Shown: piece after piece, positions 1-64,000 of the stretch
How positions within the stretch are numbered: position 1 is the stretch's first letter
Layout: every line of letters starts with the position of its first letter
Assembly (NCBI RefSeq): GCF_963921235.1
Contig: NC_086108.1
Location: forward strand, 11,222,001 to 11,286,000
Reading direction: 5' to 3'
Origin: Mobula hypostoma
Taxonomy: Eukaryota
DNA length: 64,000 nucleotides
Notes under the pieces: model-generated
Told to the model about the DNA's origin: nothing
Databases searched by the model: none
Seen by the model: only the letters and a program-made list of their open reading frames with translations
Made by a program: the position numbers and the translations under genes

Positions 1-125
1 AAGAATCTCTTAGGCACATGGATGTTAGAAAAATGGAGGGCTATGTGGGAGAGAAGGGTTAGATTGAACTTGAAAGGATGGAATGACATTGTGGGGCCTG
101 TACTGTGTTGTAAAATTCTGTTTTC
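1..125 (+). mobile_element. CR1 LINE 3' end
   Basis: ggcacatggatgttagaaaaatggagggctatg...gggcctgtactgtgttgt resembles the other CR1 3' ends in the window (e.g. 24800-24915, 27240-27370). Confidence 0.7.
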
Positions 126-590
126 TAAGTTCTATGTCCTGTTATGTGTTCTGTGTTCCATGTTCTGTGTTCTGTGTCCTATGTTCTATGTCCTGTGTTC
201 CATGTCCCGTGTTCTACGTTCTGTGTTCTGTGTCCTATGTTCTATGTCCTGTGTTCCATGTCCCGTGTTCTACATTCTGTGTTCTGTGTCCTGTGTTCTA
301 TGTCCTGTGTTCCATGTCCCGTGTTCTACGTTCTGTGTTCTGTGTCCTATGTTCTATGTCCTGTGTTCCATGTCCCGTGTTCTACGTTCTGTGTTCTGTG
401 TCCTGTGTTCTATGTCCTGTGGTCCATGTCCCGTGTTCTACATTCTGTGTTCTGTGTCCTATGTTCTATGTCCTGTGTTCCATGTCCTGTGTTCTACGTT
501 TTGTGTTCTGTGTCCTGTGTTCTATGTCCTGTGTTCCATGGCCCGTGTTCTACATTCTGTGTGTCTGTGTCCTGTGCTTTATGTTCTATG
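126..590 (+). repeat. 56-bp minisatellite built from 7-bp subunits (tgtgttc/tatgtcc), about 8 copies, extending a CR1 tail
   Basis: ccatgtcccgtgttctac recurs at 200, 256, 312 and 368. Confidence 0.9.
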
Positions 591-984
591 CGCAGACAAA
601 AGTTGAAGATGGGTCACCAACCCTTGAGCTTAGGCTGATCTTCTTTACAACTGTGTGGAACATATGGATGGTTTGCGGTTGGTGATAACTCCCCCTCTTC
701 CCCCTCTGAGGCCTCCAACCTTAGAAATTCCAGCATCTGCTGATTTTCAACCAGCGAAACGCTTGAAGAAATCAGCCACGAATTACACATTAACAGAGGA
801 ACTAATTGATTTAAAGAGCTTTATGCAAGGTTGTGTGTCTTTGGGCTACAGTGTGAATCAGTGGCCTTATTAATCTATTCTCCAATGCAACACTTTCCAA
901 CAGAAGTTTTGTAATAGTATGTAAGGTTTTTTAGTAATTAACATTTTGTAACTCCAAGGATTACTTTGTAATTTGAACCAAGTG

Positions 985-1008
985 GTGTGTGTGTGTGTGT
1001 GTGTGTGT
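985..1008. repeat. (GT)n microsatellite
   Basis: direct reading. Confidence 0.95.
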
Positions 1009-1142
1009 ACATTTCACCTAGCCTGGCTGGAGGGACAGGGGAATGATCTTCGGCCATCAATGAGTGGAGGTTTGGTCCAGTGAGACGTAGACTTTGCAAA
1101 TCAATGTTCTTACAACTTCAGATAACCAGCTTGTCCTCTTTA

Positions 1143-1880
1143 GAGCATAGAACATATATCGGTACAGGCTAGAAACACACCCTTCAATACAATATGCTGT
1201 TCTGAATTATTTAGATCATAGGACAACACATTTCAGTACAGGCGCTTCAGCCCACAAAGTTGTGCCAACTTTTTAACCCACTCCAAAAATCATCTGACCC
1301 TTTCATCTTATATAGCCCTCCATTTTTCTATCACCCTCGTGCCTATCTAAGAGTTTCTTCTTTTTTGTCTTCTGCACTGTGGCTGAACGCTCTAGTGGGT
1401 GGTATTTCACTGATTCCATTACGGTTACTATTCTGGAGATTTATTGAGAATGCCCACAAGGAGATGAATCTCAGAGGTTGTATGTGGCAGCATATAAAAC
1501 TTACTTTGAACTTTGGCTCTGCCACCACCCCAGGCTGGGGGTTCCACACACCCTCTCTGACACCCCCCCCCCAATACTCTTCTACAAACACCTTAACATT
1601 GTGCCTGCTTGCACAGGCCATTTTCACCCTGGGTAAAAGAAATCTCTGACTATTCACTCGACCTGTGTCTCTAATGATCTGTGGGATTCGTTGAGGCAGC
1701 TGTGGAGGACAAGTCACTGGGTATATTTAAAGTGGAGGTTGATAGGTTCTTGATTAGTCAGGGCGTCAAAGATTGTGGGGAGAAAGGGATTGAGAGGGAT
1801 AATAAATCAGCCATGATAGAATGGTAGAGCAGGCTTGATGGCCTACTTCTGCTCCTATGTCTAAAGGTCTTAGGTTCTAA
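1143..1880. mobile_element. cluster of CR1 3' fragments (minus then plus) with a Rex-like LINE tail at ~1350-1515
   Basis: CR1 3' motifs (gtggaggttgataggttcttgattagtcagggc; gcctacttctgctcctatg) and the recurrent tail gatgaatctcagaggttgtatg...ctttgaacttt. Confidence 0.6.
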
Positions 1881-1914
1881 TTAAATGCCTGAATAAAGTA
1901 TTCCCTTCTGCCTG

Positions 1915-2330
1915 TCCTCTCCTATTAGCTTCAACCCTCCCCACCTCCCTGTTTCACCTGTCACCTTGTGTTTCTTCCTTCCCTCCCCCCACTTTCTTAT
2001 TCTGACTCCTCATCTTTCTTTTCCAGTCCTGATGAAGAGTCTTGGCCCGAAACATCGACTGTTTACTCTTTGCCATAGATGCTGCCTGGCCTGCTGAGTT
2101 CTTCCAGCATTTTGTATGTGTTCCACCTCATCTACATCCCAGCTTCTCACTTCATCCCCCCCTCACCTACCCAGCTTTCTCCTCACCTAGTCTCACCTAT
2201 CTTGTTCTTTCCCCCCACCCCAGCCCACCTTCTTACACCCAGTCCTAATGAAGGGTCTCTGCCCGAAACGTCGCCTGTCTATTTCCCTCCACGGATGCTG
2301 CCTGACACGTTGAGTTTTGTGCGGGTTCCT
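1915..2330 (+). mobile_element. two tandem Penelope pLTR-derived repeats with hammerhead-like cores
   Basis: cagtcctgatgaagagtcttggcccgaaacatcgactg followed by gatgctgcctggcctgctgagtt; the same terminus follows the GIY-YIG fragment at 44690-45240. Confidence 0.7.
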
Positions 2331-2984
2331 AATTTTGGAGTACACTAGTGTCACAGTAATCAGCCAATCAGCATGCAGAGTGTTGTGATGTCCACATCCC
2401 TGTACTGGGATGTAATGCTGGGAATGAAGTTTGTTTTTGGGACAGGCCATGTAAGGAACATGCCCTGGTTACAAAGCACCTCAACCTTGCCCAGAATAAA
2501 TGCTCGCCATCTCACTGACTGCAGAACAAATGTCCAACCACTAAGAATAAGTGTGCCACCATAATTACTGATGCTGGCTCAGGATTAGTATGAGAACTGA
2601 TTGTTGGTCCAGGGAGACATTATCCTTCTCAAGCCGGCAGTCCAAGAGTTAAAGGAAAATCTCTGGGGTGGGGCACTGAGGTTTGAGAGTGTGGGGGGAG
2701 GACATGTCATTCATCCCATCTCCATCTGTTCTGTCAATGCAGTTGGAAACTGAAGTCACCATGCGTAACCATAGTAACCTGCTGAAGAGCCAGGAAGGAG
2801 ATTTGTGGCTTTGCTCTTGATATATTTCTTAAAAGGGCATTGAACGTGAGGCAGGACTCCTTGGCCCAGTGCCTTTCCCTGTCGGCATGCTCTGCAAGTT
2901 TACGGGTTCAGGTCCAAGTGATGGCCGGAGAATTCTCTGGGATGTTGGCACTGCTATGCCCAGCGTCAGGACTGGGGCCAAACG

Positions 2985-4120
2985 AGAGAAAGATTTGAAG
3001 TATGTATACATGATACAACCTTGAGATTCGTCTCCTTATGGAACAAAGAATCACAAAAGAACCCATTAAAAAAAACGAGGAGCATCAAACATCCGATGTG
3101 CAGAGAGAAAAAAAAAGATGCGAACAAATAGCGTTCTGAACTGAAGTCCACAAAGACAATCCGGCCCACAGACCCCTAGTTCAGTGCAGAGCGGAACAGC
3201 GAGCTGAACTGACCTCATCCTCACCTCATGCCCTGACACCCTGACCTTTTCACTCTGGCCCGGCCCTGAAATCGTTCAAACATTGGGTTCAGTTGCTTCG
3301 ATACGCTCTGGGATCTGGACCCCACCACCAGGATTCGGACTGTACCCGACCTTTCCGATTCGGCCTGGCACTTAAATCGATCAAACCTGGGGTCTTGGTG
3401 AAGGGCCGGCTGCCTCGCCTCAGTTCTGCCACATCGATAGGGTTGCCAACTGTCCCGTATATTGGGCTAAATTGGTTTGTCCCATACGGGACCACCCTTG
3501 TACCGTATTTCCCCCGCTAAGGTACACCGTTCCTATGAAACTGTTCATAAACTGAAAATGGCATAAAGCGAAGAAGCAATTACCATTAACTTATATGGGA
3601 AAAATTTTTGAGCGTTCCCAGACCCAAAAAATAACCTACCAAATCATGCTAATAACACATAAAACCTAAAATAACACTAACACATAGTAAAAACAGGAAT
3701 GATATGATAAATACACAGCCTATATAAAGTAGAAATAATGTATGTGCAGTGTATCAGAATCGGGAAGATTAAGCCGAAACCGATTTGTAGAGAAAAAAAA
3801 ATCGGCATGTACACGTATGAGCACGTCACGCGTGCGCACACAGGTGCCCGCGCAAGGCTTCATGGTCACGGTAGTCTTTCTCGGAGTAAACACAAGTGCC
3901 CCGTATTTGACTGCTACTTTTGTCCCTTATTTGGGAGTGAGAAAGTTGGCAACCCTACACATTGAATTGCCTCCAAGTCCAAAGGGAAATTACAAGCTAT
4001 TGTCTGCAATGATCATTTATCACAAAAAAAAGTGATTATCAAAGTATTCAGTTGTTTTCCTTGTTTCATCAGCTACCAGCCAGAGGTAGGAGAAATTCAG
4101 CAGCGCCATCTTAAACTGCT
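2985..4120 (-). mobile_element. non-autonomous LINE-tailed element split by the hAT MITE
   Basis: reverse-strand tail gacgaatctcaaggttgtatc...atacttcaa at ~2995-3040 and head aagatggcgctg at ~4100-4112. Confidence 0.5.
3438..3957. mobile_element. hAT-type non-autonomous DNA transposon (MITE), 520 bp
   Basis: 14-bp TIRs tagggttgccaact / agttggcaacccta; 8-bp TSD cacatcga (3430-3437) / cacattga (3958-3965); no ORF. Confidence 0.85.
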
Positions 4121-4719
4121 CGCCATCTCAGTAGTCAGGCAGCCTTGCTGTGGAGGATTTCACGTATTTCCGTTTCACCGTTGGGCACGTTAGTCTCATA
4201 ACAAATCTTTGGTAAGCGATGCAGGTAGCTCGAGGTGTTGCAGAACTACCACCAATGCCGTCTCTGCCAAATCCTCCACATTCACTGAAGAACAGCCCGC
4301 CATGTTCTCTCCTAGTTTGCCATCCACGGCTCAGAGATTGTAGATCCCCTCAAACAGTTCTGAGGAGCATTGACACCAGACTCCCAAACCACATGCCATA
4401 ACCGCTGAACAGAAGAAAACATTCAAGGATGTGTTCAAGATCACCGTCTCCCAGGAGCCTCAGGCTGGAATAAACAATGTTCCACCAATGTACACCCAGG
4501 CTTTGCATAGGTAGAAAAGGAATGGACCACATGCCTGACCACGTCTCCCTTCATCCAATCAGGCACCTCCCGCCCCATTTGAGGGTCCCACAACCTGTCA
4601 CCTCAGAGCCAAAGAACGATGAGGAAGAAGTCTTCTCATCATGAGAAATGAGAGTGAAGAAGTGTGAGTTTGCAGTGCTCCAAGCAAACCACATCTACCG
4701 CCCAGTCTTGGCTTCCTGT

Positions 4720-5030
4720 TGTAGAGTCACAGAAAAATACAGCACAGAAACAGGCCTTTTGGCCCATTGAGTCTGTGCTGAACCATTTAAACTGCCTGCT
4801 CCCATTGATCTGCATTGGGACCACAGCCCTCCATACCCCTACCATCCACGTACCTATTCAAACTTCTGTTAAATGCTGAAATTGAGCTCACACGCACCAC
4901 TTGTGCTGGCAGCTCATTCCACTCTCTCAACACATTCTGAGTGAAGAAGTTTACCCTCATGTTCCCCTTAAATTTTTCACCTAACACCCTTAATGCATGA
5001 CCCCTGGATATAGTCCCACCCTGTCTCGCT
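4720..5030 (-). mobile_element. CR1 LINE 3' fragment
   Basis: minus-strand translation RGHALRVLGEKFKGNMRVNFFTQNVLREWNELP matches the CR1 ORF2 C-terminus. Confidence 0.85.
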
Positions 5031-6091
5031 GATCCAACCCAACTCTGAGTAATCAGAGTGGTGGCATGAGCACCTATCTCCAAGTTAAGGCAAGAGAATG
5101 GTAAATATTCACAAAAAAATGCCATGCAGTTTGGGTTTTAGCATGGACTATGGTCCAAAGGATACTTTACTCAATCAAGAGATTTCTTTCTGCATGAACA
5201 GAGCAGAAAAGCTTCTTGTGGAGGTTGTCAAAAGTTGTGATGGTCTTTAAGTGGATTAATGGTGAATACCTGTGTCGGTAGATTGGTGAGCAGACAGTAA
5301 TTACACACAGACAGAGATTTATTCCGGAGTAATGGATGGGAACTGATTTATGGATATGATGATAGTTCCAGAGATGGTACCGTTCCATGATGATTTGACA
5401 ACCATATCGAGCAAGGAAGAGAGGAAGTGATAAGAGTGGAAATACAGAGGGAGGGGGGTATCGGGGGGGGGTCAAACTGTGGGAGGGGTGGTACTGAGAG
5501 AGGCTCGCACTGTCGGCGCTCTATTTCCTGAAGTTGGAAATTTGCTGTAAAGTTGCCAAAGAACAGTTTTGGAGACTGCCTGAAGACTTTGGGAGTGTGG
5601 AATATCACATCGGCGATGGACTGAAACGGTTGTTTCCTTGCCTGGAAAGATTTGTTTCGGTGAAGTTTTTCGGTCTGCGTCTCTCTGCGCTGAGCAGTGA
5701 ATGCGGCTGGCAGATTGCCAAAGTTTGAATCTGACTTTGCCAGGACCGGGGACGGATTTATTCTGTTTGTAACAGCGGAAAACTCCTCCCGTTCACAATG
5801 CCTCGCCCAGGGCAACTGGGTGAAGAGGATTTTGGACTTCCCGGCCGGAGAAAAGTTTTCATCTGTTCGCGACTGCTGTGCAGACAGCGCTGAGAATTCT
5901 TTAACCGCAAGGACTTCCCTGCCTATGCACTCCTTCTCCTCTCCCGTCCCGTCCTGTCCATTCTCGTCTCTGAACTGTTTTTTTGACTGTTTGCTGGTGT
6001 TCCACTGGGTGTAGACTGTGTTTTTCCCCTCCCAGCGGCAGTGTTTGAACTTCTAAATTCTGATTGTGTCATGACTGGGTGCGGCTCGTAG

Positions 6092-9000
6092 TTGGCTCCG
6101 CCGAAGTCCTACGCACAAACTGCGGGGTCAGTAGTTGCCACTGACGAAGAATTACTGACTCTAAAGAACGCTGTACAGTGTACCGTGCCTACTTCAGTCG
6201 GTAGGAATGCCGACATAAGAGCCAAGGCAGAGACTGTTGGAGGCCGTGAGGGTATTGTTGTGGTAGCGGTTTTGAATGGGAAAACTATTTTCTATTTGAA
6301 GTCACCGAGGGGTGTGTTTTTGACTGAGTCAGGGGTTAACGTTGGGGAGGGTTTTTATGCAGGTGGAGCCGGTGTTGGCCCCCGTGCAGTTGGTAATACT
6401 CTCTGACACCCACCCCATGACAAGGCCCTCTTCCCCTGTCTGTGCTCCATCGGCGAGGTGCGTTCGAAAATAACCCCGATACGGTACGGGGCACCTCCAC
6501 GGGGTAATGAGCACCGATTCTCATTCCAGCGCCGTCTGCTTATGCAGTTAGAGTGGGGCGGGCATGCCGAGGGGCGGCTTCAGGTTTATCTTGAGGGGCA
6601 TTAGTATACCATCCCGAGGGCTATGGGTCACCCGAGATGCCATGCCTGTAAGGAGCTTGGGCACATTCGGAAGAATTGCCCAAACCATCGGCGGCCAACT
6701 CTGCCTCGGAGGCACAGGGTGATTCAGATGTGCCTTCCCCAGCTGACCTCCCTCTGTGCCACAGGCTGTGGAAACCGAGGTTGGATACGGGGTGGGTTAT
6801 GAGGGGGGATGGGTTCAGGGGGCGGGTTACGAGGGGGGATGGGTTCAGGTGGTGGGTTACGAGGGGGGATGGGCTCAGGTTGGGGGTTACGAGGGGGGAT
6901 GGGCTCAGGTTGGGGGTTACGAGGGGGGATGGGTTCAGGTGGTGGGTTACGAGGGGGATGGGCTCAGGTTGGGGGTTACGAGGAGGAAGGGGTTCAGGTT
7001 GAGGGTTAAGAAGGGGGATGGGTTCAGGTGGTGGGTTACGAGGAGGGATGGGTTCAGGTTGGGGGTTACGAGGGGGAGGGGTTCAGGTGGTGGGTTACGA
7101 GGGGGGATGGGTTCAGGTTGGGGGTTACGGGGGGGATGGGTTCAGGTGGCGGGTTACAAGGAGGGATGGGTTCAGGTGGTGGGTTACGAGGGGGGATGGG
7201 CTCAGGTTGGGGGTTACGAGGGGGGATGGGCTCAGGTTGGGGGTTACGAGGGGGGATGGGTTCAGGTGGTGGGTTACGAGGGGGATGGGCTCAGGTTGGG
7301 GGTTACGAGGAGGAAGGGGTTCAGGTTGAGGGTTAAGAAGGGGGATGGGTTCAGGTGGTGGGTTACGAGGAGGGATGGGTTCAGGTTGGGGGTTACGAGG
7401 GGGAGGGGTTCAGGTGGTGGGTTACGAGGGGGGATGGGTTCAGGTTGGGGGTTACGGGGGGGATGGGTTCAGGTGGCGGGTTACAAGGAGGGATGGGTTC
7501 GGGTGGTGGGTTACGAGGGGGGATGGGTTCAGGTTGGGGGTTACGAGGGGGGATGGGTTCAGGTGACAGGTTACGAGGAGGGATGGGTTCAGGTTGGGGG
7601 GTTACGAGGGGGAGGGGTTCAGGTGGCGGGTTACGAAGGGGGATGGGTTCAGGTGGTGGGTTACGAGGGGGGATGGGTTCAGGTTGGGGGTTACGAGGGG
7701 GGATGGGTTCAGGTTGGGGGTTATGAGGGAGGATGGGTTCAGGTTGGGGGTTACGAGGGGGATGGGTTCAGGTTGGGGGTTACGAGGGGGGATGGGTTCA
7801 GGTTGGGGGTTACGGGGGGATGGGTTCAGGTTGGGGGTTACGAGGGGGATGGATTCAGGTGACGGGTTACGAGGAGGGATGGGTTCAGGTGGCGGGTTAC
7901 GAGGGGGGATGGGTTTTGGTGATGGGTTATGAGGGGGGATGGGTTCAGGTGGTGGGTTACGAAGAGGGATGGGTTCAGGTGGTGGGTTACGAGGAGGAAG
8001 GGGTTCAGGTTGAGGGTTAAGAAGGGGGATGGGTTCAGGTGGTGGGTTACGAGGAGGGATGGGTTCAGGTTGGGGGTTATGAGGGAGGATGGGTTCAGGT
8101 TGGGGGTTACGAGGGGGATGGATTCAGGTGACGGGTTACGAGGAGGGATGGGTTCAGGTGGCGGGTTACGAGGGGGGATGGGTTTTGGTGATGGGTTATG
8201 AGGGGGGATGGGTTCAGGTGGTGGGTTACGAGGGGGGATGGGTTCAGGTGGTGGGTTACGAGGGGGGATGGGTTCAGGTTGGGGGTTACGAGGGGGAATG
8301 GGTTCAGGTGGCGGGTTACGAAGGGGGATGGGTTCAGGTGGTGGGTTATGAGGGGGGATGGGTTCAGGTTGGGGGTTACGAGGGGGATGGGTTCAGGTCG
8401 GGGGTTACGAGGGGGGATGGGTTCAGGTGGTGGGTTACGAGGGGGGTATGGGTTCAGGTTGGGGGTTACGAAGGGGGATGGGTTCAGGTTGGGGGTTACG
8501 AGGGGGATGGGTTCAGGTTGGGGGTTACGAGGGGGGATGGGTTCAGGTTGGGGGTTATGAGGGGGATGGGTTCAGGTTGGGGGTTACGAGGGGGGATGGG
8601 TTCAGGTTGGGGGTTACAAGGGGGGATGGGTTCAGGTTGGGGGTTACGAGGGGGATGGGTTCAGGTGGCAGGCAGGAAGGTGAAAAAGAAGAAAAGGCAT
8701 CTGAAGGCTTCTCCCCCAGAGAAGGAGCAGCTTGTTACTGTTGAACGAGCCCAGAGGGTCTCGTGGCTCCCGAAATCCAGCAAGACCCCGGGGAAATCGG
8801 CAGGGGGGGTAGTGCTGGAGGCTGAGGGCACCTCTGTAATGGAGCTCAGCGTGCCTCAGCATATCTGTGGCCTGAAATGACGGAGGGGCGTGTCCCCTGA
8901 GACTGGGGGTCAGGAGCCTCAGGAGGAGGATGAGGATGTGAAGGCCATTTGTGCGGAGTATGTCCTCTGGAGCTGGAGGATAGCCCAGTCGTACAGGGGC

Positions 9001-9850
9001 CCTCTGCTAGGGAGACATCTCCTGAAAACACCACCTCCGGGCTGGGGAGCGGTGCCACTGTAGGGGGGTGGTGTGAGGAGGTGAACGTGGCTTCGTTCGA
9101 GACTGCGCACTCAGAGCGCATATTCCCTGGGGAGGGGCAAAGCCCTGTAGAAAAGGGGCCGCCTGTGGGTACCAGATCATCAGTGGGATGGGTCTCTCAG
9201 ACTGTTGCCCTAATGCCCAGCCGAGGAGCGGGTAGTCCACGAGGGGAACCAGAGTAACCCGGAATTGCCATCCCGTGCAGCTCGTCAGGGGGAAGGTGTC
9301 CCAAGGGGTCAGGAGGGAGGGGACTCTCCTAGTGTTGTTTCCAGGGAAAGTGACGAGGGTGTGGAGATGGGTACGACCCAGCAAGCTTGTGTCTGGGATG
9401 TGGGAGGTAGAAGGACTCTCTCGGTCACTGGTTCTGGGGATGGGGTAGAGCCCATAGCTGGGCCTTCCGTTCGGGCCATGGTGATGAGTGAGGTGGTCGC
9501 ATCAGGTGTTTTTTGCCGACTGCCTGGAGAGTGATGAGTATGTTGGACTCGGTGAGGACGAAGATGGGTGTCCTTTGAAGCTGGGATGGTAGACTTCCTC
9601 AAGATTGGGCAGTTCGTGAGGGGCTACTGGAGGAAACCTTTCAAGGCCCAGTTGGCCACTGATCACTGGTCGGGTCTGGGAAGGGTCATTCAGTCGATCT
9701 GCGCGATCCTCCAAAAGAAGGGGAGGGGAGCTGAGGTGACCCGTAAGGAGAGGTGTCAGTTTAAGAGACTCCTGGGGTCCCTGGAGAAGGGTTGCAGGAC
9801 GAAGACAGGAGAGGGCTGGAAGGAGAGCTCTGCTGCTTCCCCCAGGGGCT
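6092..9850 (+). pseudogene. Tx1 ORF1 (gag-like, zinc knuckle), frameshifted and minisatellite-expanded
   Basis: LLTLKNAVQCTVP...IVVVAVLNGKTIFYL resembles the Tx1/ZCCHC3-type N-terminus; RCHACKELGHIRKNCP at ~6634-6681; GWVQVAGRKVKKKKRH after the repeat. Confidence 0.75.
6785..8670 (+). repeat. G-rich 30-bp minisatellite (gggttcaggtggtgggttacgaggggggat), about 60 copies
   Basis: direct reading; an internal ~327-bp block is duplicated (identical ORFs start at 7018/7345 and 7028/7355). Confidence 0.95.
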
Positions 9851-9855
9851 TCCAT

Positions 9856-12800
9856 GCGGTTAAGCGTTGTGACTATTAACATCAATAGCAGTGGTGGGGG
9901 GGCAGATTCCATCATCTCTCTGTACTCCAGAATGGGAGATGTGCGGTGAGCTTCCTGTAGGAAGCCCACACTGTTCCAGGAGACAAATCCACATGAGCGA
10001 ACAGCTCTACTTCCAGCAGGGTGGCCATCTTGTTGACCACTTTTTTCTAGCCTGAGATATTGCAGGTTTAGGATCTCGTGCCAGACCTGCTGTTTCATCT
10101 CACCGTGCATCAGGATGGCGTGCCAATGAACTTTGTAAATGAGTACGCCCCTGAACCTGGCCAGATGCAGACGCGCCCTGTTCTGAGAGGTGTCTGCATT
10201 GCTGGGGTCCATAGACTGTGGTGACTGCATTATCCTGGGAGTGGTTTCAATTGCACCCTCGAGGAGAGGGATCACACTGGTCCCCAGAGTAGCCGAGCAT
10301 CAGTGAGAAAGTTACGGGAGTTGTCATATCCTCGGTCTTGGTCAATGTCTGGCGGAGACTTCACCCTGACCTCTGTGCTTTCTCGAGGAGGTACAGTGGG
10401 GGTGGGGACTCACGGATCAACCAACTCTACACCTCCTGGATGCACGTCTCCCGGGTGTCGTCCGCCTCCATGTGGCCGATTGCGTTCTCGGACCACCGCC
10501 AGGTGTGGGTGGAGCTGAGTGTGCTGCCCGCACAGGTAGGGTCCGCGTACTGGCATTTCAACAACTGGCTGCTGGGGGACGGCCAGTTCCGGGATTCGTT
10601 CCGGCTGTTCTGGGAGTCCTGGCAGGAGGAGCGGGGGAGTTTCCCCTCTCTGAGACTCTGGTGGAATGTGGCTAAGACTCACATCCGACTGTTCTGCCAG
10701 GAATACGCACGCCGGCCGAACAAACGGCGGAAGTTTGGGGTGGATCAGCTCGAGAAGGAGCTGGTTGACCTGGAGTCCCAGCTGGGGCTGACCAACGGGG
10801 ACCAGCCCCTCTGGGACGAGTACCAGTGGAGGAAGGAGGCACTGAGGCACCTGCAGCTTGAGAGGTTCCGAGGTGCTTACGTGAGGCCACGGGTCCAGAT
10901 GCTGCAGGATCGGAACCACGCCTCGCCCTTCTCCTATTCTCTCGAGAAGGGCAGGGGTGTCTGCAGGCAGCTCGTCGAGTTACTGGCAGAGGGTAGCTCC
11001 TCCGTCATGGATCCAGTGAGAATTGATGCGGAAGTTCATTCCAGTTATGAGGCTCTGGACCTGTGCAGTAAGGATGCATGCAGGGCTTTGTGGACGGACT
11101 TGCTGAAGGACAGCCCTGGGGGTGCTGAGCGTCTAGATGCCCCGCTATCTTTGGAGGAGCTGACCAGTGCCCTCAACCAGCTGCAGAGAGGCAAATCCCC
11201 GGGGCTAGATGGGTTGACCGTTGAATTTCTCTGGGGCTTCCGGGACATCCTAGGGGCTGGTTATGCAGGAGTTCTTGGGGAGGGTATGGCAATGGGTGAG
11301 ATGCCCCTCTCCTGGCGCAGAACAGTCATGGCCCTGCTGCCAAAGAGGGGGATCTCCATTGCCTGAGGAATTGGTGCCCAGTATCCCTCCTCAGAGCGGA
11401 GTACAAGGTCTTTGTCCAGGCAATGGCCAATCGTTTGGGCTCCGTGCTGGCACAAGTGGTCCACCCTGACCAGTCCTGCACGGTCCCAGGGCGGTCGATC
11501 CAGGACAATATCCTCCATGGTGTGGTACCAGCTGACTGCATTGGTCCCACCTACAGCGTTTGTTCCAGGACCCAGAAGAGGCTGGTGGACTTCTTCTGGG
11601 TCAATAGGTGGCCTTGGGTCTCTGCTGTGGTCCTAGGTCTTCCGATCGCAGAAGGCGGTCAGTCCTTGGTGTGCATGTGCACCCAACTGGCGGTTATCTG
11701 TCTCAGGACCCTGCAGTGATACCCGCACAGTGATGGCACGTGCTGGCGATGCACTTTCTCTGCCAGGGACACTGTTTGCAGGAGGGCACATGAATCCTGG
11801 CAGACAGCGTCTGCTGTGCTGCTCTGAGGGAACTATCCTGCTTCTACTGGGAACGGTGGAGGGTTTGGGGTCTGACTTATCCGGTGCCCCTGCACCATTG
11901 GACAGTGCTCTGGCAGCTGCTGCTGGAGTGACTGATCCCAACCCTATCACGATGGGTGTCGGGAGGGTGCGGGGAAGTGGAGGGATGCTGTCCGCACCAC
12001 CACCTGTTGTGCTCACTGGACCCAGGCCTCGGGAGACCATGCGGGAGACGGTCTCGCACAACGTAAGCTGTCTCGCAGGAATCCCCCCGTGGCGTTCCTT
12101 GACGCTCCGAAGTGTTTCTTGTACGGGCTGCTCCTGCACACCTTTCACCTGCTGACCAGACTCGCCATAGCAGGCTATAGAAACATAGAAAACCTACAGC
12201 ACAATACAGGCCCTTCAGCCCACAATGCTGTGTTGAATATGTACTTACTTTAGAAATTACCTAGAATTACCCATAGCTCTCTATTTTTCTAAGCTCCATG
12301 TTCCTGTCCGAGGGCCTCTTAAAAGACCCTGTTGCATCTGCCTCCACCACCGTCACTGGCAGCTCATTCCAGGAACTCACCACTTTCTGTGCAAAAAACT
12401 TACCCCTGACATCTCCTCTGGACCTGCTTCCAAGCACCTTAAAACTGTGCCCTCTCGAGTTAGTCATTTCAGCCCAGGGAAAAGCCTCTGACTATCAATG
12501 CCTCTCATCAACTTATACACCTCTATCGGGTCACATCTCATCCTCCGTTGCTCCAAGGAGAAAAGGCCAAGTTCACTTAATGTTCCCATCTGGCAGTGGA
12601 GGAGGTTCCCAGTGGAAGCCTCTTTATGCAGAGTGCTTCCCCAGTACACTGGGGACCTGCATCAAGCAATCCCATATAACAGATTCCTGAGCAGGTTCAC
12701 TGACACCCCGTCTAGCTGTCCACTCTGTGGGTGTGAGGAGTCAGTGTACCACGCGTTTCTGGAATATGAGAGGTTGCAGCCCTTCTTTGAGTATCTGAAG

Positions 12801-13133
12801 AGACTGCTGCTCAGGTTCCGGCTGCACTGTAGTCCCGCACTCCTCACATACGGGCACCCAGTTCGGAAAGGGGCCGGTTTTGAGTTTGAGGATGACCAAC
12901 CGGTGGGCATGGTCCTGGACCTGGCCAAGATGGCCATTCGTGGGTCTAGTTGGTGGAAAGTGGAGGGTGCTGCCCGAGCTGACTGCCTGTCTCTTTTCTG
13001 AGGATACGTTTGTGCCTGGCTGTCCTTGGAGAGGGAGCATGCAGTTGCAACGTATACGCTGAGGGACTTCCAGGAGCTGTGCTCCCCCAGAGAATTGACT
13101 ATTTTATAGACGGGAGCAACCATATTTTAATCT
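9856..13133 (+). pseudogene. Tx1 ORF2 (APE endonuclease - RT - zinc-binding C-terminus) with RT-core deletion and a CR1 insertion
   Basis: MRLSVVTININ; FSDH...SAYWHFNNWLL; GKSPGLDGLTVEF; MANRLGSVLAQVVHPDQSCTVPGRSIQDNI; CPLCGCEESVYHAFLE. Confidence 0.88.
12177..12580 (-). mobile_element. CR1 3' fragment nested in Tx1 ORF2
   Basis: SRGHSFKVLGSRSRGDVRGKFFAQKVVSSWNELP on minus; atagaaac tail; Tx1 coding sequence resumes afterwards. Confidence 0.85.
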
Positions 13134-13552
13134 GAGTGTACTTACTGTCTTGTAAATATTGATTGTACCTTGTGTATATGTGTTATAAATAAACTTTTAT
13201 AGTTTTGTAAAGTGAAAGGGGTGGTACTGAGGGAGGTTCTCACTGTGGGAGGAGACCCCAGCTATTATCAATACTCTTCAGAGATTGTCTGCCAAGCATC
13301 TGTGGTCGCATAACCAGGGCTTGTGATCTGCACCGGCTGCTCATACGACCATCCACCACCTGCTCCCATGGCCTCACATAACCCTGATTGGGGGGGGCGC
13401 AGCAGTGTAGCTAAGCAGGTGCTACAATTTGCCCAAGGCTAGCGGAGGGAAGGAGCTCTCTGGTAGAGACACATCTCCACCCCACAACCCAAAACTACGT
13501 ATATATCACCATTTACTACCCTGGGATTCATTTCCTTGCAGGCATTCCCAGT

Positions 13553-14478
13553 AACCATATAAACCATATAACAATTACAGCACGGAAACAGCCCATCTCG
13601 GCCCTTCTAGTCCGTGCCAAACTCTTACTCTCACCTCTTCCCACCGACCTGCAGTCAGCCCCTAACCCTCCATTCCTTTCCTGTCCATATATCTATCCAA
13701 TTTAACTTTAAATGACAACATCGAACCTGCCTCAACCACTTCTGCTGGAAGCTCGTTCCACACAGCGACCACTCTCTGAGTAAAGAAGTTCCCCCTCATG
13801 TTACCCCTAAAGTTTTGCCCTTTAACTCTGAACTCATGTCCTCTTGTTTGAATCTCCTCCACTCTCAATGGAAAAAGCCTATCCACATCAACTCTATCTA
13901 TCCCCCTCATAATTTTAAATACCTCTATCAAGTCCATCCCCCCTCAACCTTCTACGCTCCAAAGAATAAAGATGCAACTTGTTCAACCTTTCTCTGTAAC
14001 TTAGGAGATGAAACCCAGGTAACATTCTAGTAAATCTTCTCTGTACACTCTCAATTTTGTTGACATTTTTCCTAATAATTCGGTGACCAGAACTGTGCAC
14101 AATACTCCAAATTTGGCCTTACCAATCCCTTGTACAATTTCAACATTACATCCCAACTCCTATACTCAAAGCTCTGATTTATAAAGGCCAACATACCAAA
14201 AGCTTTCTTCACCACCCTATCCACATGAGATTTCACCTTCAGGGAACTATGCACCATTATTCCTTAGATCCCTCTGTTCTACTGCATTCTTCAATGCCCT
14301 ACCATTTACCATGTATGTCCTATTTTGATTAGTCCTACCAAAATGTAGCACCTCACATTTATCGGCATTAAACTCCATCTGCCATCTTTCAGCCCGCTCT
14401 TCTAACTGGCCTAAATCTCTCTGCAAGATTTGAAAACCTACTTCATTATCCACAACTCCACCTATCTTAATATCATCT
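13553..14478 (-). mobile_element. 5'-truncated CR1, same subfamily as 20487-23840
   Basis: near-identical to 20490-21400; DDIKIGGVVDNEVGFQ...LVRPNLEYCAQFWSP. Confidence 0.92.
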
Positions 14479-14790
14479 ATCCACAATGATTCAAAAACTT
14501 CTGACCCTATGTCACCTCTTTCCAATGATTTGACTTCATTGTTAACCAACAGAGCAACACCACCCACTCTGTCTTCCTGCCTGTCTTTCCAATACAATGT
14601 GTATCCTTGGACATTAAACTTCCAGCTATAACCTTCTTTCAGCCATGATTCAGTGATGCCCACAACATCATACCTGCCAATCTGCAACTGTGTTACAGGT
14701 TCATCCACCTTATTCTGTATAGTGGGTGCATTCAAATATAACACCTCCAGTTCTGTATTCACTCTGTTCAATTTTGTCCACGTTTTACAT
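14479..14790 (-). mobile_element. APE endonuclease N-terminus of a different CR1 subfamily, joined to the preceding copy
   Basis: VLYLNAPTIQNKVDE...YDVVGITESWL...DRQEDRVGGVALLV. Confidence 0.8.
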
Positions 14791-15299
14791 TACAGCTCAT
14801 GCTGTTGTTCTAGAAGTATTTTGTTGTATTCTCCTGACCAAGCCGGGTAGCCTGACATTGACCTGTGTTAAACTCCATGGACGACCTGGCCCACGTTCTC
14901 ACTGCAGCCTTGTGATAACTTTGCCAGCTCTGATAACCTGGCACCAGATGCTGGGTGCTTTATGGCCTACCACCCTGCCACACCCCTCAAAGAAACAGTA
15001 GAAAAAAATAGTAGAATGAAGAAAATAAATAGTAGAACAAAGAAATACAATAGAATCAATGAAAACCACAGACAAAGGCTCAGAAACAATATGATACAAG
15101 AGAGAGTATGTGGGAGGGAGGAACAAGGTCTTATTTTGCTATTGTTATTTTGCAGCGCGGTATGTTCTGTATTTTCATGTTCAGTGTGCTTCTGGCAAGC
15201 ATGATAGCCGTACCACGTTGGCATTTGATACATGGCAATGCCTGTGGGCAGCCATGATTGTGCTGGTCGGTAGAGCAAGTGGCGCATTTCATGGTGTGT

Positions 15300-15710
15300 T
15301 TAGATATTCAGAAGAATGAGGGGGGATCTCATTGAAACCTACTGAACGGTGTAAAGCCTTGTTAGAGTGGATGTGGAGAGGATGTTTCCTATGGCGGAGG
15401 AGTCTAGGAGCAGAGGGCACTTCCTCAGAATAGAGGGATGTCCATTCAGAGTGGAGATGAAGAGCAATTTCATTAGTCAGAGTGGTGAATCTGTGGAATT
15501 AGTTGCCACAGGCGGCAGTGGAGGCCACATCATTGGGTATATTTAGGTAAGGCAGTTTAATAGATTCATGATAGCTAGGGGATTTGAGGATACAAGGAGA
15601 AGGCAGGAGATTGGGGCTGAGAAGGAAATGGACCAGCCATGATGACATAACAGAGCAGACTGGATAGGCCAAATGGCCTAATTGTGCTCCTGTATCTTTT
15701 AGTCTTATGA
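15300..15710 (+). mobile_element. CR1 3' fragment
   Basis: ttcagaagaatgaggggggatctcattgaaacc...ggccaaatggcctaattgtgctcct. Confidence 0.85.
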
Positions 15711-15904
15711 TGTACATGTGATAAATAAATCTGGATCTGGATCTAAGTCTGAATATACATGTTAGGGCGTTTTTGGGGTTAGGACGTATAGAAAATAACC
15801 TTTGGAACTAACTTCAGCCACCAATCTACAGCGATTTCTCTCTGGTGAATTTGTTCATGTTACGGCAGTTCAGCTCCGAATGGAGCAGGGACAGGATGAA
15901 AGTG

Positions 15905-16115
15905 AGAAAACCTGCCGATGCTGGAAATCCAGAGCAACACACTCAAAGTGCTGGAGGAACTCAGCAGGTCAGGCAGCATCTGTGGAAAAGAGTAGACAGT
16001 TGACGAATCAGGATGAGTCCTGAAAAGGGATCTCAGCCCAAAACATTGACTGTTTGTTCTTTTCCATAGATGCTACCTGACCTGCTGAGTTCCCCCAGTA
16101 TTTTGTGTGTGTTTC
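15905..16115. mobile_element. fold-back Penelope-derived short element
   Basis: gctggaggaactcagcaggtcaggcagcatc and gatgctacctgacctgctgagttcccccag form inverted arms. Confidence 0.75.
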
Positions 16116-16389
16116 AGGGACAGGATGTTAGCTGTCTGAAGCTGTTCTTTCTGCAGAGACACTGAGTAAATAGCAGTGGGATGTACAGTATTTGCAGCTC
16201 AGATCAGTAAATCAGTATCTCACCTGGACTGAGTATACTGGGTATATTTAACCACATCAATAGGGTATCACTGATATTACCACCTCTTTGACACATGAGT
16301 TATCAGGACCTTTCTCGCATTTGGCAGGCAATGCTGTGTCTTGGCTCAGAGTTTCTGAAACTTTCCCATGGATATCTCCTCTATTAGAA

Positions 16390-16860
16390 TCCACAGCATA
16401 CTGGAGGAACTCAACAGGTCAGGCAACATCTGTGGAGGGAAATGGATAGTTGACGTTTTAGGTTGAGACCCTTCATCAGGACTGACCCCAAGTGTTGACT
16501 GTGCATTCCCCTCTATTGATAAACACAAGAGATTCTGCAGATGCTGGAAATACAAAGCAACACACACACAAAATGCTGAGGAACTCAGCAAGTCAGGCAG
16601 CATCTATGGAAATGAATAAACAATTGAGAAATTTTGGGATGAGACCCTACTTAGGACCCCTCCAAGGCTACCGCTTGACCCATTGCGTTCCTCCAGCACT
16701 TTGTGCGCTGTTCCAAATTCCAGCACCTGGCATCTCTGGTTTCTCTGTTACAGCCCATTCTGACTGCTTCAACAACAAAAATGCTGGAAGAACCCAGCCT
16801 GTCAGGCAGCAACTGCGGAAAGAGAAACTTGGTGAATACTTCTGATCAAATATTGTTTCT
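16390..16860. mobile_element. cluster of Penelope-derived short elements
   Basis: repeated ctggaggaactca..ggtcaggcagcatc heads; minus-strand cagtcctgatgaagggtctc. Confidence 0.7.
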
Positions 16861-17679
16861 GATCAGAACCAAGTGTTTTGTCTTTGTTTTTGCTATGAAA
16901 GGGTAAGGCAGACCCCTTGCTGCTCCCTGCTTACTGTCATTCAACTGTACCCATGAATACAGCCAAATGAAACATTGTTCCTCCAGGGCAATAGGAGCAC
17001 AGAACCAACAGTCACACACAGCACACCACACATACAGTTATGATAGCAGAAAATCATAGTTACAAACAAAAAAAAGCATTAATAATATAGTCTAAGTCCC
17101 TGAGTGTCATATTCTGTGGATTGATGGTGCATGGATGTCCTGGAGACACATTTCTTCAAGAACAAGCCCGCAGCACTTCCTTATATTGCTCAGCACAATT
17201 CAGCTTGTCAGCCACCACGATGGGAGGAGCCAGACTCCAACCCAGGCAGAATTCAGTCAGCTCCGGCGTCTCCTCTCTGTGTGGCCACAACAAGTGACCC
17301 CGAGACAGCAACGGGCGAGGGGCTTGTCCGTGCCATGTTCAAGATCACACAGCTTCCCCACTGTTAATCTTGTCAATGAACCAGTGAATTGGACTTGCAG
17401 GAATCCATGCTGCCAATGTCCAATTGGCTCTTGTGAGGGTGGAGGAGCTTCCTGAAGTCACCCATGGGATGGGGCACCCAGTGAGAATGCTCTGGTGTTT
17501 GTGTCTAGGCTGGGCTGAGCTGGTGGGCAGGAGGGAGAGTTGCTATGGGTCTGAGTATGTGGGGGGTTGGCTGTTCTGATACATAAGCCACTGGGGAAGA
17601 TTGCAGACAGCAGAGATGCACAGCATCTAGTAAACATAGCCTCACAGTCCATCCTTCCATAGCCTCACTGAGCCAAAGC

Positions 17680-18340
17680 TCTATTTAAGGTGGAGGTTGA
17701 TGGGTCTTGATTAGTCAGGGCATGAAGGAATATGGGGAGAAGGCAGGAGAATGGGGTTGAGAGGGAAATGGATCAGCCATGATCATATGGAGGAGCAGAC
17801 TGAATGGGCTAAACGGCCTAATTCTGAGACCATAAGATATAGGAGCAGAATTAGGTCTTTTCGTCACAGCTGATCCATTTCCCTCTCAGCCCCAGTCTCC
17901 TGCCTTCACCCCATATCCCTTCATACCCCCACTAATCAAGAATCTGTCAACCTCTACCTTAAATATACCCAATGACTTGGCCTCCACAGCCATCTGTGGC
18001 AGTGAGTTCCACAGATTCCTCCTCATCTCTGAAAGGGCATCCCCCTATTCTGAGGCTGTTTCTTGGTCTTAGACTCCCCCACCATCCTCTCCATCCTCTC
18101 CACATCCACTCTATCAAGGCCTTTCAACATTCAACAGGTTTCAATGAGGTCATCCCTCATTCTTCTGAATTCCAGTGAGGACAAGCCCAGAGCCATCAAA
18201 CGCTCCTCATATGACAAGCCTGAAATCATCTTTGCCAACCTCCTTTGAACCCTGTCCATTGTTAACACATTCTTTCTTAGATAAGGGGCCCAAAACTGCT
18301 CTGAAAACTCTGTGAGGTCTTGCCAGTGCTCTATAATAAT
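17680..18340. mobile_element. two CR1 3' ends, tail to tail
   Basis: plus copy ends ...ggcctaattctg near 17826; minus copy starts gaccataagatataggagcagaatta. Confidence 0.8.
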
Positions 18341-18639
18341 CTAACAGAGCCATCAACCTCTTCTACCTGGAACCCATCTCCACATTTCCATGTGAGGGTG
18401 GGATGCACCCTTCACATGGTGACCACCACTGGACCAAGCTTTATGTCACTGTGGATTGGACTAGACTCAGTCCGAGGATCCCACAGTAACTTCTCACGTT
18501 CACATATTATGTTGCCTCACTTGCTACGCTGTGGCGGAGAGATGGTCTTTACGGTGACAGAGAGCCATTGGGGTATGAAATGAAAGAGAAGATTAGCAGC
18601 TCATGGTGGCTGCTTGCTTGTGGGGTTGTTCACTGAGCC

Positions 18640-18930
18640 ATGAGGTTAGATCGCAAACGTTTCATCACCATCGAGGTGACACCATCAGTGTGCAACTGAG
18701 CGTTGTTTCTGCTGAGCGCTCGTGTTTGTATTGATCCAACTCAGTGTTCTGTCAATCAGCTGTTGCCATGTCTGCTGGGCTCAACCTGGTCCTGACCAAT
18801 CAGATAGCTCGATGATCTCCGCTGGCCTGCATCCCTGCTCAATAGTCGTTGTGAGCATTGGTTCCTCGCTCGGGTGTGTGAGGCTCACCCTGAGCCCCAG
18901 TCCGGCAGGTGCATGGGTCTGTAAATTACA
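18640..18930 (-). mobile_element. probable Penelope-like terminal fragment of a second family
   Basis: minus strand ctgatggtgtcacctcgatggtgatgaaacgtttgcg is a hammerhead-like core. Confidence 0.45.
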
Positions 18931-19242
18931 TCCTGTTAATGTGCCTGCCAACAGGGTCTTCTGTTGAGAACCAAGCTTGGATATATTTAAAGCGGAGATC
19001 GATAGGATGGTGGAGAAGACTCAGTGGGCTGAATCGCCTAATTCTGCTCCGTGGAGAAAATGGAGAGCATAAAGTTCTTTGATGTATACACAATGGACAA
19101 TCTAACCTGAACCTACAATACCTCCACATTAGTGAAGAGGGGCACAGCAGAGTCTACACTTTGTGAGGTGATTGAGGCATGCAAAGCTTCCCACCTCCAT
19201 TCTACAGGATCCCTATCAAGAGTGTCATGTCTGATGCATCAC

Positions 19243-20005
19243 TTACAGTGACAGAAGGATTGTCCTTACAGTGGCAGAGAGATTGTCATTACGGTGACAG
19301 AGAGATTGTCCTTACAGTGACAGAATGTTTGTCCTTACAGTGACAGGGAGATTGTCCTTACAGTGACAGAGAGATTGTCCTTATGGTGACAGAGGGATTG
19401 TCCTTACAGTGACAGAGAGATTGTCCTTATGGTGACAGAGAGATTGTCCTTACAGTGACAGAGGGATTGTCCTTACAGTGACAGAATGATTGTCCTTACA
19501 GTGACAGAGAGATTGTCCTTACAGTGACAGAGGGATTGTCCTTACAGAGAAGGAGAGATTGTCCTTACAGTGACAGAGGGATTGTCCTTACAGTGACAGA
19601 ATGATTGTCCTTACAGTGACAGAGAGATTGTCATTACGGTGATGGAGAGATTGTCCTTACAGTGATGGAGAGATTGTCCTTACGGTGATGGAGAGATTGT
19701 CCTTACAGTGACGGAGAGATTGTCATTACGGTGATGGGGAGATTGTCGTTACAGTGACAGAGAAATTGTCCTGACAGAGATGGAGAAATTGTCCTTATGG
19801 TGATGGAGAGATTGTCCTTACATTGAAGGAGAGATTGTCATTACAGTGACAGAGAGATTGTCCTTACAGTGACAGAGAGATTGTCCTTATGGTGACGGAG
19901 ATAGTGTCTTTACGGTGACGGAGAGATTGTTCTTACGGTGATGGGGAGATTGTCATTACAGTGACGGAGAGAATTAATTTACAGTGACAGAGGGATTGTC
20001 CTTAC
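19243..20005 (+). repeat. 23-bp minisatellite (attgtccttacagtgacagagag), about 33 copies
   Basis: period 23 (e.g. units at 19397 and 19420). Confidence 0.93.
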
Positions 20006-20486
20006 CAGTTTAATATGCTTGCTAATGGTATTTTCCATTCAGAAACAAGATTTTAAGTCCTTGGATATACTTAAAGCAGAGATTGATAGCACGCTGATTA
20101 GTGAGGCATTCAAAGGTTGTAGGGAGAGGACAGGAGAATGGGGCTGAGAGAGACAATAAATCAACCACGATGGAATGGTGGCCTCATACTGCTCTGTAGG
20201 GTTGATGAAGAGAATGTCCTCATGGTGACAGAGAGATTCTCCTTACAGTGATGGAGAGATTGTATTTATACTGATGGGGAGTTAGTCCTCTACTGCCTTA
20301 ACCTAAGTAACACACACTTCAGAATGGTTAGCTTTCCGGAGCACGAGCCAAGCTCTTGCAGTTATCATGAAACAATCATAGGCCATTTGTCCCATTGGGA
20401 GTATTGCGCCTCCCAGGAAAACAATTTCATCTATTCCATTGTCTTTTCCTCAAACTATATATCTGGTACCAAGGAGACAGCGAATA

Positions 20487-23400
20487 TAACCATATAGCCG
20501 TATATCAATTACAGCATGGAAACAGGCCATCTCGGCCCTTCTAGTCCGTGCCGAACTCTTACTCTCACCTAGTCCCACCGACCTGCACTCAGCCCATAAC
20601 CCTCCATTCCTTTCCTGTCCATATAGTTGTCCAATTTAACTTTAAACAACAACATCGAACCTGCCTCAACTACTTCTGCTGGAAGCTTGTTCCACACAGC
20701 GACCACTCTCTGAGTAAAGAAGTTCCCCCTCATGTTACCCCTAAACTTTTGTTCTTTAACTCTCAACTCATGTCCTCTTGTTTGAATCTCACCCACTCTC
20801 AATGGAAAAAGCCTATCCACATCAACTCTATCTATCCCCCACATAATTTTAAATACCTCCATCAAGTCCCCCCTCAACCTTCTACGTTCCAAAGAATAAA
20901 GACCCAACTTGTTCAACCTTTCTCTGTAACTTAGGTGATGATAACATTCTAGTAAATCTTCTTTGTACTCTCTCTATTTTGTTGACATCTTTCCTATAAT
21001 TCAGTGACCAAAACTGTACACAATACTCCAAATTTGGCCTCACCAATGCCTTGTATAATTTCAACATTACTTCCCAACTCCTATACTCAATGCTCTGATT
21101 TATAAAGGCCAGCATAACAAAAGCTTTCTTCACCACCCTATCCACATGAGATTCCACCTTCAGGGAACTATGCACCATTATTCCTAGATCCCTCTGTTCT
21201 ACTGCGTTCTTCAATGTCCTACCGTTTACCATGTATGTCCTATTTTGATTAGTCCTACCAACATGTAACACCTCACATTTTTCGGCATTAAACTCCATCT
21301 GCCATCTTTCAGCCCACTCTTCTAACCGGCCTAAATCTCTCTGCAAGCTTTGAAAACCTACTTCATTATCCACAACTCCACCTATCTTAGTATCATCTGC
21401 ATACTTACTCAACCAATTTACCACACCATTATCCAGATCATTAATGTATATGACAAATAACATTGGACCCAGTACAAATCCCTGAGGCACACCACTAGTC
21501 ACTGACCTCCAATCTGACAAACAGTTATCCACCACCATTCTCTGGCGTTTCCCATCCAGCCACTGCTGAATCCATTTCACTACTTCAATATTAATACCTA
21601 ATGATTGAACCTTCCTAACTAACCTTCCATGTGGGTCCTTGTCAAAGGCGTTACTGAAGTCCATATAGACAACATCCACCGCTTTACCCTCATCAACTTT
21701 CCTAGTAACCTCATCAAGAAATTAAATAAGATTTGTCAAACATGACCTTCCACGCTCAAATCCATGTTGACTGTTCCTAATCAGACCCTGTCTATCCAGA
21801 TAATTATATATACCACCCCTAAGAATACTTTCTATCAATTTACCCACCACTGACGTCAAACTCACAGGCTGATAATTGCTAGGATTACTCTTAGAACCCT
21901 TTTTAAACAATGGAACAACATGAGCAATATGCCAATCCTCCGGCACCATACCCGTTTCTAATGGCATTTGAAATATTTCTGTCAGAGCCCCTGCTATTTC
22001 CACACTAACTTCCCTCAAGGTCCTAGGGAATATCCTGTCAGGACCCGGAGACTTATCCACTTTTATATTCCTTAAAAGCTCCAGTACTTCCTCTTCTTTA
22101 ATCATCATAGTTTCCATAACTTCCCTACCTGTTTCTCTTATCTTACCCAATTCAATATCCTTCTCCTTAGTGAATACTGAGGAAAAGAAATTGTTCAGAA
22201 TCTCCCCCGTCTCTTTTGGCTCCACACATAGCTGTCCACTCTGATTCTCTAAGGGACCAATTTTATCCCTCATTATCCTTTTGCTATTAATGTAACGGTA
22301 GAAACCATTGGGATTTATTTTCACCTTACTTGCCAAAGCAACCTCATATCTTCTTTTAGCTTTTCTAATTTCTTTCTTAAGATTCTTTTTACATTCTTTA
22401 TATTCCTCGAGCACCTCATATTCTCCATGCTGTCAATATTTATTGTAGATATCTCTCTTTTTCCGAACCAAGTTTCCAATATCCCTTGAAAACCATGGCT
22501 CTGTCAAGCTTTTAACCTTTCCTTTCATCCTAACAGGAACATAAAGATACTGTACTCTCAAAATTTCACCTTTAAATGACCTTCATTTCTCTATTACATT
22601 CTTCCCATAAAACAAATTGTCCCAAACCACTCCTTCTAAATCCTTTCGCATCTCCTCAAAGTTAGCCTTTCTCCAATCAAAAATATCAACCCTGGGTCCA
22701 GTCCTATCCTTCTCCATAATTATATTGAAACTAATAGCATTGTGATCACTGGACTCGAAGTGCTCCCCAACACAAACCTCCGTCATTTGACCTATCTCAT
22801 TCCCTAACAGGAGATCCAACACTGCCCCTTCTCTAGTTGGTACCTCTATGTATTGCTGCAAAAAAACAAGCCTGCACACATTTTACAAAATCCAAACCAT
22901 CCAGCTCTTTTACAGTATGGGCCTCCCAGTCTATGTGTGGAAAATTAAAATCTCCCACAATCACAATCTTGTGCTTACTAGAAATATCTGCTATCTCCTT
23001 ACAAATTTGCTCCTCCAATTCTCGCTCCCCATTTGGTGGTCTATAATACACCCTCATAAGAGCTACTGCACCTTTCCCATTCCTCAATTCCACCCATACA
23101 GCCTCCCTAGACGAGCCCTCTAATCTATCCTGCCAGAGCACTGCTGTAATATTTTCTCTGACAAGCAATGCAACACCTCCCCCTCTTGTCCCTCCAATTC
23201 TATCACACCTGAAGCAATTAAATCCAGGAATATTTAGTTGCTAATCACACCCCTCCTGCAACCATGTTTCACTAATAGCTACCACATCATACTTCCAGGT
23301 ATCAATCCATGCTTTAAGCTCCTCCACCTTTCCTATAATGCCCCTAGCATTAAAATAAATGCATTTAAGAATTTTTCTACCTCTTACTCTCTGTTTATCA

Positions 23401-23840
23401 TTAACGGTGCAAGCAACTTTACTATTTTCTTTTTCTTCCTTCTTCCCTACATCTGTTCCTATACTCTGGTTCCCCACCTCCCTCGTATCTAGTTTAAATC
23501 CACCGGAGCCTCTCTAGCAAACCTACCTGCAAGAATATTTGTCCCCCTCCAGTTCAGATGTAGACTGTCCCGCCGGAACAGGTCCCACCTTCCCTGGAAA
23601 ACTGCCCAATTATCTATAAATCTGAAGCCCTCCCTCCTGCACCATGTCTTCAGCCACGTGTTGATCTGCGCTATCTTACTATTTCTAAACCCGCCTGCAC
23701 GTGGCACTGGTAGCAATCCTGGAGGTCTTGTCCTTTAACTTGGCTCCTAACTCCCTAAACTCTCCTTTCAGGACCTCCTCACTCTTCCTACCCACGTCAT
23801 CAGTCCCTACGTGGACCACGACATCCGGCTGCTCACCTGC
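20487..23840 (-). mobile_element. near full-length CR1 LINE (3' part of ORF1 esterase plus ORF2), mutated
   Basis: SGNH-type ORF1 (VVVHVGTDDVG; DSLHLNWRG); APE (YDVVAISETWL, VGDFNFPHIDW, SDHNAI); RT (KSPGPD, YMDFSNAFDK, SGVPQG, YADDTKI). Confidence 0.95.
20569..23477 (-). pseudogene. CR1 ORF2 (endonuclease-reverse transcriptase), broken by stops and frameshifts
   Basis: consecutive ORF-track fragments of 78, 111, 98, 230, 265 and 115 aa. Confidence 0.93.
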
Positions 23841-24284
23841 TTTGTCCTCTCCCTGCTGATGCCCACAACTCTCTGTGAGTTCACAAATGGCTTGAGAGGT
23901 CAGGGTCAGGCCCTGGTCCCTGCTCCCTGGAGCTTCTGGTGGAAGACTGAGAGTGAGTTGGGAGGGTTGCCAAGTGTCAGCAAGGCAGATATTAAGCAAT
24001 GGGCCAGCTCTGTAGCCACTTTCTCCACACAGTGATGTGGTGTGGGTACTTGCCCCATCCTAAGGCAGTACTAGCTTGCACTAGCAGGCAAGGTCACTCC
24101 CTTTTCTGTAGCATTCTCTTCTCTCTCACTGTTACACATTAATTCTGTTAAACGGAGGCTCAGGTGAGCTACAGACTTGGAAATATTGGGGAGAGTGGGG
24201 TGAATGTGACAGATTCCAGGAACACAGAGGGCAGGGGGTGTGAGACAGACAAGTACCTGGCGAGGAAAGGCAGGTGCTTCATCT

Positions 24285-24545
24285 GGGGCTGGCACGGTAG
24301 TGTGGTGGTTCACACAATGCTTTACAGTGCCAGAGATCTGGGTTCAATTCTCACTGCTGCCTGTATGTTCACCCATGAATGTGTAGGTTTCCTCTGGGTG
24401 CTCCGGTTTCCTCCCAGCATCCAACGATGTACCAGTGGTAGATTAATTGGTGCATGATGAGGCTAGGATTAAACTGGTGTTTGCTGGGCGATGTGGCTCG
24501 AAGGGCCAAAAGGGCCTTTTCCGGGCTGTATCTCAGTAAATAGAT
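24285..24545 (+). mobile_element. tRNA-derived SINE (V-SINE/HE1-like)
   Basis: A box ggcacggtagtgtggtgg, B box ggttcaattc, V-domain-like ggtttcctctgggtgctccggtttcctccc. Confidence 0.8.
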
Positions 24546-24589
24546 AATCACTCCCATCGGTCCGCCCTCGAGTGGCTTCAGCCCTATGA

Positions 24590-24915
24590 GAGGAAAAGAT
24601 CAAGTGAACAGCCAGACTTTTTCCCAGAGCAGAAATAGCTAATGTAAGGGAGCATAATTTTAAGGTGACTGGAGGAAAGTACAGAGGCTGGGGGGATGGC
24701 CGAGGAAAGGTTCTTACAGACAGGGAGAGGGAGATGGGTGTGTAGAACACCCTGCCAGGGGTAGTGGTAGTGGCAGAAACACTAGGGGCATTGAAGAAAC
24801 TTTTAGATAGATACATGGATGATGGAAAGGCAGAGGGCTGTGTAGGATGGAAGTATTAGACTGATCTTCAAGTAGGTGAATAGGTCAGCACAACATTGTG
24901 GGCCGAATGGCTTGT
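24590..24915 (+). mobile_element. CR1 3' fragment
   Basis: ccagactttttcccagagc...gggcattgaagaaacttttagatagatacatggat. Confidence 0.75.
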
Positions 24916-25124
24916 CTACCTTTCTTTAACATATTAGTTACCATTTTCTGGTTCCACCTCTTGTGACATCCTGTTCCCATCTTAATTTGCAAAAATATGT
25001 GCTAATTTAGTAACACAGAAAGAACTGTTCCATTTGAATCTGTCTGCAACCTGTCACGAGCTGTGTGGTTCAACCTTGCACCTATTCAGGATCCAGAATT
25101 TAATGCCATGGCTTTCACTTTCCG

Positions 25125-25810
25125 ATTTAGATTAGATTAGATTATGAGGACACTCAATCCTCATTTATTGTCATTTAGAAATGCATGGATTAAAAAATGA
25201 TACAATGTTCCTCCAGAATGATATCACAAGAAAACACAGGACAAACGAAGACTAAAACTGACAAAACCACATAATTATAACATATAGTTACAACAGTGCA
25301 AAGCAGTACTGTAATTTGATAAAGAGCAGACCATGGGCACGGTAAAAAACAGTCTCAAAGTCCCGATAGCCCCATTATCTCACGCAGATGGTAGAAGGGA
25401 GAAACTCTCCCTGCCATGAACCTCCAAGCGCAGCAAACTTGCAGATGCAGCACCATTGGAAGCACCTGACCGCAGCGGACTCTGAGTCCGTCTGAAAGCT
25501 TCGAGCCTCCGACCAGCCCTCCGACACCAAGCACTGAGCACCATCCTCTGCCGAGCACTTCGACCCCGCCCCAGCCACTGAGCAACAAGCAAAGCTGAGG
25601 ACTCGGGGCCCTCCCCTCCAGAGATTCTGGATCACACAGTAGCAGCAACAGCAAAGCAGGCATTTCAGAAGTTTCACCAGATGTTCCTCTGTGCTCTCAC
25701 GTCCGTCTCCATCAAATCAGGATTGCACACGGCACCCTACTTGACAGATAACAGACATTACCACCGGAGTGGCTGCTGCGAGCTGCGTCGCGCCGCCATC
25801 TTCTCCTCCC
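25125..25810 (-). mobile_element. non-autonomous retroposon-like element with (tctaa)n tail
   Basis: ttagattagattagatt tail with tttattgtcat; GC-rich head gcgccgccatctt; no coding capacity. Confidence 0.55.
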
Positions 25811-25829
25811 TCCTTTAATTTCAGCTTAA

Positions 25830-26290
25830 ATCAAAGTGTCTGCCTCTTGCTCCACGGGAGGAGAGGCGGATGGTGGGGGAGCTACATGGCCTCGGTCATG
25901 CCGAGGTCCCGGCCTCAAGCCACGTTGTGCCTGTTGACAGCTGCCAGGGGAGAGGTGTTGGAGCCGGAGTGCTCCACCGGGGGCAGTGTGGTGCGGCGTC
26001 CGAGCTGGAGTAGGTGCTGCCCCCAAGTGTTTGTTTGGTACAAGACAAGCTGTACTGTGGTTGAATGCAGATTTCTGTAGAATAAATGGCTTGGGTCTGA
26101 ACTATATTTTTTGAGGAGCTGCATCCTGCTGATATCTTTATGTGCTTGCTATCTTGTGTGTGCTACGTGTGCTTTGTGCCATGTGACTGTGGGTGCTGTG
26201 TCTTGCACCTTGGCCCGAGAAGAACAATGTCTCGATTGGCTGTATTCACGTACGGTTGAATGATAATTGAACTTGAATTGAGTTGAATAT
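25830..26290 (+). mobile_element. non-autonomous retroposon-like element with (ttgaa)n tail
   Basis: 3' end ggttgaatgataattgaacttgaattgagttgaa; similar tail on minus at ~16930-17030. Confidence 0.5.
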
Positions 26291-26334
26291 CTGTGGCTAA
26301 TGAACTGATTTGTAAATGTATTACTGGTCCTCCA

Positions 26335-27370
26335 TTATTGGAATGAACGAAGGTGAGAGGTGATTTGATAGAGGTGTACAAGATGATAAGAGGCATAGAC
26401 TGAGTGAACTGCCAGAAACTTTTTCCCAGGGTGGAAGTGGCTAATACAAGGGGTCATAAGGTGATTGGAGTAAAGTATAGGAGAGATGTCAGAGGTAGGA
26501 TTTGATTTTTTTTTTACAAAGGGTACGGTGAGTGTGTGGAACTCACTGCCAGGGTGGTTGTAGAGGCAGATTTTAGGGACATTGACAGAGTTTATCGGAA
26601 AGAGAAATCAATGTTCACGCCATCAGGTTCGAGGCTACCCAGATGGAATACAAGGTGTTGCTCCTCCACCCTGAGGGTGGCCTCATCTTGGCGCAAGAGG
26701 AGGCCATGGCCCGACATGTCTGAACAGGAATGGGAATGGGAATTAAAGTGTTTGGCCATTGGGAAGTCCTGCTTGTGGTGGTTGGTACAAAGGTGCATGA
26801 CGAAGCAATTTACGGCAGGCCTCACCGATGTAGAGGAGGCCGCATCGGGAGCACCGGACACAATAGACGACCCCAGCAGATTTGCAGGTGAAGAGTTGCC
26901 TCACCTGGAAGGACTCTTTGGGGCTCTGAATTGAGGTGAGGGGAGGGAAGGGGTAGCACTTAGGTTGATTGCACGGATAAATGCTGAGAGGGAGATTAGT
27001 GGGGAGAGACAAATAGTCAAGGGAATCACAGAGGGAGTGATCCCTGCGGAAAGCAGAGGGAGGAGGTAAAGATATGTTTAGTGGTAGGAACTCTCTGGAG
27101 GTGGCAGAAGTGCCAGAGGATAATGCGTTGGATGTGGAGGCTGATGGGGTGGTAGGTAAGGACAAGAGGAACTCTCTGATGGTTAAGATGGTGGGAAAGT
27201 GGGGTGAGCTTTTGAGGGACATTTAGGAAACTCTTAGACAGACACATGGAAGATAGAACAGTGAAGGGCTATGTCGGATGAAGGGTTAGATTGATCTTAC
27301 AGGGGGTTTCTATGGGCCAGCACAACACCATGGGCCGAAAGGCCTGTACTGTGCTGTACCATGTTCCATG
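26335..27370 (+). mobile_element. CR1 3' fragment interrupted by a Penelope fragment
   Basis: CR1 motifs on both sides; agggacatt duplicated at 26575-26583 and 27215-27223. Confidence 0.75.
26590..27208 (-). mobile_element. Penelope-like element, GIY-YIG endonuclease fragment
   Basis: FTCKSAGVVYCVRCSRCGLLYIGE; PMAKHFNSHSH; RVEEQHLVFHLGSLEPDGVNIDFS. Confidence 0.88.
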
Positions 27371-27749
27371 TCATTACCGTGCCCGTTCTTGTCTTTCTTG
27401 CACAGATTCACTGTTGTCTGAGCTTCACAAAGGCTTTGCCTGAGCAGAAAGTGAGCTGGCCAAGTCACACAAGAACAAATCACATGTCAGCACATCCTTT
27501 CTTAGATAAGAGACACAATACTCCGAGTGAGGCCTCACCAGTGCCTTATAAATCCTCAACATTACACCCTTGCTTTTATTTTCTCATCCTCTTGAAATGA
27601 ACACAAAAGAATTTATTCTTCATTTAGAAGGAGGGGTTACGAGCTCCTTGTTTGTGCGGTCTTCGACAAAACTGTTTCTTCCTCACCAGCACTGTTCGCA
27701 AAATCAAAAAATCAAGTTCAAGTTTATTGTCATTTGACTGTACATCTGG

Positions 27750-28290
27750 CCTCCGTTGTTCGGGGTTGACGATGGATGTTGTGTGCTAGATATCTATCTG
27801 ATATGCAAGACAGGGCAGTGCAATACAGAGACCAGGCTGTTATCCATGTACCAAGCTTCCCCTCTCCATGCCTTTGACAAATCCGAAGGAACGGCGGAGA
27901 CCGATGCAGTTTGGCACAAGCGATGTCACAGGAGTTGCCAGTCAGCGTTGAACTCAATGCTCCAGCTCCAGGTTATTCCCTCTGGGTTTACTCCTGAAGC
28001 CTTCCCAGTGAGTGGGTATAGCCTCATGGCAGCGGAGGTTTGAGATCAGAGTTTCCCTTCTCCGAGATGAGCTGCCAATTGTGCAAAACAGTAGGTTTTA
28101 CAGTGCCAGTAGCCCACCTTTGCCCCTTCTCCTGTCAATAGAAATGGTTCTGGCAGATTTAGTCGCTGAGCCATGCGTGAAGGCCATGGTTGTCAGAGGT
28201 TATTTGAGATGCATGCCTTTGGGAGCATTTAATAGGTATTGGGAGCTTCTCCCCATTACCACCCCTGGTTATAATGGCATAAAGGAACCA
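27750..28290 (-). mobile_element. non-coding RTE-like dispersed repeat, same family as the Gypsy target at 48798-54645
   Basis: reverse complement matches gtaatggggacaagctccc...ctcaaatagcctctgacaacc and the 54500-54640 segment. Confidence 0.65.
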
Positions 28291-28359
28291 CAATCAAGAT
28301 ATTGTGGGAATAATATCGTGTTAGGGATCTGGAGCTGTGGCTCGATGACCTACAGCTTA

Positions 28360-31348
28360 TTAGGGAGAGTGAGCAGGAAATAGATAGGAGCTACAAGGGG
28401 TTAGTCACCCCGAGGCTGCAGAAGTTTGACAAGTGGGTGACTGTCAGAGAAGGGCAGGGAAGAGCTCAGATAGTAGAGAGCACCCCTGCGGACATTCCCC
28501 TCAGTAACCGTTATCTCGTTTTGGATGCGGTTGAGGGGAATAACCTGACAGAAGACGACCAAGGCGATCAGGTCTCTGGCACTAAGCCTGGTTCCATGGT
28601 GCAGAAGGGAGAGAAGAAGATGAGGAATGTGGTAGGCAAAGGGGATTCCATAGTGAGGGGTTCTGTCAGCCTGATAGAAATATCCGCATGGTATGTTGCC
28701 TTCCTGGTGCCAGGATGTGGATTGCAAATTACAGCAGGAGATAGAAAAGTCAGGTCAGAAGGGCAATGTCATAATCATTAGGGATTCTAACATGAAAGTG
28801 GATTGGGAAAACTAGGCCAGTACTGGACTTCAAGAGAGAGAATTTGTAGATCGGCTGTGCTGGATTGGGTGTTGTGCAATAATCCAGAGGTGATAAGAGA
28901 GTTTATGGTTAAGGAACCCTTTGGGAACAATGATCACAATATGATCAAGTTCACTTTGAAACTTGAGAAGGAGAAACTAAATTCCACTGTGTCGGATTCT
29001 CAGTGGAATAAAGGAAATTACAATGGCATGAGAGGGGAACTGGCCAAGGTTCACTGGAAAGGGACACTAGCAGGAAGGACAGCAGAGCAGCAATGGCTGG
29101 ACTTTCTGCAAAAAATGAGGGAAGTGCAAGACAGATGTATTCCAAATAAGAATAAATTTTTGAATGGAAGAAGGACACTACCGTAGCTGACAAGTGTAGT
29201 CAGAGCAAAAGTAAAAGTAAAAGAGAATGCATATAAGAAAGCCAAAGTTATTGGGAAGCTTTTAAAAACTTGCAGAAGGAAACTAAGAAGGTCATTAGGA
29301 TGGAAAAGATGAATTATGAAAGGAAGCTGGCAGCTAATATCAAAGAAGATGTTAAAAGCTTTTTTAGGTGTATAAAGGGTAAAAGAGAGTTGAGGGTAGA
29401 TATAGGATCAATAGAAAAGACATTTGCAGTATACTGGACATTCAAGAGTGTCAGGGAAGTGAAGTAGGTGCAGTGAAAATTATGACTGAGAAGGTGCTTA
29501 GGAAGCTTAATGGTTTGAGGGTGGATGAATCTCCTGGACCTGATGGAAAGCACCCTTGGGTTCTGAAGGAAGTAGCTGGAGAGATTGAGGAGGCACTAGC
29601 AATGATCTTTCAAGAATCAAGAGATTCTGGCATTGTACTGGATGACTGGAAAATTGCAAATATTACTCTGCTATTTAAGAAAGGTGAGAGGTAGCAGAAA
29701 GGAAACTATAGACCTGTTAGCCTGATATCAGTGGTTGGGAAGTTGTTGGAATCGATTGTTAGGGATGAGATTACGGAGTACCTGGAGGCACATGACAAGA
29801 TAGGCCAAAGCCAGCATGGTTTACTGAAAAGAAAATCCTGCCTGACTAACCTACCGCATTTTTTTGAGGAAATTACAAGCAGGGTAGACAAAGGTGATGT
29901 GGTGTACTTGGGTTTTCAGAAGGCCTTTGACAAGGTGCTGCACATGAGGCTGTTTAGCAAGATAAGAGCCCATGGAATTACAGGGAAGTTACTAGCATGG
30001 GTGGTTTTGCATTGGCTGATCGGCAGAAAACAGCGAGTGGGAATAAAGGGATCCTATTCTGGCTGGCTGCCGGTTACCAGTGGAATTCCACAGGGGTCGG
30101 TTTTGGGACCGCTGTTTTTTACGATGTATGTCAATGATTTAACTATGGGATTAATGGATTTGTGGCTAAATTTGCTAATGATACAAAGATAGGTGGAGGA
30201 GTGGGTAGTGTTGATGAAACAGAGTCTGCAGAGAAACTTAGATAGTTTAGGGGAATGGGCAAAAAAGTGGCAAATGAAATACAATGTTGGAAAGTGTATG
30301 GTCATGCAGTTTGGTGGAAGAAATAAATGGACAGACTATTATTTAGATGGGGAGAGAATTCAAAATGTAGAGATGCAAAGGGACTTGGGAGTCCATGTGC
30401 AGGATACCCTCAAGGTTAACCTCCAGGATGAGGCGGTGGTGAAGAAGGTGAATGCAATGTTGGCATTCATTTCTAGAGGTCTAGAATATAAGAGCAGGGA
30501 TGTGATGTTGAGGCTCTATAATGCACTCGTGAGACCACACTTGGAGTATTGTTTGCAGTTTTGGCCTCCTTATTTTAGAAAGGATATGCTGATGTTGGAT
30601 AGGATTCAGAGAAGATTCATGAGAATGATTCCAGGAATGAAAGGGTTACCATATGAGGAATGTCTGGCAGCTTTTGGGCTGTATTCCCTGGAGTTCAGGA
30701 GAATGAAGGAGGATCTCATAGAAACATTCGGAATGTTAAAAGGCTTGAACAATTTAGATATGGCAAAGTTATTTCCCATAGTAGGGGATTCTAGGACAAG
30801 AGAGCATGACTTCAGGATCGATGGGCATCCTTTTAGAACTGAAATGTGGAGAAATTACTTTAGTCAGAGGTTGGCATCCCTTGCATCGAAGCTTGGTGTG
30901 ACCATTCACTGCAACAGAACTTCCCTCAGCTGTCTCGGACCCCACGATGCCGCTGGATCCGGGAGGGGATGTCGAGAGGGTGGGCTAGACCTGTGCAACC
31001 CCCTACTCACCTAAAATCCATTCACGCACACGCTGTTCCTTTCTGAGGAGTGGGGTCAACCCTACTAACTGACTGAAAGGAACCATCATCATCCTATGGG
31101 ATGGATAGTCAGAGAGAGAGGTAAATCTGTGGAATTAGTTGCCATGAGCGGCTGTGGAGGCCAAGTCATTGGGTGCATTTAAGGCAGAGATAGATAGGTT
31201 ATTGATTAGCCAGGGCATCAAAGGGTATAGGGAGAAGGCAGGGGTGTGGGGATGACTGGAAGAATTCGATCTGCCCATGATCGAATGGCGGAGCAGACTT
31301 GACAGGCCAAATGGCCTACTTCTGCTCCTATATCTTACGGTCTTATAA
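28360..31348 (+). mobile_element. CR1 LINE (ORF1 fragment, partial APE, RT, 3' UTR), decayed and internally deleted
   Basis: STPADIPLSNRYLVL; VLDWVLCN...NDHNMIKF; ESPGPDG; SGIPQGSVLGP; LVRPHLEYCLQFW. Confidence 0.92.
30870..31105. mobile_element. ~236-bp unclassified insertion in CR1
   Basis: tagtcagag duplicated at 30861-30869 and 31106-31114; CR1 resumes with gtaaatctgtggaat. Confidence 0.65.
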
Positions 31349-31354
31349 TAAGCA

Positions 31355-31650
31355 GAAGAGATGCTGGAAGTCCAGAGTGACAAACACACAAAATGTTAAA
31401 GGAATTAAGCAGGTCAGCCAGCACCTATGGAGAGGAATAAATAGTCAATGTGTTGGGCCAAGACTCTTCATCGGGACTGACCTCACCTGGTCACCTGTCA
31501 CCCGCCAACTTGTAGTCCATCCCCTCCCCTTACCTTCCTTTTCAGTCCTAATGAAGGGTCTTGGCCCAAAACATCGATGGTTTATGTCCCTCTGTAGGAG
31601 CTGCCAGCCCTCCAGTGTTCCTCCAGCATTTTGTGTGTGTTGCACTCAGA
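31355..31650. mobile_element. fold-back Penelope-derived short element
   Basis: caacacacaaaatg... and ...cattttgtgtgtgttg arms; cagtcctaatgaagggtcttggccc core. Confidence 0.7.
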
Positions 31651-31754
31651 CATTTAAAATAGGGCCTCCCTCGCAGGACCACCAATACAGCTGGACAGAT
31701 GTGACGCCAGTGTGTGGCAGAGGGTGCAATACAAGCAGGAATCAGAAAGGTGCA

Positions 31755-33040
31755 ATGACATCATGAGGGATCCCACCCACCCTGCTCATGGACTGTTTAT
31801 CCCACTCCCATCAGGGAGGAGGCTACGTAGCATCCACACCAGGATCACCAGATTCAAAAACAGTTACATTCCCCAAGCAGTAAGGCTGATCAAGAACTCC
31901 GCCCTCTAACCCACCCCTCCACACTCCCAACCACCACTACTTCATCAATTCCACTCACTAACTCACTCCTCCACATCCCCAACCATCACTACTTCATCAA
32001 TTCCACTCACTAACCCACTCCTCCACATCCCCAACCATCACTACTTCATCAATTCCACTCACTAACTCACTCCTCCACATCCCCAACCATCACTACTTCA
32101 TCAATTCCACTCACTAACTCACTCCTCCACATCCCCAACCATCACTACTTCATCAATTCCACTCACTAACCCACTCCTCCACATCCCCAACCACCACTAC
32201 TTCATCAATTCCACTCACTAACTCACTCCTCCACATCCCCAACCATCACTACTTCATCAATTCCACTCACTAACTCACTCCTCCACATCCCCAACCATCA
32301 CTACTTCATCAATTCCACTCACTAACTCACTCCTCCACATCCCCAACCATCACGACTTCATCAATTCCACTCACTAACTCACTCCTCCACATCCCCAACC
32401 ATCACTACTTCATCAATTCCACTCACTAACTCACTCCTCCACATCCCCAACCATCACTACTTCATCAATTCCACTCACTAACCCACTCCTCCACATCCCC
32501 AACCATCACTACTTCATCAATTCCACTCACTAACCCACTCCTCCACATCCCCAACCACCACTACTTCATCAATTCCACTCACTAACTCACTCCTCCACAT
32601 CCCCAACCATCACTACTTCATCAATTCCACTCACTAACTCACTCCTCCACATCCCCAACCATCACTACTTCATCAATTCCACTCACTAACCCACTCCTCC
32701 ACATCCCCAACCACCACTACTTCATCAATTCCACTCACTAACTCACTCCTCCACATCCCCAACCATCACTACTTCATCAATTCCACTCACTAACCCACTC
32801 CTCCACATCCCCAACCATCACTACCTTATCATTTCCTGTCAGAATCACCTTAGGTACAGACACTCCTGTGCCCAGCATCACTTTATGAGCATACAATCAA
32901 TCTATGTATATAAGCTATCTGATGTATTTATATTTATTGTGTTCTTTAACTTGTGTTTTTTGTTTGTGCTGCATCAGATCCAGGGTAACACTTTTTTTTT
33001 CTCATTTACACTCGTGTACTGGAAATGACGTTTTGAATTC
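31755..33040 (+). mobile_element. Rex1/Babar-like LINE 3' end containing a minisatellite
   Basis: IMRDPTHPAHGLFIPLPSGRRLRSIHTRITRFKNSYIPQAVRL C-terminal motif. Confidence 0.75.
31905..32825 (+). repeat. 52-bp minisatellite, about 17 near-identical copies, almost G-free on plus
   Basis: unit ccactcactaactcactcctccacatccccaaccatcactacttcatcaatt. Confidence 0.95.
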
Positions 33041-33317
33041 CTTTCACCCTGTGTTGGGAACCTCTGGTCACATTGAGTTTCAGGATGAGTTGCACTTATA
33101 TTTTACGTAAATCATAAAAGTAATGATATTTTAATCATTTGGTGAGGGAATAGTTTTACAAGATAAATGATGCGTTACACTTATGAAGTGCTTTTCACAG
33201 CAGCAAGCAGCTGATAGGTTCTGACACATTGTGATAAAAGTTAGTTTTCTGATGTATTTGTTGTTGAAGAACCTCCTCCTTCCCTCCACCTCAGTAACCC
33301 GGTTCTCCACAGCTGGC

Positions 33318-33565
33318 CTTGGAACAGAGATGAGGAGGAATTTCTTTAGCCTGGGGGTGGTGAATCTGTGGAATTCATTGTCACAGACAGCTGTGGAGGC
33401 CAAGTCACTGGGTACATTTAAAGTGGAGATTGATAGGTTCTTGATTAGTTGGGGAGTCAAAGGTTACGGGGAAAAGGCAGGAGAATGGGGTTGAAAGGGA
33501 TAATAAATCAGCCATAATGGAATGGTGGAACAGACTTGATGGGCTGAATGGCCTAATTCTGCTGC
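33318..33565 (+). mobile_element. CR1 3' end
   Basis: TEMRRNFFSLGVVNLWNSL. Confidence 0.85.
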
Positions 33566-35583
33566 AACGTCCAGGCTGAAATATTTCACATTCTCATTAA
33601 ATCCTCCAGTTGCTGGATCAGTTGATGTTTCGGGCCGGGACCTTTCATCAAGCCTAATATACTCTCCATGCTTGTGTTCCCATCCAACGCCTGCGGATAA
33701 TTCTTTGTCCCACCCGCCCTGGGTCAGTCTCCTTCACTTCCACAAGTGAGGGGCAGGAGAGGAACGGTCTGTCTCTCATGCATCAATGTTGCTCGGTAAT
33801 TATGAATTCTCCAAAGTCTTTCCACGCAGATATGTCACCTCTTCATTCCCCCCAATAACTGATCCACATCCCCCCCACCCTTTCAATCCACTACTGAGAC
33901 TCTCCCCATTTCACAACTTGTAAAAGTTAGACCATAAGAGTTGTGGTGCTTGGAAGAGCTGGGAAGTGTTGGTTAGGATAGTATTCTGGCAGGATTGAGT
34001 GGTCTGTATGAGAAGATGTCTTCAGCTGAAGATCTTTGAACATGGTAACGTAGTAGTCAATGGAATACTCTTAGATTGCAAACGACCTTGGTCCAATCCC
34101 GACACCATCTGCAAGGAGTTTCTATGTCCTCTCTGTAACAGTATGGGATTCCTCCGGGTGCTCTGGTCTCCTCCCACATTGCAAAGACGTACAGGTCAGT
34201 AGGTTATTTGGTCACATGGGTGCAACTGGGTAGCGTGGGCTCATTGAGCCAGAAGGACTGGTTACCACGCTGATCTTGAAATCAAATAAATATCTGCACT
34301 GTTGAGTCCAACCCTTCCTTCAGCTGCAGTAAGTCTGCTGCCTGAGGGGGTTTGGAGGTTCACGTGAACCTCCACCAGTTCAGACTTCTCAGGAAGGCAC
34401 ACACCAGTGACGCCCATCAGCACGACATGTTGGGAATTTAACAGTGGCGGCATGGGTTGTGTGAACGGTGTTCTCACCCACGGAGGCTTCAGGATGAAGG
34501 TGATCATTCCCACGTGGCCCATTCTGCCTCAGTGTAAACTGAATCATGTAATACCATAATATCCTTTGTCAAAGATCGTTAAAGGTTAGTTTTATTTGTC
34601 ATATATATAAAGTTAAAAAGTTTAAAGTACATTCATTGTCAAAGCAGGTTCAACGTTCAAAATAAATTTTATTATCGAGGTACATGTATATCTCCATATA
34701 CAACCCTGAGATTAATTTTCCTCTGGGCATACTCAGCCAAACTCTAGAATAGTGACTATAACAGGATCATTGAAAGATCAACCAGAGTGCAGAAGACAAC
34801 AAACTGTGCAAATGCAAATATAAATTAATAGCAATAAATAATAAGAACATGAGATAATGAGACAAGGAATCCTTAAAGTGAGATCATTGGTTGTGGGAAC
34901 ATCTCAATGGATGGGCAAGTGAGTGTAGTTATCCCCTTTTGTTCAAGAACCTGATGGTTGAGGGTAGTAACTGTTCCTGAACCTGGTGGTGTGAGTCCTG
35001 AGGCTCCTGTACCTTCTACCTGATGGGAGCAGCAAGAAGAGAGCATGGCCTGGGTGGTGAGGATCTCTGATGACGGATGCTGCATTGCTATTATGGCATT
35101 TCATTTAGATGTGCTCAGTAGTTGGGAGGGCTTACCTGTGATGAACTGAGACAAATCCACTACCTTTTGTAAGATTTTCCATTCAAAGGCATTGGTGTTT
35201 CCATATCAGGTCATGAAACAACCAGACAATACATTCTCCACTACACATCTATAGAAGTTTGTCAAAGTTTTAGATGTCAAGCCAAATCTCCACAGACTCC
35301 TAAGCAAGTAGACGTGCTGTTGTGCTTTCTTCGCAATTGCATTTACGTACTGGGGGTCCAGAACAGATCCTCTGAAATAGGAATCTAAAGCTGTTAATCC
35401 TCTCCACCAGGACTGGCTCATGGACCTTTGGTTCCCTTCTCCTGAAGACAGTAATCAGTTCCTAAGTCTTGCTGACCCTGAGTGAGAGGTTGTTGTGGCA
35501 CCACTCAGCCAGATTTTCAATCTCCCTCCTGTATGCTGATTAATCACCACCTTTGATTTGGCCAATGACAGTGGTGTCATCAG

Positions 35584-36125
35584 TCAGTCCCGAATCTGGG
35601 GTTGGCGGCTATGCACCTCCATCTTCTTCGATCTTGCGACAGCACCGAGTACAGCCTCTCCTCCAGTTTGTTCTCGCTGGCGCCTTGGCACCGCCCGCCG
35701 AACTCGAGCCTGAGGCTGTGTTGGCCTCCAGCCGCGGCCGCTCCTTCGAGCTCGGCCCTTCCTTAGGCGGAGGCCTTGGGCAGGTCCAGGTACACGGTAC
35801 AGCGCCCAAGTTCATCAGGTCTCTTCTAATGAGGTGCATAGCATACGATTTGTAGATACGTGGTGAGGCTTTAATCTCTTCCATGGAAGATGGCCGTTGG
35901 CTCACAAGGAGCTCATCCGCCCTTTGTCAGGTCTTGTTTTTTTCAGTCCTGCTGGGTGTCCTCACACCCTCCTCACCAGACTAAGTCTGGTGGGGGAGCC
36001 AGCCTAAGTCGCCGACTACTCGACCACAGCCCCCGGCCGAGCGCCAGGCGCCTGCCCCCCACCGAATCTCTCGGAGCATCTGGCACCCGACCGAAAACCA
36101 TGGTCGAGCGGCCAGCGACCAAACC
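35584..36125 (-). mobile_element. composite non-autonomous retroposon: hairpin head + structured middle + host-gene fragment + RTE-like 3' tail
   Basis: 11-bp TSD ggtgtcatcag (35573-35583) / ggcgtcatcag (36126-36136); tail reads SQDRRRWRCIAANPRFGTD*, like RTE ORF ends. Confidence 0.8.
35639..35803 (-). pseudogene. ZFTRAF1: circularly permuted fragment of ZFTRAF1 (CYHR1) 5' coding exon
   Basis: minus strand reads CTVYLDLPKAS, then EGPSSKERPRL...(frameshift)...[13 protein letters not shown]; vertebrate ZFTRAF1 as recalled reads PKKRLR...[26 protein letters not shown]. Confidence 0.75.
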
Positions 36126-36407
36126 GGCGTCATCAGCAAACTTAAATATGGCACTGAAGCCATGCTTAGCCACATAGTCATAAGTGTAAGGCGAGTAGAG
36201 CAGGGGGCGAAGCACACATCTCTGTGCTGTACAGAAATTCATCCTGCAGGCAGCCACAAAATAGAGAAACACAACAGAATCCACTAAAACCTCACACAAC
36301 AAGAATGTCAAACACTTAATGTGCGAAAAAGAACAAATTGAGCAAACAATTTTTAAGAAGTAAATAAATAATTCACAGAGGATGAACCACAGAGTCCCCA
36401 AAAGTGA

Positions 36408-36770
36408 GGCCACAGTCACCAGTCCGTTCGGTGCTGAGGCGAGTGAAGCCGGACCAGGAGCCTCATGGTTGAAGGCCACGGTCACGAGTCCGTTCGGTGC
36501 TGAGGCGAGTGAAGCCGGGCCAGGAGCCTCATGGTTGAAGGCCACGGTCACGAGTCCGTTCGGTGCTGAGGCGAGTGAAGCCGGGCCAGGAGCCTCATGG
36601 TTGAAGGCCACGGTCACGAGTCCGTTCGGTGCTGAGGCGAGTGAAGCCGGGCCAGGAGCCTCATGGTTGAAGGCCACGGTCACGAGTCCGTTCGGTGCTG
36701 AGGCGAGTGAAGCCGGACCAGGAGCCTCATGGTTGAAGGCCACAGTCACGAGTCCGTTGAGCGCTGAGGC
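36408..36770 (+). repeat. 66-bp tandem repeat, about 5.5 copies, inside a LINE-tail element
   Basis: agtccgttcggtgctgagg at 36421, 36487 and onward; gives a 22-aa repeat in the ORF track. Confidence 0.93.
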
Positions 36771-36779
36771 AGCAAAGCA

Positions 36780-37050
36780 TTGAAACATTGAAATACAGTG
36801 AAATACATCATTTGCACCAACAATCAGCATGGCCTGAGGCTGTGGCTGGGTTAGCCTGCAAGCGTCTCCATGTTTCTGGTGCCAGCATCGTGTGCCCCTA
36901 GCACGTACGTCCTTGAAATGTGGGAGGAAACTGGAGCACCCAGAGGAATCCTATGCGGTCACAGAGAGAATGTAAAATCTCTTTACAGAGAGCAGCGGGA
37001 ATTGAACCTGGGTCATTGGTGCTGTGAAACATAACGCTAACCAGCACATT
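36780..37050 (-). mobile_element. tRNA-derived SINE (V-SINE-like)
   Basis: gtgggaggaaactggagcacccagaggaa; gggaattgaacctgggtc. Confidence 0.7.
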
Positions 37051-37504
37051 AATGGAAATTGATTAGAAGAAATCTCCACTGTCAACACTGCAAATGGAAA
37101 GTGAAGCGAGGACTTGGTATTAAGATCAATTCTGTGAGCTAATTACAGATTTCTCCCACTGAATCGGGGAAGGATGTCAATGCCTGTGATTTCTCCGTGA
37201 ATGCAGGACTGTAAATGGCTGAAACAGCATTCTGATGCTGCAGTAACGCTGCCAGACCTTCACAAGCGAATTCCCTCTGGAATGAATTATCCTGAAAGCT
37301 CTTTGTGATGGCCTCAGACACAAGGTGGAGCCTCAGCTCTTTGTGTAGGCCGATCCTGCACACAGATATCCTATTGTTAGTGCAGGCCCGGTGTCTGTTA
37401 CAGAGCCAGCCCGGCCTCAGCCTGACTTGACGGTTTTGTGGGGCGGTGACAGCTGAGATCAGGCGTGGTGTCTGCACCTAACAGGCTCCTGATCCAGCAC
37501 AGAT

Positions 37505-37790
37505 AGTCGCACAGTAGCGTAGTGGTTAGCACAACGCTTTACAGGACTCGTGACCTGGTTCATTTCTGACCGCTGCCTGTAACAAGTTTGTACATTCATC
37601 CTGTGACCACGTAGGTTTCCTCCGGGTGCTCCAGTCTCCTCCGACATTCCAAATACTCACTGGTTGGTAAGTTAATTGTTCATTGAAAGTTGCCCTGTGA
37701 TTAGGCTGGGATTAAACTGGGGATGGCTGAGTGGTGTGGCTCCAAGAGCCGGAAGGGTGTATTCCGCGCTGTATCCCAATAAATAAATAA
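37505..37790 (+). mobile_element. tRNA-derived SINE (V-SINE/HE1-like)
   Basis: gcacagtagcgtagtggttagcac; ggtttcctccgggtgctccag; (aata)n tail. Confidence 0.8.
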
Positions 37791-38469
37791 AAACACTGAG
37801 CAAATCCCACAACCTGTCGACTCACTTTCAAGGACTTAGGTTCTCAGTAAATTTTTACTGTTAATTGCACACTATGTTGTTTGTCAGTCTTTATTATGTA
37901 TAGTTTTTCATAATTTCTATTGTATTTCTTTACTTTCCTGTAAACGCCTGCAAGAAAATGAATCTCAGGTTAGCACACTTGAGACTTGGACTTTGGCGCA
38001 GAGTGACTCAAGCCTGTCAGACTGCTCCAGAGGACTCAGTGTCGGAAAGCCCATTCAGGACTCGATCATGCAGTTCTGGTCACCTCATTATAGGGAGGAT
38101 GTGGAAGCTTTGGAGAGGGTGCAGAGGAGATGTACCAGAGCAGTATGCTACAGTACACACTCGACTGTGCAACTTCTGGGCTTAGACATTCTGATTCTCC
38201 GGAGTACGGATGGCCAACGCAGCCCCTTTAAAGATCCAAGTTGGTTCCGCTAATTGGTGGCTATGTTTTGACACATTTAATATTGAAAGAACACCCGAAT
38301 TCGGGCTCAGTGCTCAATTGTCAGCTGAACTTTGGATTCTAGTCTAACATCTCGTCACGAACCCTGTCCTCGTCTCCAACTCATAATCGTCTCTCGATTC
38401 TAGTCACGGGGACTCCAGCACTGGTCCTAACCATCCTCGCCCAGGTCTCTCGTCACACGCTGCCTGCAT

Positions 38470-38690
38470 TAGAGAGGATAGTCTGACCGAGATAGGGTTT
38501 TCTCTTTGGAGTGATGGAGGGTGAGAGGTGACTTGATAGAGGTGTATAAGATGATAAGAAGCACAGATTGAGTGGATAGCCAGAGACTTTAACCCCAGAT
38601 GAAAATGGCTAATGTAAGGGGACATAATTTTAAGGTCATTGAAGACTACAGAGGGGATGTCAAAGATAAGTTGAAAATGCTGACAAAGGT
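38470..38690 (+). mobile_element. CR1 fragment
   Basis: gaggtgacttgatagaggtgtataagatgataaga. Confidence 0.75.
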
Positions 38691-39075
38691 GGACGTAGCG
38701 GGAGATACGATAGGGTGGAAGGTAGAGGGAGATACGTTAGGGTGGAGGTAGAGAGAGATACGATCAGGTGGGGGTAGAGGGAGATACATTAGGGTGGAGG
38801 TAGAGGCAGATACTTTAGGGTGGAGGTAGAGGGAGATACGATAGGGTGGAGGTACAGGAAGATACGATAGGTTGGAGGTAGAGCAGATACTTCAGGGTGG
38901 AGGTAGAGGGAGATATGATCGGGTGGAGGTAGAGGGAGATACGATAGGATGAAGGTAGAGGGAGATACGATAGGGTGGAGGTAGAGGGAGATACGATAGG
39001 GTGGAGATAGAGGGAGATACGTTAGGGTGGAGGTAGAGGGAGATACGATAGGGTGGAGGTAGAGGAAGATACGTG
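38690..39075 (+). repeat. ~26-bp minisatellite (gggtggaggtagagggagatacgata), about 14 copies, CR1-derived
   Basis: direct reading; unit resembles CR1 gtggtagaggcaga...aggg. Confidence 0.85.
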
Positions 39076-40289
39076 GAAACCTATGAAATCACGAGGGGGA
39101 ACGTACAAACTCCTTGCAAACAGTAGCGGGAATCGAACCCTTGTTGCCAGTACAATGAATCATTCTGCTAACTACTACACTGCATACTGAAGGGCTGAAG
39201 GGCCTGTACTGTGCTGTCGTATTCTCGGTTCCATTTTTATATTCCATGTTCGCTACAATGAAAGGCTGTGTCTGAGAAGCAAGTCAGCTGGCCAAGTCAC
39301 AGAAGAACACAAGACCGGCTGACCTCACAAACTGCCCTGTCACTTTATGTGATCTTGGCTGATCCGCCAGGCCACCTCTTCTCTTCCATTCCCTGTTCCC
39401 CATCACCAGAAGCTTTCTAACATCAATCCACAAGAATATGAGATATCAGTATCAGGCGTATCCCCTGAACCCGTCCCACCATCACCATCTTCCAGTGCGT
39501 ATCTACTGATGCCCCATTGTGGCCCGGTCTGTGATGGTGCTGCTGAGGGCAGTTCACAAAACAACTAAATGCTTTTGTTAATAACAGTTTTTCTGTTAAA
39601 AAAATATGGTTAACGATCACTGCAAACAATTAAGAGGCAACCGAAGGCAAGGCAGAGTGGAGTGTCATAGTGTGAGGGGGCGAGGCGAAGTTGGGACAAG
39701 GTCAAGGCATGATTAAGGTAAAGTCAAAGGTAGCAAAGCAGAGGAGAGGAAGATTCAAGGCCCACCCACCTAAACTGAGAAGAGGGCTTGATCAACCTAA
39801 GCACCGGGCTGATTTGGAAAGGTCTGGTTTGGGTTGAGACGTACTGGTAGGCGCCAGCCCCAGATTGTATCAATGTGACAGGGCCAGTCTTTGAGTGAGA
39901 ACGATCTGATGTCTGGACGATTTAAGTGCCAGGCCGAGTGGGTTGAAAAGGCAGGGTGTCGGGACCAGAAGCGGGGATTGGGATGGCTTTGCTCACTCCT
40001 CCATAACATTTACTCCACTCTGTGCTGAACTGTGCCCTGCTCCAGCTGCTCCAGGCTTCGCATTTGAGGGCTCACTCTTGCTCTGAATTGCATTTGCTTA
40101 CCTTTATTGTTTGCACGATTTGTATTCTTTTCTTTGCACGTTGCGTGTTTGATGGTCTTTTTTTTAATGGGTTCTATTTAGTTTCTTTGTTTTGCGGCTG
40201 CCTGTAAGGAGATGAATCTCAAGGTTGTATAATGTATACGTACTTCATAAAGAAATGTACTTTGAACTTTGAACTTAGAAATCACATGG

Positions 40290-40700
40290 ACTTCCAGAAA
40301 TTCAAGGACAGGAAGAGATTACAAGGATGTTGCTGGGCAGGATTGAATAGATTATCACCGTAAAAAATAAGGAAGGGTATAGATAGGGTCAGTGCAAGAG
40401 GCTTTTTCCACTGGATGAGACTAGAACTAGAGATCAGAGATGAAATGTTTAAGGGGAACCTGAGGGGGATCTTCCTCACTCAGAGGGTGGTGACAGTGTG
40501 GAATGAGCTTCCAGCACAAGTGGTGGATGTGGGTTTGAGGCAACGTTTAAGAGAAAGTTTGGATCGGTACATGGATGGTGGGGATATGGAGTGCAGTGGT
40601 CCGGGTACAGGTCGATGGGAGTAGGCAAAGTAACAGTACGGCAGGAGTAGATGGGCCGAAGGGCCTGATTCTGTGCCGGAGCTCTCTATGACTCTATGGT
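40290..40700 (+). mobile_element. CR1 3' fragment
   Basis: FKGNLRGIFLTQRVVTVWNELP. Confidence 0.85.
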
Positions 40701-40877
40701 TGTAATGCATTGTCTATGGTGAGTGCTTACATGAAGTGAGCAAACGTGGAAACCTTGCCATTGAGGTCGGAGTGGGTGATTCATAATCTGCTGCATGGAG
40801 GGAGGTTAGATTTATCCCGGCACCACACATGAAACGTTTGGAAGAACTCAGCAGGTCAGGCAGCATCTATGGGGAAA

Positions 40878-40915
40878 GAGCCGACGTTTCGGACCAAGAC
40901 CCTTCTTCAGGACTC
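40878..40915 (-). ncRNA. minimal type I hammerhead ribozyme motif (Penelope-type)
   Basis: gaguc CUGAAGA a-ggg-ucuugg-ucc GAAA CG UC ggcuc: stems I and II pair and the core is intact. Confidence 0.6.
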
Positions 40916-41012
40916 CTTCCCCTTCCCTTTCTCCTATTGTCCACTCTCCTCCCCATCAGATTCGTTAATCTCCAGTCCTTGACCTTTCCCCCCATCTGGC
41001 CTCTCCCCGCTT

Positions 41013-41597
41013 CGAGGCTTTATAAAGCACCGGTGAGATCTCACTTGGAGTATTGTGAGCAGTTTTGGGCCCCTTATGTTAAAAAGGATGTGCTGACACT
41101 GGAGGGGGTTCAAAGGAGGTTTGTGAAAACTATCCAGGATTAAGTGGCTTGTCATTAGAAGAGAGTTTAATGACTCTGGGCCTGTATTCACCAGAATTCA
41201 GAACAATGAGGGATGATTGAAACCTATCGAATGTTGAAAAGCCCTGATAGAGTGGATGTGGAGAGGGTGTTTCCTATGGTGGGAAAGTCTAAGTCCAGAG
41301 GACACAGCCTCAGAACTGAGGGTCATCCTTTTAGAATAGAGATGAGAAGGAAGTTCTTTGAGCAGAGAGTGGTGAATCTGTGGAATTCTTTGCCACAGGC
41401 AGCTGTGGAAGCCAAGAGTTTATGTATATTTAAGGCAGAGGTTGATTGATTCTTGATTGGTCAGAGCATGAAGGGACGTGGACAGAAGGCAGGAGATAGG
41501 AGCTGAGAGGGAAGATGGATCAGCCATGATGAAATGGTGGAGCAGACTCACTGGGCCAAATGGCCTAATTCCGTTCTTATATCTTATGGCCTTATGG
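41013..41597 (+). mobile_element. CR1 3' fragment nested in a Penelope-derived element (~40825-41750)
   Basis: [40 protein letters not shown]. Confidence 0.85.
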
Positions 41598-43254
41598 ACT
41601 TCCTTCTCAGTGCTGAAGAAGAGTCTCGGCCTGAAACGTCGACTGTTAACTCTTTTCCATAGATGCTACCTGACCTGCTGAGTTTCTCCAGCATTTTGTG
41701 TGAGTTGCTTTAGAATTCCTGCATCCACAGACTTTCTCGTATTTATGATTTATCCCAGAACCTGACTCACTGTATAAATGGGTCTTTTTGAGACACCCGG
41801 TTAATGGTTGTCTGATCAAAGTGGCGGGCTAAAGTGGCTTTGTTCACCAGTAGTGGAAGCTTGCTCCACGCCAGAGATGGAAGGAGTTGCCCTTGTTTGT
41901 GAGACGATTAACCTTGCAGTGTTGGGCAGCTTGTCAGAGTGCTGGCTTCACAAGGTAAGAAGCCTCTCTCTGCACTGTGTGATAACAATACACATAATCA
42001 ATGAGACAGAGAGGTTTTGTTCAATTGTTAAAGGCACATCTGATGTCAGGGCATGCAGAGAAACATCAATCACACAGGCAGGATGTGATGATTCGGATAC
42101 TTTTTAAAAATGGGATAAATTTGGAGCAGCTTCAGTCCTACAAACATCAACAGCCATTGCACCAGGAAGTGAAAGACTTGAATCAGAGATTTTAGCAACC
42201 CACAAATGCAAGGAAGATGGCGCCAGTGAAAAACTCAGCCAAAGGCTACATCTGCTAGACAGTTCAACTTCCTCAGTCAAACCTGATTCTCTGTGATTTA
42301 CATTTTGATGGTGTGTTTTTGGGCCGATTGAGCAATCTGGCACTCTTTGCTGTCTCGGAGGGAGTTCAATGAGGCTTTGAGTGGATTGTGTGTTCAGCGC
42401 TCCAAGATGTCTGTAGACTCCATTTCTCACCGATCTTTCTGATTAATATGTCAAGCAAGATTAAAATCAATGAGGCCAAGAGCTGAATGCGAGTGGGTGT
42501 TCAGCGCCATCTACCAGCATCTGACTGGCCTCCCTCCCTCTTGCTCCCTGTTGATGGAGGAAGGTGGCTGCATGTCTCTGACTCTCACTCGCTGCTCCTG
42601 AAGGAAGGTGTCTGCGTATAAATGGTCTCTCTCTCCCTCTCACTCGATGCTGCCGGAGGATGGTACCAGAGTCTTGGGTCTTGGGCAAGGTTTAATGGAT
42701 GCAGTTTGTGGATTGGACTCTGTAGTTCACGTTATGATGTGTTTCTGGTTTCTGGTCACTCACTTTTTTGTTGCTTTTCTGTGCGATTTTTATCGAGGTG
42801 GACCAGCTCTGCAGTCTACAGTCAATGATCAACACAGTGCTAGACTGAACTGAACTGAGCTGAACTGCACTGTCTCGATGACTTTGTGGTTTAATGTTTT
42901 ATATTCTGTGTTTTTCACTCATTTTGGTTGTTTGCGCAAATTGTTCTTTTCTTTTGCATGTTGGGGTTTAAATGTTTTTCTTTGAATGGTTTCCATGGTT
43001 TTTCTTTGTTTTGAGGAAGAAAAACGTCAGGGATGTACATACTTTGATAATAAATGTACTTTGAATCTTGGAACACAGGAGCCCTCTTGCAATCCTTTGT
43101 CATTTTACATGCTCAAACATTCCCTCAGTAAGTTCAGGCTACAGAGAGACAGAACTTTGTCCAGTTTCTGATCTGTGTTTCTCTCTCCAGGCAGTAGCAG
43201 TCTGTAGAGTCCATTCACAGCTGTACAATCCTCAATGACTGAGAATCTCTTGTC

Positions 43255-43420
43255 TTGTCCATACTGCACCAACCGCCGCCGATGAGCTATAAATGTGCAG
43301 GAGCAATGTGTGGTCAAGTACCTTGCTCAAGGACACAACACGTTGCCTTGGCTGAGGCTCGAACTCACGACCTTCAAATCACTAGTCCAACACCTTAACC
43401 ACTTGGCCACATGCCAACAG
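43255..43420 (-). mobile_element. tRNA-derived SINE 5' part
   Basis: minus strand tggcatgtggccaagtggttaagg (A box), gagttcgagcc (B box), gtgtccttgagcaagg. Confidence 0.7.
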
Positions 43421-43439
43421 TTGATGATGATGATGAGGC

Positions 43440-44345
43440 GTGTTGGAGTGAGGTAGGTCAATTGGTTGAGTAATGTTGCTCAACATCAGTAAGACCGAGA
43501 AGTTGATTGTGGACTTCAGGAACTGTAGCCAGGAGAACACGCACCAATCCCCATGAGTGATCAGCTCTGGAAAGGGTGAACAGTTTCATGTTTCTGGCAG
43601 TCAGTATCTCTGAGCCCAACATATTGATGCAACTACAAAGAAGGAACATGCATGGCTATATTTCATTGGGAATTTAAGACCTGGCATGGCACTGAAAACT
43701 CTGGCAAATTTCTATGGACTTACTGTGGTGAACCCTCCAAGTGGGCCACACCTTGTCATAGGGTTTGGAGGCTCGCCTGCCTCAATAACCTGGAGAGCTA
43801 TTCTGGCTGGAGTCAGGCCTTTATGCTTTGGCTCTTGGTAGGGTCACCCATGTCAAACAGGTCAAAGGGTAGAGGTCAGACTAAGAGTGGTCCACCGGTC
43901 CTTCCAGGTTTGGAGGTTCAGCTCGGGGCTAACAACCCTGACTGGTAAAAGTAAATTGTAACAGAGACAGTAATGAAGATGGAAGACCTTGATTGCCGCC
44001 CTAAATGTCAGCGGCGTGATGGTGAGCATTCTCACTGGTTGCATCACGATCTGGTATGGAGGCCCCAAAGCACAGGATCAGAAAACACCACAGAGGGTTG
44101 TAGTCTCAGCCAGCTCCATCATGGGCACTAGCCTCCGTAGCACCCAGGACATCTTCAAGGAGCAATGCCTCAAAAAGGCAGCATCCATCATTAAGGATCC
44201 CTATCAGCCAGGACATGCCCTCTTCTTATTGCTGCCATCAGGGAGGAGGTAGACAAGCCTGAAGGCACACATTCAATGATTCAGGAATAGCTTCTTCCCC
44301 TCTGCCATACAATTTTTGAACGGTCCATGAACCCATGAACACTGC
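43440..44345 (+). mobile_element. Rex1/Babar-like LINE fragment interrupted by an RTE-like short element (~43732-44020)
   Basis: SILTGCITIWYG...KKAASIIKDPYQPGHALFLLLPSGRR; tggtga at both insertion borders. Confidence 0.7.
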
Positions 44346-44689
44346 CTTACTTTTTGCACTCTTTTTGCAGAGATCTTCCACCACACCAGTGAATAAAGGA
44401 AAGGAGCTTGCTCTGTTGGTCAGCTGCTCATTACCTCTGCCTGGTGTTCCTCCTCCTTCTCCTTCTCCCATGGTCCACTCTCCTATTGGATTCCTTCCTC
44501 TCCAGCCTTTCACCTTTTCCACCTATCACCTCCCAGCTTCTTACTTCAACCACCCTCCCCCACCCACCTGGCTGCCATGATCACCTTTTAGCTTCCCACC
44601 TTCCCCTGCTGGCACACGACACGTCACGGCAAGAGTGCTGCTGTACCGTCGGAGAGGGATGGGGCATAGTCTGCAGAATCTACCAGTGT

Positions 44690-45240
44690 CCTGTGTACGA
44701 CTCCGGTAAGAGCCCGTTACACTCAGTACGGGTCTCCAGCATAAACCAGTTCATGGAGTTGGACATGGCAGTCCATGGCTGCCTCTCGTGCCAAGATGAT
44801 GCCACCCTTAGGGTGGAGGAGTAACACCTTATGTTTTGTCTGGGTAGCCTCCAAGCTGATGGCATGAATATCGATTTCTCCTTCCAGTAAAAAAAATCTC
44901 CCCCCCCCGCCCACCTTCCTCTATTCCCTACTCTGACTTTTTAACTTTTCTCACCTGTCTATCACCTCCCCCCGGTGTTCCTCTTCCCTCCCTTTCTCCC
45001 ATGGGCCACTTTCCTTTCCTATCAGATTTTTGCTTCTCCAGCCCTTTATCGTTCCCACCCATTTGGCTTCACCTATCACTTTCTATCTATCCTCCTTCCC
45101 CTTCTCCTACCTGCCATCTTCCCCCTTCCTTTCCAACCCTGAAGAAGGTTTTCAGCTTGAAACTTTGACTGTTGATTCATTTCCATAGATGCTGCCTGAC
45201 CTGCTGAGTTCCTCCAGCATTTTATGTGTGTTGGTCTATT
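44690..45240 (+). mobile_element. Penelope-like element 3' end (end of GIY-YIG domain plus pLTR)
   Basis: AVHGCLSCQDDATLRVEE...LGSLQADGMNIDFS, then the gatgctgcctgacctgctgag terminus. Confidence 0.8.
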
Positions 45241-45499
45241 GGGGATCCCAATGTGGAAAAGGGGCTGAACACACTGGGAGTGAATTGTTTGTAACATCAG
45301 TTTTGTACAATGGAAATAACTGATGAAGAGTTAGCTGCAGTCCCTTGCGGCATTGGGACTGGATGGAGCATGATTTGATCTAATGGAATTCCAAAGGGAA
45401 TGATTGGGAATAGCTGAGTCTGAATGATGTCCTTCCTCCCCATGGTAACTTTTTATCATTCTATTTTCCCTCTCATTTTCACTCCTGGAACAGCAATAT

Positions 45500-46040
45500 G
45501 AATTGTTATGCCAAAACATTTAATATGCCTACTTCCATTGACCTGCACTGAGACCTCAGCCTTCCATACCACTCCCTTCCATGTACCTATCCAAAATTCT
45601 GTTAAACATTGGAATCGAGCTTGTGTGCACCACTTGTGCTGGCAGCTCATTCCACACTCTCACCACCCTCTGACAGAAGTTTCCCTTTGTGTTCCCCTTA
45701 AACTTTTCACCTTTCGCCCTTAACCCATGACCTTCAGTTGTAGTCCCACCCAGCCTCAGTGGACAATCACACACAACACGCACACAGAGTGCTGGAGGAA
45801 CTCAGCAGACCAGGCAGCGTCTATGGTAAAGAGTAAGCAGTTGACATTTCGGGCCGAGACCTTTCATCAGGATTCAGTGGAAGAAGCCAGCTTGCATTTG
45901 CCCTGTCTGATAATTTTGTACACCTCTGTCAAATCTCCTCTCAATCTGCTACATTCCAAGGGTTAAAGCCCTAACCTATTTCAATCTTCCCTTGTAACTC
46001 AGGTCCTCCAGACCCGGCAGTGTCCTTGTAAGTTCTCCCC
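45500..46040 (-). mobile_element. CR1 fragment with a Penelope-derived piece inserted (~45765-45875)
   Basis: GHGLRAKGEKFKGNTKGNFCQRVVRVWNELP. Confidence 0.75.
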
Positions 46041-46439
46041 CGACTGCCAGTCACTCTCTGACACAGCTCCGCTGCTCTCTACATACTAATACAATCAGGA
46101 GAGACCTGATATTATTGGGGCTTCTCCAGAATCAGAGAATGACAGTGACTGAGGGGCTGTGTGCTCTATGGTTTGGAGTAGTAGAGGAGGAGTCACTGTG
46201 ACTGTCTAACACCGTGGGTGTACTACCCACTCAGGATGTTAGCCCTGAATGCTGTCAGCAGGATATGTAATGTAGGACAGCCCTAGAAACCTTCCGAGCC
46301 AATTCCTGAAAAGAATGCTTCTCACAGTGCTGGAAGCAACTCTGGGTAGAATGGTGGCAGTTACAACGTAACTGCTCTATAATATCTGTTGAAGCCTTTC
46401 CACTGCTCAGATGCTGACTGTGTGCTGGTCATCTGAGCA

Positions 46440-46630
46440 CTTGCTAACCATCTGACCATCTACTGGTCATTGAACTGTCTACTGGCCATCTCTCCGTCTG
46501 CTGGCCGTCTCTCCATCTACTGGCGATCTCTATGTCTGCTGGCCATTTGACCGTTTGCTGGCCATTTGACAGTCTACTGGCCATCTGACTGTCAGCTGAT
46601 CATCAGACCATCTGCTGGCCATCTCCGATG
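46440..46630 (+). repeat. degenerate ~20-bp tandem repeat (ccatctrctggccat)
   Basis: recurring ctggccatct. Confidence 0.6.
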
Positions 46631-46674
46631 TTCTGTTTTTGGTTTCACCTTTCAGAGCTTTAACATCTCTCCCA

Positions 46675-47280
46675 CTCCCTCTTTCTCTCTCTCACTGTCT
46701 TGCTTTCTCTCCCTCTCTCTTTTTCTCTCTCTATCTCTATCTTTCTCTCTTTTCCCTCTCTTTCTCTCTCTCTCATTCTCTCACTCTCTTTCTCTCCCTC
46801 TTCTCTTTCTTTCTTTCTTTTTCAATCTTTTTATTAGTTTCATAAAATATAAACATGACATAATGATAGTACAAAGTTATTGGGAATACATTGTTATATT
46901 TAACATGAGTAATTGTAAGACCAAATAGTACTTAATTGACAAAACTCCCAACCACATAGGATACCAATGAATAATACAGAACAGAAAAAATATCAGGACG
47001 AAAATCATGAAAAAAGAAAAAAAAAAGAAAAAAAAACCCTCAAAAAAAACTAATCTAAACAGAATTAATCAACTAAACTAAAAAAAAAAAGACCTGGGCT
47101 GTTTTAACATCGTAAAAAATGAGAGAAAAGAAAACCTTAGTGTCGACGACTTCATTCCTCTCAACCAACAGTACAGAGAAGTAAAATCTTCTCTTTCTCT
47201 CTGCCTCTCTCTCATTCTCTCTCTCTCTCTCTCATTCTCTCTCTCTCTCTCTCTCTCTTTCACTCATTCTCTCTCCCTGA
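46675..47280. repeat. (CT)-rich microsatellite split by an L1-like 3' end
   Basis: CT tracts at ~46675-46810 and ~47187-47280. Confidence 0.85.
46811..47186 (-). mobile_element. L1/Tx1-like 3' UTR fragment
   Basis: minus strand ends ctaataaaaagattgaaaaagaaagaaa; candidate TSD tcttctctttct at 46799-46810 and 47187-47198. Confidence 0.6.
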
Positions 47281-47954
47281 CTCCCTGGTTAATCTATGCA
47301 TGGTTCTGTAAACATTGCGGTCACCTGGGCAACTTTGGCTACATATTGTCGGTGATATTCTCTTTATCCCATCCACTCCTCCCTCCTTCCTCTCCACAAC
47401 TTAGAAGCAGCTCGTTTGCTCAGTGTTGATGGAGTGTCACTAACCTGTGACATTAAACTCGGTTCCTCTCCCCAGAGGTGATGCCTGAGTGTCTCTGGCG
47501 TTTTCTGCTTTTATTGAGAATTCTGAAAGCATTCACTAATCATTACAGTTATGCTGAGCAATTGTCCTAACAAGCGAAAGATGTGTCATGTTATCTTAGC
47601 TACTTTCTCCATCTTGTAGCGTGACAGCTAAGATCCTGACTGATCCTTCTCTGCAAACCTCTCCTTGGTATCTGTGCACACTACCTCCGTCTTTTGACTT
47701 ATTCTTGATGGCAAAGCACATATTCCCAGTGTCCTGCCCCCTAGAACTCTCCTCTTAAAGCCCTCCACCCAACCACGCCAATCCCACACTCAGTGGGTTA
47801 CTCACTTGACCCCATCTCTAGTCAAGATACGGGTGGCACTGGAGCCTTAAGTCCCACACAATGTGTTGACATTGGGGAGGGATCAAAGGAGGTTTCTTTA
47901 CTCACCCCAAAACTGAACTGATTTCACAACCTTGAGAAAATCTTCGGATGCTAG

Positions 47955-48640
47955 AAATGCTGGTGGAACACTAACAGGCCAGGCAGCATCTGTGGACAAG
48001 AGTAAACAGTTGACATTTGCCGAGACCCTTCATTAGGACTGGGAAAAAAATAATGAAGTTGGGTGGGGGGAAGGGGAGGAAAAAGTACAAGGTGGCAGGA
48101 GATAGGTGAAACCAGGAGAGGGAGAGGGGGTGAAGCAAAGAGCTGGGAAGTTGATTGGTGGAAGAGATACAGGGCTGGAGAAGGGGGTATCTGATAGGAG
48201 AAGTCAGAAGGCCATGGACGAAAGGGAAGGGGAGGAGCACCAGAGGGAGGTGATGGGCAGGAATGGAGATAAGGTGAGAGGGAGATGGGAATGGGGAATG
48301 GTGAGGGCCGGAGGGCTTGCATTACCGGAAGATGAGAAATCGATGTTCATGCCATCAGGTTGGAAGCTACCCAGACGAAACATAAGCTATTGCTCCTCAA
48401 ACCTGAGTGTGGCCTCATTGTGGAAGAGGCCATGGAATGACATGTCAGAACGGGAATGGGAATTAGAATTGAAGTGGGTGGCCACCAGAAACTCCTGATT
48501 TTTCTGATGGATGGAGAATAGGTCTCCAAATCTATGTCGGGTCTCACCAATATACAGGAGGCCACACCAGGAACACAGGATACAGTAGATGATCCCAACA
48601 GGCTAGCAGGTGAAGTGTTGCCTCACCTGGAAGGACCTAC
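47955..48640 (-). mobile_element. Penelope-like element (GIY-YIG fragment plus pLTR)
   Basis: minus strand IYCILCSWCGLLYIGETR; FRLGSFQPDGMNIDFS. Confidence 0.82.
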
Positions 48641-49229
48641 GGGTGCACTTTCAAGGACACTATGACTCATGCTGACAGTATTATTCATGTTTTGATTTAT
48701 TTTTGTATTTACACAGTTTTGCTTTTGCATATTGGTTGCTTGTCCACCTTTGTGTGCAGTTTTTCATTGACTCTGTTGTATTCATTTGGTTCCTTAAGGT
48801 TGTTATAGCCGGGGGGTAGTAATGGGGACAAGCTCCCACTACCTATTAAGTGTCCCCAATGGCGTGCGACTCAAATAGCCTCTGACAACCAAGTCCAGCT
48901 CCTGGCCTTCGTGTGCGGCTTAGCTACTGAGCCCAGTGGAACTGTTTCTACCGACAGGGGAAAGGGGCAAAGGCAGGTTACCAGCACCTTAAAGCCAGTC
49001 GCTTGGGGCACATGGAACTCATCAGGACTGGTTGGCAGCTCATCTAGGAGAAGGAAACTCTGATCTCAAACCTCCCTCCTGCCTTGTGGCTCCACCCACC
49101 CATGGGGAAAGCTTTGGGAGTAAACTCCGAGGGAAAATTCCAGAGCTGGAGTCCCTAAGACAGTCCTATGTTGAGTTCAATGCTGACTGGCAACTCCTGC
49201 GAGGCTGCTGGTGCCAAACTATATCGTTC

Positions 49230-49453
49230 TGTGGTAAACCATGTATATATGTTGTAACTGGGTTACCTGTCTGGACATGCCCCTCTGCTGACTGCCCCTG
49301 TGGCTCCTCCCACAGACCCCTGAATAAAGGTGATTGCGCCATTGCTCCTCCTCTCAGTCCAGGGCAGATACTCAACAGGGACGTGGACCATTTACTGTTA
49401 ATAAAAGCCTTTCAGTATTTACTCTACTTCCAGTCCTTTTCGATAGTGCATCA
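49230..49453 (+). repeat. 5' LTR (224 bp)
   Basis: tgtggtaaacc...gatagtgcatca; direct repeat of 54267-54498. Confidence 0.95.
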
Positions 49454-49454
49454 A

Positions 49455-49471
49455 TTTTAATAACAGTAAAT
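49455..49471 (+). promoter_or_regulatory. PBS position, complementary to own LTR rather than to a tRNA
   Basis: ttttaataacagtaaat pairs 16/17 with LTR atttactgttaataaaa (49390-49406); no TGG. Confidence 0.7.
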
Positions 49472-49478
49472 TTAAAGC

Positions 49479-50540
49479 ATGGAACACGTCCTGAGAGCCG
49501 ACAAGCTAGACCTCGACCCGCAAACACCTGAATCCGTTAACGCTTTCGAACTCTGGCTGGCCTGCTTCGAATCATACCTAGGGGAGATTGAAGTGATCGA
49601 GTCCACTGCGAAGCGCTGAGTTCTCTTCTCCAGGGTCAGTCCATGGGTCTACTCAATGATTTGAGACCAACTGAGCTACGACAGCACGATGAGCGCCCAC
49701 AGAATACAATACCTGCTGCCGGTAAACACCGTCTATGTGCGACATCGCTTAGCGATGCGGCAGCAGCAGCCTGGAGAGTCGAGCGCTGAGTTCATCCGGG
49801 CCCTACAGACACTTGTGCGGACCTGCGATTGCCGGGGGCTGACGGCTGAAGAGCACGCGGAGATTCTAGTGAGAGACACCTTCATTGCGGGGACCAGGTC
49901 AGTGTATGTGTGCCAGTGGCTGCTGAAACACGCCGATCTTACCTTACGTTCGGGGATTGAGCTGGCCGACATGCCAGAGGCCACTCTGCACAACTTTGAG
50001 GCTCTCCAGGCACGCGATCCCCCGACGGCCTTGTGTGTGCCGCAGACCCCGCAACCCGCCGGCAAATCGACCTCGGCTGCAGCCAGTCGTGAGTCCGCGA
50101 AGTGCTACTTCTGCAGACTCGAGAAGTACCCCCGGAAACGCTGCCCGGCCCGACAAGCTACCTGTTCCAACTGCGGAAAGAAGGGCCACTTCGCCAAGGT
50201 CTGTAAGTCAAAACCGCGAGCGGGATCGAGCCACACCACATGTGAGGCATGGGGGTCGCCATCTTGCTTGCCGCCATCTTCCCTGCACATTGCCACCACT
50301 TGCGAGACATGGGGATCGCCATCTTCCCTGCCGCCATCTTCCCTGCACACTGCCACCATGTGCGAGACGTGGGGATCGCCATCTTGCCTGCCGCCATCTT
50401 CCCTGCACGCCACCACCACATGTGAGACATGGGGCGGCTATCTTGGTCGGCGCCACCTCCCACCGCCTACGACCAACGGGTGCTCACGGGCCACCCCACC
50501 GCGCCGGACCAAGACAGCGACCCCACCCTGGCTTCCGTGA
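49479..50540 (+). pseudogene. Gypsy gag with zinc knuckles; stops and frameshifts; internal 60-bp tandem repeat (~50235-50435)
   Basis: MEHVLRADKLDLDPQTPE; CYFCRLEKYPRKRCPARQATCSNCGKKGHFAKVC. Confidence 0.88.
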
Positions 50541-53500
50541 CCCTCGACCAAAGCGCTCCCCACCAGCTTGCAAGGTCAATGATGGACATCCTGGTGGAGG
50601 GGCACAGGACAAGCTGCCTGTTTGACACAGGCAGCACGGAGAGTTTTATCCACCCGGCCACGGTGCAGCATTGTGGACTCATGATACGGCCGGTAAGTCA
50701 GAGGGTCGCCATGGCTTCCAGATCGCATACAACAGACATCCGGGGGGGGGGGCGCATTGTGTAGTGACGCTAGTGGTGCAGGGCACAGAATATCGAGACT
50801 TTACATTACTAGTCTTGCCTCAACTGTGTGCCCCTGTGCTGTTGGGGCTCGACTTCCAGAGCCACCTGAAAAGCGTGACAATGGAGTATGATGGGCCCCT
50901 CCCACCAATTACTGTCATAAATCCCCTGTTTTGTAGAGATATGTCACGTACCCCGCTACTGACCACACACACACACTGACCCGCGCATCCCACCCAACAC
51001 CATGCCAACTGCCACACTACCGACACCACTTGCAGCCTCTCCACCCTCAGGATCCCTTCCCCACCGCTGTTCGCCAACCTGACCCCCGACTGTAAACCCG
51101 TGACAACTAAAAGCAGGAGGTACAGCGCGGGGGACAGAGCTTTCATTAAGTCGGAGGTGCAGCGGCTGCTCAGGGAGGGGGTCATTGAGGCAAGCACAAG
51201 TCCTTGGAGGGCGCAGGTGGTGGTTGTTCGGAACGGGGAGAAGAATAGGATGGTCGTGGACTATAGCCAGACCAATAGGTTCATGCAGCTCGACGCATAC
51301 CCTCTACCCCGCATCGTGGATAGGGTCAATCAAATAGCACAGTACAAGGTGTACTCGACCATAGACCTAAAATCTGCTTACCATCAGCTCCCCATCACCC
51401 GGGAGGACCGCCCTTACACTGCCTTCGAGGCGGACGGCAGGCTTTATCAATTCCTGCGTGTCCCCTTTGGTGTCACGAATGGTGTATCTGTCTTCCAGAG
51501 GGCAATGGACCGGATGGTGGACCAGTGCCAACTGAAGCAACGTTCCCATATCTGGATAACATCACCATCTGCGGTCACGACCAGCAGGATCACAACAACA
51601 ACCTCCAAAAATTTCTCCAAGCGGGAGGTTCAACGAGACCTGGGTGTCATTATACACCAGTCATTGAAAGTGGGCATGCAGGTACAGCAGGCGGTGAAAA
51701 AGGCGAATGGTATGCTGGCATTTATAGCGAGAGGATTCGAGTACAGGAGCAGGGAGGTACTACTGCAGTTGTACAAGGCCTTGGTGAGACCACTCCTGGA
51801 GTATTGTGTGCAGTTTTGGTCCCCTAATCTGAGGAAAGACGTCCTTGCCATAGAGGGAGTACAAAGAAGGTTCACCAGATTGATTCCTGGGATGGCAGGA
51901 CTTTCATATGAAGAAAGACTGGATGAACTGGGCTTGTACTCGTTGGAATTTAGAAGATTGAGGGGGGATCTGATTGAAACGTATAAGAACCTAAAGGGAT
52001 TGGACAGGCTAGATGCAGGAAGATTGTTCCCGATGTTGGGGAAGTCCAGAACGAGGGGCCACAGTTTGAGGATAGAGGGGAAGCCTTTTAGGACCGAGAT
52101 TAGGAAAAACTTCTTCACACAGAGAGTGGAGAATCTGTGGAATTCTCTGCCACAGGAAACAGTTGAGGCCAGTTCATTGGCTATATTTTTAAGAGGGAGT
52201 TAGATATGGCCTTTGTGGCTACGGGGGTCAGGGGGTATGGAGGGAAGGCTGGGGCGGGGTTCTGAGTTGGAGGATCAGCCATGATCATAATAAATGGCGG
52301 TGCAGGCTCGAAGGGCCGAATGGCTTACTCCTGCACCTATTTTCTATGTTTCTATAACAAGGACAAGTGTGTGTTCAGAACCACCCGACTTGCTATCCTT
52401 GGGTGTGTCATGGAGAACAGAATCATTGGCCCTGACCCCGACCGTATGCACCCCTTGTTGGAACTCCCTCTTCCCAATACCCTCAGAGCCCTCAAAAGGT
52501 GCCTGGGCTTATTTTCATATTACGCCCAATGGGTCTCTAACTACACAGAGAAGGCCCACCCCCTGGTCAAGTCCACCACATTCCCCCTCTCTGCTGAGGC
52601 CCACGTGGCCTTCAGCCGCATAAAAGAGGACATTGCCAAAGCAGCAATGCATGCGGTGGACGAGGCCATTCTCTTCCAAGTAGAGAGTGACGCCTCCGAC
52701 TTCACGCTGGCTGCTACCCTCAACCAGGCGGGAGACCAGTGGCGTTCTTCTCCCGTACCCTTCAAGGCCCTGAAATTCGGCACTCCGCGGTGGAGAAAGA
52801 GGTCCAGGCCATAGTGGAAGCTATTAGGCACTGGAGGCATTATCTTGCCAGCAAAAGGTTCACCCTGGTAACTGACCAGCGCTCAGTCGCATTCATGTTT
52901 AATAACCAACAGTGGGGCAAAATCAAAAATGATAAAATTCTGAGGTGGAGAATCGAACTCTCCACCTACAACTATGACATCATGTACAGGCCTGGGAAGC
53001 TCAATGAGCCCTCCGATGCCCTATCCCGGGGAACATGCACCAGTGCGCAGATCGACCGGCTATACGCCCCACATGTAGACCTTTGCCACCTGGGGGTCAC
53101 CCGGCTTTTCCACTTCGTGAAAGCCCGGAACCTGCCTTACTCCCTTGAGGAGATCAGGATGATGACCAGGGACTGCCAAGTCTGCGCAGAGTGCAAACCA
53201 CACTTCTACCAACCCGAAAAGGCACAACTCATCAAGGCCAGCCGCCCCTCTGAGCAACTGGGTGTCGACTTTAAGGGCCCCCTTCCCTCCACCGATCGCA
53301 ATGTGTACTTTTTTAACGTTATCGACGAGTACTCACGGTTCCCCTTCGCCATCCCCTGCCCCGACACCACTACCACATCAGTTATAAAAGCCCTGCGCAA
53401 GCTCTTCACTCTGTTCGGATACCCATGCTATATCCACAGTGACAGAGGGTCCTCGTTTACGAGTGATGAGCTGCGCCAATATCTACTGGCTAGGGGAATT

Positions 53501-54199
53501 GCAACTAGTAGGACCACGAGCTATAATCCCCGGGGGAATGGACAGGTGGAGAAGGAGAATGGCACAGTGTGGAAAGCCACACTCTTAGCCCTCAGGTCAA
53601 AGGGACTGCCGGTCTCCCGCTGGCAGGAGGTCCTTCCCGAGGCACTCCACTCCATCCGCTCCCTGTTATGCACAGCCACCAATGCCACCCCTCATGAGCG
53701 GCTCTTTTCTTTTCCCAGAAAGTCGACCACTGGGACCACCCTACCAACTTGGCTGACATCCCCGGGGTCAGTGCTGCTCTGGAAACATGCGAGGAGCCAT
53801 AAATACTCCCCGATAGTCGAGAGGGTTCACTTACTTCATGTGAATCCCCAGTATGCCTACGTGGTTTTACCTGATGGGCGGGAGGACACGCTCTCCATCC
53901 GCGACCTGGCACCCGCAGGAGCTCCGGGCCCCTACCCTGAACACTCCATGGTGCCTATCAACCCCATACCCACCAATATATATACCCACGAAACACTGCG
54001 CACTCCAAGCCCTACACAGACACCACATGACACTCCCAAACCGGGCGCGACGCACACGCACGAGGGATTAACAACGCCTAACGTGCTGACACCTCAAGTC
54101 AGGCCGGAGCCAGCACAACCACCGTCGCCAGTGCAATCACCACCGGTGCTACGTAGATCACAGCGACGGACTCGACCGCCTGATAGACTTGACCTGTAA
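50541..54199 (+). pseudogene. Gypsy pol (protease, RT, RNase H, integrase), disrupted
   Basis: LFDTGSTESFI; SPWRAQVVVV...RMVVDYS; YLDNI; VESDASD; TDQRSV; VDFKGPLP...IDEYSRF...HSDRGSSF...NGQVEK. Confidence 0.93.
51624..52354 (+). mobile_element. young-looking 5'-truncated CR1 inserted in Gypsy RT
   Basis: open frame EVQRDLGVIIHQSLKV...FFTQRVENLWNSLP; (ttctatgt) tail. Confidence 0.92.
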
Positions 54200-54250
54200 A
54201 TATACTTGTTTTAAATATTGTCAGTCACTTCACCCCACAGCACTTCTTTT

Positions 54251-54266
54251 AAAAAGGAGGGGTGAA
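54251..54266 (+). promoter_or_regulatory. polypurine tract
   Basis: aaaaaggaggggtgaa immediately before the 3' LTR. Confidence 0.85.
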
Positions 54267-54498
54267 TGTGGTAGACCATATATATATATGTTGTAACTGG
54301 GTTATCTGTCTGGACACGCCCCTCTGCTGACTGCCCCTGTGGCTCCTCCCACAGACCCCTAAATAAAGGCGATCGTGCCACTACTCCTCCCTCAGTCCGG
54401 GGCTGGTACTCAGCAGGGACGTGGACCATTTACTGTTAATAAAAGCCTTTCAATATTCACTCTATTTCCAGTCTTTTGGAGTAATTGATAGTGCATCA
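54267..54498 (+). repeat. 3' LTR (232 bp)
   Basis: direct repeat of the 5' LTR with scattered substitutions and small indels. Confidence 0.95.
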
Positions 54499-55265
54499 CG
54501 TTCCTTCAGGCTTATCAGCTGTGCAGAGAGGAGGGAGCTTGCTACACGGACAACAACATGATCTCCATATTGTACTGCCCAGGCTTGCGTATCTAGACAG
54601 CTAGGACACAACATTCATTGTCAACACTGATCGATGGAGGCCTCAAATTGTGTTTCTTTTTTCTACTGTGAATGCTTGCAAGAAAATGAATCTCAGGGTA
54701 GTATATGGGGCATTGATAATAAATATTACATTGAACTTTAAACTTTGGTCAACTGCTCAGGATTTTTCACATTGCCTTTTCTTATTGAACATCTTGGGAT
54801 CTTTCATTCTGTGCTGTAGTTTTGCTCCCTGGAATGGGGAGGTATTTGTTCCTCTATCAATGTCCTTTGATGTTGGTTGAATTTGTAGCTCTGCCTTTGA
54901 GATTTGCAGCCAGATTGAATTAAAGAAGCTGTTTCTTTTCACATTAGGCCTGAAGTAATATTCAGGGTTAGGCCTATTAATCATCAAGTACACACTGAAT
55001 ATTTCATTAAATATCAGTCAATATAACACAGGACTTGGACGGCCCAACCAGAAACGGAACTCTGGTTTTAAAAGGGAAAGTCGAATGAGTGGGGATGGGC
55101 AAGGGGTCTGAGGAGAACTGGACAACTTCCTCATGTGTAGGCTGGGGCATGAACGATGAAAATCCTCTACCCGAAATGCACTATTCCATGTCAAAGTTCA
55201 AAGTTCAAAGTAAAGCTATTGTCTCAGTACATACAGTACTGTTCAGAAGTCTGAGGTGTGCACAC

Positions 55266-55558
55266 AGAGAGAGAGAGGGGAGAGAGTGGGAGAGAGGAGA
55301 GAGAGAGGAGGGAGAGAGGAGGGAGAGAGAAGAGAAAGAGAAGGGAGAGAGGAGGGAGAGGGGGAGAGGAGGGAGAGAGAAGGGAGGAGGAGAGGGAAGG
55401 GAGAGGAGAGAGGGGGTGAGGGAAGGGAGAGGGGAGAGGGGAGAGAGAGAGAGGGGAGAGAGAAGGGAGAGGGGAGAGGGGGAGGGGGGAGAGGGGGAGA
55501 GGGAGACGGGAGAGAGGAGAGAGGGAGATGGAGAGAGGGAGAGAGGGGGAGAGAGAGC
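55266..55558. repeat. (GA)/(GGA)-rich polypurine low-complexity tract
   Basis: direct reading. Confidence 0.92.
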
Positions 55559-55617
55559 AAGCGTGCGAGCCAGGGTGCCTAGGACATTTCCACAGTACTG
55601 TATGCTGTTTAATATAC

Positions 55618-55905
55618 ATGGTACAGTAGTGTAGTGGTTAGGAAAAAGCTTTACAGTACCAGGTTCAGCTCCCACCGCTGGCTGTAAGGAGTATGTATGT
55701 TCTCCCTGTGACTGTGTGGGTTTCCTCCAGGTGCTCTGGGTTCCTCCCACAGTCCAAAGACATACCTGTTGGGAAGTTCATTGGTTATTGTAAATCGTCT
55801 TGTGATTAGACGAGGGTTAAATCAGGGGATTGCTGGGCAGTGAAGCTCAAAGGGCTGGAAGGGTCTGTTCCTCACTGTATCTCAATAAATAAATAAACAA
55901 ATAAT
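55618..55905 (+). mobile_element. tRNA-derived SINE (V-SINE/HE1-like)
   Basis: ggtacagtagtgtagtggttagg; gggtttcctccaggtgctctgggttcctcccacagtccaaagac; (aata)n tail. Confidence 0.8.
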
Positions 55906-57144
55906 AATAGGAGGGAAGTTGGGAAACAGAAATAAGAGTGCTTAGCTTTGTATTAGCTCTGTAGTATTAAGTGTTATTTGGTAACTGGAAACACAGAATA
56001 TACAGTACTGTGCGAAAGACTTAAGCACTCTACTGAAATATACTGCATGTGCCTAAGGGTCTTGCACAGTAGCGACATGTCACCATATACAGCCCTGAGA
56101 TTCATTTTCTTGCAGACATACTCAATAAATCCAGTAATCATCATGGAATCAATGAAAGACTGCAGCGACTGCGCGGACAACCAGTGTGCAAAAGACAACA
56201 TTGTCCAAATATTAAACTGACTTTTGTGCACATTGATCATAGTCTGTCCTGTTGGATGTGGTCATTCATTGCTTCTACTGTGTTTCTTGTATTTGCTGTG
56301 AATGCTCTCAAGAAACTGAATCTCAGGGTCGTATATGTTGACATATATGTACTTTATTAATAAGTTTACTTTGAAGTTCAAACTTTGCAAGATGATTGGG
56401 GTCTCTTCACTGCTGCAGCCTTCCTCCACCTTAATGCCATTGTGACGTGTTGTCGTTTTGCGCCAGCTCCACTGTTGAGGTCCTGGTTGGATCGCTCTTT
56501 GTCTGGATAATTGTCCTTATCCTGTTGACCCTACCAGGAGCAAAGCTCCACATGGTATCACTCTCGGGACCTCAGGAACTGACAGCCGCTCCTGCACGAC
56601 AAGGTCAGGATACTCGGAGAAGATGGATTGGTTTTAGCAGTATACCATTATTTGTATTCCAGTAAATCTGGTCTGATGATCTCAGGGCAGGGGTTCAAAT
56701 CCCAGTGCAGCTTACAGGAATTTAAAATGGAAATCACAAACTGCAAGCGGTAGATATCTGAAATAAAAACCAGAGTATGCTGGAACTTGACAGTGTGTCG
56801 GCATCGTTTATGGAGATAGTTGTCAATTTTCCAGGCCATGACCCCCTCATCCTGTCTCCTAGTTCTCACAAACAGTCTCTGAACTAAAACGCAAACTCTA
56901 TTTCTCTATCCACAGGTGCTACTGAACTGCTGAGTCTCCCCAAAGCTTTTTGGGTTTATTACTGGGAAATTACTTATTTTGTTCTATTTTATTTTATTTT
57001 CTTCATAGAAGGAATAAAAGCCAAACTATTTTCTAAATGGGAAAGTAGCAACAGGAATAAAATCCTGATTTTACAGCCGGTGCTGTAAAATGTTGACAGA
57101 CTACAATGTTGCCCTCCAGATTAAGGTAACTCTCGACCACAGCT

Positions 57145-60100
57145 ACATCCAGACGTTAGGCAACTCCAGATGACATCTAACTCTAGACCAAAGGAAACTA
57201 CAGATTACTGGGAATTCCAGACCACAGGGACCTTCAGACCACGGGGAACTACAGACCACAGGGAACTCCAGACCACAGGGAATTCCTGACCACAGGGAAC
57301 CCCAGACTACAGGGAATTCCTGACCACAGGGAACCCCAGACCACAGGTAATTCCAGACCACCGGGTACTCCAGACCACAGGGAACCCCAGACCACAGGGA
57401 ACACCAGATCACTGGGACCTCCAGACCATAGGGAATTCCAGACCACAGGGAGCTCCAGACCACAGGGAATTGCAGACCACAGGGACCTCTAGACCACAGG
57501 GAACCCCAGACCACAGGGAACTCCAGACCACAGGGAACCGCAGACAACAGGGAACCCCAGACCACAGGGAATTCCAGACTACAGGGAACTCCATATCACT
57601 GGACTCCAGCCTGCAGAGAACTCCAGACCACAGGGAATTCCAGACCACTGGGAACTCCAGACCATAGGGAATTCCAGACCACAGGCAACCCCAGACCACA
57701 GGAAACTCCAGACCACAGGGAATTCCAGACCACAGGGAACTCCAGACAACAGGGAACTACAGACCACAGGGAACTCGAGACCACTGGGAACTGCAGACCA
57801 CAGGGAACTCCAGACCACAGGGTACTCCAGACGACAGGTAACTCCAGACCACAGGGAACTCCAGACCACTGGGAATTCCAGATGACAGGGACCTCCAGAA
57901 CACATAGAATTCCAGACCACAGGAACTCCAGATCACTGGAACCTCCAGCCTGCAGAGAAATCCAGACCACAGGGAACTCCAGACCTCAGGGAATTGCAGA
58001 TCACAGGGAACCCCAGACCACAGGGAACCCCAGACTACAGGGAATTCCAGACTGCAGGAAACTCCAGACCACGGGGAATTCCAGACCACAGGGAATTCCA
58101 GACCACAGGGAACTGCAGACCAGTGGGATCTCCAGACAATAGGGATTTCCAGACCACAGGGAACTCCAGACCACAAGGAGCTCCAGACCACAGGGAACTC
58201 CAGACCACAGTGATCTCCCGACCACAGGGATCTCCAGACCACAGAAACCCAAGACCACAGAGAACTCCAGACCACAGGGAATTCCAAACCACAGGAAACT
58301 CCAGACCACAGGGAACTCCAGACCACTGGGAATTCCAGACCACAGGGTACTCCAGACCACACGGAACCCCAGACCACAGGGAACTCCAGATCACTGGGAC
58401 CACCAGACCATAGGGAATTCCAGACCACAGGTATCTTCAGACCACAGGAAACTACAGACCACAGGAAACTCCAGACCACAAGGACCTCTAGACCACAGGG
58501 AATTCCAGACCACAGGGAAATCCTGACCACAGGGAACGGCAGACCACAGGGAACTCCAGACCACAGGGAACACCAGGCAACAGGGAACCCCAGACTACAG
58601 GGAATTCCAGACCTCAGGGAACTCCAGACCACAGGGTACTCCAGACGACAGGTAACTCCAGACCACAGGGAACTCCAGACCACTGGGAATTCCAGATGAC
58701 AGGGACCTCCAGAACACATAGAATTCCAGACCACAGGAACTCCAGATCACTGGAACCTCCAGCCTGCAGAGAAATCCAGACCACAGGGAACTCCAGACCT
58801 CAGGGAATTGCAGATCACAGGGAACCCCAGACCACAGGGAACCCCAGACTACAGGGAATTCCAGACTGCAGGAAACTCCAGACCACGGGGAATTCCAGAC
58901 CACAGGGAATTCCAGACCACAGGGAACTGCAGACCAGTGGGATCTCCAGACAATAGGGATTTCCAGACCACAGGGAACTCCAGACCACAAGGAGCTCCAG
59001 ACCACAGGGAACTCCAGACCACAGTGATCTCCCGACCACAGGGATCTCCAGACCACAGAAACCCAAGACCACAGAGAACTCCAGACCACAGGGAATTCCA
59101 AACCACAGGAAACTCCAGACCACAGGGAACTCCAGACCACTGGGAATTCCAGACCACAGGGTACTCCAGACCACACGGAACCCCAGACCACAGGGAACTC
59201 CAGATCACTGGGACCACCAGACCATAGGGAATTCCAGACCACAGGTATCTTCAGACCACAGGAAACTACAGACCACAGGAAACTCCAGACCACAAGGACC
59301 TCTAGACCACAGGGAATTCCAGACCACAGGGAAATCCTGACCACAGGGAACGGCAGACCACAGGGAACTCCAGACCCACAGGGAACACCAGGCAACAGGG
59401 AACCCCAGACTACAGGGAATTCCAGACCTCAGGGAACTCCAGACCACAGGGAGTTCCAGACCACAGCGAACTCCAGACCACTGGGATCTCCAGTCCATAG
59501 GGAATTCCAGTCCACATTGAACCCCAGACCACAAGGAACTCCAGAACACAGCGAATTCCAGACCATAGGGAATTCCAGACCACAGGGAACTCCAGATCAC
59601 AGGGAACTCCCGACCACAGGGAATTCCAAACCAGAGGGAACTCCAGAACACAGGGAATTCCAGACCACAGGGAACTCCGTACCACAGGAAACTCCAGACC
59701 ACTGGGAATTCCAGACCACAGGGTACTCTAGACCACAGAGAAGCCCAGACCACAGGGAACTCCAGATCACTGGGACCACCAGACAATAGGGAATTCCAGA
59801 CCACAGGTATCTTCAGACCACAGGAAACTCCAGACCACAGGGAACTCCAGACCACAGGGAGCTCTAGACCACAGGGAATTCCACACCACAGGGAACTCCT
59901 GACCACAGGGAACCGCAGACCACAGGGAACTCCAGACCACAGGGAACACCAGACCACAGGGAACCGCAGACAACAGGGAACCCCAGACCACAGGGAATTC
60001 CAGACTACAGGGAACTCCATATCACTGGACTCCAGCCTGCAGAGAACTCCAGACCACAGGGAATTCCAGACCACTGGGAACTCCAGACCATAGGGAATTC

Positions 60101-63100
60101 CAGACCACAGGCAACCCCAGACCACAGGAAACTCCAGACCACAGGGAATTCCAGACCACAGGGAACTCCAGACAACAGGGAACTACAGACCACAGGGAAC
60201 TCGAGACCACTGGGAACTGCAGACCACAGGGAACTCCAGACCACAGGGAGCTCTAGACCACAGGGAATTCCACACCACAGGGAACTCCTGACCACAGGGA
60301 ACCGCAGACCACAGGGAACTCCAGACCACAGGGAACACCAGACCACAGGGAACCGCAGACAACAGGGAACCCCAGACCACAGGGAATTCCAGACTACAGG
60401 GAACTCCATATCACTGGACTCCAGCCTGCAGAGAACTCCAGACCACAGGGAATTCCAGACCACAGGAAACTCCAGACCACAGGGAATTCCAGACCACAGG
60501 GAACTCCAGACAACAGGGAACTACAGACCACAGGGAACTCGAGACCACTGGGAACTGCAGACCACAGGGAACTCCAGACCACAGGGGACTCCAGACGACA
60601 GGTAACTCCAGACCACAGGGAACTCCAGACCACTGGGAATTCCAGATGACAGGGACCTCCAGAACACATAGAATTCCAGACCACAGGAACTCCAGATCAC
60701 TGGAACCTCCAGCCTGCAGAGAAATCCAGACCACAGGGAACTCCAGACCTCAGGGAATTGCAGATCACAGGGAACCCCAGACCACAGGGAACCCCAGACT
60801 ACAGGGAATTCCAGACTGCAGGAAACTCCAGACCACGGGGAATTCCAGACCACAGGGAATTCCAGACCACAGGGAACTGCAGACCAGTGGGATCTCCAGA
60901 CAATAGGGATTTCCAGACCACAGGGAACTCCAGACCACAAGGAGCTCCAGACCACAGGGAACTCCAGACCACAGTGATCTCCCGACCACAGGGATCTCCA
61001 GACCACAGAAACCCAAGACCACAGAGAACTCCAGACCACAGGGAATTCCAAACCACAGGAAACTCCAGACCACAGGGAACTCCAGACCACTGGGAATTCC
61101 AGACCACAGGGTACTCCAGACCACACGGAACCCCAGACCACAGGGAACTCCAGATCACTGGGACCACCAGACCATAGGGAATTCCAGACCACAGGTATCT
61201 TCAGACCACAGGAAACTACAGACCACAGGAAACTCCAGACCACAAGGACCTCTAGACCACAGGGAATTCCAGACCACAGGGAAATCCTGACCACAGGGAA
61301 CGGCAGACCACAGGGAACTCCAGACCACAGGGAACACCAGGCAACAGGGAACCCCAGACTACAGGGAATTCCAGACCTCAGGGAACTCCAGACCACAGGG
61401 AGTTCCAGACCACAGCGAACTCCAGACCACTGGGATCTCCAGTCCATAGGGAATTCCAGTCCACATTGAACCCCAGACCACAAGGAACTCCAGAACACAG
61501 CGAATTCCAGACCATAGGGAATTCCAGACCACAGGGAACTCCAGATCACAGGGAACTCCCGACCACAGGGAATTCCAAACCAGAGGGAACTCCAGAACAC
61601 AGGGAATTCCAGACCACAGGGAACTCCGTACCACAGGAAACTCCAGACCACTGGGAATTCCAGACCACAGGGTACTCTAGACCACAGAGAAGCCCAGACC
61701 ACAGGGAACTCCAGATCACTGGGACCACCAGACAATAGGGAATTCCAGACCACAGGTATCTTCAGACCACAGGAAACTCCAGACCACAGGGAACTCCAGA
61801 CCACAGGGAGCTCTAGACCACAGGGAATTCCACACCACAGGGAACTCCTGACCACAGGGAACCGCAGACCACAGGGAACTCCAGACCACAGGGAACACCA
61901 GACCACAGGGAACCGCAGACAACAGGGAACCCCAGACCACAGGGAATTCCAGACTACAGGGAACTCCATATCACTGGACTCCAGCCTGCAGAGAACTCCA
62001 GACCACAGGGAATTCCAGACCACAGGAAACTCCAGACCACAGGGAATTCCAGACCACAGGGAACTCCAGACAACAGGGAACTACAGACCACAGGGAACTC
62101 GAGACCACTGGGAACTGCAGACCACAGGGAACTCCAGACCACAGGGGACTCCAGACGACAGGTAACTCCAGACCACAGGGAACTCCAGACCACTGGGAAT
62201 TCCAGATGACAGGGACCTCCAGAACACATAGAATTCCAGACCACAGGAACTCCAGATCACTGGAACCTCCAGCCTGCAGAGAAATCCAGACCACAGGGAA
62301 CTCCAGACCTCAGGGAATTGCAGATCACAGGGAACCCCAGACCACAGGGAACCCCAGACTACAGGGAATTCCAGACTGCAGGAAACTCCAGACCATGGGG
62401 AATTCCAGACCACAGGGAATTCCAGACCACAGGGAACTGCAGACCAGTGGGATCTCCAGACAATAGGGATTTCCAGACCACAGGGAACTCCAGACCACAA
62501 GGAGCTCCAGACCACAGGGAACTCCAGACCACAGTGATCTCCCGACCACAGGGATCTCCAGACCACAGAAACCCAAGACCACAGAGAACTCCAGACCACA
62601 GGGAATTCCAAACCACAGGAAACTCCAGACCACAGGGAACTCCAGACCACTGGGAATTCCAGACCACAGGGTACTCCAGACCACACGGAACCCCAGACCA
62701 CAGGGAACTCCAGATCACTGGGACCACCAGACCATAGGGAATTCCAGACCACAGGTATCTTCAGACCACAGGAAACTACAGACCACAGGAAACTCCAGAC
62801 CACAAGGACCTCTAGACCACAGGGAATTCCAGACCACAGGGAAATCCTGACCACAGGGAACGGCAGACCACAGGGAACTCCAGACCACAGGGAACACCAG
62901 GCAACAGGGAACCCCAGACTACAGGGAATTCCAGACCTCAGGGAACTCCAGACCACAGGGAGTTCCAGACCACAGCGAACTCCAGACCACTGGGATCTCC
63001 AGTCCATAGGGAATTCCAGTCCACATTGAACCCCAGACCACAAGGAACTCCAGAACACAGCGAATTCCAGACCATAGGGAATTCCAGACCACAGGGAACT

Positions 63101-64000
63101 CCAGATCACAGGGAACTCCCGACCACAGGGAATTCCAAACCAGAGGGAACTCCAGAACACAGGGAATTCCAGACCACAGGGAACTCCGTACCACAGGAAA
63201 CTCCAGACCACTGGGAATTCCAGACCACAGGGTACTCTAGACCACAGAGAAGCCCAGACCACAGGGAACTCCAGATCACTGGGACCACCAGACAATAGGG
63301 AATTCCAGACCACAGGTATCTTCAGACCACAGGAAACTCCAGACCACAGGGAACTCCAGACCACAGGGAGCTCTAGACCACAGGGAATTCCACACCACAG
63401 GGAACTCCTGACCACAGGGAACCGCAGACCACAGGGAACTCCAGACCACAGGGAACACCAGGCAACAAGGAACACCAGACTACAGGGCATTCCAGACCGC
63501 AGGGAACTCCAGACCACAGGGAGTTCCAGACCACAGCGAACTCCAGACCACTGGGATCTCCAGACCATAGGGAATTCCAGACCACATTGAACCCCAGACC
63601 ACAAGGAACTCCAGAACACAGCGAATTCCAGACCATAGGGAATTCCAGACCACAGGGAACTCCAGACCACAGAGAACTCTTGACCACAGGGAATTCCAAA
63701 CCAGAGGGAACTCCAGAACACAGAGAATTCCAGACCACAGGGAACTCCAGATGACTGGGACCTCCAGCCTTCAGGGAATTCCAGATGGCAGGGACCTCCA
63801 GACCACAGGGTATTCCAGACCACAGGGAACTCCAGACCACAGGGAGTTCCAGACCACAGCGAACTCCAGACCACTGGGATCTCCAGACCATAGGGAATTC
63901 CAGACCACATTGAACCCCAGACCACAAGGAACTCCAGAACACAGCGAATTCCAGACCATAGGGAATTCCAGACCACAGGGAACTCCAGACCACAGAGAAC
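57145..64000 (+). repeat. 17-bp satellite (gggaactccagaccaca / gggaattccagaccaca) with higher-order repeats; runs off the window end
   Basis: direct reading; identical variant blocks recur at offsets 814, ~1950 and 1560 bp (ORFs at 57882, 58696, 60646, 62206). Confidence 0.97.

Follow-up and report, generated by a model that had tools for sequence, protein, structure and literature searches.

A rotated piece of ZFTRAF1 exon 1 inside an RTE-derived retroposon family of Mobula hypostoma

How does a short piece of a host exon come to stand, with its two parts in exchanged order, inside a repeated element of the Mobula hypostoma genome? The question is raised by a locus in a 64,000-nucleotide stretch of contig NC_086108.1 (positions 11,222,001 to 11,286,000, assembly GCF_963921235.1; hereafter the window), in which a part of exon 1 of the gene ZFTRAF1 (segment B) precedes a second part of the same exon (segment A) that lies upstream of it in the gene. 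A sequence-only reading of this DNA had proposed that a back-spliced circular RNA (circRNA), or another circular or tandem intermediate of a host gene, was captured by a non-autonomous derivative of an RTE-type LINE.

The element in the window and its ZFTRAF1 piece

The window holds one full-length copy of a retroposon family of ~575 bp, extending from 36127 to 35584 on the minus strand, to which all features described here belong. The copy has inserted into the reverse transcriptase (RT) ORF of an older LINE, which is split between ...KFADD and TTVIG...; removal of the element together with one copy of the target site duplication (TSD) restores the reading KFADD/TTVIG. The TSD consists of the 8 bp ctgatgac, recognized by direct reading and retrieved as the same 8-mer by the TSD script. 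Its left copy (36129..36136) lies inside the codons of the FADD motif of the interrupted ORF, and its right copy, likewise recognized by both approaches, is located at 35576..35583.

The assignment of the exon piece to ZFTRAF1, proposed in the sequence-only reading, is borne out by a protein search with an intact copy of A (L007:1867-2001). This search yielded a single match at E ≤ 0.1 among 70 candidates, i.e., zinc finger TRAF-type-containing protein 1 isoform X2 of Pristis pectinata (E 7.6e-7, 67% identity, residues 65-112). The P. pectinata protein also served to locate ZFTRAF1 of the M. hypostoma genome itself, which is encoded in four exons on contig C5; the locus holding exon 1 of this gene (L012) is used as reference for gene coordinates in the following. 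Exon 1 has a length of ~330 nt and ends ...gtctaccag/gtacag after the codons ...KASVYQ, in front of an intron 1 of ~91 kb. The anticipated exon boundary after YQ is present in the gene as cag/gt and is backed by isoforms with insertions at this position in an alignment of 16 orthologues and isoforms.

Positions 365-489 of the window element (segment A, 35639..35763) correspond to L012 1691-1554 (E 8e-45), and positions 325-364 (segment B, 35764..35803) to L012 1553-1514 (E 3e-12). In ZFTRAF1 exon 1, A is situated directly upstream of B, both being exactly contiguous without gap or overlap; in the element, their order is B-A. An exactly permuted ZFTRAF1 exon-1 piece is therefore confirmed for the element, as is its B-A order on the minus strand; only the previously assigned boundary between the two segments had to be moved by 2 nt (B now extending from 35803 to 35764, A from 35763 to 35639), the "ag" at the joint being assignable to either piece. 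The consensus of 68 family copies displays the same limits in comparison to L012, with mismatches at 2 of 138 nt in A and 1 of 40 nt in B. Taken together, A and B form a unit of 178 nt with a G+C content of 71%, which is rotated such that its last 40 nt stand first and its first 138 nt second. Comparison of the window copy and the consensus with the exon-1 locus revealed no further ZFTRAF1 sequence in the element beyond this 178-nt unit.

Segment B carries the codons CTV[C/Y]LDLPKAS; in the window copy it translates as CTVYLDLPKASA followed by a stop and is also read as CTVYLDLPKAS. Segment A starts with EGPSSKKRPRLE. Compared to the family consensus, A of the window copy has suffered one deletion of 12 nt and another of 1 nt, the latter shifting the N-terminal half of A (EGPSSKERPRLE...) to another frame. 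A low-complexity stretch of the cargo differs by only one amino acid from ZFTRAF1 of the own genome, and the versions of five other chondrichthyans do not match it; the piece thus originated from the gene of the own lineage.

RTE frame and copies of the family

The 3' tail of the element (35584..35638) contains the final codons of an RTE ORF (SQDRRRWRCIAANP...), followed by an (ACTG)n end of reduced length. When only the last 73 nt were used as query, 30 loci were retrieved, comprising 19 copies of the family and 11 LINE 3' ends, the latter aligning with the family consensus from position 503 onward only. The frame of these LINE 3' ends reads ...GKRERGRQRTTWYDNVRQWTGLSYAEARKRAQDRRRWRCIAANPGFGTAPTD up to a TGA stop, which is positioned within the terminal (ACTG)n in all 11 of them, and an RT domain (RVT_1, E 1.9e-8) was detected upstream of the tail. 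The partner LINE possesses an open frame of 608 codons starting with MHLVRRD and containing an endonuclease domain (Exo_endo_phos, E 1.9e-7), with RVT_1 following further downstream. Its single ORF, with N-terminal endonuclease and RT, is estimated to encode ~1,000 aa; ORF1 is absent, as judged on ~275 nt of upstream sequence only. A near-absent 3' UTR and an end made of short tandem repeats are hallmarks of RTE elements. By its single endonuclease-plus-RT frame of ~1,000 codons and virtually no 3' UTR, the partner LINE presumably belongs to the RTE clade. The RTE derivation of the tail, as put forward in the sequence-only reading, holds accordingly: a LINE with endonuclease, RT and a stop inside (ACTG)n shares this tail.

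RTE sequence is present on the other side of the exon piece as well. The stretch at 35804..36029 (consensus positions 99-324) represents the RTE 5' region in normal order, i.e., part of the 5' UTR and the first 12 ORF codons (MHLVRRDMMNLG...). Consensus positions 102-310 align with positions 1121-1322 of a LINE copy (L104) at 83.8% identity (E 6.6e-65), and an alignment of 17 LINE 5' ends together with their majority sequence shows the same 5' relationship to the consensus. The element has kept ~225 nt of the LINE 5' UTR plus the first 12 codons up to ...gatgaacttgggc, directly followed by B, as well as the last 73 nt of the RTE and the (ACTG)n tail; the ~3 kb between these parts are replaced by the ZFTRAF1 unit. 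Since both flanks of the exon piece match one RTE-type LINE, the element is, on the evidence of these alignments, an internally deleted RTE with the rotated ZFTRAF1 unit filling the deletion joint. This agrees with the proposed non-autonomous RTE derivative and extends it to the 5' part. Two other candidates for the LINE 5' end had been considered and were rejected: the sequence upstream of the L077 copy (L103) is not LINE, this copy being 5'-truncated, and the L091/L092 pair, a truncated LINE tandemly duplicated over 2,985 bp, lacks a 5' end.

The 5' end of the element is formed by a long hairpin. Its outer 5' arm (36100..36127) is an inverted copy of RTE 5' UTR, consensus positions 1-28 being the reverse complement of the LINE 5' consensus with three differences, all of them A>G; the A>G changes at the 5' end are confined to the hairpin. 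All full-length copies begin in the region of consensus position 1 (36127 in the window). The adjoining GC-rich stretch (36030..36099, consensus positions 29-98) folds as the inner part of the 56-pair hairpin. It does not align with the LINE 5' region in either orientation or with the ZFTRAF1 exon-1 locus. Apart from the inverted first 28 nt, all parts of the element share the same orientation within one TSD, the 3' part being a truncated LINE end.

The suspected presence of multiple copies with independent TSDs was verified. The 22-nt B/A joint occurs at 738 genomic sites at ≤2 mismatches, compared to none for a reversed-pattern control. A DNA search of the genome with the element yielded 2510 first-look candidates, and all 40 of those scored were 88-100% identical. 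Altogether 83 distinct copies were examined; they were taken from the best-scoring matches and thus constitute a biased sample in which older or deviant subfamilies may be missed. Their mean identity to the consensus amounts to 93.1%. The 3' end is intact in 81 of the 83 copies, and 27 are full length (starting ≤10 nt from the 5' end), the rest being variably 5'-truncated. A naive exact-match script found an exact TSD of at least 7 nt in 26 of the 83 copies, the TSDs of the others looking imperfect.

Dispersed copies in unrelated flanks, TSDs, ends shared with a LINE and the absence of an own RT characterize the family as a LINE-dependent non-autonomous retroposon. The longest ORF of the consensus spans 93 codons and does not encode an RT; an ATG is located at consensus position 289. 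No head of the Pol III type (tRNA, 7SL, 5S) was found, with no Rfam match at E ≤ 1 for the window copy and 7 loci and no ARAGORN prediction on the consensus. Likewise, neither a ribozyme nor any other Rfam family was recognized at E ≤ 1 in the window copy and the 7 loci. Judged by the composition of its head (RTE 5' UTR plus hairpin), the family is not a SINE in the strict sense and may be termed so only in a wide sense. An A-box-like 11-mer was spotted by eye in the element; it carries no weight as evidence. There was also no sign of a larger family sharing the body only (967 candidates, all 40 scored matches being full length) or the head only (940 candidates, many of them coinciding with known copies).

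The B/A joint and the origin of the rotated unit

The B/A joint connects L012 position 1514 to position 1691 and thereby takes in the AG in front of a would-be cryptic acceptor. Since exon 1 ends at 1510, B stops 4 nt short of the GT donor. The earlier expectation that B reaches the exon end is thus not borne out, and of the two splice-site features looked for, only one is present: A is preceded by an AG in the gene (ctggag/gaaggg), but B does not end at the donor. The same joint can be described as the exact back-splice joint lacking CC and carrying a neighbouring T>C: it reads CTA[--]AG/GAAGGG, and the exact back-splice joint would read CTACCAG/GAAGGG. Between the anchors, the identical founder joint GCCTCCGCCTAAGGAAGGG is shared by 29 of 68 copies; another 38 differ from it by private changes, and in one copy the joint was not found. 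The exact back-splice joint (...CTACCAGGAAGGG) is absent from all 67 sampled copies with a recognizable joint, and genome-wide no site matches a 24-nt probe for it at ≤2 mismatches. Gene-like states at three sites diagnostic for family versus gene are rare and unlinked in the 35 copies passing a strict regex. For this reason, an older subfamily nearer to the gene was rejected, and all sampled copies most likely descend from a single founder.

The break point of the unit is situated in a predicted hairpin loop, CGGTGC-tgt/gct-GCACC(G), with unpaired probabilities of 0.47 and 0.97 at this site, according to a minimum-free-energy prediction, for which circular folding of the unit gives a different result. 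No convincing microhomology was detected at the A/tail or RTE/B switches. The 7-mer AAGGAAG is common to the B/A joint and to the LINE 34 nt beyond the RTE/B switch.

The chance that two independent pieces abut in this way within an exon of ~330 nt is estimated at ~1 in 300. The account to which we incline, with some reserve, is an RNA route in which a ZFTRAF1 exon-1 template of circular topology was copied for one lap by the RTE RT. The enzyme would copy the RTE 3' end (73 nt) and then switch to ZFTRAF1 exon-1 RNA of circular topology, be it a closed circle or a folded fragment with a nick and adjoining ends. It would complete exactly one lap, with entry and exit in the small hairpin loop, and resume on the RTE RNA in its 5' part upon meeting its own product. 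Entry and exit on adjacent bases would be a consequence of the enzyme meeting its own product after a full turn of the circular template, and the hairpin loop is a plausible place for a nick or an invading cDNA end. As both RTE ends were retained, the chimera could be multiplied in trans by the RTE machinery, reaching many hundreds of copies.

We infer an RNA rather than a DNA circle from the limits of the unit: it lacks intron sequence and ends 4 nt from a donor facing the ~91-kb intron, which points to processed or nascent RNA as the source and is one reason for favouring the RNA route. The position of the cargo at the boundary to the RTE tail had also been regarded as a sign of this route; the argument was dropped once RTE sequence was found on the other side too, since a deletion with filler explains this position equally well. 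As to how the template became circular, the blunt joint would be more readily explained by ligation of a fragment, or by a nicked and folded fragment whose ends lie side by side, than by a back-splice.

A special case of the RNA route, which we regard as rather unlikely, is a spliceosomal circRNA. Here, the donor, stalled in front of the 91-kb intron, would have been back-spliced to the cryptic AG (ctggag/gaaggg) in the same exon, and the founder would later have lost CC and acquired the T>C change. The 178-nt unit would then be the fossil of a true single-exon circRNA from the first exon of ZFTRAF1, copied in one lap by the RTE RT, a reading of which we are doubtful. Comparably tentative is the extension that the resulting mini-RTE, with a frame that stays open between the start and stop codons of the RTE and across the ZFTRAF1 piece, became the master of a family of many hundreds of copies. 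The joint indeed equals the predicted back-splice joint minus CC, and the AG precedes GAAGGG in the gene. The donor faces an intron of ~91 kb, a context that is reported to favour aberrant use of first-exon donors (bioRxiv 10.1101/2025.02.02.635956), and circRNA-derived retrocopies are documented (PMC4897178). However, the exact joint is missing from the copies and the genome, and elsewhere unit and gene are identical at all but 2 of ~172 positions, such that a 2-nt loss plus a substitution located right at the joint would arise by drift with an estimated chance of ~1%. Moreover, exon 1, as the first exon, is not known to possess an acceptor; purines prevail in the 24 nt before the AG, a better-looking AG (cgcag/g, judged by eye) is located 27 nt upstream, and none of the 16 aligned orthologues and isoforms joins at the AG before GAAGGG. 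Of the alternatives offered by the sequence-only reading, the wider one of a circular or tandem intermediate therefore fits the findings, and the back-spliced circRNA is doubtful, its exact joint being absent.

The circle may instead have been DNA, and the joint may have formed during repair: an RTE copy with a ~3-kb internal deletion would have been mended with a captured, microDNA-like circle of the CpG-rich ZFTRAF1 exon 1. We consider this improbable, and no less so the more detailed version in which the circle was opened at a short palindrome and the repaired RTE copy became the master. The architecture would be explained equally well in this way, the cargo occupying precisely the deletion joint that separates RTE 5' from 3' sequence. 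Small size, high G+C content and a first exon as source are microDNA-like traits, and the unit combines 178 bp and 71% G+C with origin from a first exon. Furthermore, the joint is blunt and away from the splice site, and the break is at the centre of a short inverted repeat. For a DNA circle, however, it would be a coincidence (estimated at ~1 in 20) that the unit is free of intron DNA and ends 4 nt short of the exon-intron boundary, and the RT-type irregularities of the 5' end, i.e., the inverted 28-nt copy and the hairpin-confined A>G changes, favour the RNA route. Even less credible, to the point of being very improbable, is a stepwise history: a colinear or tandem ZFTRAF1 piece, present in the master or in a lost gene duplicate, would have been trimmed to B-A, or the two segments would have been captured independently. 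Permuted order can quite generally arise when a tandem duplication is trimmed, and several irregular joins in the element were evidently made by the RTE RT. Against this history, two independent end points would have to fall on adjacent bases, and extra A or B segments are absent from the 83 copies, save for single private rearrangements. An insert-less ancestor (body end, 0-25 nt and tail start, with exact flanks) has no genomic match. The present gene likewise speaks against it: a tandem duplication of the source gene, already named as another possible cause of the B-A order, was searched for, and exon 1 is not tandemly duplicated within the 3.3 kb examined.

Relation to known systems and significance

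The element can be regarded as a combination of three known phenomena: non-colinear retrocopies of the circRNA type, chimeras of LINEs with first exons, and internally deleted LINEs. Non-colinear retrocopies were described as circRNA-derived pseudogenes, which lack poly(A) and whose non-colinear order is interpreted as the sign of a circular template (Dong et al. 2016, Cell Res, PMC4897178). In the mouse, one source gave rise to 33 high-confidence copies, and retroelement flanks are associated (PMC4897178). The same study cautions that a circle can be simulated by structured, open-ended RNAs whose ends lie close together, and terms the mechanism behind permuted retrocopies mysterious (PMC4897178). 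The element shares with these pseudogenes an order non-colinear to the parent and the limitation to the content of the circle. It differs from them in several respects: the pseudogenes carry an exact exon-to-exon back-splice joint and stem from multi-exon circles, whereas the joint described here lies within one exon, the first, at a distance of 4 nt from the donor, and the cargo is built into a LINE deletion derivative present at no fewer than 738 sites.

Chimeras of retroposons with host first exons are the second of these, SVA_F1 with MAST2 exon 1 being another example of this kind. According to a preprint on LINE chimeras with host first exons or small RNAs (U6/L1 type), first exons ahead of long introns join LINE-1 in chimeras, for which template switching, trans-splicing and RNA ligation are proposed as routes, and a LINE chimera can itself turn into a source element (Law and Burns, bioRxiv 10.1101/2025.02.02.635956). 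As in the chimeras presented there, an exon preceding a long intron is joined in sense to a LINE, with one TSD around the whole. In contrast to the colinear pieces at the LINE 5' end described in the preprint, the ZFTRAF1 piece is permuted and takes an internal position in place of the entire coding region.

As regards the frame of the element, HAL1-type half-LINEs are known as internally deleted LINE derivatives. Malik and Eickbush reportedly recognized RTE as a source of SINE tails in 1998. With such internally deleted LINEs and RTE-tailed SINEs, the element has in common the LINE 5' and 3' ends, the missing RT, mobilisation in trans and a tail of tandem repeats; unlike them, it carries a rotated host exon in the joint and a 5' inverted repeat hairpin, and it has no head of the Pol III type. 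A circular RNA as template for a retrotransposon RT is furthermore described for retrozymes and other retroelements with a circular RNA stage (PMC4918200, PMC7761336). In these accounts, the circles represent the element's own genome and are made by hammerhead ribozymes, whereas host cargo would have been copied once in the present case and no ribozyme was found. A SINE, LINE derivative or retroposon family with a permuted exon was not encountered in the literature searched.

Permuted retrocopies are the only genomic trace of germ-line reverse transcription of circular or circle-like RNAs, and few cases are known. In the family described here, a probable event of this kind has been kept with base precision, and both switches, from the RTE 3' end to the exon unit and from the exon unit to the RTE 5' end, can be read from the sequence. 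Hundreds of copies allow the founder sequence to be recovered with confidence. The family shows that a single step can suffice for a LINE to generate a short non-autonomous family. With it, CpG-rich first-exon sequence of the host, in which a KKRPR-type basic stretch is kept in frame, has been spread to hundreds of loci. Should the circRNA reading, doubtful as it is, prove true, this would be the first retroposon family with a circRNA-derived core and would provide direct genomic evidence that germ-line circRNAs serve as templates for non-LTR RTs.

The rotated segments and the open frame

In the 68-copy family consensus, the approximately 575-bp retroposon carries a 93-codon open frame (consensus 289–570; minus strand of the window, 35839–35584), which starts at the RTE LINE's own start codon (MHLVRRD), crosses the rotated ZFTRAF1 exon-1 piece B in a foreign frame and then reads piece A, with its KKRPR, in the ZFTRAF1 frame. 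It closes at the stop codon native to the RTE, which lies inside the (ACTG)n tail. The frame is retained in 32 of 62 copies of a biased sample. The B/A joint (consensus ~360–370) contains the 7-mer AAGGAAG, which recurs in the 5' ends of partner RTE LINEs (L104–L120), where it lies 34 nt downstream of the point at which the element departs from the RTE into B. This sharing may be due to chance, or may be the relic of a microhomology-guided switch.

At the source gene (ZFTRAF1 loci L012/L010 on contig G000:C5), intron 1 spans ~91 kb and the whole gene ~158 kb. Two truncated RTE LINE copies (L091/L092, G000:C71:30572871–30578928) form a 2,985-bp tandem duplication of 99.9 % identity, each unit containing one 5'-truncated RTE 3' half.

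Insertion site and repeats of the window

The element is hosted by the reverse transcriptase frame of an older LINE (minus strand, 35000–35583 and 36129–36290), which by frame reading runs ...LYSPYTYDYVAKHGFSAIFKFADD up to the insertion point and TTVIGQIKGGD.SAYRREIENLAEWCHNNNLSL... beyond it. Immediately upstream of the interrupted LINE in minus-strand sense, a 66-nt unit is repeated in tandem (36407–36770; 5.5 copies, 97 % matches); this array is open in one frame, repeating ...APNGLVTVAFNHEAPGPASLAS....

The window also holds several satellite-like arrays. One, of a 17-nt unit (x402; 57179–64000), reaches the window's end and accounts for the strong AT skew of that part. The others are built of a 30-nt unit rich in G (x63; 6794–8668) and of units of 52 nt (x18; 31906–32836), 23 nt (x33; 19242–20005), 112 nt (x4; 116–587) and 26 nt (x15; 38688–39073).

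The 5' hairpin of the element

The 5' end of the element (consensus 1–130; minus strand, 36127–35998) is predicted to form a 56-pair hairpin (37 G-C, 15 G-U and 4 A-U). It encloses a GC-rich inner hairpin of 70 nt (minus strand, 36030–36099), for which no match was found in the RTE 5' region or the ZFTRAF1 exon-1 locus, and which possibly derives from another host RNA.

None of the 56 pairs of the predicted fold is an A-C mismatch. In the parts of both arms comparable with the RTE 5' UTR, every substitution (7/7), read on the sense strand, is an A>G change, versus none of three (0/3) beyond the hairpin. The pattern looks like A-to-I hyper-editing of double-stranded RNA, which would have been fixed via retrotransposition.
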